Origin: Octopus vulgaris
Lineage: Eukaryota
DNA length: 64,000 bases
Direction of reading: 5' to 3'
NCBI GenBank assembly: GCA_951406725.2
Contig: OX597829.1
Location: forward strand, 45,198,001 to 45,262,000
The notes beneath the pieces were generated by a model. The model did no database searches. It was not told where the DNA came from and saw nothing but the letters and a program-made list of their open reading frames with translations. How positions within the stretch are numbered: the stretch's first letter is position 1; the number at the start of each line of letters is the position of its first letter. Both the position numbers and the translations under genes were made by a program. Shown piece after piece: positions 1 through 64,000 of the stretch.

Positions 1-1187
1 ATATATATGCATCTGTTCTGCAGCTGCATTTGGCAGTCACATTACTCTTTGTCGGATGGTTTTTACTGATTTTTATCATAATTTATAAATATTTTCTTCC
101 ATCTTATAACAACATGTATTATTCACTTCCCTCACCCATGAAGAGCACTTAGTCAGAAATTATTTAATGGCATCAACAAGGGCTCACAAATAACAACAAC
201 ACTTGAAAATATATGAAAATGTATAAAGAAAAAAACTAATAACAACTTAAACAACAATGGTAGCAAGCTGAAAAACATCAATTGAATTATATATACATGT
301 ATATATATATATATATAATGCATATAATATGATGTGTGTAAATAAGTATATAACTGTAAATAACCTATATGTTGACAGACATATATTTATTACATGTTTA
401 TGTATGTGCATTTATAAATCTGTGTATGCATCTAATATGTAATGTATGTATGTATGTATGTATGTATGTATGTATGTATGTATGTATGTATGTATGTATG
501 TATATATGTATGTATGTATGTATATAGGTATATATGTATGTATATAGGTATATATATATGTGTATATATATTATATATATATGTATATATTTATATATGT
601 ATGTATGTATGTATGCATATATGTAAGTATCATCATCATCATTTAGCGTCCGTTTTCCATGCTAGCATGGGTTGGACGGTTCAACTGGGGTCTGTGAAGC
701 CGGAAGGCTGCATCAGGCCTTCCGGCGTCCATAAAATTGCTACCCGTTGAGAACTCTGCATACTGGAAGCCAGAAAGTTTTTTATGACATACATTATAAA
801 TCTAGTTTTTTTACGACAGCCAATTTAAGGTCCTGAATGGTTTCATACAGGAAAACCTTCCAAGATCAGAACAGAAAAATCAACAATCATCAGACATAGT
901 TAAAAGGTTTTGTGTTGCTGAGGGTGGGGGACTGGATGGATGGATGGATTGATGGCTGGACATAAATTTGTATGTGTGTATATAAGAGGAAGAGCAGACA
1001 AAGAGAAGAAGAGAGACACAGTAAAATTAGAACATCATCATCATCATTTAACGTCCACCTTCTATGCTGGCATGGGTGGGAAGTCTCTACTGAATAGTTT
1101 GTTTGCAGTTCAGAGAAGTTCAACATTCTCATTATGCTGATCGTCTACAAGAAATGCAGTTTATACAAATTGTGAATCTGTAAATAT

Positions 1188-1851
1188 TCTTTTCTACTCT
1201 AGGCATAAGGCCCGAAATTTTGGGGTGTGGGGGCCAGTTGATTAGATTGATCCCAGTACACAACTATCGCTTAATTTATTGACCCCTAAAAGGATGAAAG
1301 GCAAAGTCAACCTCAGTGGAATTTGAACTCAGAGCGCAAAGACAGATGAAATACTGCTAAGCATTTCATCCGGTGTGCTAACATTTCTTATTTCTTTATT
1401 GCCCACAAGGGGCTAAACATAGGGGGGATAAACAAGGACAGACAAAAGGATTAAGTTGATTAGATCACCCCAGTGCATAACTAATACTTAATTTATCGAC
1501 CCTGAAAGGATGAAAGGCAAAATCGACCTCGGTGGAATTTGAACTCAGAACGTATAGACAGACGAAATACCGGTAAGCATTTTGTCCGGTGTGCCAACGT
1601 TTCTGCCAGCTCACTGCCTTAGAATCTGTGAATTTTCTTTTCTACTCTAGGCACAAGGCCTGGAATTTTGGGGGAGGGGACCAGTTGATTAGATCTACGC
1701 CAGTATGCAACTGGTACTTAATTTATTGACCCCCGAAAGGATGAAAGGCAAAGTCAACCTCGGTGGAATTTGAACACAGAACGTAAAGACAGACGAAATA
1801 CCACAAAGCATTTCGTCTGGTATGCTAACGTTTCTGCCAGCTCACTGCCTT
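1188..1851 (-). mobile_element. Three tandem tRNA-derived SINE copies (family A)
   Basis: Reverse complement of the GGC..GAGCTGGCAGAAACGTTAGCAC..GAGTTCAAATTCC..GACTTTGCCTTTCATCCTTTCGGGGTCGATAAATTAAGTACCAG consensus, repeated three times. Confidence 0.85.
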
Positions 1852-2585
1852 AGAAGCTGTAAATATTAAAGGGATGCGTGTATAATGCACAAAGTAACAA
1901 ATACAGCATGGATTCAGTTGCATGTTGGCCAAGCTTCACACTAAATAGTTATTCCTGGAGCAACGATTATTTTTCAATAATTGCTGGCAAATATAACTGC
2001 ACTCATATCTGGCACAATTCCAAGACATCCAGTGTCAATTGCTGGATTGATTTCTAGGCAATCAACCTCATCTCTCAGGGATTCTACCCACAGATATCTA
2101 ACGTTGCACTTCCTTCTGTCCACTAATGTTTCCACTGTCCACACAATTAGATAACACCCACTTATCTGAGAAAGGAAAAGCCACCAACTTCAAACAATAA
2201 GAGTATCATAACTATGTCAACACATCAGGAAAGAGTTGACTGAGAGATGTAAGTTGGAATACTTTGATCAGCTAATGAAATCGTTCATCCTTTGTGTAAG
2301 GGCAGCGATGTATGAATTTGCAATTTGTTCAATCAGAATTACTTATAATGTATTACAAAAATGTAATCAATAGTGTTGTTGGTTTAAAGATTTCTGACAG
2401 ACCAATCATTTGTTCATTTTATTTCCAACTGTGATGGTGACAAGGGAGTGCCTGCGTAACATAGTGCAGAACAAATATCAACAAAGGACTACATTCAAAG
2501 AGCACTGGTATGAGATTATTCTCTCAACACACTGTGTGTGTGCACGTGCATGCACACACATACACACGCACAAATATATGGGAAG

Positions 2586-3011
2586 ATAGATAGATGGATA
2601 AGTAGGTAGGTAGGTCGGTGTGTCGGTCGGTAGGTATGTAGGTAAGTAGGTAGGTAGGTAGATAGATAGGTAAGCAGGTATGTATGTAGGTAGGTAGGTA
2701 GGTAGATAGATAGGTAAGCAGGTATGTATGTATGTAGGTAGGTAGATAGATAGGTATGTATGTAGGTAGGTAGGTAGGTAGATAGATAGGTAAGCAGGTA
2801 GGTAGGTAGGTATGTAGGTAGATAGGTAGGTATGTAGGTAGATAGATAGATAGATAGGTAAGCAGGTATGTATGTAGGTAGGTAGATAGATAGGTAAGCA
2901 GGTATGTAGGTAGGTAGGTAGATAGATAGGTATGTAGGTAGGTAGATAGATAGGTATGTATGTAGGTAGGTAGATAGATAGGTAAGCAGGTAGGTGGGTG
3001 GGTGGGTGGGT
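2586..3011. repeat. Compound (TAGG/GATA/TATG)n tetranucleotide array
   Basis: Directly visible. It produces the spurious PTYL/SIYL ORFs. Confidence 0.95.
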
Positions 3012-3917
3012 GCACTCAGAGAGCACTCTGCTGAGTGGTTGGTGTTAGGAAGGGCATCCAACTGTAAAATTCCTGCCAAAACAGTCACAGAAGTCTGGTA
3101 CAGGCTTCTGCCTGGCTGGCTCTTGTGGTACTGTCCCACCGATACTAGCATGGAGGGTGGACGTTAAATGTTGATGATGATGATGAGTTGAACTATCACA
3201 TATAAATTTAGTATACATAGCCTCTGGTGAGAACAAGAATAATCTCTTAGAGAAAAAGTTGATGGCTGAAAATATCTTTTGGCTTGAAAGACAGTTAGCC
3301 TTCAGCCACAATAAGAAAATTCCCTATAGAGAGCTGAACCTTGGGGTTTTTATATGCTCACTAAAAAGTTCTAGAATATTCCATTAGATTGACTTTTTTA
3401 TGTTAGTGCCTATTAAAATCAGGCATCAATGATGATTGACTGGAAAAAATATTGAGAGATAGTGCCAAAATGCCAGACTTACTCACAAGAAATGGGGATC
3501 AAGATATAAATGGGGTCAAGTAAAAGAAGAGATAGAGAGAGAGAGAGAGAGAGAGCCTTCCTCGAAATCAAACCTGGAATGATTAAGTTTGAAATTTTAA
3601 ACATTAAAAAAGCTATCCTTGCCCTGAAATGGCTTTTTTTTTTTTTTTTTTTGCGCATATAAAAATTAGGGCTCCCTAAAGTATCCTGAACAAAAATATA
3701 CAGCTATATCATTGATATTCCAGAATTTCTTGTTCCAGAACCTTGAGAGATTAACCGTTTCGCTGGATCATCAGTCGTCATTTAATTAATGATAATTCAT
3801 CAGCTCCAACCTGCTAATTTATAGACTAATTACTAATTATATGGCACATGTACAGCAACACTCATCCATCTTATATTTATTTTTTAAGCAGTTCCACTTT
3901 ATTAATGCTTATGTTTG

Positions 3918-4130
3918 AAGGCAGCAAGATGGCAGAATCATTAACACATCAGGCAAAATGCTGAGTACCATTTCATCTGTCTTCGTGTTCTGAGTTCAAG
4001 TTCCTCCAAAGTTGACTGCTTTTCATCTTTACAGAGTTGACGAAATAAGTACCAGTTGAGCACTGGAGGCAACGTAATCAACAAGTCCCTCCTCAAAAAT
4101 TTCAGGCCTTATGCCTATAGTAGAAAGGAT
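3918..4130 (+). mobile_element. SINE family A, diverged copy
   Basis: ggcagcaagatggcagaatc head, gagttcaagttcc B-box-like motif, central tttcatcttt..aagtaccagttg domain. Confidence 0.75.
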
Positions 4131-5715
4131 TAATGTTTATGTTTGACACAATCACTGACTTTATCATGTCTCTTACCTCTCAGAGCCAAAGCTAAAGGGA
4201 AACTTTGAGCTTTAATAAGAAGAGGATCTCTCAAAATTTTGGTATTGCCACTAATAAATGTAGTATAAATATTGCATGTAAACACACACTACACATGTCA
4301 TCACATGAAGTCACTCAGGGAACTAGACTGGTGGTTATGGAAATTTCAAGTTCCTCCTCGTAATATATCTGGATTAAAGGAGGTGTCGAACCATTAATTG
4401 CCGGAAAATCGATGGTGCGCGTGTACAACATTATTAACGTCACTGATGCATTACACATTTTCCCAAATATTCACCTTATGAAACAGGCAGAAAACTAACA
4501 CAGCAGTTTGTGTTTATTTTGAAGAAATAAGATATTGAATAATGAAAGTAATTAAAGAACACTAATATTCAATAATGAAATTATTTAAAGAACAAATGTA
4601 TTTGGATAATGGCATTATTTAAAGAATAGAATTATATGCTTTTGAAAGTACTTAAAAGAAGAAAGTGTTAGATATGGAAAGCATTTGAAAAAAAAAAACC
4701 AATATATTTAATACCGAAAGTAAATCAGTGTGACTAGCATTGTACTGAAACACAATTCTAGTTGTTGTAATGATGATAATGAAATAAAAATAAACGAACA
4801 TCTCAGCTACCAATTAATATTGTTCTCTTTCACTCATTTATTCAGTGCCTAATATCTTTACACATGATTGCCATAATTGGTGACTTCCTTTGTTTTATAA
4901 ACTTGTAGCAAGCATGTTCACAGTTTGTCGCTTTATCTTTAAGTACCCACATTTTGGCTCATTGCCATTGCTTTCTGCAGGTGGTCACATGACCATAACT
5001 GTTCATGCCTATTGGATGCATTAAGTCATTCAATGAGACCTCATGTCTGACCACAAAAGTGTGGTCCTTTTTGAGCCTACCCTTAGCTATTTAAGGATGC
5101 CTTTTCCCACTATTTTCTTCAGTGAGGTCGGTCGACACAGTGAAGTTCAGATCTTTGGCAGAGAGCACGTTTTATTCTGCTACACATTCGCCATGAGGAG
5201 AGAACTGTCAGCAGAGATTTTTGCCATTTTGTCCCCATGCTCCGTGTTTTTCCCACACGCATCTTCATGGTCAATCCGCAAGAGGAACCAATGCATTTTT
5301 ATTAACAGAATTATTCGTGTCTACCAGTTTGCTGTATCTTCTATTAGCGGTGAAATAAATGTGGCAGTCAATTTTAATTTGGTATTTCTTGATGTTCTTT
5401 ATTATGATTCGTTTGAAACCAGAAGATTATAATATTACCAAGGCCTTAGCCAACTTCACCTTTTTCACCTCGTTAAAAACTGTTCAAATTGGATCTTGCA
5501 CTCAACCACTACAAACTGGTGATGCCAACTTGAAAACATGCCCACATATAAAGTGATGCTCATAACCTTTACAAATTGGCAATTCCAAGGTCCATTGATC
5601 ATTGCAACATGATTGTTACAAACTGGTGACTACCTATATTTATTGATCATGACAAATCGGTGACCCAAACATTTCATAGTCATTACAGACCTTATTTGTC
5701 AATGGTTTTGTCAAA

Positions 5716-6793
5716 AGGCAGCAAGCTGGCAGAATCGTTAGTGCACCGGACGAAATGCTTAGCGGTATTTCGCCTACCGTTGCATTCTGAGTTCATATTC
5801 TGCCAAGGTCGACTTTGCCTTTCAACCTTTCGGGGTCGATAAATTAAGTACCATTTACACACTGGGGTCAATATAATCGACTTAATCCGTTTGTCTGTCT
5901 TTGGTTGTCCTCTCTGTGTTTAGCCCCTTGTGGGTAGTAAAGAAATGGGGGGGGGGTCAAAACAGTTTATTGTATGCTTCATATATTAGCTTCAAAATAA
6001 CATCTTAGCAAATTCTGTCATGTTTATAATGCTATTTATTCCCAGTACAGATTATTTCTTGCTATATTTTCTCTTTTGTCTTAAATGAAATGACATTTTA
6101 ATATTTTCTGAAATTAAGGTGGCAAGCTGGCAGTAACATTAACACGCCAGGCAAAATGCTTAGCAGTATTTCGTCTGTCTTTATGTTCTGAGTTCAGATT
6201 CCGTTGAGGTCAACATTGCCTTTCATCCCTTCGGAGTCGATAAATTAAATACCAGTTGCATATTGAGATCGATCTAATCGACTGGCCCTCTCCCCAAAAA
6301 TTGCAGGCTTTGTGCCTAGAGTAGAAAAGAATATCAGAAGGTAACAAGCTGGCAGAAATGTTAACACTCCAGGTAAAATTCTTAGTGGCATTTCATCCGT
6401 CTTTATGTTCTGGGTTCAAATTCTGCCAAGATCAACATTACCTTTTGTCCTTTCAGGGTTGATAAATTAAGTACCAGTTGTGTACTGGGGTCGATCTAAT
6501 TGACTGGCTCCTTCCCCAAAAATTTCGGGCCTTGTGCCTAGAGAAGAAAAGAATATTATCTGAAATTATGAGGTGGCAAGCTGGCAGAATCATTAGCACA
6601 CAAGACAAAATACTAGGACAAAATGCTTAGTAGCATTTTGTCCAACTTTAAGTTCTGAGTTCAAAATTCTCTGACATCAACTTTACCTTTCATCCTTTCA
6701 GGGTTGATAAAATAAATACCATTTGAACACTGAAGTTGATATAATCAGCTTATCCTTCCCACTAAATTGCTGGCTTTGTGCCAAAATTTGAAA
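5716..6793 (+). mobile_element. Cluster of four SINE family A copies just upstream of the first TRPC exon
   Basis: Copies start near 5716, 6118, 6339 and 6571, each with an AAGCTGGCAG head and the conserved central domain. Confidence 0.85.
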
Positions 6794-6864
6794 TCATTAT
6801 TTTTCTGAAATTGTCTTACTAAAAGATATCTTTTCTTTTCTTTCTTTTTTTTTTTTTTCTCCAG

Positions 6865-7309
6865 GTTTCATATGGGCTGAATGCAAACAACTTTGGGAAG
6901 AAGGGCTAAAAGCATATGTTCGCCAATGGTGGAATTGGCTTGATTTTATAATGTTATCACTTTACCTGGCTACATTCTCATTACGAATCGTGGCTTATAT
7001 TCAAGTAGAATCAGGGAAATATGGACCCGATAACATGCAAAGGAAAAACTGGCCAGTCAATGACCCAACACTTATATCTGAAGGACTTTTTGCAGTAGCA
7101 AATGTTTTTAGTTTTGCTCGAATTATATTTTTGTTTCAAGCGAATCAACACCTCGGGCCATTACAAATATCATTAGGTTGCATGTTGATAGATATTGCAA
7201 AGTTTTTATTTATATTCTTCTTGGTTTTAACGTCATTTGCGTGTGGTCTAAATCAGCTATATTGGTACTACAACCCAAGCAATAACCCAGGAAATCGAGC
7301 ATTTTCAAC
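6865..7309 (+). CDS. TRPC-family channel, internal exon (S2-S5 and start of the pore loop)
   Basis: Poly-pyrimidine tract and CAG acceptor (6862-6864), GTAAGT donor at 7310. Reads [93 protein letters not shown], which are hallmark TRPC motifs. Ends in phase 2 (AC). Confidence 0.95.
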
Positions 7310-7367
7310 GTAAGTATATATATATATAATCTTTACTTCGTTTCAATTTTTCTTGTTCGTATAAATT

Positions 7368-7747
7368 CTTTTATTCTTTTACTTGTTCCAGTCATTTGAC
7401 TGCGGCCATGCTGGAGCACTGCCTTTAGTCGAGCAAATCGACTCCGGGACTTATTCTTTGTAAGCCTAGTACTTATTCTATCGGTCTCTTTTGCCGAACT
7501 GCCAAGTTACAGAGACATAAGCACACCAGCATCGGTTTTCAAGCGAAGTTGGGGGGACAAATACAGACACACAAACATATACATACATATATATATACGA
7601 CGGGTTTCTTTCAGTTTCCTTCTACCAAATCCATTCACAAGGTTTTGGTAGGCCCGAGGCTATAGCAGAAGGTGCCACGGAGTGGGACTGAACCCGGAAC
7701 CATGTGGTTGGTAAGCAAGCTACTTACCACACAGCCACTCCTGCGCC
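7368..7747 (-). mobile_element. tRNA-derived SINE (family B)
   Basis: The minus strand starts GGCGCAGGAGTGGCTGTGTGGTAAG..GGTTCCGGGTTCAGTCCC (A/B-box-like) and ends GACTGGAACAAGTAAAAGAATA. Diverged copies lie at ~19730-20180, ~25990-26370 and ~26830-27010. Confidence 0.85.
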
Positions 7748-8068
7748 TATATATATATATATGTATATGTGTGTGTGTGTGTATATACACTTGTATGTTT
7801 TTAAATAGAAATACATTACATTGCATGTGTGTGGGTGTAGTAATGGGTGATCCCTTTTTTATCTTTCCAAAGAAAGCCTAATTGTTGTTATTAGTGTTAT
7901 TGTGGTTGTTGTTGTTGATGGTGTTGCTTTGTTTTTACTTAATTCCATGTCTGTCCTGGTTGGTTTGAGATCGAAATTATCATCATACTGACCAAAGCAA
8001 ATTTTTTAAAAAATGAAACCTACTCCCTACTTATATTTTATATTTAATTATAATTCCAGGGAATGCTA

Positions 8069-8292
8069 CCCTTTAACATTCAGATTATTCTGTTAAATGT
8101 AAAGCTTATTTAATCACATTGTTTTGAATTTATCGTCCATTATTTCATAGCTTTGAGATTTCAATGATGTGATTGTTTACTTTTAGAATGACATTGCAGG
8201 ATAGTTGTGAGAGGCCTGATCCAGTCAGTTTGAACATAAAACTGGTAGAATATTTGGGCCGGATATGGACAGTTTGAATACTAAATGGTTAA
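8069..8292 (-). mobile_element. piggyBac-type MITE, diverged copy
   Basis: Reverse-orientation homolog of 35730-35949, with CCCTTTAACATTCA and TGAATACTAAATGGTTAA ends. Confidence 0.65.
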
Positions 8293-8631
8293 ATATTACA
8301 CATAATTGTAATTTTTTCTTCATCACTAAGGCAGAAAATTAAATTAGAATATCTTAGCTTACTACACCAATTGTGTTAGCATCTACTTTACTATGGGTAA
8401 ATGGTACAAAAATTATCTGAAGGCAGAGATGCACATCAGACAAAATGCCTAGTGGTATTTCTTATGACTCTTTATGTTCTGAGCTCAAATCCCAACAAGG
8501 TCAGCATTGCCTTACATCTCTCCAGGGTTGATAAAATAAAGAACCAATCAGTTACTAGAGTGATCAACTTGTACCCCTCCCCCATCAAAATTGCTGGCTT
8601 TGAGCAGGCCTAAACATAACAGCATTAGGAA

Positions 8632-9430
8632 TGGATTGTATAAATGTATGTAGCCTGAGGACATCTTGGAAGCAGGAGTGCTTGCTCAATGATGTCAGGT
8701 CATTAGCTATGGATGTGTTAGCCATCAGTGAGACCAAGATTGCTAAGGGATCCATTTTTCAAGGAATTTGAGATCTATACATCTCTGAGCTGACCAGGAA
8801 TAGAAGTCAGAGTAGCAGTGTTGTTTCAGAAAGGTTCAAATCTCTATATATAGTCAATCTTTCTGAACCCAAACAGTAAGTTGGAGGCCCTGGGCATTAA
8901 AACGAATAACAATAAATGCCTTCAGACCAATAGCTTCTTGCACTTTAATAGGGGCAGGGCAGCCAGATTTCTTCAGGTGTCTAGAAGTTTTCCCCAGAAA
9001 TCCTTTTCATTGGCAGATGTATGTTTGGATTGTGTGTGGCTAGCTGATAAGGAGATCAGGTATAAGAGTCTCCCAAATCTGCTCAGATGTTTCCAACCCT
9101 GACTGAAATTTCTAGAATGCACCCACATCATGGGTAGTTAGCATCATTCATCTAGACAAAGTATTCTGTAAGTCAGCAAACAGGAATAGCATAGGGTGTC
9201 TACAATTCAAATTAGTCTACTGCATAGACTAGAAATTTGTGATCTGTTCAGCCAGCCTATATAGGTTGCATAGACAGAGACACAATTGCTGGAAACTGAA
9301 AATGTCTTTCCCAAAACATCAAGTTTGCGGAGATTGGATTAGAGAGCTAATTAAGAGGAAGTTTACAGAGGCAACCAACAATAACCGATGGTGGTAGAAA
9401 GCCTAGAAAATGGTCATTATGTTACAGTTA
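8632..9430 (+). pseudogene. Decayed LINE (L1/Tx1-like) AP-endonuclease region
   Basis: Frame reads MDCINVCSLRTSWKQECLLNDVRSLAMDVLAISETKI, matching the APE N-terminal NVxSL and DxxAxSET motifs. Disrupted downstream. Confidence 0.6.
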
Positions 9431-11471
9431 ATAAGTTTTAGTAAGGAAAGAGTGGGAGGAAATTCAAGACTAGAAGGAGAGCTAGTTAGTAACCTAGAAG
9501 AGATGCTTAGAAGCACTTGCATAGCTGATAGGGCGGGCAGTAGGGGTGGCACTTTTAAAGGGGCTCTACTTTTGGGTCTGCTGTAGGCAACGTGTTTGTG
9601 GGGTCTAGGGCTGGCAAACGGAAGGGCCAAGGGCCACCCTGGGCAGCACACACTCTGGTTACGTTAGTGCCTAGGAGGGGCATTGCAACTGATGTGCGTA
9701 TAGTAAGATTGGTTATTGACCAGTTCTTCTATGCTTAGCACGAAAATTGCATTGTTATGTGCTTTAAGACATGAGGGAATGAAAACCATTTGATGGGCCC
9801 AGATGGCAGAGAGACAACATGGCAACAAAGTCACAGTTGAGGTAGATTAGTTCTAGATACTAAAAATAAGTAACCTTCACACCAGTACTCCAGCATGGTC
9901 AGTGACTGCAGTCCAAAGACTGCAATGAGTGAAAGAAAAAAATGCACTGTCTATAATACAAAAATATTTTATTTAGTTTTATGGAGTAAAAAAACAAAAA
10001 TACTTAAATGGTTTATTAATTCACTAATAACATAAACGTGGTATCTTTAATAACTCCTAGTGATACACAGATATCAAAATGTGCATCTACACATTTTTGT
10101 AACGTACATTTGTTAACTAGATTTGACCCTCTAACCTACATTTTTCATTGAACAGTTATACAGATTATTGATGGTGTGATACATATCTCAAATGCATTAT
10201 TGAATACTAAACTTTAACAGGCTGTGAACTTTTGCCTTATTGATACCTTACATGGAACATTAAGTAATTATCTGTGCTCCAAAGGAAAGGAAAGGAAAGA
10301 GAAACTACTGCATCAGATGGGAAAGTAAAAATGAGGTTGAATTAATTCAGGTTTTTAAGAAAAATAAGAACATTCTATTTATCAGATAAGATGTTCAGTT
10401 TTGTTCTTTTGTTTTTTGTGTTTTGGGACTGTTTTTTTTTTATGATCTGGGGGTTAACCAAGAGAAAAAATTTGGAAAATAAGACTGATTATTCAATTTC
10501 TGTCAGTGAGTGGGGGTTAAATAAGAGAAAATGAGGAAAATAAGACAAATTACTCTATTTCTTCCGACACGTGCAAGTTAAATAAGACAAATAATTTGAG
10601 TTCTTTCATCAGCTGGGAAGTAAATAAGAGAAAATGAGAAAATAAGAGCATAACTGACAATGAGGTTACTTGCAGCTAAAATTGTGCAGATAGTGAATCT
10701 CAAAGTCGGTTATTTGTTTGGCACCATCAGTGAATTTTGGAGGAATTTATTTTAACTCACGGTGTCTGTTGGGTAAGAAAAGGCAGAAAACAAAAACTAT
10801 GTAGATACCATTCGAGCGTGATCGTTACCTGCGTCGCCTTACAAGCACTTGTACTAGTGGCACATGAAAAAAACATTTGAACGAGATCATTGCCAGTGCC
10901 ACTGGACTGAAAGCACATTTGAGTGTGGCCGTTGCCAGTACCACCTAACTGGCGCTCGTGCCGGTGGCACGTAAAAGCACCCACTACACTCTCGGAGTGG
11001 TTGGTATTAGGAAGGGCATCCAGCTGTAGAAACTCTGCCAGATCAGATTGGAGTCTGGTTCACCAGACCTCAGTCAAATCGTCCAACCCATGCTAGCATA
11101 GAAAGCGGATGTTAAACGACGCTGATGATGATGATATGAGATTATAATGTTGTGCAGGAACAAGTTGAAACTAGCTATGGAAGTCTGTTGAACAAAAAAT
11201 ATTATGACAGTTCAGGAATGTATCCATCATTCTATTTCTTTTGATACAGCAGGAATGATACCAAGCAGTTCTTAAAAAGATATTGACAGATTACCAATAA
11301 GAATAGGCATAAATGATTCCCAGAAAATAGCATCCTTAAAGCAATTGTATCCATATTCAGTTTTTGAACATATTTTCTATAATGTTCATAAATCATTTTC
11401 ATGTAAGAGAGAGATCTTCATGCATGCTTCAAATCATGAGTTACAATCATAATAATAATGATAATAATAAT

Positions 11472-12086
11472 CACAAACTATTTGCCCTAGACTTGCCCAA
11501 AACTATTGGAAGTTGTGGCAACATGATGAGGTAGCAAAAGTGCTACATTGGAAACTGTACAAAAAGTGAGGACTAGTGAGAGGCAAGATGTGGCATGAGC
11601 ACAAACTAGAGAGTGACGGAGTCATAGACTAGCAAAATCCTCTGGGATTTCCCGATTCAAACAGATCAAGTGCTAGAGCATAACAGACCAGACCTAGTAG
11701 TGGTGGACAAGGTGCACCACATGTACTGTATAGTTGATGTTGCATGCCTCTTTGACCTATGAATAGTCAAGAAGGAAGGTGAAAAAATAAATACATCTCT
11801 CTTAAGTATGAAATAGCCCTGCTATGGAAAATGAAGAGGGTGGAGATAGTGCCAATTATTGTTGGGTCCTTGGGAACAGTACCAGAAGGCATCAAGAGGA
11901 ATATAAAGGAATCTGGCATAGAGTGGCCAGCAGAACTATTACAGAAAATTTGCCTCCTTGGTTTGGCCAGAATAATGAGGAAAGTATTAAGTAGTCAAAA
12001 AGCATGGTACCATAGGCTGCAGTCAGCAAGCCCGCAATTCTTGCAAGACTCCAGGAGTTTACAACAAAACCTGAGATAAAAAGAAT
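11472..12086 (+). mobile_element. 3' fragment of an R4/Dong-like RLE non-LTR retrotransposon
   Basis: Decayed frame reads HDEVAKVLHWKL..ILWDFPIQTDQVLEHNRPDLVVVDK..VDVAC..IVPIIVGSLG..LLQKICLLG. Flanked by (AAT)n on both sides. Confidence 0.8.
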
Positions 12087-12097
12087 TAATAATAATG

Positions 12098-12141
<44 letters not shown>

Positions 12142-13758
12142 TCTTTCTACTACAGGCACAAGGTCTGCAAATTTTTGGGAGAGGTTTAGTCAATTACACT
12201 GATTCCAGTGATTGACTAGTATTTTATTTCATCTGCTCTGAAAGGATGGAATATAAAATTGACCTTGCCTCACTGAAGAGCATTTATTTCTCTCTCTTCA
12301 TTTATGGATTGTCATCATACAACTACACAACCCTCATCCTCTTGATTTATCAACAGAGAAAAGTAGACCCTCTTACTCTTTCTCTCCTTTTTTCACTAGT
12401 CTTCTAGCAGTCAACAAATGATGAAGTTAACTACCTACAGAATGGATAACAGAAATGAAACTAATCATTGTATAACAGGAACTCAGAAAAATAATCTTAT
12501 ACGATGATAATTAAAATCCATTTCAACTAATGATATTTTTCTTCCTCCTGTCATTCGCTCGCTACATATTATCATTATAAGTCTTGTCCCATGTAAATGA
12601 TAGTAATGCTCACTTTCGGCTGTACCAACTCCCAATATTAACAGCAATAAGGAAATAGAAATATGGGTTATGTTAACCCAGCCAAACCAAGTTCTCAATC
12701 ATACAGGGGGAGTGAATAACACTAAATGCTTCCAAATGTACCTTTTTTTTTAATTACTATCTTGCTCTAATCATTCTGGGGGTTTTTTTTGTTGTTGTTT
12801 TTAAGTTGTTGATATTCCCAAATCACCTTGGTTTTCTATAATTTACTTTTGTACATTCTCACACAGTTTTTATTACCTTCCTAGTTTTAATGTTTAATGT
12901 AACAAAATGACTGCAAATGCTTCTAATTTCTCTTGATACAACTAAATAAATAAGTGAAAGAACTATAACTGGTGTATTGGAAGAATTATTAGAGCATCAA
13001 AACTGTGTGAGGCTGTCCTAACAGTGTCTACAAATCTTAGCACCACCATATTCTGGAGTATGCCTGTACCTCTTCTTACATTCTATTAGAAATGCTTGTT
13101 TCACTCCACTTGTACCGATAGAAAATTTACCAAAAAAGTACAATCCTCAGCTACTAGAATACATTTAGTTCAACAGCTAGGTAGGCGTAAGTTAAGTTGT
13201 ATAGTAATTTTCTAAAGTGGATAGAGTTTGAAATGGTCACTAGGGAGCTTTTTCTTGAAGTAGATGACTCTTAGGGGCTGAATGTAGCTTTATTATTATT
13301 ATTATTGTATTGCATCTCCAGGCTTTGCTATATTTATTATCAGAGCTATCGTAATACAATAAGGCATTTTGTTTCAGGAGTTTCCCCTAAGTGACACCTG
13401 TCATCTATATTAAAGAATATCTGGATATTCCTTTCAATATTTCTAGAGGTGGTAAGATGGTAAGCTGGCAGAATCATTATCATACCAAGCAAAATGCTTT
13501 GCAGTATTTCATCTGCCTTTACATTCTGAGTTCAAATTCCACCAAGGTCAGCCTTGCCTTTTATCCTTTCAGGGTCAGTAAAATAAGTACTAGTTTAGCA
13601 TTAGCATTATGTAATTGATTTAACGCCTTCCTCCAAATTACTAGCCTTGTGCCAAAATTTGAAACCAGTATTTCTAGTGGTAATGGCCTACTTCCGTGTT
13701 GTAAATATTGTTTTTGATGCCCAATTCAAGCGAAATTTGTGCGTCTAAACCAGAATGA

Positions 13759-14010
13759 AGGCACATGGCTTAGTGGTTAGGGTGTTAGACTTCTGATTGT
13801 AAGATTGTGGTTTCGATTCCTGGATCAGGCGATGCATTGTGTTCTTGAGCAAAGCACTTCATTTCACATTGCTCCAGTCCACTCAGCTGGCAAAAATGAG
13901 TAATCCTACAAAGGACTGGCTTCCCATCCAGGTGGGGAGTTCATATGCCATGGAAACCAGGGAACTGGCCCTTATGAGTTGGTGTGACTCAAGAAAGTAA
14001 CTTTACCTTC
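13759..14010 (+). mobile_element. tRNA-derived CORE-type SINE (family C)
   Basis: GGCACATGGCTTAGTGG (A box), GGTTTCGATTCC (B box), CORE-like GTGTTCTTGAGCAAAGCACTT. Related copies at ~29380-29560 and 48258-48590. Confidence 0.75.
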
Positions 14011-14266
14011 TACCTAAACCAGAGATAACCCTTTGATTTATATATAGGAAATCCAATTTTCAAAGACATTGATAATGTAAATGCATGCCTTTATGGTTAG
14101 TCTCAGAAAACTGTGGTATTTCCATTATGTTTTGGGTTTTTAATTACTCTGTAGTATCATCTTCTTTTTGTATTGATTCTTCCATTTCTGCATGGGATCT
14201 TTGAAATGCCTCCATAGATTTGTGAAAACTTCCCTTTTTTTATTTTTTCTTATTTGCATGTAGTTA

Positions 14267-14684
14267 CTGTAATCCCTCGATTATCACAGGTATTATGTTC
14301 CAAAACACCCCATGATAGGTGAAAATCCACAAAGTAGAAACAGTACTATACTGTGTATTTTTTTATTATTATTACTTTTATAATTTCTATATATTTATTT
14401 CCTTATAAATGCAAAACAACACCATGGAGGAACCAACGTAAGCTTAAATAATAAAGGGAAAGTTTACGAAAAAAAGCAAAAGACTAAGACAGGTGGTGTA
14501 CAAAACAAATAGATGTATTAGTATAACGCTCAGGAATAGAAAAAGTCTTTTACGTTTCGAGCCTATGCTCTTCTACAGAAAGGGACACAGAAAGAAACAA
14601 AGAGAGAAAAAAATTGTGTGTAGTGGCTAACGATCTAAATAGTAAACCGTGATAGGTGAACCACCATATGATGAGAGATTACTG
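14267..14684. mobile_element. pogo/Tigger-like MITE interrupted by a hammerhead-bearing repeat (14445-14640)
   Basis: TA|CTGTAATCCCTCG ... GAGAGATTACTG|TA terminal inverted repeats with TA flanks. Confidence 0.65.
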
Positions 14685-15335
14685 TATTCATAAATGTTGT
14701 TCTATTTCTACTGATAGCATCTTTTTATTATTGTACATTACAAATTTTGGTACATTCAATAGTGTATTCAGATTTTTATTTTTCTTATTTCTTTACTTTC
14801 TTCTTCTCTGTTAGTCTTACATCTCTTCAAGATGCTTCTGTATGACTGTTTGGTGTAGTGTAGACATAAGTTTATGACTCTCCAATGTATTGTTCCTTTG
14901 CTCCAGGCTATCTTTTAATTTTGCTTCTATTTTATTACAAAATTTGCTATTACTGGTTTAGGTGCATTAGTGGAAACTTAAGTTATATCTATTTTGCAAT
15001 AAATACAAACATGTTTACTCGTATGCTTTCTATAAATACTGAAGTCGAACATTTTAACCAAATAAAGCAATCATATCTCTGCAATATGTTTCTTGTTGTT
15101 ACAACAGTGAGGAGGGTCTTTTCAGAAAATAAAGCATGGCTTCTCCAACATATGTTGCAGTCATTTTATCATTATTATTAATAGTTGTACAAGTAATATT
15201 AGTATTCTATCGAGATTGACTTTGCCCTTCACCCTTTCAGGGTCACTGAAATAAGTATCACTTGGGCACTGGGGTTGATATATTCAATTAGGCCCCTTCC
15301 CCCAAATTTCAGGCCGTATGCCTCTAGTAGAAAGG

Positions 15336-15368
<33 letters not shown>

Positions 15369-15369
<1 letters not shown>

Positions 15370-16824
15370 GGTAGTTTTATTTTTATAGCGTGCTTTCACT
15401 TCACTACCGAGCACAGCTCTGTGTGCCTTGGGTATGTGCTGTGATTTGTTGTGATGCTCTGATGGTTATTGTATGGAAAGTGTTCTGCGTAGGATGTGTG
15501 CAGTGCCTAGTAGTGCAATTTTCTGAATATTTTTTTATCATGCCTAATGCACCTACTGTGTTTGTAAGTCTATTTCTTTTAGAGACACGTTGTCATCAGC
15601 CGGTATTGATACATCAATTAGAAAGCATTTTCTTTCTTCATGATCTCTGACAACTATATCTGGTCTGTTGGCCTTAATTTCTCTATCTGTGTGTATCGGC
15701 ATATCCCAGAGTATGGTTGCTTTCTCGTTTTCTGTGACCTTTTCTGGTGTGTGCCTATACCATCTTTTTTCTGTTGTTATTCCATAATGTTGGCATAGAT
15801 TCCAATGTATGTAGGTTCCAACTCTGTCATGTCTGTGAATATATTCCTTCTTAGCCAGGACTGGGCAGCTAGAGATAATATGATTTATTGTTTCTTGTTC
15901 ATCTCCACATATTCTGCAGTTACTTGTAATATTTCTTTTCATTACATGTTTTTGGTAATTTCTGGTGGGGAGGCTTTGGTCTTGTGCTGCAATTAAAAAT
16001 CCCTCTGTTTCTGCTTTGAGTCCTGAGCTTCTCAACCATTGCTGGGATTTTTCTTTGTCTATTTCTTTTGCGTTTAGTTTAGTGCAGTATTTACCATGAA
16101 GGGGCTTTTCTTGCCATCGTTTTATCATGGTTCGTTGCTGTTCTATTTTTAGTTTGGATTTCATTTGTTTTATAGCTTTTGTTGTTTCTTCATCTTCTTC
16201 TTCTTCTTCGTGTTTATTAGGTGGTATGATTTCTTGTTTGTATTTGTCAGCTTCCTTAAATACTGAGAACAGTTTTTTGTTTTGCTCGTGTTTTGCTGCT
16301 ATCTGGATCAGTTTTCCTTCCTTCTGAAGTAGATATTTTTGCAGTCCTATGGTGGTTATTTTATAGTAGTTTTCCAGCTGTATAAGGCCTCTACCACCTT
16401 CTATACGTTGTATATATAGTCTTTCTATGTCAGATTTTGGGTGATGCATCCTAGATCCTGTCAGTATTTTTCTTGTTTTCCTATCTATTTCGGACAGTTC
16501 ATTTCGTGTCCAGTTAAGGATATTGTAGCTGTAACTTATAACTGGGACAGCTAAAGTGTTGATACCTATTATCTTGTTTTTAGCATTGAGCTCTGTTTTT
16601 AGTATTGATCTAACTCGTCTATAATATTCTTTTTTTATTTTCTCTTTCATTTGTGTGTGTTGTGTCTTATCTAGTTCATGGATTCCTAAGTATTTGTAAG
16701 TTTGGCTTTGGTCTAATTCTTTTATTTCATTGGTTTTATCTAGTGTGATGTTGTTACTCTTAACTAGTTTTCCTCTTTTCATGGTTACTTTGGCGCATTT
16801 TTCTAATCCAAATTTCATATCTAT
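15369..16824 (-). mobile_element. 5'-truncated R4/Dong-clade non-LTR retrotransposon (RT C-terminus, CCHC knuckle, restriction-like endonuclease)
   Basis: 421-aa ORF 15553-16818 with MKFGLEKCA, YKYLGI, GGRGL, CRICGDEQETINHIISSC, RHDRVG, ILWD and RPDIV..IDV. The 3' end has internal deletions. Both ends abut (TAT)n. Confidence 0.92.
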
Positions 16825-17091
16825 TATTATGATTATTATTATTATTATGATTATTATTAAAATGGTGAAGTGGTAGAATCATTAGCTCACCTGGCAAAAT
16901 GCTTAGTGGCACTTCGTCTGTCTTTTTGTTCTGAGTTCAAATTTCGCCAAGGTCAATTTTGCCTTTCATCCTTTTGGGGTCAATGAAATAAGTACCAGTC
17001 AGGTATTGAGGTCGATGTAATCAACCATCTCCCTCCCCTCAAATTCCGGACATTGTAGCCATAGTAGAAAGGATTGTTGTTATTATTATTA

Positions 17092-17325
17092 TCCTTATTC
17101 ATATACACTCAACAAATTCAACTGTTGGAAAAGAAAAGAATCCTAACATTGGGCTACAACAAGTAACCTTAGATGCCAAAAACCCTCCTAAGTACCCTAG
17201 CTGTCCCTAATAACACTTTTTTCTGGAGCTGTACTAAACTGGGTTTTATGCCTATCTCCTCTATCCATCTGTTCAGATCTTTAGGGATAGTTCCCAAAGC
17301 AACTATAACTACTGGGATACATTTC
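17092..17325 (-). mobile_element. Very short 3' end of a third R4/Dong-like element
   Basis: Minus frame reads CIPVVIVALGTIPKDLNRWIEEIGIKPSLVQLQKKVLLGTARVLRRVFGI*. Flanked by tat repeats. Confidence 0.75.
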
Positions 17326-17802
17326 TATTATTATCATCATTATTATTTTTTTTTTATCATTTCATTATAGGTAACCCCCCCCATACCTTATGTCTGTCTC
17401 TGTATTGTCTCCCTCATCCTTCACCCTTGTAGCAAATAAATGAAATCATTATTATTGTTTTTATTTTAACTTAGAGTTTGGTTGAAACTCTTGTGCAGCC
17501 AAAAAGGTGCTCTCAATCTCTTTTTTTCAATCCTCCTTTCTTCAGCCAATCCCACCTATGCTTTCCAGCAACTTTGGTTATGGTTACATGGAATTGTGTA
17601 ATCACTTGTGGCATACTGCTTCTTCTTCATGTCCCTTTTGTACTTCTTCCTTTGTTTTTCCCTTTTTCCCTGCTTTCAAAATGCCCTCATCCCTAACTGA
17701 CACGAACAAGTTTTCCTTACTTTGGGATAGCTAATTCAGTAAGTTCCCAAGTTCAATACATATGCAGTCTTCTACACTTATCAGTCCCCTTCCTCTATTT
17801 GC

Positions 17803-17880
17803 CTTCTTCTTCTTCTTCTTCTTCTTCTTCTTCTTCTTCTTCTTCTTCTTCTTCTTCTTCTTCTTCTTCTTCTTCTTCTT
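17803..17880. repeat. (CTT)n microsatellite upstream of the pore exon acceptor
   Basis: Directly visible pure trinucleotide run. Confidence 0.95.
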
Positions 17881-17959
17881 TAATATTATTATTTATCATC
17901 ATCATTGTCGTCGTCATTATTTATTGTTGTTATTATTATTTCTGTTTTTATTTTTTCAG

Positions 17960-18155
17960 GCTTGGGGCTAGTTATGGAACTCTGTTCTGGTCGTTGTTTA
18001 GCTTAACTCAGCTAAAAGATATCAAGATTGAAGATGGACCGAAATTTACAGAATTAATGGGCGAAATCTTGTTCATGGCATACCATGCCATGGCTATCAT
18101 TGTTTTAATCAATATGTTAATTGCTATGATGTCAAATTCATATCAAGAAATTGAG
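17960..18155 (+). CDS. TRPC-family channel, pore helix and S6 exon
   Basis: TTTTTTCAG acceptor, GTAAGT donor at 18156. The first G completes AC|G (Thr) from the previous exon. Reads LGASYGTLFWSLFSLTQL..FTELMGEILFMAYHAMAIIVLINMLIAMMSNSYQEIE, with the LFW pore motif and the S6 LNMLIAMM-type motif. Confidence 0.95.
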
Positions 18156-18252
18156 GTAAGTCGACTTTGCTGTCAGTTTTTGTATGGTGGTGGTGGTGAT
18201 GGTAGTGGTGGTGATGGTGTTGGTGGTGGCTGTAGCATTGTTGACAACAGTT

Positions 18253-18707
18253 ATGTCATTGCCATCACCACCATCATCATCATCATTATCATCATCAACA
18301 TAACTATCACCATCATCATCAATAACATAACTATCACCATCATCATCAACATAATCGTCACCATCATCAACATAACCATCACCATCATCATCAACATAAC
18401 CATCACATCATCATCAACATAAATATCACCATCATCACCAACATAACCATCACCATCATCATCAACATAACCATTGTCATAGCCATTAGCAACATCAACA
18501 TAAATTTCACCATCAACCATTACCATCATCAACATCAACAACCATCATCATCATTATCATCATGAACATCACCATAACCATTAGCAACATCAACATAACT
18601 ATCACCATCATCATCATCAACATAACCATCACCATCATCAACATAACCATCATCATCATCAACATAACCATCACCATCATCAACATCATCATCATCTACA
18701 TCACCAT
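18253..18707. repeat. (CAT/CAC/CAA)-rich minisatellite built from AACATAACCATCACCATCATCATC-like units
   Basis: Directly visible. It gives spurious poly-I/T and poly-M ORFs. Confidence 0.9.
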
Positions 18708-20502
18708 CTCCTGTGATACAATCTTCCTATTTTAAATTTATCTAAATTTAAAACCTTTCACCAAAATTCCATGTTAATTTATGTCTCAAAACTCTAGCTT
18801 AATAGTGACAAAGTTATTTTACTAAATTCCTCATTATTTTGAAAATTAATTGAAAGAAAAGCAGTTGCTTTTCAGCAGCAATATGGTAACAAAAGAGTTA
18901 AAATTATTTAAATTAAAGACTTTTATCAAAATTTTATGATAATTTGTGTCCTAAACCCTAGCTTCATATTAACAGTTATTTTACTAAATTCTAGATTATT
19001 TTCAAAATTAATTGATACAATGTGTATTTCAACAGAAATATGATAACAGAAGAGTTAAGGTGATCTAAATTAAAACCTTTCATTAGAATTTCACTTTAAT
19101 TAGTGTCCAAAACACTAGTTTAATATGACGGTTGTTACACTAAAATTTTCATTATTTTCATAATTAATAGAAATAAAAGCATTGTATTTCAACTGTAAAA
19201 TGATAACAAAAGGAAATAAATATTAAATGTTCTATATTGAAATATACATTTTTGGAACTTTTACCATTTGAATTTGGATATTAAAAAGGTCATAAAGAAA
19301 TATCAATTTTGCAAACAGATCATGATGGCAAATTGAGGAACTCTTCGTATGTACAAACAAAAGTTTTTTAAAAAAAAGTAAACAATGCACTGCAGCAGAC
19401 ATTATTTCCCAGCATGGTAACTGTATGGTAAGAAGTTTGCTTCCCAACCACATGGTTCCAAGTTCAGTTCTCATAGTGCCAGGTTGACTAATGTCCTGTA
19501 AGCAAATTTTTATAAAAATTTCATGTTAATTTATATTCCAACCCTAGCATCATCGTGACAGTTATTTTACTAAATTCTTCATTATTATCAAAATTAATTA
19601 AAGCAATGTGTATTTCAACAGAAATATGGTAACTGCCTTCTACTTCAGTCCTGGGGCCAACCAAACTTGTGTAAATGGATTTGGTAGAGGGAAACTGAAA
19701 GAATTTTCTTTATATATCATAAATTTCTTATCTTTTACTTATTTCAATCATTAGACTGTGGCCATGCAAGGGCACTGCCTTGAAGAATTTTTAGTCAAAT
19801 GAATTGTACCCAGTAAATATTATTTTAAAACCTGGTACTTACTCTATCAGCCTCTTTTGCTGAACTGCTAAGTTACAGGAACAAAAACACACCAACATCA
19901 TTTGTTAAGCAGTAGTGGGAGTACAAACACACACACATACATATATACTGCTTGGAGACGCAAGGCATGTTATAAAAATCAGCCTAAACACATGTCTTCA
20001 CAGCAAGAAACTCTTATTTTTATATTGTGTATATGATGGGCTTCCACACAGTTTCTTTGTAAAAAAAATTAAAATTTTGCTTTACGAGGTGTTAGTCAAC
20101 CTGGTGCTGTAGTAGAAGACACTTTTCCAGCAGTAGAACTGAACCTAGAACCAACTTGTTACAAACCACATGACTATGTCTGTGCTGAGTAATATGTATA
20201 TAATTTTTAATGTGTTCATAGGCTTGAGAACAGCAGATGTAAGTACAACCCCCTAAAATATTTGTTGGGGCAATGAAAAATGCTTCAAAGATCCTTCTGA
20301 AAAACTGGATTTGCACACCCTAAGCAAATTTCATTCCTGCATTTTATATAAATGTTTCTAATTTTTTAAGGAACTATGCACTTTGTTCACCAAAGTAAAT
20401 TTGTCTTTCAACAATAATTTCTTTACATGCTTTTAAATGATACAAATCTTTAATTTTTTTTTTCTTTTCTTTTCTTTTTCTCTCTCTCTATTTCTTTCAA
20501 AG

Positions 20503-20715
20503 AATCATGCTGATATGGAGTGGAAGTTTGCCCGATCCAAACTTTGGATGGGCTATTTTGATGAAGGTTCAACATTACCACCTCCATTCAACCTAATAAT
20601 AAGTCCTAAATCTGTATATTATTTTCTACGCATCATTAAACAACTTATTTGTCGATGTGTAACACACAACAAGCATCGTAAACCAAGAAGGAAATCTGTT
20701 GAAGGCACTATCAAG
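20503..20715 (+). CDS. TRPC-family channel, TRP-box exon
   Basis: Long pyrimidine tract and AAG acceptor, GTACGG donor at 20716, phase 0/0. Reads [37 protein letters not shown]..., containing TRP box EWKFAR and LPPPFN. Confidence 0.95.
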
Positions 20716-23677
20716 GTACGGATCACACAACGATTAAGGGGAAAATTTCCTCTTGGTGTACTCATCTATTGAAATCTTACTTTTGTTTATTTGATGTATT
20801 GTTTTAAATATTCTTTGAGGACTCAACTAAAATCATTACAATTCTATATTTCCAAAACGAGGAATTCTTATACTATGTATTAGTCAGATTGGTGTCCTCA
20901 TTTTAGTTATTGCTTTCCGCTACGTTTCACCTGCTGTATGCTCCAGCCTTTTTTTTAGGTGCTTGTGATTCACTTTACTGAATTACCTGAGATTGAACCC
21001 AGGTGCTTTAGGTGACTGCACTGCATTAAGAAGACACTTGAAGAAGGCTGGAGAGTACACAGCCAAAATGTAGTGAAAGCAAAAACCAAGATGAGGACAC
21101 CATTCTGACTAAAACATAATATAAATCATTACAGTATTTAGTTTCATATGTGTTCAAATCATGATATGGTTCTCTATATTTTGTTGATTAATTTTTTTTT
21201 AACCCCTGTAGTTCATAAGATAAATACCAATTACAAATTATGGTCCTTTCCATTAACTATATGTTTCCTTGAGAAAATATTTGGCCTTGTGCCTCTTCAA
21301 AAGTCAATATTTATTGGCCTCATACAGAATTATGATTCCCAAATGTTGGCAGCATGTTTTCTAATGTCTGGTTATCGGATATATATTTTTAACTTCAATT
21401 ATACTGCTAATATCTTTCACAAAAGGCAAGAAGGATATTCAGTCTTATTATTTTCTTTCTATACTAAGGTAGCAAGCTGGTAAAATCATTAGTACACCAA
21501 CTACCAATTCTTTACATTCTCAGTTCAAATGCTGCGATGGCTGGCTTTGTTTTTCATCCTTTTGGGGTTGATAAAAAAAGTACCAGTTGAGCACTGGGGT
21601 TAATATAATCAATTTTCTTCCTCCCCTCAAAATTCCTAGCCTCATACCAAACTTAGAAAGAATTATTCTTCTCTTACAATTAGGTTTCTTGTGCCTATAA
21701 AATAAAACATTTGCTAACCTAGTGTTGCAATCCTTGTACAATTGAGATAAACTTTTCATGATGTTTTGGTCATTGAAAATGTACAAGTGACCAACAATCT
21801 CATTTCTTTACCTCTCTGCCCCTTGGTGAAAAAGTATATATATAGTTTCAGTTAGAAAACTCTGAGTTCTGTCTGCATTCAATGAACTATTTCTGCAATC
21901 CTAGTCTGGTTTATGGTTTTTAATTATTATCACTTCGTTAAAATGGGCAAATGGATCTTTCAGACAACCTTAAGTGTAATCAAATCTCATTTAGTTTCTT
22001 CCGTGAAGAAGGAGTCTTGTGCTTACAGAAAAAAGAATTCAATATTCATTAAAATATTGAGTCACGATATCTGAGGTGTACAGACAAGCTTATATCAGTC
22101 CATATACAAGACTCAGTTTCAATACTCAACTCAAAGTCCTGAGTTCAACTACTGATTGGGTTAACTTTGAAACTATTTGCATTCCATTATGCTGTGCATA
22201 ATTCTAGAAACAGAAAAATAGGCTTAAATACATGTACTTTAAGAAATCATCATTGTGATAATCCAATAAGAAGGGAAAAAAATTATCATTTTATGGAACC
22301 TTTCCCAGATTAAATGATGGAGTTGTTTTTATCCCTGATTGATCTTGATTGGATCTGTGAATGACCAAAACAAATTTTATCCATGACTTGCCAATCTTTT
22401 CTTAAAAATATTGCATACTCAGAGCCGGCAGAATCAGTAGCAAGCCTGACAAAATGCTTAACTACATTTCATCCCCCCACTCATGTTCTGAGTTCAAATT
22501 CTGCTGAGGTCAACTTTGCCTTTCATTCTTTCAGGGTCAATGAAATAAATACCAGTTAGGCACTGGGGTTGATGTCATTGACTAACCCCCCACCCACAAA
22601 ATATCAGGCTTCATGCCTATATTAGAAAGGATTATTATCCTATGTGTCTTTGTTTAAAAACGGTGTAATTTGAAAAAAATTTGGCTGCTATTTCTCACAT
22701 GTCAAGCAACTACATAGAGGTTCCTCATTTTATAAAACAGTAGCAGGGGATGTCATTGTTTGTCAAAAAACTTTACCCAGACTTGTACCTAAGAGGATAA
22801 TTTTCTAGGTACAATCCTATGACACCCACAACCAAAGGGGGGTCTTTTACCATTTATAACAGACAAAACATATTTTCCCATTGAACTCTATGCTTAACTT
22901 CCATGTTAGATAGAAGTAAAGAAAAAAAGTCTAAAAGCTTCTTGTTATGGGACACATTGTTACAACTTACAAGATTTTCAAAAGTACAAAACTCACATGC
23001 ATACTACACTTTCCAATACTCCATTACTGAAAGTTGTTGTTTCAAGAACTAAATATACTTACCTGAAGAGCAAGACATAATTAAAATACATTATAAAACC
23101 TTTGAGATAAAAATTAATAATGCACTGCCCCAACCTTTTCCATTTATTGTCTTTCAAAGCATGTTAAGTGATTTACATTTAACACACTGGATTATCCTGT
23201 TTAGCTGCTGGACCGACGAGATTTTAAAAACGTTGACTTAAAATAATTATGAGACAACAAAGTGCCAGAGAAATGCATGGTCAGAACGTTCAAGACACAA
23301 CCACATGGCATCCCTATTGATCCCTCACCTACATTGCACCTAAGACATGACATGCGTCTTCCACTACAACAATACAGTAGGACGGAATTTACGTGATGGA
23401 AACTGTGCACATTTCAGTCATATAATATATAAATATTATACAAATAAACATATATATATATATATAAATACAATAAGAGCTTCCAAATAGGAAAGCGTTG
23501 TGCTAGAAAGAGCAGTAGAAATCTCAAAAACCACAAAAAAAGGATAAATTCTCGAAAGGAATTCTATATGAATAATATATAGTCTAATGACTAATTCATT
23601 TTTTTGTGCTAGGCCACTGGTAATAATAATTTATTATTACCCTATGTATATGTTTTATATATATATATATATGTATG

Positions 23678-23721
<44 letters not shown>

Positions 23722-24430
23722 TATATGCATACATACATATAAATATATATATACAATATACATACATGCATACATACATACATATATATATATATATAGA
23801 TATGTGTATATATATATACACAAACACACACACATTGTGTTTTCTGCTACAGCCACCAGCTGCCAAACCCTAGTGAGTGGATTTGGCAGACATCAATGTA
23901 GGTAGTGTCTCATCCAGTGTCTGATGTGAATAAGATACATTACTACATATACTGAGATTCTCTTGTTGCCCATAAAGTGCTTATAATCTCAACAAACACT
24001 GCAGAGTTCCTCATGTAGATCCAGTGACAATTATATCATTACTGTGGGTGACATCAGGTAGCCTAAGCAGTGGAAGTGCTTTAATCGGCATACTACTAGA
24101 CATATACCCAAAGTCCAAATAATTACCTATATATAAATATACACACTCATAATAAGCATATACATATATATAAACTAGCACACACACACACACACACATA
24201 TATAATCACTCAGTGATTGATAAGTCCTAAAAGAAGTACACTCTAAATTTTAGAGCAGTGGTAATTAATATAGTTGTTCATTGTGGCAGGTCAGGGAGTT
24301 ACCATTGGTTTTGCACCTATACTGATAAGATTTCTATACTTGTAAAACCAATGTTGATTCCGAAACTGGCCATAACCAGCAAATATATTATTAATACAAA
24401 ATATATATAAACATATACACAGTGTGTGTG

Positions 24431-24462
<32 letters not shown>

Positions 24463-27307
24463 CATACATACATACATACATCTACATGCACACACAGACA
24501 CACGCACGCGTGTGTGTGTGTATGTGCATACATGTTTGCCAAAGTATATTGGTGGAAGAATCCAAAAGCCAATGCTCTTTGAACAAAATCCTTTTGTGGC
24601 AATTTTTTTTGTTCTGCAAATATGCAGTGAACCAGTGATTGATCACTTTCAGACATATAGCCAATAATGTTATGGCTTACCAATTCCAATATACAGAAAG
24701 GAAGACTAAGATGGGGCTCTCGTACCAGATTTCCAATACACTACTTCTCTATGAAAACAAATTACTTGACATTGATTACCAAGTAAAAACAGAGAATAGA
24801 GAAACTAGCAAATAGAAAACTGTTGGGTTTATTATTAGTTTCCACATTGCTACATAAAAATGATATTAATATATGCAAATTATATGGAGTAAACTGGCAG
24901 AATCATTACCATACCAGACAAAATACTTCGCAGCATTTGTCCCTCTAACTTTACATTCTGAGTTCAAATTTCACCTATGTCAATTTCGTCTTTCATCTTT
25001 TGAAGGGTCAACAAAATAAGTACTAGATAAGCATGTGGGGAGGGGGTTGATGTAATCGACTAGCCCCTAATTCCCACTAAATTTCAGGCCTTGTGCCTAT
25101 AACAGGAAGATTTATATGTGTGCTGTACCATAAGCATGAAAGAAATATTTTGTAATTGTCCTTTAAGAGGTTAATATCATTTTCAAATATTGTGAACAGG
25201 TGATGTTGGGTTACAGATATCTCATTGATCCTAGTTTATAAGGAATAAGTGCCAAATATTCTGGAAAGGTAACTAGCAATATACTGGACTAATCCAAATG
25301 GAAATTTTGATCTTTTACCTTTCTGGGTTTTGTATTGTTTGTTTTTTATTTATCTTTTTTTTTCTTTGGATATCTGCTTTTAAGTTTGGGATTATCTCCT
25401 AGTTATACAGATATCTGAAAAAAAAATCAGTTCTTTTCAATATGTGTGTGTGTAGCTATAGTTAGGTATTGATGTGAATATGTGACAATAATTCAAAAAT
25501 CCATGCAAGTTATATTTGCATTACTTTTTGACTTATTTCTGTGTATATGAAGCTAAGATAAAAAATAATGCTAATAAACCTTGCATTACTTTCTGACTCA
25601 GCTGTGTGCATGTTTTGTGTGTCCCTTGAGAGTCCTCACAACCACTATTTTATCTCCCCTTATCAGTGTCAACCCAATTACTCCCCACCATCATTTCTCT
25701 ACAATGCAAAACCCAGTTTTGTTCTGGTTCCTTCTTTCATACTTCATCATCTCATCTCATCTAGCACAAAGCCACCTACTGTAGTCACCAATTAGTCAAA
25801 GTATTATCTTAGTCTTGCAAGCTGCATGGTCACCTCACAAGTGCACTGACCACTGAAAAAAAAAAGCACCCAGTACACTCTACTATAAAGTAATTGGCAT
25901 TGGAAAGGGTACCTAGCCATAGAAACCCTACCAAAGCACACACTGGAATATGTTGCATACTAGCATAGAAGATCTTTTTATGTTATTTTATTTTTTTTTA
26001 CTACAGCCATACTCGGGCACTGTCTTGAAGAATTTCTAGTTAAATAAATCAGACCTGGTACATTTTTTCCTTTCTTAAGCCAGGTTCTTATTTTATTGGT
26101 CTCTTTTGCTGTACTGCTGAGTTACAAAAACATAAACACACCACCATACATTGTCAAGCAGTGGTGACAAATACAACACACACACAGACACACCAACACA
26201 TACACACATGCACACATATATTTGATAATTTGATAGGCTTCTTTCAGTTTCTGTCTGCCAAATCCACTCACTAGGCCTTGGCCAGCTGGTGGCTATTGTA
26301 GAAAACACTTGCTATTCTGTGGAACTGAACCCAGAACCATGTGGTTGAGAAGCAAGCTTCTTACCATACAGATCAGCATTAAAAGATGATAATGATGTTG
26401 ATGTTGATGATGATATACATTTGCAAATGGTTCCTGGTGGTAGTCAGTGTTCCAGTCAAACCAAGAGATCTGTGCTTCCCTTGGGTTTTCAAATTGCTGT
26501 TACTGCCTAACTGTTGCAATCCTGACAGAAGAATAACAGTGGGGTTTTTTTGTGATTTGTGGGATTTGAACTCACTGCATGCACAGAGCAGGAGTAAATA
26601 CCAAAAGGTACCCAATTTTTGACACTCAAGTAATTTTGCCAGTCCACCAGTCCACCATTCTGGACTGATACTTTCTTTCTTCTCTTCATTCCCAAAAGGA
26701 TAAAAGACAGTTGACCTTGAAAGGTTTTTGAATAAAAAACACAAATGAAGTGAAACAAATACCACCAGGCATTTTATCCCGAACTCGAATGACTTTACCA
26801 AATCCCATCTCCTTTCTCTTTAAGTGGTATCTTTTATCTTTTACTTGTTACATTTATTGGACTGTGGCCATCCTGGGGCACTGCTTTGAAGGGTTTAATC
26901 GAACAAATCAACCCCAGTACTTATTTTTTTGTGAGTCTGGTACTTACTCAGTTAGTCTCTTTTGCTGAATTGCTAAGTTACGGTAATATAAACAAGCCAA
27001 CATCAGTTCGGAGCGGAGAGTGGGGGGGTAGATGCACAACATAAAGACAAACACAAACACAAAAACAAAACAAGGAGATAACCCCAATTGCATCAGTTGC
27101 TTAAATATTGGAACAATATTAGAGTAAATTTATTCTTTGAAACTAATTGGTGGAAATGACAGACATGTTTCTTCTTATTAGATTTTACATATGTTGCAAC
27201 CACCCTACCATATCTGTGCATTTAGTATGCATACTTCCCCCTTTGAGGGATTTTCTCTTGGCAACATCACTGATGTTCAAAATCAGGATCCCTATGCATT
27301 CCCACTT

Positions 27308-27756
27308 TGTGTGTGTGAGTATGTGTATATATGTATATTGTGTGTGTGAGAGTGTATATTTGTATGTATATATGTATGTATATGTATGTATATATACATG
27401 TATATGTATGTATGTGTATTTACGTGTGTGTATATATACATATTTGTGTATATATGTGAGTGTGTATGTGTGTATATATATGTGTGTGTGTGTGCATATA
27501 TATGTGTGTGTGTATATATATATGTATATACAGGTATTTGTATATATTTGTACACATTTTTATATATATGTATTTGTATATATGTGTATATACATATATA
27601 TATATATATATGCATGTATGTGTATACATGTATGTATATATGTGTGTGGATGTGTATATGTATATGCACATATACATATATATGTGTATATGTATATATA
27701 TATATAACTGACTAGGAAATGGATGCATGATGTTCGATCATATAATAATATGAATA

Positions 27757-27804
<48 letters not shown>

Positions 27805-27965
27805 ACGTATATGTGTATATATATGCATTATATATATGTACATATATGTGTGTATATATTATATATGTGTATATGTATATATGTGTGTATATATTATGTG
27901 TGTGTTTGTATGAATGTATGTATATATATATATATATATACATTCATATGTGTGTATGTATGTGT
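27308..27965. repeat. (TA/TG)n low-complexity tract
   Basis: Directly visible. Similar tracts lie at 23645-23835, 32635-33015, 39220-39722, 43770-44405 and 51880-54990. Confidence 0.95.
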
Positions 27966-28444
27966 TTTTATGTTTTACATAAATATTACGGCATATAAAA
28001 CGTGTGAGGAGAAACTAGTGAGCAGAATGATGGAGGAAGTGGGTGAGAGAGAGAGAGAGTGAGGGTGAGAGAGGCCAGACAGAGAGAGATATGCAAGTAA
28101 AAGATTTTTTATGGTTTTTTTTTTATTTATTGCTAGACAGAAATAAGTAAGCAAAACCTGTTTTGATTTTGGGACACTTTTGGATTTTTTTTTTTTTAAC
28201 GTTACTCATGTATGTGTCGCAATATCATATTTTGAACTGTATCTGAATCACCATACATTTTGTATTTATATTTATTGTATCATGCACTTTACTCCCCATA
28301 AACCTGAAAAATGTCTGACAACAACAACAAAAAAAAATTTTATTTTTCAAAAAAAAAAGAAAAAAAAACAATTTGATGTCCCCCCAAAGAGAAAATGTTA
28401 ATTTTTTTTTCTGCTGATGTTGTAACAACGGTTTCTGTTCACAG

Positions 28445-28507
28445 CGGCCCACATACAACGGGAAAAAAATGTGCGCCCCTCCTAAAATTATTCAGCTACA
28501 CTACCAG
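28445..28507 (+). CDS. TRPC-family channel, 63-nt exon leading into the C-terminal rib/coiled-coil helix
   Basis: GTTTCTGTTCACAG acceptor and CAG|GTGAGT donor. 21 open codons in phase 0/0: RPTYNGKKMCAPPKIIQLHYQ. The final YQ matches the start of the TRPC YQxVMxxLVxRY helix. Confidence 0.75.
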
Positions 28508-28947
28508 GTGAGTGAAGCTTGGTCTTCGCATTTTCGCAGTCCATTTGGATTGCAAAAAAAAAAAAAAAAAACATCCAGTAGTATCCTGAGCACTGAATAT
28601 ATTTTTGTATCAAAATCTAAAGACAAAAATCATCAAGAAAAAATATACATATGCATACATACAAACAAAACAAAAAAAAACAACATCTACAAAGCATTTC
28701 ATTTCATTCATATATGCACATACTTTCATTTTGTTAAGTTACCCATAAAGTTAATGCATCATACGTGTGCATAAATGCATGAATATATATATATGCGTAT
28801 GTATATGTGAGTCTGTGTATGTGTGTGTGTATATGTATATATATATATATTTATAATATCCATATCATTTGTGTATATATGTACCTGTGTGAGTGTGTAT
28901 ATACATATATTAATGTACACCTATATACATATACACAAATGCATACA

Positions 28948-28983
<36 letters not shown>

Positions 28984-30789
28984 TAGATAGAGAAAATTTG
29001 ACATTGGAAAAAAATTAAACACCCCACAATTTTTCCAATCTCTTATTTTCATATATATATCTAAACGTATATATGTATGTGTACATATATATGTATGTAT
29101 ATGCATTTATATATGTGTGTGTGTTCCTGTGCATATATACACTCATATATATATATGTTTATGTCTGTGCGTATATATATATATATGTATGTATGTATAT
29201 ACATATACGTATGTGTGTAATACATGCAGTATGTCCAAATGGTTAAGTTCACTTCCCAACCACAACATCCCAAGTTCAATCCCATTGCATGCCACCTTGC
29301 ACAAATATCTTTACTATAGCCTTGACTCAACCCGTACTATGTTAGAGAAACTGAGGAAATGAAAACTAAAACAAAACTTGCCATGTGGCCTAATGGTTAG
29401 GATGTTGCTCTTGCAAACATGTGATTGAAGTTTCAATTCCTGGATTTGGGTGGTGCACTGTTTTTTTGTGAGCAAAACACTTCATTCCATGTTGCTCCAG
29501 TCTACTTACCTGTAAATGGGTAGGGCTGTGGTGGACTCAAGTCTTGTTCAGGTAGGCGGCAGGGAATGTTGTGATTTTGGCAACATGGGAGATGCACATA
29601 TGAGCGGGAATACTCAACTATGGATACATTAATACAGGAACAAATAATTCAGTTTATCAGACAACTCATTCTTCATCACCTGACAGTAGACATCCAAACA
29701 CACACACACACATAGCTATAGATGGGGTATGTATGTGTGTGTATATATGTGTATGTCTGAATATTTATGGGTGTGTGTGTGTGTGTGTGTAGATACATAC
29801 ACATATAAAATTATAATTAAGGGTGTCTAAGAGATACCACCATGCTAGAGATAGCAGTCAAAAATTCTAATAATTAATACCTATCAAGTTTTTATTCCCA
29901 TACTGGCTAATGATATGATTGGTATTTTAAATAATTATCTAATCCATATTTATATAATACATAGATACATATACATATATTTCTTTTTAATTCGTTAATG
30001 GTAACGTTAGGGTTTCTGCAAAAAAAGCTCCTATTTCATTATACTGGCTACCATCTAATGATACTGACCAGTGAGTCAGTTTTTCAGGGTTGCATCATGA
30101 CTATACCAAAATAATGTAGGATAAATATTATAATAACAATAATTCCAGGATGGAATTTATAAATATTTAATACATCGCATGATGTTAAAATCACATAATT
30201 TGTGGAAATGCACACAGCGATGTATTAAATATTTATAAATTCCAGCCTAGATATATATATATATAGTTGCATTTAACATTAAGGAAAAAGTAGGAGATTT
30301 TAAGGTGTAGTATCCAAACCTTGTTATGAGAATGTCTCTTATAGTATGCCTAAAAGCACATTTAATGCATGTAGCTACCAGGTGTCATCCAGGGTAGTGT
30401 GCACTTTCGTTTCTGGATGTACATAAGGAATTCCCCAGTGCATGTTGAGTGTACTCTAAATGATTAATACAGCTTAATTCTGCACTGTTACCTAATTGGT
30501 GAGGAGTGGAATCAAATGCACCCAACAGTGCAGAAGAAACATCCTCAGGCCACGTAAATCAGTTAAGTGTTGTAGGATGTACACTTTGCTGATACATGTG
30601 CCAAGATGATGTTGGTATCATCATCATCATCATCATCGTTTAGCGTCCGTTTTCCATGCTAGCATGGGTTGGATGGTTCTACTGGGGTCTGTGAAGCCAG
30701 AAGGCTTCATCAGGCCCAGTCAAATCTGGCAGTGTTTCTACAGCTGGATGCCCTTCCTAACGCCAACCACTCCGTGAGTGTAGTGGGTG

Positions 30790-30842
<53 letters not shown>

Positions 30843-31110
30843 AGTAGGTGAATGAATTATCCTATGTTTATTGTCAGCATGGAAAATTCGTTTAACCGAA
30901 ACCTGGGTAGCAAATTCACGTCAGAAAACACGGTTGAAGCGACCTGTCAAGGGTAGGAACTCCGGGTTCATGTGTAGAAATTTGTGTGTTGTATATGAAT
31001 AAATGAAAGAATGGAGTCGAACGAAGATGTTAACAAAATTCGTGTGTTGTATATGAATTATACGAGAGTAAAGGAATTTTGTTAACATCTTCGTTCAACT
31101 CCATTCTTTC

Positions 31111-31177
<67 letters not shown>

Positions 31178-31179
<2 letters not shown>

Positions 31180-31409
31180 GGGTGCAGCAGAAAGTTTGCC
31201 TTGAATGCAAAGGTTAATAAAAAACAAACACATAAAGATACAAGAAAAAAACAATGCTCTCCATTCCAGGCAATGGTGGGTACTACCTAAAACAGAAGAA
31301 AAAAATGGCATTTAATGAACTTCATAGAAATTTGAAGTTTTTCCATGCATCGTTATGTGTTTGTTTTTATTAACCTCTGAAATCGGGGCAGCCTTTCTGC
31401 CACACCCTG
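31178..31409. mobile_element. Tc1/mariner-type MITE
   Basis: TA|CAGGGTG..GCAGAAAG ... CTTTCTGCCACACCCTG|TA, with ~70-bp imperfect TIRs and TA flanks. Confidence 0.8.
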
Positions 31410-31412
31410 TAA

Positions 31413-31463
<51 letters not shown>

Positions 31464-32974
31464 TTATTTAAAAGCAGCAAAAATATCACAAAAACTGTTA
31501 CTCAGAGTGTCATGTTCCCATTCGTCGGATAGTTTTGTTTAGAATGATTTTAAACAAAACTGTCTGATAAACGGGAACATGAAGCTCTGAGTAACAGTTT
31601 TTGTGATATCTTTGCTGCTTTTTAATAAAGCATATTACTCTACCTCTGGTATTCAAGAACTATTTTTTCCACCTTGTTTCGCATTTATGTGCTTACTCTG
31701 GTGTATATATATAAAATACAAAATGGGACAAGAACATAAAACATCCAGATGGTTAGGTAATACAAAAATGGGACAACAAAACATCTGGACAGACGATACA
31801 AAGAAAACAAGCACGGGTCATTCGAAGTTTTCTTTCCTCAGTTGAGTTCCAGATTATCTTTGCAATTTCGGCTGGTTATACTTGAGATTGCTCCAATCTG
31901 GCCAGCCCCAAGGAAAAACTAAGCTAAGAGCATTAGATTCCTTGGAAGAAAGCAGCAAATGAATACAAAAACAGGGACCAAAAAAAAAATGAAGAATCAT
32001 AACGGAATAAATAATTATGTCATAACTTTCATTAGCTTACAGCTGTTTCTGCTATAAGATGCAATGCACTCATAGTTGAATGCTTTGTAAAACCCTACAG
32101 CTTCGCAGGGGCTTCAAAAATTAATTGCAGTTTTATTTGGGTAAACATATACATTTATATATATTAGAAGAAATAAGATACTCAGAAATCTGGATGGTTT
32201 TATATTTACAGATTTTTATTAATATGTCACATATATTAACACTTGCATCCACTCTAGTGGATTCTTCAGATTGAATTTTTTGAGGAGATTCATCTCTATA
32301 TATATTTATATAAGTCCATAATCTAGGGCACATATAATATTTGCTAAGTCGCTGAGAAGAGAAATAGTAATGAGAGCAAAATAGGGAGAGAGAGCAAACA
32401 TAAGCAATATCAGATCAGATAGAATGATGGAAAGAGGAAGAGTATGATGGGTAAACACAGGGATATATAAGGGTAGTATCAACAGGAAAGTGACTAGCAA
32501 TAGCAGAGGTGAACCCAAAGTGCATTGAATATGAGCATGATCCAAAGCAGTAGCTTCTAGGTAGTTCTACCAAACGATGTGAGTCTAAGAGAAGTGAAGA
32601 AATGAGAAACAGGAGGAGGATATGAATTATAAGAATATGTATGTATATATGTGTGTGTATATGTAAGTATGTATTTATGTATGTATGCATGTATGTGTGC
32701 ATGCATGTATGTATGCATGTGTGTGCATGCATGTATGTATGCATGTATGCATACATGTATGTATGCATGCATGTATGTATGTGTGCATGTTTGTATGTAG
32801 CTATGTGCATATGTATGAATATGCATGCTTGTGTGTATATGTATGTACCTATGCATGTATGTATGAGAGTGTGTGTATGAGATGTAGGTATATATGCATG
32901 CATGTATGTATGTACCTATGTGTGCCTGTATGTATCTATATATATGTATGTAGATGTATATATGCATGTGTATG

Positions 32975-33009
<35 letters not shown>

Positions 33010-33565
33010 ATATAAGTATAGGTTTGGTAGAACAAATAAGACACAAAACTCAACACCTGAGTATATATATATACTTCTGATCATTTTCAGTCAGCAGAAA
33101 TTCACACAATGGTTAAAAGCTTTCGTACTAAAATGGAACTGTCAATCCTTGAGGCACTTCTGTAACTTTCTGTTGATTAAAAATCATTGGAAAGAAGATA
33201 TATTTATATACCTGCATTTGTCTGTGTGTCTATGTGTGATGTATGCATATATATATATATATATACAAACACACACCACACATATAAGACCAAAATAAAC
33301 ATGACATTTATTATATCTATTATAAGATCATAAAATTTGCACACACATACACGCATATTTATATATATATATATACATATATACACTGTATGTGTATGTG
33401 TGTGAGTGCATGCAAGGTGAGTGTGTGAGTATATATATAATTATCATATATGTACACACTCACACACTAGTGATGCACATACACTTATTATATTATAATT
33501 TGGTAATAATTAAAATAGTTAAAACTTTTTTGTTGTTCTTTACATAACATTATAAATATTACAAG

Positions 33566-33622
<57 letters not shown>

Positions 33623-34715
33623 GCCCTGATGCCGTACCAGGCAATGGCTCTCATGGCTTCTGATCTTAACTGATTGGAAGTGTTATCATGTACATTGTTT
33701 TGTCTTGGTATAAAAGATGGGCTACAGCAAATATTCTGCTCGATACCATAGATTTGCTTGTCAGTTGTTTGACCATAACCAGTTGAACATGTCCCTTAGT
33801 GGCTGACGATATGTGCATCTCTGATCACGAGCAGAAGTAGTGGGGGAGCATCATAGCCATGTGTTGAGAGGGATTCTTTGGGGTTTGAATAGTTCACCTC
33901 TGGAAACATGGGTGGTTCTTTCAACATCCTTAAACAACCCTTATTCAGGGACCGCTTGAGCGGGATGGGCTACTCAACCTGAAGAAAATTCTAACTGGGC
34001 CCCACCTGCAAGGTCATGAGCTGTTTATCTTGATATGAGATCACCATGTCGTGCACATATGGTTGTGATGCATGTGCCTAGTGTACCCTTATCAGACGGT
34101 TAGTCATGATGGGTATACTGGGCTTTGTATATTTTACCCCAGTGTCACTTTTATAGCATGCACTGCCCTCTCACTCAATAATAATAATAATAATAATAAT
34201 AATAGGTAAAAGAAAATGAGACATTGCATGTACAGTTGTTTTGGCCCCAGCGTATAATATCAGATCAAATCACATATGTAACAAATACGAATTAAGAATA
34301 TATATTTAGGGCTGTTTCAAAACTAAATATAAAATTTTTCCCTTGATTCTATTTGTAAATATATATAAAACCCATAAGCTAAGTCAGTTACGTATAACAT
34401 CAGTCCACGTTATTCACTATCTTTTGAAAGCTATCCGCTTATATGTGTTTGACGATGAACTATCGGTATGTGCAGTTCACGTGAGCTTGACATACTGGTA
34501 CTCACCTTCGTCATTAGCATCGACCACAGTAACACATTTGGATTACAAACCAAACGGAATTGGCAATTGGAGAGTTGCCTCCCCTGGTTTTCTAGGGTTA
34601 AATTTAATTGTTGATCTTAGATGACCGCCTCCCATTAAAACAAAAACCAGACCTGTCGTTCACTAAAATTCTCTTGTTCATTGCTTTGGCTATGGTAGCA
34701 TTTATTTATACCAGA

Positions 34716-35098
34716 CTAGCAGTATCGCCCGGCGTTGCTCGGGTTTGTAAGGGAAATAACTATATAAGCATTTTTAGAGAGTTATAGCCAAAAAAATAGC
34801 AAAAAAATGGGAAAAAAAATGATGGTAATTTTTTTTAAATCGTTGACTCATCGTAGACATTTTTAGAGAGTTACTTCCCTTATATAATAACGAAAAATGC
34901 ATTAAAATGGGAAAAAATGATGGTAAATTTTTTTTAAATCGTAGACTCATCGTAGACGCTCTAATACCCAGAAGGGCTCGATATGAATCACGACTATAAG
35001 ATACCCACTTTTGGTTAAACTGCACTGCAAAATGTGGGAGTAGTTAGGAATCTAAATCGTAGGAGACAGACACACAACTTCACTTTTATATATAAAGA
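34716..35098 (-). mobile_element. Non-autonomous Helitron
   Basis: The minus strand starts A|TCTTTATATATAAAAG and ends with the subterminal hairpin CCCGAGCAACGCCGGG followed by CTAG|T. It contains an internal tandem duplication. Confidence 0.85.
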
Positions 35099-35729
35099 TA
35101 TCTACAAAGTAGCTTGGTACTGCAGTATGGAATAAACACAATTATACACATACTGGTATGCTCTCGTATTCGTTCTATTTAGGGCACACCGTAGCAGAGT
35201 ACTCCACAAACACTTTAGTCTTTATCAATTTATTAATCATTTCAAGACTATTGAAAAGGTTGCAAGACGCAACGAAAATTTTAGGAAAATAAAAATAAGT
35301 GGAAATTTTACCAATGAGTGTGTTACATTATAAGGCACAAAAAGAAAATGACTCTCCCCAGACACAACAGAATATCATTTCACTGTTAAAAGCTTATACA
35401 ATCCATTTTTAGTGTAAAATTTATAAATTATCATCCATGTTAAGTTAGTTTAGTCCTGATTCCTTGTTAACCACTTAAGCAGGGGCTCCATATAACAACT
35501 ACTTAAAAGGTGGATGCTACTAACGGAAAATGGTTTAAGAACCACTGATTTAGAAATTAGAGAGAAAATTAGATAGAACAATGCAACATACACCACACTG
35601 AAGAATGCACCAACAATTATAAGAATGAGATATTTGTCATACACTTCAAGGCTGAGCTTATATTGACCCATGTACAGTCATGGACATAATTGCAAAGGGT
35701 TATGAGGCTTTTGATGCTTGGTCCTTTAA

Positions 35730-35949
35730 CCCTTTAGCATTCAAACCAGCCATATCCGGCCAAAATATTTAACCTGTTTTATACTGAAACTGACCAGATC
35801 TCGCCTCTCACTTCAGCCCTACCATGTCATTCTAAAACTAAAAAATCACATCACGGAAATCTCTAAACTACAAGATAATGCAGGATTAATTCAAACCATT
35901 TTAAATAAACAAATATCACATTTGACAGAATAATCTGAACACTAAAGGG
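35730..35949 (+). mobile_element. piggyBac-type MITE
   Basis: TTAA|CCCTTTAGCATTCA ... TGAACACTAAAGGG|TTAA, i.e. TTAA duplication plus TIR. Another copy at ~63156-63375. Confidence 0.85.
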
Positions 35950-36496
35950 TTAATATTTACCTTCGGCATTGTTGCTTTACTGAAAACTGTGCCTAAGAAT
36001 TATCATATGCAATGTAACTTGCAATGACTTCTCTAAATTCTTATACAACTGGCTATTAAAATATGCATGCACACACACAGCCTTCAAAGAATACAGAAAA
36101 GTAGCAAAATAGTCAACATTGCATAGCAAAATCTCATTATCTTATTGACTTAAGTAAGCTTTATAAATTACATACATATATGTATGTTGATTTGTGTGTA
36201 TGAGTAGATGTGTGTGTGTGTGTGTGTGTGTGTTTGTCTCTTTGTATGAATGTACGAGCAGGATGTGTACATGAGTATTGATGTATATACATATCCACTG
36301 TCCAACCCATGCTCATTTTGAAAATGGAAAATGATGATGATATATATATGTATATATACATACACACACATATACATATACACATGCATATAGATGGCAT
36401 CATCATCATTGTTTTAAAATCTATTTTTCCATGCTTACATGGGTCACATATACATACATGTATATGTGTGTGTGTATGCATGTGTAAATGTATATA

Positions 36497-36813
36497 TCAC
36501 TGTGATCACAGTGACCAATCAGGCTATCAGATGTTGTTACACATAGCTGGTCACAATGCGCTTTAGCCTTGTTTTAGCCTTCAAATGGCGCCACCCCGCT
36601 GACTAAGCGAGCAGGCCAACAGAAGAAAGAGTGAGAGAAAGTTGTGGCGAAAGAGTACAGCAGGGATCACCCCCCCGCCCCCCCTGCGGGAGCCTCGTGG
36701 AGCTTTAGGTGTTTTCGCTCAATAAACACTCACAACGCCCGGTCTGGGAATCAAAACCGCTGTCCTACAACCACGAGTCCACTGCCCTAACCACTGGGCC
36801 ATTGTGCCTCCAC
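36497..36813 (-). mobile_element. tRNA-derived SINE (family D)
   Basis: Minus strand reads GGAGGCACAATGGCCCAGTGGTTAGGGCAG..GGTTTTGATTCCC. A second copy lies at 48690-48974. Confidence 0.8.
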
Positions 36814-37171
36814 AAATGTATATATAATAAATACACACACTCAAACACACATGAGTATATATATCTAATGTTTCTGCTAAATATCTATAGTATATTAAAC
36901 TGCATATACCACATATACATGTTCAACCATAAATACTTACACACATGCACACACATATGCATGCATTAAAGAGAAAAAAAACATTAACCATTAACACAAC
37001 TGCAATTTCCCAGTAGTTCTGACGCTTTCTTCCCTAAAAGATATTGTCTCGTTCTTTTTGTCTTGTAATTTCGTAGTTAGAAAGTTTTTTTCTTGAAAAA
37101 AAAAATATTTTCAGAATTTGTATTGATATATGTATATTGATGTACGTGTGTATTTATATAAGTGTGTAATG

Positions 37172-37217
<46 letters not shown>

Positions 37218-38312
37218 ATATATATCTGTATTCATATATGCGTGTATATATATATATTTTGTGTTTATTCACATATGTATGCATTCATATTTGGGTATAT
37301 TGATGTATGTATACATATATATGTATTGATATACATGTGTGTTTACTCACATATGGATATATATTGCTTTATGTTATGTTTCATATGTGTATGTATGTTG
37401 ATTTATGCTTCTGTGAGTATGTGTATACATGCGTGTGCACATTTATGCTTGTAAGTATATGTATCTATGTCTATATGTAAGTATGTATGTCTATATGTAA
37501 ATATATATATACATACATATGTATATACATAAGAAATAAATTAAGTTGAAAATACAGAGAGAATATATGAAGATTTTTTTCAAATCAAAATTGATTAAAT
37601 AGATCTTCATATATATACTCTGTACAATTTCAAATTCATTTCTTTCTTGTATACGACTGCTTGTACGGATTAGTAACAATTTACATATGTATGTATATAT
37701 AGTTTATTTTTCCTTTAAGGTAAGATCGACAAAATATTTATTCCATCCGGTGAGGGAAAAATATCAATGAATGTACACTGTATATAGTTATGACCTACTA
37801 ACAGTTTCATACATTAGATATGTGGTCGAGACAGAACTTTATAACACACCTGAACACTAGGTATATTATGAAACCCTGCCAAAACTACATCTCCAATGTG
37901 TGTGTGTATATATATATATGTGTGTATATATATATATGAAAAATGTAAGGATAAACTCTATTTAAGATTTTATCATGTAGCCAGCATGTAAAACAGTTAA
38001 GGAACAAAATTAATACAATGTGTCTAATTTATTCCTTTATATATAAAATACATTATAATCTTAAGGGCTCTTACTGTGCGTAAAAAGCACAGGTTTTATG
38101 GGACTCTAAAGTCAAACTACTTCAATAAGTATAAACATGCACAAACATCATATGTACTTAAGTAGTTTCACATTAGAGTCCCATTAAAGTGTGTGTTATG
38201 ATGTACAGTAATAAGCCTTGATATCATATTATACTTTATATATATAAATGAATATAGATAAATATGTATATGTGTGTGTCTCTGTATATATATATAGAGA
38301 GAGATACACATA

Positions 38313-38366
<54 letters not shown>

Positions 38367-38530
38367 TATACATATATATAAACACACAATGATATCTGTA
38401 TAAATCTCACTATATGTATATGTGTAGGTATGGTATATATGTGGTGGTTTAATAAAGTATGTGATTGGGTATTATCTGGTAATTGATATTTGATTTGGAT
38501 GTATTTCTCCATTTTCTTATTTTGTATATA

Positions 38531-38570
<40 letters not shown>

Positions 38571-39327
38571 TAAATAAGGGTGAAAAATTAGATATTAATT
38601 TAATAATACCATCAGTTTAACACCAAGTGGCTTAGCACATAAAAACCAGGGAGACAATACAAATTTATACATAAATATAAGAGAGTTACTGTTAAGTGGT
38701 TAACTCAAGTGCTAAAAATAGCTCCTCATTCTGGTATAGCCACCGAAGTTGTTTCCACAAAAAAATAACATTACCCTCAATGTAAGGAAAGTGAAATACA
38801 ATGAAAAGATAGATTAAAGCTGAGCAATTGTTCCTTTATCAATATAATATGCAATTATACTCACATATTTATCTATAAGTCATCAGCAGCATTTGTCTTC
38901 GATACAATTTATTGGACCCTCACAAGCATCAAGTACCCATGCAGTCCAATCGATTGCATACATAGTTGTGATTCAGGTTCCCCGCCGAAAGCATGGTAAG
39001 ACTTAGTGGAAACGAATACTGCATATAATATTTACTGCAGTATCATTAAATTTATAAATTCATAAATAAGGGTGAAAAATTAGATATTAATTTAATAATA
39101 CCATCAGTTTAACACCAAATACCAGAATGAGGAGCTATTTTTAGCACTAGAGTTAACTACTTAACGGTAACTCTCTTATATTTATGTATAAATTTGTATT
39201 GTCTCCCTGGTTTTTATGTGCATATATATATACATCTATATATATGTATATATATATAGGTATATATATATGTATATATGTATGTATATATATGTCTGTA
39301 TATATATATGTATGTATATATGTATGT

Positions 39328-39358
<31 letters not shown>

Positions 39359-39680
39359 TATATGTATATGTGTATATGTATATATATGTACATATGTATA
39401 TGTATGTATATATATATATGTGTGTATATATATGTATATATGTGTATATATATGTATATATGTGTATATATATATATATATGCATATATATATGTACATA
39501 TATATGTATATATATATGTGTGTGTATATATATGTATATATGCATATATATATGTACATATATATGTGTATATATATGTGTGTATATATATATGTATATA
39601 TGCATATATACATGTACATATGTATGTATGTATATATATATGTATATATATGTATATATGCATATATATATGTAAATATG

Positions 39681-39721
<41 letters not shown>

Positions 39722-39722
39722 G

Positions 39723-42700
39723 TTGTTGTATTTAGGAATGGTCATTTAGCCAGTTTAGCCAATAAAAACACACGCACTATATATTTGGTGTTACTTTGCT
39801 TCGGTGTTATTTATTTTTTACATTAATCTTATTATTATTTCAGCTAGAGTTCTTTCGTCACACTCTTGTGACCGCATCAGTGGTCCTTTGCTTTCTTCTT
39901 TCTTATTTGTGTGTCTCTCCTTACCAACAGTCAGCCATTTTGTATTTTGTATTTCTATTGTATGTGTCTTCATTTGCGCATGCATATATCTCTATATGTG
40001 TCTATGTTTAGTTAGTGTGTGGTGGGGGGAAGTGCCTGTAATATTTGTATCTCCTGATTATATACATCCGTATAATTTGTTTTTTGTTTTTGTTTATTTT
40101 TATTTTAATCATTTGTTTACACCTACTTTTATTATAATTATCATTATTATTATTATCATTATTATGTATGTATGTATGTATGTATAATAATAATAATAGT
40201 AATAAAAAAAAATGTGTATAGTTATTTACTTCCATTAACTAGAAGGGCCATTAACATGTATACCCACCCCTTTGACACTCAATTCTTCGACATATGTGAC
40301 AAATCTTACAACATGAGCCGGATTTACCCAACAACATTACCCTTTAACAAAAGGGTCTGCATCACAAGACATACTAATGATCATATGGAAGCACAGTTCA
40401 CTATAGCTAGGACCAAACTTAGACAAATTTTAGAACTATACACTAAGAGTAGAATCAGAATAAGACAGAGGCCCAACAACTCGGGATTAAACCCGCATGT
40501 GGACTACGTAAGCTCATTCACCGCACGAGGAATGAAGAGGTGGTATGCCTTCCCACAGATAAGTCCGGCAGGATGTCAATAGACAGCTTACCGAACTACA
40601 TCCAGGCAATGCAACCTCATAACGCCAATACAAAAATAACAACTTTACAGGCACTTGAGGAGAGAGAAAAAGTCCTCAACGCCCACATGATGATGTGGAC
40701 AATTGTTTTGGGACCCCAGATATGCACAGCTAACAATTTCCAAGCCTGGAACAATGATATCCCAGCACTGTATGGACTTTACAAGGACCATAAAATAACC
40801 ACTGACCCTGTAGCAGGACCACCACCAAGACCAGTCTGTGGAGCGAATATCACTAGCAACTGCAGGATCTCCTACTTCCTCTCAATGATCATATGCCCTA
40901 TAATCCGGATGTCACCTGATGTTTGCGACAGCATGGAAGATCTCCTCAGCAGGATCAATGACTGTAACAACACTTGCGACCTGACAGGATGTATGGTGGG
41001 TAGCATGGATGTGGTATCCCTATACCCATTGATTGACGTGGATTTTGCGGTGGAGAAGTGCGTGGAGATGATCAACGAGAGCAAGGTGGAGTTCCGCAAT
41101 GTCAACACAGAGGAACTGGGCCTCCTACTTAGACTGACATATGACGAATACCTAGATAAACATGATCTTAGTAGTTTCTGCCCCAGTAGACTTTTAAGAG
41201 GTAGACCACCTACAATTACTTCTATGGCTAGGAAGACCCATATAGAGATATGGAACGGATAGACCAGAGCCATACGGACCCCCGCAAATGTCCATCAGGT
41301 AAAGAAAATGATTGCACATTCACTAGGAGCTAGTATAAGAGTTACCGTAAAAGGCCACACGTTTAAGTTTAAGAATAAAATATATGCCCAGGACGAGGGG
41401 GCAGCCATCGGTGTTAGTATCGCCGGTGATGTGGCCAACCTTTTCATGGTATGGTGGGACAGAAGGCTTAAGGAATGCCTAACACAGAACTCCATACTCA
41501 TGAACATGTACTCTCGCTATGTTGATGATATCAACATAGTGGTAAAGGCACCCCCACAAGAGAGTACTCTTGAAATAGAAATAGAAACTAATACTATGGA
41601 GAGCATTCAGCAAATAGCTAACTCCATCCACCAGAGTATTAAGGTCACAATAGACTACCCTACTAAACACCCTAACCATAGAATACCAGTAGTAGACACA
41701 GAACTCTGGCTAGAAACTGAAAATAATAAAACCAAAATCCTTCATTTGTACTATGCCAAACCTATTGCCTCCAAATATTTGATCCACCGGAACTCAGCTA
41801 TCACGGACAATGCCAAATTCAATATTTTGATGGCAGACCTCATCAGAATAATGCGAAATGTGTCCCGCATGCAGTTCTCAGGTTACAGCCATAAAGAAAG
41901 GATCAGAGTATACAAAGGAGCCATGAAGAAATTTGATACTATCTTATGTAATGATAGGAATGGGATTTGCCCACTCTATAGGAGCAAGTCATGGAACACT
42001 ATTGAAAGGACAAAGAAGAAAATAGGGAAGGCCAACTCTTGGTATGATAGCCATAAATACCAGAGTGTCATGTTCGTTGACACCACCCCTAGAGGTGAAC
42101 TGGCGTACCGCTTTAGAAGGGCCCTAGACAAACTTAAGCTAAGGATTAAGGTTATTGAAAGGCCAGACAGCCCTATCAAATCCATAATCGGTAGAACCTA
42201 CCCTTTTAGTAGAACCCCCTGTACGACAGGAACTGTACTGTGTGTAGATTTAGCCCACAAACAAACTGTAAAGCCAGAAATGTAGTCTATAGTATAAGAT
42301 GTATAGAGGGACGATGCAGTAACAAGACAACGACATACGTAGGGGAAACGGCACGAAGCATAGGAGAGTGAATAAATGGTCATTGGAGAGAACTTAAGGA
42401 AGGAAAGAGCTCATCAGTTCTGTACCAACACGCGAGCAGGAACACGGGGGCTCAATCAACAACATAGAAGTTAAAATCTTGTCCACACATAGAACAGATG
42501 CAACAATCAGACAAATTACGGAAGCTACACACATAATAGAAGATAAACCTAGCCTGAATAGGAAACTGGAATGGAACACTAGCACACACCACAGCATATG
42601 ACAGAAGAAGATCCCCATAAACTGGTTACAATATAAACAAAACTGAAAACAGAATAAAATAAAATACACAGATAAATAAACAAATGGAAGTAAATAACTA

Positions 42701-43175
42701 TACACATTTTTTTTATTACTATTATTATTATTATACATACATAATAATAATAATAATGATAATAATAATAAGTAGGTGTAAATACATGAATAAAATAAGA
42801 ATAAACAAAAACAAAAACAAATTACATGGACGTATATAAACAAGAGATACAAATATTTCAGACACTTTCCCCCACCACACACTAACTAAACATAGACACA
42901 CATACAGATATACGCATGTGCAAATGAAGACACATACAATAGAAATACAAAATACAAAATGGCTGACGTTAGTAAGGAGAGACACACAAATAAGAAAGAA
43001 GAAAGCAAAGGACCACTGATGCGGTCACAGGAGTGTGATGAAAGAACTCTGGCCGAAATAAGATTAAGATTAATGTAAAAAATAAATAACGCTAAAGCAA
43101 AGTAACACCAAATATATAGTGTGTGTGTTTTTATTGGCTAAACTGGCAAAATCACCATTCCTAAATATAACAATA
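39723..43175 (+). mobile_element. Penelope-like element (5'-truncated, frameshifted) bounded by ~500-bp inverted terminal repeats
   Basis: RT motifs PTDKSG, LYKDHK, RPVC, SMDVVSLY, G..IG, YSRYVDDI and IDYPT..IPVVD. GIY-YIG endonuclease NVVYSIRC..TYVGETARSIGE near 42280-42370. 39723-40236 is the reverse complement of 42683-43173. Confidence 0.92.
40540..42600 (+). pseudogene. Disrupted PLE reverse transcriptase / GIY-YIG ORF
   Basis: ORFs 40540-41262 and 41308-42285 plus a shifted GIY-YIG frame. Stops and frameshifts lie between them. Confidence 0.88.
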
Positions 43176-43762
43176 TCTGTTTCAACACACGATTTCACAT
43201 CAAACATCTTGCAAAACAAATGTATATATATGTATATAATAATAATAATATTAGGGAGTATTACTCCAAACTTACAGGAAAAAATTCAGTATTAAATCAA
43301 ATTCCACAATATAAATACATAATATTAATAAATTAGAGAAAAACCACTATTATGTAATTCAAACAATTATAGACATAAACCAAATCATATAGAAAAAAAA
43401 AGATATATTATAAAACATATATCTGGATAATAAAAAAGTACAAAAAAATGAATAAACATTATATAATATATGTATATATACAATGTTTATTCATTTTTTA
43501 TTACTTTTTTGTGATCTAGATATATGTTTTATAATTATATTTTATTTTTTTCTATATGTTTTGGTTTGTGTCTATAATTGTTTGAATTATGATAGTGGTT
43601 TTTCTATAATATATATGTATTAGTATATATATATATATATACTCATTATTTTTTATTAAACTTTTGATATATATTTAAAATAATATAAATTAATTAATTT
43701 TATGTATTGGCTTATGTTTTTCATTGTTTGATTTGCCTAATAGTGGTTTTATCTCTAATTTA

Positions 43763-43810
<48 letters not shown>

Positions 43811-43834
43811 TGTATATATATATATATATATACA

Positions 43835-43876
<42 letters not shown>

Positions 43877-44008
43877 CATATATGTATATATATATATAGA
43901 TATATATATATATACATACATATATGTATATATATATATATATATATACATATATGTATATACGTATATATGTATATATATATACATATATGTATATATA
44001 TATGTATG

Positions 44009-44085
<77 letters not shown>

Positions 44086-44407
44086 ATGTATATATATATG
44101 TATATATATATGTGTCTGTGTATATATGTATATATGTATATGTATATATGTATATGTATATATATATATGTATATATATATATGTATATATATGTATATA
44201 TATGTATATATATATGTATATATATATGCATATATATATGTATAAATATATGTATAAATATATATGTGTATGTATATATGTATGTATATATGTATGTATA
44301 TATATATGTATATATGTATGTGTATATATATATATGTGTATATATATATGTGTGTATATATATGTGTATATATATATGTATGTATATATATATATATATG
44401 TATATAC

Positions 44408-45368
44408 CTTTGCTAGCTATGCAGATGACACAAAACCCTGGAAATATTGCACATCTGCAACGGGAGTTGGATACAATATACAGGTGAGCTGAGGACAACA
44501 TGCAATTTAATGCAGGTAAGTTCCAGGCCCTGCACTACCGACACACAAAGCTAAACAACATGCAGACTGGATACACTGGCCTGGGAAGAATTGCAATCCC
44601 TGAGTCAAAATCAGTGCGTGACCTGGGTATTGACATGAGCAATGATGCATCTTTCCAAGTGCATATTACTAATCTGGTGATAAAATGCAGACGGCTAGCT
44701 GGATGGATTCTCCGAACTTTCAGAACAAGAGAGAAGGAGACACTGATGGTCCTCTGGAAAACTTTCGTCCTCAGCCACTTGGACTACTGCTCCCAACTAT
44801 GGTCACCACACAATATAAAGTTTACAGCAGAACTCGAAGCAATCCAATGAAGCTACACTAAGAAGATCGTCTCAGTGCAACATATCAGCTACTGGGAAAG
44901 ACTGAAAGTATTAAAACTCTTCTCCTTGGAGTGAAGGCAGGAGAGATATGCGGTGATATACATCTGGAAAATCCTGGAGGGTCTTATCCCGAATTTTGGC
45001 ATTGAAAGTTACCCCAACAGCAGAACGGGGCACCACTGCATGGTGCCAAGGATTCCAACATCACCATCAAAATACAGGACCAGATACTTCAACAGCTTGG
45101 GTTTCAGGGGACCACAGCTCTTCAATATCCTTCCTAAATGCCTGAGAGACCTACATGGTGGGTTTCTTTAGAATCTCTTCTTGTCAGGGGTTCCAGATGA
45201 ACCTACCTCTCAGCAGGAAATACATGCGAGCAGTGATGTCGAACTCCCTTGTTGATCAAGTGCCACGTATCAGAGGTGGTTTCACATACTATTGTAGCTC
45301 ATTCAACAGTGGTGCCCCAGCATGGCTGCAGCCTTCAGGCTGAAACATTTTTAAGGATTTAAGGATTT
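44408..45368 (+). mobile_element. CR1/L2-group LINE, 3' portion
   Basis: Reads [31 protein letters not shown] and SYWERLK..SLE, with in-frame stops. Ends in a (TTTAAGGA)-type tail. Confidence 0.85.
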
Positions 45369-45390
45369 ATGTATATAGACATATATATGT

Positions 45391-45587
45391 ACCGGGAAGG
45401 AGCTGTCTTACACAGCTTCTGCGACATTACGACTGGGTACTGAAGTAATTAATTAACTGCTCAAAAGTGGATGTGGTATACCTCGACTTTGCAAAGGCAT
45501 TTGACAAAATCGACCATGGAATGATATGCCGCAAAATACAGGGACTCAGCATCACAGGTAAAGCTGGAGAATGGCTGCATGATTTCA
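45391..45587 (+). mobile_element. CR1-like RT fragment (more N-terminal domains)
   Basis: Reads PGRSCLTQLL..VDVVYLDFAKAFDKIDHG..GITG-like..W. Confidence 0.8.
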
Positions 45588-45891
45588 AGCCGATCCAAGC
45601 AGGTGTCACTACTGACCGTCTGTTCTCCAGATCCTAATATTATTCAACATTTATGGTGCATTTTAGAAAAACAAGTAAGGGATCGATATCCTCCACCATC
45701 ATCTCTACCAGAACTGGAGACTGTTTTAGCTGAAGAATGGACAAAAATTCCTTTGGAAATAATTCAAACTTTGTACGAGTCCATACCTCATAGAATTCAA
45801 GCTGTAACTACTGCTAAAGGCAGACCTACCCCATATTAAAATTAATTTGCTGAAATTTTAAGGTGTTTCCATTTTTTTGTAAAATACCTGA
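45588..45891 (+). mobile_element. Tc1 transposase C-terminal fragment with right end
   Basis: SPDPNIIQHLWCILEKQV..LPEL..EEW..IP..IQTLYESIPHRIQAVTTAKGRPTPY* matches the Tc1 SPDLNPIEHLW...GG.T.Y signature. Confidence 0.85.
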
Positions 45892-45919
45892 ATATATATA
45901 TATATATATATATAATGTA

Positions 45920-47433
45920 TTGTACAGGCCCTTTACAGAGAGGCTGTTAGTAAGGTTAGGATAGGCAATGAGTACAGTGAAGAATTCCGGGTAGAAGTTG
46001 GCCTCCACCAAGGCTCAGCCCTCAGCCCCCTTCTATTCATCATAGTCCTCCAGGCAATAACAGAGGAATTTAAGATGGGTTGTCCCTGGGAGCTCCTCTA
46101 TGCTGATTACCTAGCCCTCGTAGCAGATTCACTACCAGAACTAGAGAAGAAATTTCGGGTGTGGAAGCTAGGTTTAGAATCAAAAGGCCTTAGAGTCAAC
46201 GTAGCAAAGACCAAGTCCTAGTAAGTAGGAAGGCAAACTCACCACACACCCCTTCAGGTAGGTGGCCCTACTCAATCTGTAGAAAAGGTGTAGGTAGAAA
46301 CTCCATAAGATGTACCCAGTGTAAGCTATGGACACATAAGAGGTGCAGCAATATCAAAGGAAAATAAACCAAGAAGATAGCTTTCGTGTGTGGCAGATGC
46401 ACAGGGGCAATAGTCACCATTGATACTCAGAAAACAGATTCCATTACACTCCTGTGGGAGAAACTAGAAGTAGTTGATAGTTTCCACTACCGAGTGACCA
46501 AGTTAGTAGCAGGGGTGGATGCTCAGAGGGTGTTACCACTAAAAGAATAGCCTAGGCAAAGTTTAGGAAACTGCTTCCCCTACTGGCAACAAAGGGTCTC
46601 TCGCTCAGAGTGAAAGGTAGATTTTGCGACGCATGTGTGCGAACTGCCATGCTTCACGGCAGTGAAACATGGGCCGTGACTGTGGAGGACATGCGTAGGC
46701 TTGAAAGAAATGAAGCTAGCATTATCTGCTGGATGTGTAATGTCAGTGTCCGTGCACACAGAGTGTAAGTGCCCTGAGAGAAATGTTGGGCATAAGAAGC
46801 AATGGATGCAGCGAGCAGGAGAGACGATTCCATTGGTATGGTCATGTACTACGGATGGATGAGGAGAGATGTGTGAAGAAGTGCCACTCCCAAACTGTTG
46901 AAGGAATCCAGGGTAGAAGTAGACCCATGAAGACATGGGACGAGGTGGTCAAGCATGACCTTCATACTTTGAGTCTCACAGAGGCTATGACGAAAGACCG
47001 TAACCTCTGGAGATATGCTGTGACTTCGAAGACCCAACAAATGAAGTGAGTTCAAGGCTCGCAGGACGGCCTGCTGTGCTAACCTTGGATTGTAGAGTGA
47101 CCCGCTGTTCTTGAGGAGACCTATTGAGTCAAGCACATCAACATCAAAATAAAAATTCAAATGGAACTTGTAGTTAAGACATCCGTGCAGGTGACACGTA
47201 AAAGCACCAACCGATCGTAGCCGTTTGCCAGCCTGCTCTGGCCCCTGTGCTGGTGGCACGTAAAAAACACCCACTACACTCACGGAGTCGTTGGCATTAG
47301 GAAGGGCATCAAGCTGTAGAAACACTGCCAAATCAGACTGGAGCCTGGGTGCAGCCTCCGTGGCTTCCAGACCCTGGTCGAACCGCCCAACCCATGCTAG
47401 CTTGGAAAACGGACGTTAAATGATGATGATGAT
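45920..47433 (+). mobile_element. RTE-clade LINE, 5'-truncated, with 3' UTR and (ATG)n tail
   Basis: Reads VGLHQGSALSPLLFI..ELLYAD..GLRVNVAKTK, a Cys/His-rich segment (CTQCKLWTHKRC), HGSETWA and WYGHVLRM. The 3' UTR ends GGACGTTAAATGATGATG. Confidence 0.88.
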
Positions 47434-47485
47434 ATATATATATGTATGTATATATGTATATATATATATATCTATACATTATATG

Positions 47486-47558
<73 letters not shown>

Positions 47559-47949
47559 GCATGTGCATATATATATATATATGTGTGTGTGTGTGAATCT
47601 ATTAAAGTAATTGCATTTCTGCATATAAGTTTGTCTTGCTCCATTCTAAACAACACTGTCCGATGAGCGGGAGCATGAGGCTCTGGGCTGCGTTTTTTGT
47701 GATATTTTGGCTACTTTTTAATAAGATATATATATGCACGCATATATATAATGGAGATTCACATGAATTAGGTACTTAAGTTCAAGCACTAAAATTTAGC
47801 ACTCTGTTATTCGTACAATTTCAAAATAAGGTGGATAAAATCAAAATAAGCAACAGGATATCCAGATTGCATTGTTCAATTAAATGGAGCCCCTTGAAAC
47901 AGTCGTACTGCATCACCTCTGGATATCCCATTGCTTATTTTGATTAAGC

Positions 47950-48591
47950 ACCATCTGAACGTAGCCGATGCCAGCGCTGCCTTGACTGGCTTCCGTGCCG
48001 GTGGCACGTAAAAAGCACCAACTGATCGTGGCCGTTGCCAGCCTCACCAGTGGCACGTAAAAAGCACCCACTACACTCACGGAGTGGTTGGCGTTAGGAA
48101 GGGCATCCAGCAGTAGAAAAACTGCCAGATCAGACTGGAGCCTGGTGCAGCCTTCTGGCTTCCTAGACCTTGGTCGAACCGTCCAACCCATGATAGCATG
48201 GAAAACGGACATTAAACGATGATGATATTTATATATATACATATGTGTGTGTGTGTGAAGGCACATGGCTCAGTGGTTAGAGCGTCGAGCTTACGATCAT
48301 GAAGTTGTGAGCTCAAATCCCAGACCAGGCTGTGTGGTGTCTTCTTGAGCAAGACACTTTATTTCACATTACTCCAGTTCACTCAGCTGTAGAAATAAGT
48401 TGCGACATCACAGGTGCCAAGCTGTATCGGTCTTTGCCTTTCCCTTGGATAACACTGGTGGTGTGGAGAGGGGAAGCTGGTATGCATGGGCAACTGCTGC
48501 TTTCCTCAAACAACCTTGCCCGGACTTGTACCTCTGAGAGTAACTTTCTTGGTGCAATCCCATGGTTAGTCATCAACAAAGGGGGTCTCAG

Positions 48592-48626
<35 letters not shown>

Positions 48627-49002
48627 GGCATATGCATTTATATATATTTATATATGTGTATATACATACATATATATATATATATCAGTTGATCACGTGA
48701 CCGACCAGACCATCAGATGTTGTTACACATCGCTGGTCAAAATGCGTTCGCATTGTTTTAGCCATCGAATGACACCACCCTGCTGGCTGAGAGAAAGTGT
48801 GGTGAAGAGTACAGCAGGGATCACCACCCCCTGCCGGAGCCTCATGGAGCTTTTTAGGTGTTTTCGCTCAATAACACTCACAACGCCCGGTCTAGGAATC
48901 GAAACCGCGATCCTACGACCGCGATCCTACGACCGCGAGTCCGCTGCCCTAACCACTGGGCCATTGCGCCTCCACATATATATATATAGAGAGAGAGAGA
49001 TT

Positions 49003-49043
<41 letters not shown>

Positions 49044-49359
49044 TTTGTTATATATTTAAATAATATAAATTAAATAATCTTATGTATTGGCTTAAGTTTT
49101 TCATTGTATGATTTGCCTAATAGTGGTTTTGTCTCTAATTTAATATAATATAATATTTTACTATAAAATTGGATTCAATCCTAAATCTGATTTTCCCTGT
49201 AAGTTTGGTTTATTCCTAATATTTATTATATATATATATATATATATACACGTATAATTTTTCTGAATCTTCAGATTTTTCAATATGCTGGGCCACTGGT
49301 TTTAAATTAATATTAATCAAATTAATATTCAATTTTTCACCCTTATTATTTAAATAAAA

Positions 49360-49409
<50 letters not shown>

Positions 49410-49606
49410 GCATATATCATCATCATCATCATCATCATCGTTTAACGTCCGCTTTCCATGCTAGCATGGGTTGGACGGTTCAACTGGGGTCTGGGAAGCC
49501 CGAGGGCTGCACCAGGCCAGTCAGATGTGGCAGTGTTTCTACAGCTGGATGCCCTTCCTAACGCCAACCACTCCAAGAGTGTAGTGGGTGATTTTATGTG
49601 CCACCG

Positions 49607-49641
<35 letters not shown>

Positions 49642-49656
49642 TTTATATATAAATGC

Positions 49657-49695
<39 letters not shown>

Positions 49696-50204
49696 TATAT
49701 ATATAAATGCATCAGAATCGAAATCGAAATCGATAAATGGAAATTGCGGATGTGCTACCAGTGCCGGTTGTATGTCAAAACTCTGCTTGTGAAGACCCGT
49801 TGAGGCAAGTGAGGATCAGAATCGAAATCGATCAATGGAAATTGCAGATGTGTTACCAGTGCCGGTGGCATGTAAGAGAACTTTCCGTTTCGCGACCGTT
49901 GCCAGCACCGCCCCGTTTCGTGTCCGTTGCCAGCCTCGCCTGGCCCTCGTGCCAGTGGCACATAAAAAGCACCATCCGTTCGTGGCCATTTGCCAGCTAT
50001 GTCTGGCACCAGTGCGGGTGGCACGTAAAAAGCACCCACTACACTCACGGAGTGGTTGGCGTTAGGAAGGGCATCCAGCCGTAGAAACACTGCCAGATTT
50101 GACTGGGCCTGATGAAGCCTTCTGGCTTCACAGACCTTAGTAGAACCGTCCAACCCATGCTAGCATGGAAAACGGACACTAAACGATGATGATGATGATG
50201 ATGA
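47950..50204. mobile_element. Cluster of short copies of the RTE 3' UTR (47950-48225 +, 49418-49606 -, 49710-50204 +) with SINEs between them
   Basis: Share GGTGGCACGTAAAAAGCACC..GGAAGGGCATCCAG..CCAACCCATGCTAGCATGGAAA..(ATG)n with 47160-47433. Further copies at ~629-720, 3012-3185, 10757-11135, 30618-30792 and 62651-63025. Confidence 0.85.
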
Positions 50205-51937
50205 TATATGAATGTATATATACGGGCAGAATTCACATATATGTATGTATGAATATATATGAATGCATATATATATATGGGCAGAATTCACATATATGCA
50301 TGTATAAATATATATGTATGTATATATATATGGGCAGAATTCATATATATATATATATATATATAAATATGTGTGTGTGTGAAGTATATTTGCCATCTAG
50401 ATATGGCTAACCACTAAGGGTGGATGTTACTGTAGCTTGTAGCCCCAGGAGAACATCTTCTCCAGCTGGTTATTGACACACTTTCTGTGCAGTTTCTGGA
50501 GTGCAGTTACTGTCTATACCTTGTTCAGAGTATTGAACAACAATATGTGTTTCTGAAGGCAGTTACTCCCACAATAACCAAAAATAATATTTGGGATTGG
50601 TGGAGGCTCAAAGTTGGTAGCAAAAACAAGACAGTGGAAACCTGCATGGAAATTGAATGAAAACAAACATGGCAGGTCATTTAACTTGATAAAGTTAAAA
50701 TAGCGAATGCTGGAGAAATATTTTCTGTGACAAGAGAAAAGTTAGAAAGGAGGAACAGATATGATAAATGCAGTTTCTATGACAGCCCTCAAGGAAAAGA
50801 AAGATGGACGATGGTCATGTGTGAGAAAGAAGAGGAAGACAGATGGACAGACAGATAGAAAACTGTGAAGGGGAGAAAAAAAGGAATTAGAGAAAGAACG
50901 AGAGGGAAAATAATAGGGGAGAGAACAGTATAGGGTAGAGTCGCATAAAAGATATTAAGATAAACTTACTTGGAAATGGATGTGTGGCATTCAATCAAAT
51001 AATAATTATCATATATATATATATATATATATACACATATGTGCATGTGGGTACATGAAATATGAAAGCAAATGAGTTGATATGCTAACAATAAGAGAAA
51101 CAAATGAAAAGCAGACAAGTCACCCTTCATCAGTTGTCTGATGTCTATCTACTCCTCATTTCGAGCATTGAATGACAACTTGTGAGTCTTTGAAGGCAGT
51201 TGCACCCGGAAAAACCAAAATAAAATTTGAAATTTATGTATATATATATATATATATATATAGGTATATGTATATATATATATATGTTGATTCGCTAGCC
51301 TCTACACGCATTTTTTTTCTCTCCTTCTTTCTGTGCTTCTTCTCTGTGTATCTTTCTGTTGAAGAGCGTAGGCTCGAAACGTTAAAGACTTGTTTTATTT
51401 ATATTTCCTGAGCGCCATACTAATACAATTGTTTGTTTGTATTCCACCTGCCTTCGTCTTTTGTTTATTTCCGTAAACCTGCCTTCGTCTTTTGTCTATT
51501 TTCATAAAGCTTCCCGTTATATATATAGGTATATGTATATATACACATATATATATATATATATATACATCTAATATAGGAAAAAATTTTATCAATGGCC
51601 AGCATATTAAAAAATACCTTTAAATGTTACATTTATAAACAACAAGGGCAAAAGAAAAAAATTCTAATGCCAAATATGCCAAAAATAGACAAATTGTCAA
51701 TAACCATAAAATTTATTACTATAAACACGCGTCTCAAATTAAGCCGACAGAAATTTCTAAAAAATTCCGTTATTATCTTATCGGTCCCAATTTCAGAGTT
51801 AATTCATAAGAATTTTCTCCTCATCAGCGATAAATACGTAAGACATAAATGAAATACATTATAATAATTTATACATATATATATATATTTATATAGATAT
51901 AGGTATATATATGTATATATAACTATATCTATCTATA

Positions 51938-51973
<36 letters not shown>

Positions 51974-52324
51974 GTTATATATATTTATATAGGCATATGT
52001 ATATATATATATATATATGTATATGTGTGTATGTATATATAAATATAGGTATGTGTATATATAAGTATATGTATATATGTATATGTTTATGTATAGGTAT
52101 ATATGTGTATATATATACATATGTATATGTATATATAGACAGGTGTATATATACATATGGGTATATGTATATATATATGTGTGTATATATATATATAGGT
52201 ATATGCATATATATATATGGGTATATATAATGTATGTATATGCATATGCATATATATGGGTATATGTATTTATATGTATGTATATATTTATGTATATATA
52301 TATATGTGTGTGTATGTATATATT

Positions 52325-52361
<37 letters not shown>

Positions 52362-52402
52362 GTGTTTATGTATATGTAAAAATATGTGTATATGTTTATG
52401 TG

Positions 52403-52466
<64 letters not shown>

Positions 52467-52484
52467 TGTATGTATGTATGTATA

Positions 52485-53112
52485 TGTGATCTGAATAATA
52501 AGTATCCATACTGTTGCTAAATGAAGCTAAAGCATGCAGAGTGAAGCCGCTTGGCACAGACTGACCTTGAACTCTGTTGTGCATGCACACTAAGTTTTAA
52601 TGTTCTAGCTCATTTCTGCTGTTTACAGCAGTACTTGGAAGGAAGGTGTGTAGCGTGTGATCAGTGCATTGAAAATGACAGAAAAAGTTGAACAGACAAT
52701 CTGCATCAAATTTTTACAAAGCTGCAATATTTTTCTCTCAGTTCTGCTGGTTGCAAGTCTCCCAGGATGTTCATCAATATTGACATGTTTTTTTCAGCCA
52801 TCTTGGAAACATCTGAACCTTTCGTACATTTGTGTGCAGCTCATAGACTCCTCTCCATACACTTTCTGCAACTTTGCATAGGCCTCTGAGCAGGTATCAC
52901 CTAACAACTTTCTGTCATGGTCAATCTGATGATCACATGTTACACACGTTACTTCCAAGCACTGCTGTAAACAGTGGAAGTGAGCTAGAACATTAAGTCT
53001 TAATGCATGTGCAGAGCAGAGGCCAAGGTCAATTTGTGCAAAGTGGCTTCACTTTGTGTTCTTTAGCTTCGTTACTATGGCAACAGTCTGGATACTTATT
53101 GATCTGACCTTG
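52485..53112. mobile_element. mariner deletion derivative with long TIRs
   Basis: ~150-bp imperfect inverted arms (AATAAGTATCCA.ACTGTTGC / GCAACAGTCTGGATACTTATT). Transposase N-terminal remnants: MTEKVEQTICIKF on + and LQKVYGEESMS..ERFR.FQDG..EHPGR on -. Confidence 0.75.
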
Positions 53113-53358
53113 TGTGTGTGTGTCTATGTGTATATATATATATAAAAAATGTGACCTCGTGTGTACCGTTGGCGATTTTTTTTTCCTCTGTCTTCCCTTC
53201 TCTGGATCTTTCCTTCTCCTGTTTCCGACAAAGAGCTCCGCTCGAAATGTTAAACCCTCCTTCTTTCCTTCTTTCCTGAGCATCCAATAATACTATATTT
53301 GTTCCACGTCCTCGCGTTGTTGTGTTTTTTTGTGCTTTTTGGATTAACTTGTTTGGAT

Positions 53359-53428
<70 letters not shown>

Positions 53429-53429
53429 C

Positions 53430-53494
<65 letters not shown>

Positions 53495-53830
53495 TATATA
53501 TATATATATAGATATAGTAGACAAATCTTATATGTATCAAATGTGTGTGGTTGTATATTGCTGGTGTATATACCCAGATGTCTGTTTATGTTTGTGTATA
53601 TATATATATATATATATTAATACTATATATATATAATAATATATATATATATAATATATATATATATATAATTTATATATATATTATATATATATTATTA
53701 TTATTATATATATATATAATTATATATTGACTATACCATATTTACATATATATACATTTACCAATATTATATACGTGTATACATAAACTATATATTGATT
53801 ACTATAACTATATATATATATATATATATA

Positions 53831-53925
<95 letters not shown>

Positions 53926-54279
53926 CATACATATATATATATATAGAGAGAGAGAGAGAGTTAGTAGACAAATCTTACATGTATCAAATGTGTGTGGTTG
54001 TATGTTGCTGGTGTATATACCCAAATGTCTGTTTATGTTTGTGTATAAATATGTGCATAAAAAATTAATACATGTAAAACAACAGATATATGAATATGTG
54101 TGTATATTTTTATTATTATTATTATTATTATTATTAATATTTGGCAGGAATTACATATTGACTCAGTGACCAAGAATTTCATGTATTGACATTTACCAAT
54201 TTTGATACGTGTGAATACATGAAACTCTAAGCCCTTGAGTTACTATGCAACTTTTGCTGAAAATTAATAATAATAATTA

Positions 54280-54336
<57 letters not shown>

Positions 54337-54646
54337 ATATTCTAATGCGTTGAGTTTTATTTTCCTGTTTGCATTGCCAAACATGTATGTATATATGTTG
54401 GTATGTATATACATATTAATATTAATATGCAGAGATATGCATGTGTATAGACCCTACATTTGTAGTAATCATGTTATTCAATTTATGTTAGATGTTTTAT
54501 GTATATAAAGTACTCTTTCATATATGTACTGAAAACACACACATATACATGCATACACACACGCACATGTGCATATATATATATGTATATCTATATAGGT
54601 GTACGTGTAAATGTATATATATGTATATGCATGTATAAGTGTGTGC

Positions 54647-54683
<37 letters not shown>

Positions 54684-54923
54684 CATATATGTATATGCAT
54701 ATATATATACATATAAGTATATATATAGATATTTATACATATGCATATATATACAGATACATATATATACATATATATTTATACATACATATATACCTAT
54801 GTATATACATGTTGTATATACATATATATATATATATATGCATATTATATATATGCATACATATACACATACATATATATACATATACATAAATGTGCAT
54901 ATATAAACATATCCATATATATA

Positions 54924-54965
<42 letters not shown>

Positions 54966-55016
54966 TGTGTGTGTGTGTGTGTGTGTGTGTATGTATTATG
55001 CAGTTAAGTATATATT

Positions 55017-55825
55017 CAGTCATAGAGTGATCAATGGTTTTGCATTCATAAAGGGCTCCTCAGACGTAGGATTCCATTACAGTCAGTTCGTAAGTAACAA
55101 AGAATAAAGAATCCTGGTGGGCAATGATGGGTTATCTCCCTTAGGCCAGTCCATATGAGTTAAAAAGAGGAATGGGGAAGTCCATCCTTAGGTTGCTTTT
55201 AGTTTGTAATGACCTATCATATCTATTCGATAAATGGGGAATGCCATGCTTGCAGCATGTAGTGTTTGAAACAGAAGCAGTGGCTGTACATTTCTTGTGA
55301 TGAATTCAATAATCCTGGTTTCAGAGAGTTTTTGAGGATTCTTGCTCGCTCAGCTATGCAAAGCTTACATATTTGCTTCCATTAATATAGGGTCATTGAA
55401 CGACCAGGATCCTATATTAACAGGATCAGATACTGCAAGCTTTGCATAGCTGGGTGAGCAAGGATCCTCAAAGACTCCCTCAAATGATTATTGAATTCAT
55501 CACAAGAAATTTATAGCCACTGCATCCATTTAAACCCTGCCTGCTGCAAGCTTGGGATTCCCCATTCATCAATTAGATATGAAAAGCAACCTATAGGCGA
55601 AGTTCCCTATTCCTTTTTTAGACCCATAAGAGACTGGCCTAAGAGAGGCTAATCTGTCCTTGCCAACCCAGATTGTTCATTCTTTCTTTACTTACTTACT
55701 AACTGAGTATAATGGATTCCTACTTCTGAGGTTTGAAGAACTGTATGGCCTTTGACTTTAGAGTCTGATAGGTCCATGGGGCTAAACCCTTTATGAATAC
55801 CAAACCATTGGTCACTCTATGACTG
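55017..55825. repeat. Long imperfect inverted repeat (palindrome)
   Basis: 55017-55394 is the approximate reverse complement of 55408-55825, with a 13-nt spacer. Confidence 0.9.
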
Positions 55826-55910
55826 GACTTTGACTTAACTACATATAAATACATTATTGCTCTATGCTTTAGTGTGCTTCTTTTTCGGATATATGATGCA
55901 TTCATGATAC

Positions 55911-55943
<33 letters not shown>

Positions 55944-55989
55944 TGTATGTATGTATGTATGTATGTATGTATGTATGTACGTACATACA

Positions 55990-56037
<48 letters not shown>

Positions 56038-56919
56038 TTTATATATATGTGTGTGTATGTATATATTGTGATAATGAAATCAAGCCTGGTAATGATATTT
56101 TGAATACACTACATACATTTCAGATGATTGCACAATGAGTAAAAAAGAAATTTTGTCCCTTTGGCAAAATCTTCCACAGTTTTATAAAATTTTGTCTTAA
56201 CTGATGAAGATGAAATTCCCTTTTTAATTATTGTGCAATAATCTGAAATCTGAAATAATCTGAAATATGAGTATTAAATGCATTCAAAATATCATTACTT
56301 GGCATAACTTTTTCATTATACATATGACTCTGTACCAATACAAGCTAACCACCCTAAACTCCATTCTCACTGATGTTATAACTATTCAATTTGACTTGAA
56401 TCAGAAATTCTTGTAATATACAATGCTTCTAAATATAACATGGAATTTATGTTTAGTGTAGTTTTAGAAAATAACAGATTTTTATTTCTCTTTCCAGTAA
56501 TTCTTAATCTTTCTGTTAAAAGACTTATTCCATTTTCTTCATGTGTTTCGTTTTGTCTTGTTTTAGTTATTCTGATTCTTTCTCATACTAAATCTTGCTT
56601 GTATTTGTCCTTGTGTTTTTGCTGTCAATTTGCAGCACACTTCTTAACAATTCACACCAAGAATTTACTTCTCTATGATAATCATATTTATAATAATCTA
56701 TCGTGTTTCTGCTGTTTGAAATCACATGGTTTCTCTTTGACGATCTGTTTGTCTTTTTGACTTGCAATTACTTGCCATGTTTTCAAAAGTCCTCTGTACA
56801 CTTCTTTACTCCTATATTACTCTCCTACATCAATCAACTCTAATATCCTTTTGCTTCAGCTCTCTTTCTTACTTTCTCCCACTCCCTCTCCACACTCTCT
56901 CTCCTTCTTCCCCCTCCCT

Positions 56920-56973
<54 letters not shown>

Positions 56974-57118
56974 GTTTTTCTTTCATTTACTCTCTGTTCA
57001 TGGGTAGCAATTATCTTACTTGGAAGCAGATGATGGAAAACTCATTTATTACTGAAAATTTGTCTCAGTGAATTCTGTTTGATCTGTGCAAGCATGAAAA
57101 TAGACATTAAACTGATGA

Positions 57119-57171
<53 letters not shown>

Positions 57172-57664
57172 TGAGAGAGAGAGATGTGTTTCTTGCTTTT
57201 GTCTTGTTTGTTTTTACTGTGGTTACTTCAACCTCCTGCAACTCTGGACTTTCTCAGTGCATTCAAAGGGTTATCAGGCAAGTTATGGTGACCCTAATGA
57301 CCCAGTCACATCTAGAGTAGAAGAGGACTGAGCTGACAACAGTAAAAAATGAGATAATTTAACCTCTACTATATTATTGAGTATTCTTTCTATTGACAGT
57401 CAACATTAAAAAGATACATTTATGTAGATTTTCCTAAATACATATATATTTACATACACCCTTCCTTCTTGTTTGAGTTGACTGGGCTTTCAGATTTATT
57501 TGGCTAAATGTATGTGTAGCCTTCTCTCCTTTTGTTCTCTCAATCAAAATTTACCACCAACCTCTTATTGCGTTTTTACCACCCCAAAAACGCTACTATA
57601 GATGAATATCTATCTATCTATCTATCTCTCAGTGTATCTATCTATCTATCTATCTATCTATCAG

Positions 57665-57706
<42 letters not shown>

Positions 57707-58411
57707 AGTCTACCTATCTGTCTATCTATCTCTGGTATTGTCATTCATTCACTCACTCTATATTTTATCAAGTCACCTCTCTAATTATTACCCTTTTATG
57801 TGGAGCCCTGTCTTCCTTCTTTCCTACTATCTTATCTTACTATATCTTTCTCTCACTTCTCCCTGGCTATCTGTCTTGTTTGCTGGGTCACCACATGCTA
57901 ATTCTTTTTCTCCTTCTCTTGATATGGATTCTCCACTTATATATTTATCTATCACAATAAATTTTCTTTATATTACTTTCCTTTTTCCTCATTAGTTAGC
58001 AATTATTTTTTTCCACCTATCTCAAAAAAGCTACTGCTTTCTTCTTCTATGTTACTTACTTTATCATGTTACCTCCCTAAATCTCCCCCTCTGTACACAT
58101 ATATGTACAATCCTCCTATTCTTCAGCGTCCCATCAATAAATTTTTCTTTATACTCCTCCAGTTTTCATATTATTTTCTTTCATTCTCTTCCATTTCTTT
58201 CTTCTTTCCAATTCCTATAATACAGCGGAAAGAGAAAACCAGCAAGTAAAGAATATTGATAGATGGACCATATATGTAGAAATATATATATATAAGCAAA
58301 ATTAACAGAGTTCTCAAAAGTGACAGAGGGTGCTGACTAGCATATCGCTTATGCTAAAATAATTTAGCCTTTAGGTTCTAATTGCTAATTAGCCACCCTT
58401 TTAATTTGTTT

Positions 58412-58447
<36 letters not shown>

Positions 58448-58672
58448 AGTGGCTGTTCTTCATGTTCAGAGATCAAGAAGAAGATCAGCACCTACATGCA
58501 AATTTAAGACGGTGATTGCCAGTATCATCCAGTATTGTCATTTTCATCACTCCTCCGTCACAGCAGGGTTTTTCTTCTTGCCTGCACTTAACACTTATGC
58601 CAACCAGTTTACAGTGTGGAGATATATGTATGTGTGTGTATATATATATGTATGTGTATATTTATAGATATG

Positions 58673-58724
<52 letters not shown>

Positions 58725-60101
58725 TTCCTGCTGGCCGTTAGGAATCTGCATGGTGGCACCACTGCCAGAAACCAATAGTTTAAGGCTGATGGAAGACAAT
58801 CGTTTACTTTTGTGGTGCTTTGGTGACTGCAAGATGGCAGTGCAGCTGAGGATTGATGGACAATGGCAAAGGGAGATAATCACCCAGGGTTTTACCCTTA
58901 AGTACAAGGCTTTTCCCCCCTCTCCATATTTTAAAGAGGTCTTAGGCCAGTAGTGTTTGAAGATACACCACAAGGCTAAACCCCTTATGAGCAAGAAACC
59001 CAGGGTAACCCCATAAACTGGCCTGATAGATTGCTAGCCACAACACATTCTTTATTTTCTCTCCTTGTTTCTTTCTGTGTTCCTTTCTGTAGAAGAGCGT
59101 AGGCTCAAAACGTTAAAGACTTTTTCACTTCCTGTGCATTAATCTAATACCTCTGTTTGTTTATTGTCTACACCACCTGTCTTTGTCTTATGTTGTTGTT
59201 TTTTTTGTGAATTCTCCCCTATATACATTCATACATACTTACATATATATATATCATCATTTAATGTCTGGTTTCCATTTCGGAATTGGTTGGATGGTAT
59301 GACATGGAGCTGGCTAACACCAGCAAAGGTACTTTTTATGTGCCACCAGCATGGGTATGTTTATGCAGCTGAATTTTTAGAATACCTTTTAGACTACCAG
59401 ATCACATTTTAACTTTATTCAACTGATATATCATTCTATACACATTCACACAAATTCGTCTCCCTCTCTTTCTCTTTTTCTCTCTCTTGTTGCTCATATG
59501 TGACCATGCCCCATCTTTGTGTTCCTCACATGACCATCTTTCTTTTCCTACATGGACGTTCAAAAGACTGAACTTTTTTCTCTCTCTTCTATATTTTCTC
59601 TTTACAAAGAAAATATGTCTCCCAGCATTCACAATTTTCCTCTCGTTCTGGTCTAACGTTCTGGTCTAATGTTTATTTTCATGCGGTTTCCTTGTCTGTT
59701 TCCACTGTCCTGTTTTTGTTCCCAGCTTTGACCCTCCATAAATCCTAAATTTTATTTTAGAATTTATGGGAGCAACTGTCTTTGAAGACTCATATTGTCG
59801 TCAAATGCTCGAAATGAGGAACAGATAAACAGCAGACAACTGATGAAGGGTCCTTTCTCTGTGTTTACTTATCCTGTTTTCCATTTTTTTCTCTCGTTTA
59901 TGTATTTAACTCGTTTGTTTACTTGTTTCTTGTTGTTTGCACAGTTGGTGATGTCTTGTACCCATATATATATATATATCCTGTTTTTAAAAACATTTTC
60001 CTCCATTTTCACCACTTCTGTCTTTTAGTATGTGACCTCGTGAATACCACCGCCGATTTTTTTCCTCTGTCCTCCTGTCTCGGGATCTTTCCTTCTCCTA
60101 T

Positions 60102-60136
60102 GTTTCCGATGAAGAGCTCTGCTCGAAACGTCAAAC
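60102..60136 (+). ncRNA. Minimal type-I hammerhead-ribozyme-like motif inside a Penelope-type terminal repeat (60030-60240)
   Basis: GTTT-CCGATGA-A-GAGC(TCT)GCTC-GAAAC-GTC-AAAC: stem I, variant core, stem II, GAAA and a GUC cleavage triplet. Confidence 0.65.
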
Positions 60137-60737
60137 CCTCCTTCTTCCCTTCTTTCCTGAGCATCCAATAATACTTTATTTGTTCCACATGTCCCCTTGC
60201 GTTGTTGTCTTTTGTTTTCTTGTTTGGATTAACTTTATATATATATATATATATCTGTATATATAATATGTGACAATTTATCATAGCTACTGAATAATTG
60301 TCACATACTATATTTACAGATGAATTCCTGTATTTACATAATGTGTGTATAATAGAAACAGAAAAATGGAATATACGGGAGACTTTATTGATCAAAATGT
60401 TCGTTTCAACACATCCTGCATCATCAAAGATCTCAGTATATTCATTTATATGTTTGTTATTTTCGTGTGTCCTGCACATGTTATTGAAAGGGACAATTTG
60501 ATTTATTGTGATACAATGCAAAATTAATAAATATTGAAAAAATAAAAAAAAAAGCATAACAATAAGTTTCTGAAACCTCCGGATACACGAACATGACCAT
60601 GTATGATTTGTCTGCCCTTGAATAGTTGATGAAAGTGAACTTTGCAATAAATGTTTTATATCTGGGTAAAAGGAAAATTGGTAGATATTAAGTTTAGTTA
60701 TGATATATTACATGTTATGTGTGTGTATATTCGTCAT

Positions 60738-60970
60738 GGCGGCGAGCTGGCAGAAACGTTAGCACGCCGGGCAAAATGCTTAACGGTATTTCGCTTGTCG
60801 TTACGTTGTGAGTTCAAATTCCGCCGAGGTTGACTTTGCCTTTCATCCTTTCGGGGTCGATAAATTAAGTACCAGTTACGCACTGGGGGTCGATGTAATC
60901 GACTTAATACCTATGTCTGTCCTTGTTTGTCCCCTCTATGTTTAGCCCCTTGTGGGTAATAAAGAAATAG
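60738..60970 (+). mobile_element. SINE family A, best-preserved full-length copy
   Basis: GGCGGCGAGCTGGCAGAAACG..GAGTTCAAATTCCGCC tRNA-like head, central GCCTTTCATCCTTTCGGGGTCGATAAATTAAGTACCAG domain, AATAAAGAAATA tail. Confidence 0.9.
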
Positions 60971-61294
60971 GTGTGTGTGTGTGTGTGTGCGTGCACATGA
61001 GTGTTAAGTTGGTAAATTATCATCTATTTGAAAAAAAAAATTGGTCTGAAGAACTTTGATGTTCTCAACAATATATGTCTGCAAGATGTGTGTAATTTCA
61101 AGTGATGGTTATGTTGTTGGAAATTGTGAATGGATTTTCATAAGATTCATCTATTCTTATGTCTAAATTATCTCCCTAGTTTCTCCCATGGGTCATACAT
61201 TTAAAATTACTTCTATCAATTTGATTCTTCATTTATTTTTCTATTCTAACTCTGTCTTCCTCACTAATTTCATTGACCTTCGATATTTCGATTT

Positions 61295-61365
<71 letters not shown>

Positions 61366-64000
61366 GTGTGTGTGCAAACTCATATACACATACATACTTA
61401 CATACATACATATATATATATACGTGCAAATTCATACACACATACATTCTTACATACATATACATACGTACACACATATATATATATATATATATATATG
61501 CAGACACAGACATCCAAACACACACCTTCATAAATTCCATTTTGTTAGAATTCTTAAATTCCTGCAAAACCTCCACCACCAAAGAACTACCTTTTTCATC
61601 ACTGTTATCATCATCCACCTTAACACACAAACATTTTGCATTTGACTGGACACCAACACCATGAGGTATCACACCCATTTCTGTTAGTTCCCCTTAATTG
61701 TTTTGAAAATTATTGTCACTTCCACCTTTTCACATTCGTCTTCGTAATGCCGTCTTGATCTTATGCTGAGTAGAAATTTTTTATCACTGTTTTACTTAAT
61801 CACTATTTACCTTCATTTATCACCATTTTCACCCTTTAATCACCATTTATCACTGTTATCACCGTTTATCACTGTTTATCACTGTTTATCACTGTTATCA
61901 CCATTTATCACCATTTAATCTGTTTTATTTTCTTTATCTTGTCCATCTATTTATCACTCATATAACTTAATTCACTTAACTAATTCAATTCAACTTCTCT
62001 GAATTTGTTTTATCTATTACAATCAACTTATATTTGAACTGGAGCTTACAAGAATGTAATTGCATGCATCTGTGTGTCTGTGTGTGTATGTAACAAGCAA
62101 GTGTGTGTGTGTGTGTAAATATGTACATGTGTGTATGAATATGTACATAAGTGTGAACACAACTATATGCAAAAGAGCATGCAAGTGGAATTATGTATAA
62201 GCATATGTCTGAATATCAATATGGATTACATGAATTTATATGCATGTATATACACATGGATATTATATATGCAAGTTCATTGCAACAACACATAAGTGAG
62301 CATGCTGGTTTTTTATTTGTATTCCTCTGTGTACCTACCTGCCTGAATATCCCATCAATTTAAGTATATGAAAGGTAAATCTGAACAAATAGATTCATAT
62401 GCATGTATATTTATAAGTCTATAAGCATGTATATGTATTGTATATATTGTGCAAGCATGCATGTATTTGCATGCATTTGTAAAGGAATGTGAACATGTGC
62501 ACATGTACATACATTAGTGTGAAAGTAATACATGTTGCATAATGAGTTGTCCCCTAGAATTTCCAAACAGACCCTAATATTCTTTTCAAAATATTGTTTT
62601 ACCACTGTTCACATTCCCTTTTGTTCTTTCTATTTTCTTCAATATATATATCATCATCATCATCATCATCGTTTAACGCCCACTTTCCATGCTAGCATGG
62701 GTTGGACGATTTGACTGAGGACTGGCAAACCAAATGGCTGCACCTGGCTCCAATCTTGATCTGGCAGAGTTTCTACAGCTGAATGCCTTTCCTAACACCA
62801 ACTTCTCTGAGAATGTAGTGGGTGCTTTTACGTGCCACCTGCATGGGGGCCAGTTAGGCGGTACTGGCAACGACCTCGTTCAAATGTCTTTTTCACATGC
62901 CACCAGCACAAGTGTCAGTAAGGCGACGCTGGTAAAGATCACGCTCAAATGGTGCCTTTTATGTGCCACCGGCATGGAAACCAGTTAATCATTCTGGCAA
63001 TGATCACACTCAGATGGTGCTCTTTGCAAGCATATATATATATATATATATTATTATTATTATTATTATTATTTGATTCACTCATATAGTCACAATGTCA
63101 TATGACAATATTTTCCCAAATATTTCCTTTTCTTTCTGTACCCTTTTATTATTAACCCTTTAGCACTCACACCAACCTTATCTGGCCCAAATATTCAGCC
63201 TGTTTTATGTTCAAACTGGCCAGGTGCAGCCTTTCACACGTACCCTAACAATGCCATTATACAAGTAGGCAAACCACATCATCAAAATCCTAAAAACTAC
63301 GAGATAATGCATGATTAATTCAAAACAATGGATAAATAAATATTACATTTGACATAGTTATCTGAATGTAAAAGCAGCTTATACACCCAGACCCCATCCC
63401 ATCTTGGCTTGCAAAGCACAAGAGAATAACACACTCAGTATTCAAGCTAAGTCCAGCATCAAATTCATTCTTGTGAAAATCCTGAAAGCTTTCATTATTG
63501 AATATGAAAAGCAAATGGCTTTCAGCTCATTATTAATGCTATCAGTTTAATTCATGGAATTCAACACATACTCAATAAATGGCTATTGGATCAGTTCTTA
63601 ATAGAATTTTTATTAAATGTTTCAGATTTAAAGATCATAAGGTGAAATACTGTTAAGTCCCATAATCCATGAGTATTGGCTCCCAAATACATTAAATAAT
63701 GTATCATTAAAGCAGAAAAATTTCTGCTTTTGATAAGTGTTATTTACAGATCAAAACTGTGTGTGTATATATGTATGCATGTGCATGTGAACTTGTGGTT
63801 TTGTATGTTACTTTGCATATATGAATGCCTTTAACATGTCGGCTAAATTCTTTATGCATTTTTGTTCATGTGAGCAATATAAAATAGTAATAATTAATAT
63901 TGTGTCCATGTGTATATGTGTTTGTGTGTGTGTGAGTGTGCACGTATGAATATAACTGTATAAAATACAAATGTGCATCTACCATGTATGTATGTATGTA

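Follow-up and report, generated by a model that had tools for sequence, protein, structure and literature searches.

A likely coleoid RNA recoding site at a TRPC selectivity-filter residue that evolution has also toggled in genomes

The Q/R site of GluA2 is a pore-loop residue which sets permeation and is recoded nearly completely by A-to-I editing, a process that needs an intronic complementary sequence. In coleoid cephalopods, Kv channels are the classic recoding cases. According to the available parts of two studies (PMC8382921, PMC6881472), recoding of coleoid neural ion channels concerns editable adenosines in conserved channel exons, includes changes of the S>G class, affects several sites per transcript and involves local exonic structure. 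As defined in the same parts by Jiang and Zhang (PMC6881472) and Shoshan et al. (PMC8382921), editing is restorative if the edited residue was genome-encoded at an ancestral cephalopod or mollusc node.

Among TRPC channels, the filter constriction of TRPC4 is formed by Gly577 (available part of PMC6079076). Human TRPC1 has the sequence FSLAH where TRPC5 has FGL, and heteromers containing TRPC1 have a narrower filter (available parts of PMC12789093 and PMC13385394). In the same parts, TRPC1 is also described with a two-residue insertion and with L601 as the constricting residue, so that the effect of its Ser alone is not isolated. TRP-1 of C. elegans (P34586), which falls into one clade with the octopus gene described here, likewise carries Ser at the filter-Gly position. 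The worm and octopus proteins are 54% identical over 767 aligned residues. The worm gene reportedly has a proprioceptive role (PMC6010301).

Here, we describe the corresponding position in Octopus vulgaris, located in a window of 64,000 nucleotides (the whole stretch of DNA that was analysed, to which all positions refer). With the known coleoid sites it shares the editable A in a conserved channel exon, the S>G class, the presence of several candidate sites per transcript and a local exonic structure. It differs in sitting on the TRPC filter constriction, and its editing is deduced from variants at the protein level. The parallel to GluA2, A-to-I recoding of a pore-loop residue, applies if our functional guess for the octopus channel holds; in contrast to GluA2, the octopus edit would be partial at best, an intronic partner was not found, and many animals live with the residue in its unedited form. 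With TRPC1 the gene has the Ser in common, but it is without such an insertion and scores 536 bits with TRPC1 versus 720 bits with TRPC5. From sequence comparisons, we consider it somewhat more probable than not that coleoid ADAR partly edits the codon of a Ser, widely shared among molluscs, at the filter of this TRP-1-type TRPC channel, giving a mix of Ser and Gly with predicted differences in geometry and ion flow.

The pore exon, its gene and its local RNA structure

Four exons of one TRPC gene are located on the + strand of the window, which holds only residues ~424-729 of the protein. They comprise the following features:

6865..7309, + strand: upstream exon encoding S2-S5; its AGC Ser codon at 7278-7280 is the counterpart of S563G in a related cephalopod
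17960..18155, + strand: TRPC pore helix-filter-S6 exon of the C. elegans TRP-1 clade, bounded by AG/GT, in frame from 17961
18000..18002, + strand: AGC codon that places Ser586 (numbering of the octopus model; 587 in the related cephalopod) where the filter Gly is expected, with A18000 as candidate A-to-I site
17997..18016, + strand: 7-bp hairpin with a 6-nt loop, TTTAGCT (17997-18003) with AGCTAAA (18010-18016); A18000 pairs with U18013
17987..18043, + strand: possible extended imperfect helix around the hairpin, including GGTC (17989-17992) with GACC (18037-18040), context-dependent
20503..20715, + strand: TRP-box exon; ATA Ile at 20596-20598 is the counterpart of I670V, and CGA Arg at 20653-20655 matches R689G
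28445..28507, + strand: 63-nt cassette exon (21 aa) after the TRP box, included in some isoforms and skipped in others in Octopus and the related cephalopod

The protein has the ankyrin repeats, six-TM ion-transport domain, LFW pore motif and TRP box of the TRPC family and matches TRPC5 with an E-value of 2e-215. In a FastTree phylogeny of 51 hand-picked proteins (midpoint root, SH-like support without bootstrap), the gene groups with C. elegans TRP-1 (P34586) with an SH-like support of 100, apart from the TRPC4/TRP-gamma and TRPC7-like sequences, and is on this grouping assigned as the orthologue of the worm gene. As the 21-residue cassette is used or skipped in both Octopus and the related cephalopod, its alternative splicing is conserved.

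The pore exon is translated as LGASYGTLFWSLFSLTQL...MLIAMMSNSYQEIE with the motif ...TLFWSLF-S-LTQ..., in which Ser586 is aligned with the Gly of LFWxxFGL in the solved TRPC3 and TRPC6 chains. Sequence, translation and this alignment bear out the initial annotation, which had reported a pore motif LFWSLF-S-L with AGC at 18000-18002 and a U-A-G context at A18000; the base 5′ of the codon is indeed T. A18000 is a genomic A, and its change to G turns Ser into Gly. In a predicted monomer of low overall confidence (pTM 0.42), which cannot separate Ser from Gly function, Ser586 is located in the loop directly after pore helix H573-583. The exon is identical in the genome models of Octopus vulgaris/sinensis, O. 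bimaculoides and Argonauta. It is single-copy in the octopus genome (one full match among seven matches), and a second copy was not found within the 64-kb window. The other TRPC pore exons of this genome carry Gly in five out of five parsed, with one further match left unparsed. Long simple repeats flank the exon, TTC upstream (17800-17880) as well as GGT and CAT/CAA-type repeats downstream (18190-18700); such repeats are ordinary for octopus introns.

UAG is the preferred triplet of ADAR, which favours longer duplexes. The perfect 7-bp exonic stem with a 6-nt loop that had been proposed to hold A18000 is present, and the pairing of A18000 with U18013 reaches p 0.94-1.0 in all five folding contexts; the spliced context contained a surplus intronic base at the 3′ exon junction, 155 nt away from A18000. 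Only 3.5-4.4% of 20,000 synonymous recodings have a perfect stem of at least 7 bp over the site (a post hoc test), and three comparable stems occur in the 919 nt of the four exons. The outer helix proposed along with the stem has the GGTC and GACC sequences as written and forms in the fold of 17985-18045, but it is missing from the whole-exon MFE structure. With regard to stability, the fold of 17985-18045 is not unusual (z -0.89, 41 of 200 shuffles as good), nor is that of the whole exon (z -0.17 versus shuffles). Among intronic sequences, none stood out as editing-complementary; the best duplex reaches -23.7 kcal/mol, an ordinary value given that other exon segments yield -17.6 to -32.6. Folding of the exon with its flanks, a check suggested in the initial annotation, thus kept A18000 paired throughout and gave an energy no better than that of shuffles and no intronic partner. 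The 7-bp stem is mildly suggestive of editing. The UAG context is nearly uninformative; with Phe as the residue in front, it is found in 50-68% of synonymous recodings. As candidate ADAR substrate we propose this hairpin together with the imperfect helix that extends it.

Transcript variants in a related cephalopod and possible editing in the octopus

Six Logan proteins from the two nearest clusters (P0002, P0071, P0003 and P0081-P0083) are encoded by contigs of 3.2-3.5 kb with open frames of 900-921 aa. Since contigs of this size contain the full frame and the introns of the gene measure kilobases, these proteins represent spliced transcripts. In the FastTree phylogeny they are sister to a group of Octopus and Argonauta; they are 97.2% identical to the octopus protein over 780 residues and originate from another cephalopod, probably a coleoid. 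No differences occur among their first 308 residues, which also agree with a Logan fragment that looks unspliced (P0080), and so they derive from one species or very close ones; a second fragment (P0079) differs at one residue, and thus the cluster includes more than one species or allele. Over 921 residues, the six proteins differ by one skipped 21-residue exon and at four sites, with no other kind of change:

S563G: Gly in two of the six proteins
S587G, the site of A18000: Gly in four of the six
I670V: Val in four of the six
R689G: Gly in three of the six

All six Octopus and Argonauta genome models covering the region have S, S, I and R at these sites, and therefore each of the four variants departs from the octopus residue in the way expected of A>G. 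With 9-18% of single-base missense changes qualifying as A>G-type, the chance of four such changes out of four is 8e-5 to 1e-3, and for the three sites not chosen beforehand it is ~1e-3 to 5e-3 (the same fractions cubed). S>G, I>V and R>G all belong to the usual change classes of coleoid editomes; for O. vulgaris, the available part of the PMC8382921 supplement includes 1341 S>G sites in AGC codons. The variants are seen at the protein level, where SNPs could also produce them; from their direction and class, we infer edits rather than SNPs, and we regard editing of this gene in the related cephalopod as highly probable. Contigs tend to retain the commoner allele, and Gly in four of the six therefore points to strong editing in the samples they came from. 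The mosaic combinations of variants (four-gamete pattern) in these proteins were rejected as evidence of editing, since assembly loses phase.

It is improbable that editing occurs nowhere and that the S/G, I/V and R/G differences represent alleles or differences between close species. The Logan records are protein sequences, the repeated genomic Ser/Gly switches in the clade make a G allele plausible, and the deviating residue of P0079 implies more than one species or allele in the cluster, all of which would suit such an origin. However, it would leave the A>G direction of four out of four differences in 921 residues, away from the octopus residue, to chance (8e-5 to 1e-3), as well as the lack of any other type of change among the six proteins. 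A>G-type variation in transcripts of a relative was thus found at the orthologous site (S587G) together with three other A>G-type sites, again at the protein level. This indirectly backs recoding at what the initial annotation had called a candidate restorative A-to-I site; the restorative part of that proposal did not stand.

The octopus codons at 563 (AGC), 587 (AGC) and 670 (ATA) are editable by A>G. At the R689 position the octopus has CGA (20653-20655), in which A>G cannot give Gly; judged from this codon, sites are gained and lost between lineages. Window positions 7278 (S563G, outer turret before the pore helix) and 20596 (I670V, after the TRP box) are further candidate recoding sites and vary in the related cephalopod.

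In a search of sequencing runs, 20 of the 24 entries listed contain sampled words of the pore exon, all of them in contigs and none from a run listed as RNA, and they were given no weight as evidence. The records of four of these runs compared with the window, under a filter that may drop records, cover a flanking repeat and nothing over the pore exon, which says nothing for or against editing in this octopus. The 13+2 cluster members include no transcript-derived Octopus protein with Gly, but their Octopus entries are all from outside Logan, and so this absence is uninformative. As a base rate, ~9-16% of AGC codons in four coleoids are listed as S>G sites, a rough ratio of two tables in the available part of PMC8382921 whose denominators may not match. 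Conservation of editing from the relative to this octopus is, in our own judgement, fairly likely; taken together with the high probability of editing in the relative, this results in even chances or slightly better for editing at the site in this octopus.

It is conceivable, albeit unlikely, that strong recoding is confined to the other cephalopod lineage and that octopus Ser586 is the inherited molluscan residue, unedited or edited in traces. This would agree with editing data that come from the relative alone, with the site turnover at R689, with the tolerance of genome-encoded Ser in 12 of 19 other molluscs and with the unremarkable stem energy. On the other hand, the octopus codon is an editable AGC in UAG context within a stem lacking in 96% of synonymous recodings, and the exon protein is 97% identical between both lineages. 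We retain partial editing in coleoids including the octopus as the preferred reading.

A published editing catalogue may well list the site already, without comment. A matching row for the gene is absent from the supplements of PMC4384741, PMC9068888, PMC8382921, PMC5850729 and PMC7192619, which are small or without per-site tables and so provide no evidence of absence. In the literature searched, nothing specific on TRPC or TRP-pore editing in cephalopods was found, and the available part of a 2025 squid proteomics preprint yielded no TRP-channel passage. A 2026 survey of cephalopod TRP channels mentions RNA editing once in its available part, where the octopus accessions of this gene were not found among 60 of the 76 TRPC entries of its Table 1 (PMC13402157).

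Serine and glycine at the filter position in other animals

The filter residue was counted over 32 hand-chosen proteins, with Nautilus and Aplysia not among them. Ser is found in 12 of 19 non-cephalopod molluscs, including a chiton, all seven gastropods and four of 11 bivalves (Potamilus, Sinanodonta, Mya, Mactra), and Gly in the other seven, six pteriomorph bivalves and Dreissena. Nine out of ten non-mollusc outgroups have Gly and one, Owenia, has Ser. Among the homologues of the first search, 61 of 69 carry Gly. C. elegans TRP-1 and most of the nematode orthologues listed have Ser, and Trichuris has Gly. A genomic copy from squid or cuttlefish, or any molluscan Ser codon, was found neither among the best 120 of 315 matches of a search with a shorter protein nor among the best 80 of 358 of a metagenome scan. 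Further residues occur at this position in TRPC-like proteins, namely Lys in three Branchiostoma proteins and Asn, Ala, Gln and Asp elsewhere (P0180, P0182, P0187, P0157, P0184; L057, L059, L084, L086).

With the accepted mollusc tree as a guide, and judged by eye, a root state of Ser in molluscs requires about three changes and one of Gly about 4-5. From this distribution, Ser appears to have arisen on the mollusc stem and to have reverted at least two times in bivalves, with Gly as the older, pre-molluscan state. The nematode Ser seems to be independently derived, because Trichuris, arthropods and deuterostomes have Gly. Within the TRP-1 clade, Ser and Gly have been switched genomically several times.

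The initial annotation had expected editing to restore a lost Gly, or else a lineage-specific filter substitution, and had named an ancestral Ser in orthologues of non-editing molluscs as one observation that would speak against it. The alignment of mollusc orthologues proposed there revealed Ser to be widespread outside cephalopods. Neither restoration nor lineage specificity is supported, as Ser occurs in 12 of the 19 orthologues from non-cephalopod molluscs (the chiton, seven of seven gastropods and four bivalves) as well as in the worm protein TRP-1. That a cephalopod ancestor lost an essential Gly by G>A and that near-complete, harm-permitting editing repairs this loss is thus very improbable. 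The prevalence of Gly in the first search (61/69), in the non-mollusc outgroups (9/10) and among the six contigs (4/6) would fit such a repair, but Ser is shared by the chiton, the gastropods (7/7), bivalves (4/11), Owenia and the C. elegans TRP-1 group. Human TRPC1 has it as well (FSLAH, available part of PMC12789093), and the tree needs fewer changes (~3 versus ~4-5) if molluscs started out with Ser. From the distribution in the chiton, the seven gastropods and the four of 11 bivalves, read by eye, the residue encoded at the ancestral cephalopod/mollusc node was probably Ser rather than Gly. Since Ser appears to predate cephalopods, the S>G edit is likely diversifying, not restorative, under the definitions of Jiang and Zhang and of Shoshan et al. 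It would bring back a Gly that was last fixed in ancestors older than the cephalopod lineage, or outside this lineage. An author correction to the paper by Jiang and Zhang is said to exist.

Proposed mechanism and other routes to pore diversity

In the proposed mechanism of partial editing, ADAR would act on the exonic hairpin and its imperfect extension in the pore exon and convert AGC to IGC in part of the mRNA pool, so that Ser is replaced by Gly. Channel tetramers would then hold zero to four Gly at the filter ring, and a filter with Ser, because of the side chain and a less flexible backbone, is predicted to be narrower or differently shaped. Thereby, the edit would reopen the Gly state that pteriomorph bivalves and Dreissena regained by mutation. 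Ser works unedited in many animals, and therefore editing is not needed for function. A literature search for mutants of the filter Gly listed one structural paper.

A more far-reaching reading, which we put forward tentatively, is that of conserved high-level coleoid recoding on the sole filter-constricting residue, with graded Ser/Gly tetramers that might differ in Ca2+ permeability or conductance by tissue or temperature. As an equally tentative part of it, other animals might obtain pore diversity in this family via genomic Ser/Gly switches or duplicated alternative pore exons.

Alternative pore exons were observed elsewhere. Another TRPC gene of the octopus genome, with a TRP-gamma-like pore, has three tandem diverged pore-S6 exon copies within 2 kb, all with AG/GT ends and in the same phase, which probably represent mutually exclusive alternative pores:

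L002, G000:C13:21579781-21579954: TRP-gamma-like pore-S6 exon copy
L003, G000:C13:21581301-21581474: TRP-gamma-like pore-S6 exon copy
L004, G000:C13:21581555-21581728: TRP-gamma-like pore-S6 exon copy

Of 23 metagenome loci (L008-L030) with the exon of an annelid-like TRP-1 orthologue, 19 also contain another, diverged pore-S6 exon no more than ~600 bases away; the two loci inspected show splice-like ends. The TRP-1 clade would seem to diversify its pore by exon duplication in annelid-like animals where cephalopods may use editing.

Coleoids have tens of thousands of recoding sites, of which few offer an obvious mechanistic handle; this candidate hits the constriction of a TRPC filter. Both the Ser and the Gly state are natural in the genomes of other animals, and the variants are comparable by simple patch clamp. 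The site also provides a test case for the debate on restorative versus adaptive editing, since it looks restorative when compared with vertebrates and insects but appears diversifying when compared with molluscs. Whether or not the site is edited, the Ser/Gly switches that recur in the TRP-1 clade could be used to study the filter Ser by itself; in TRPC1, it is accompanied by an insertion.
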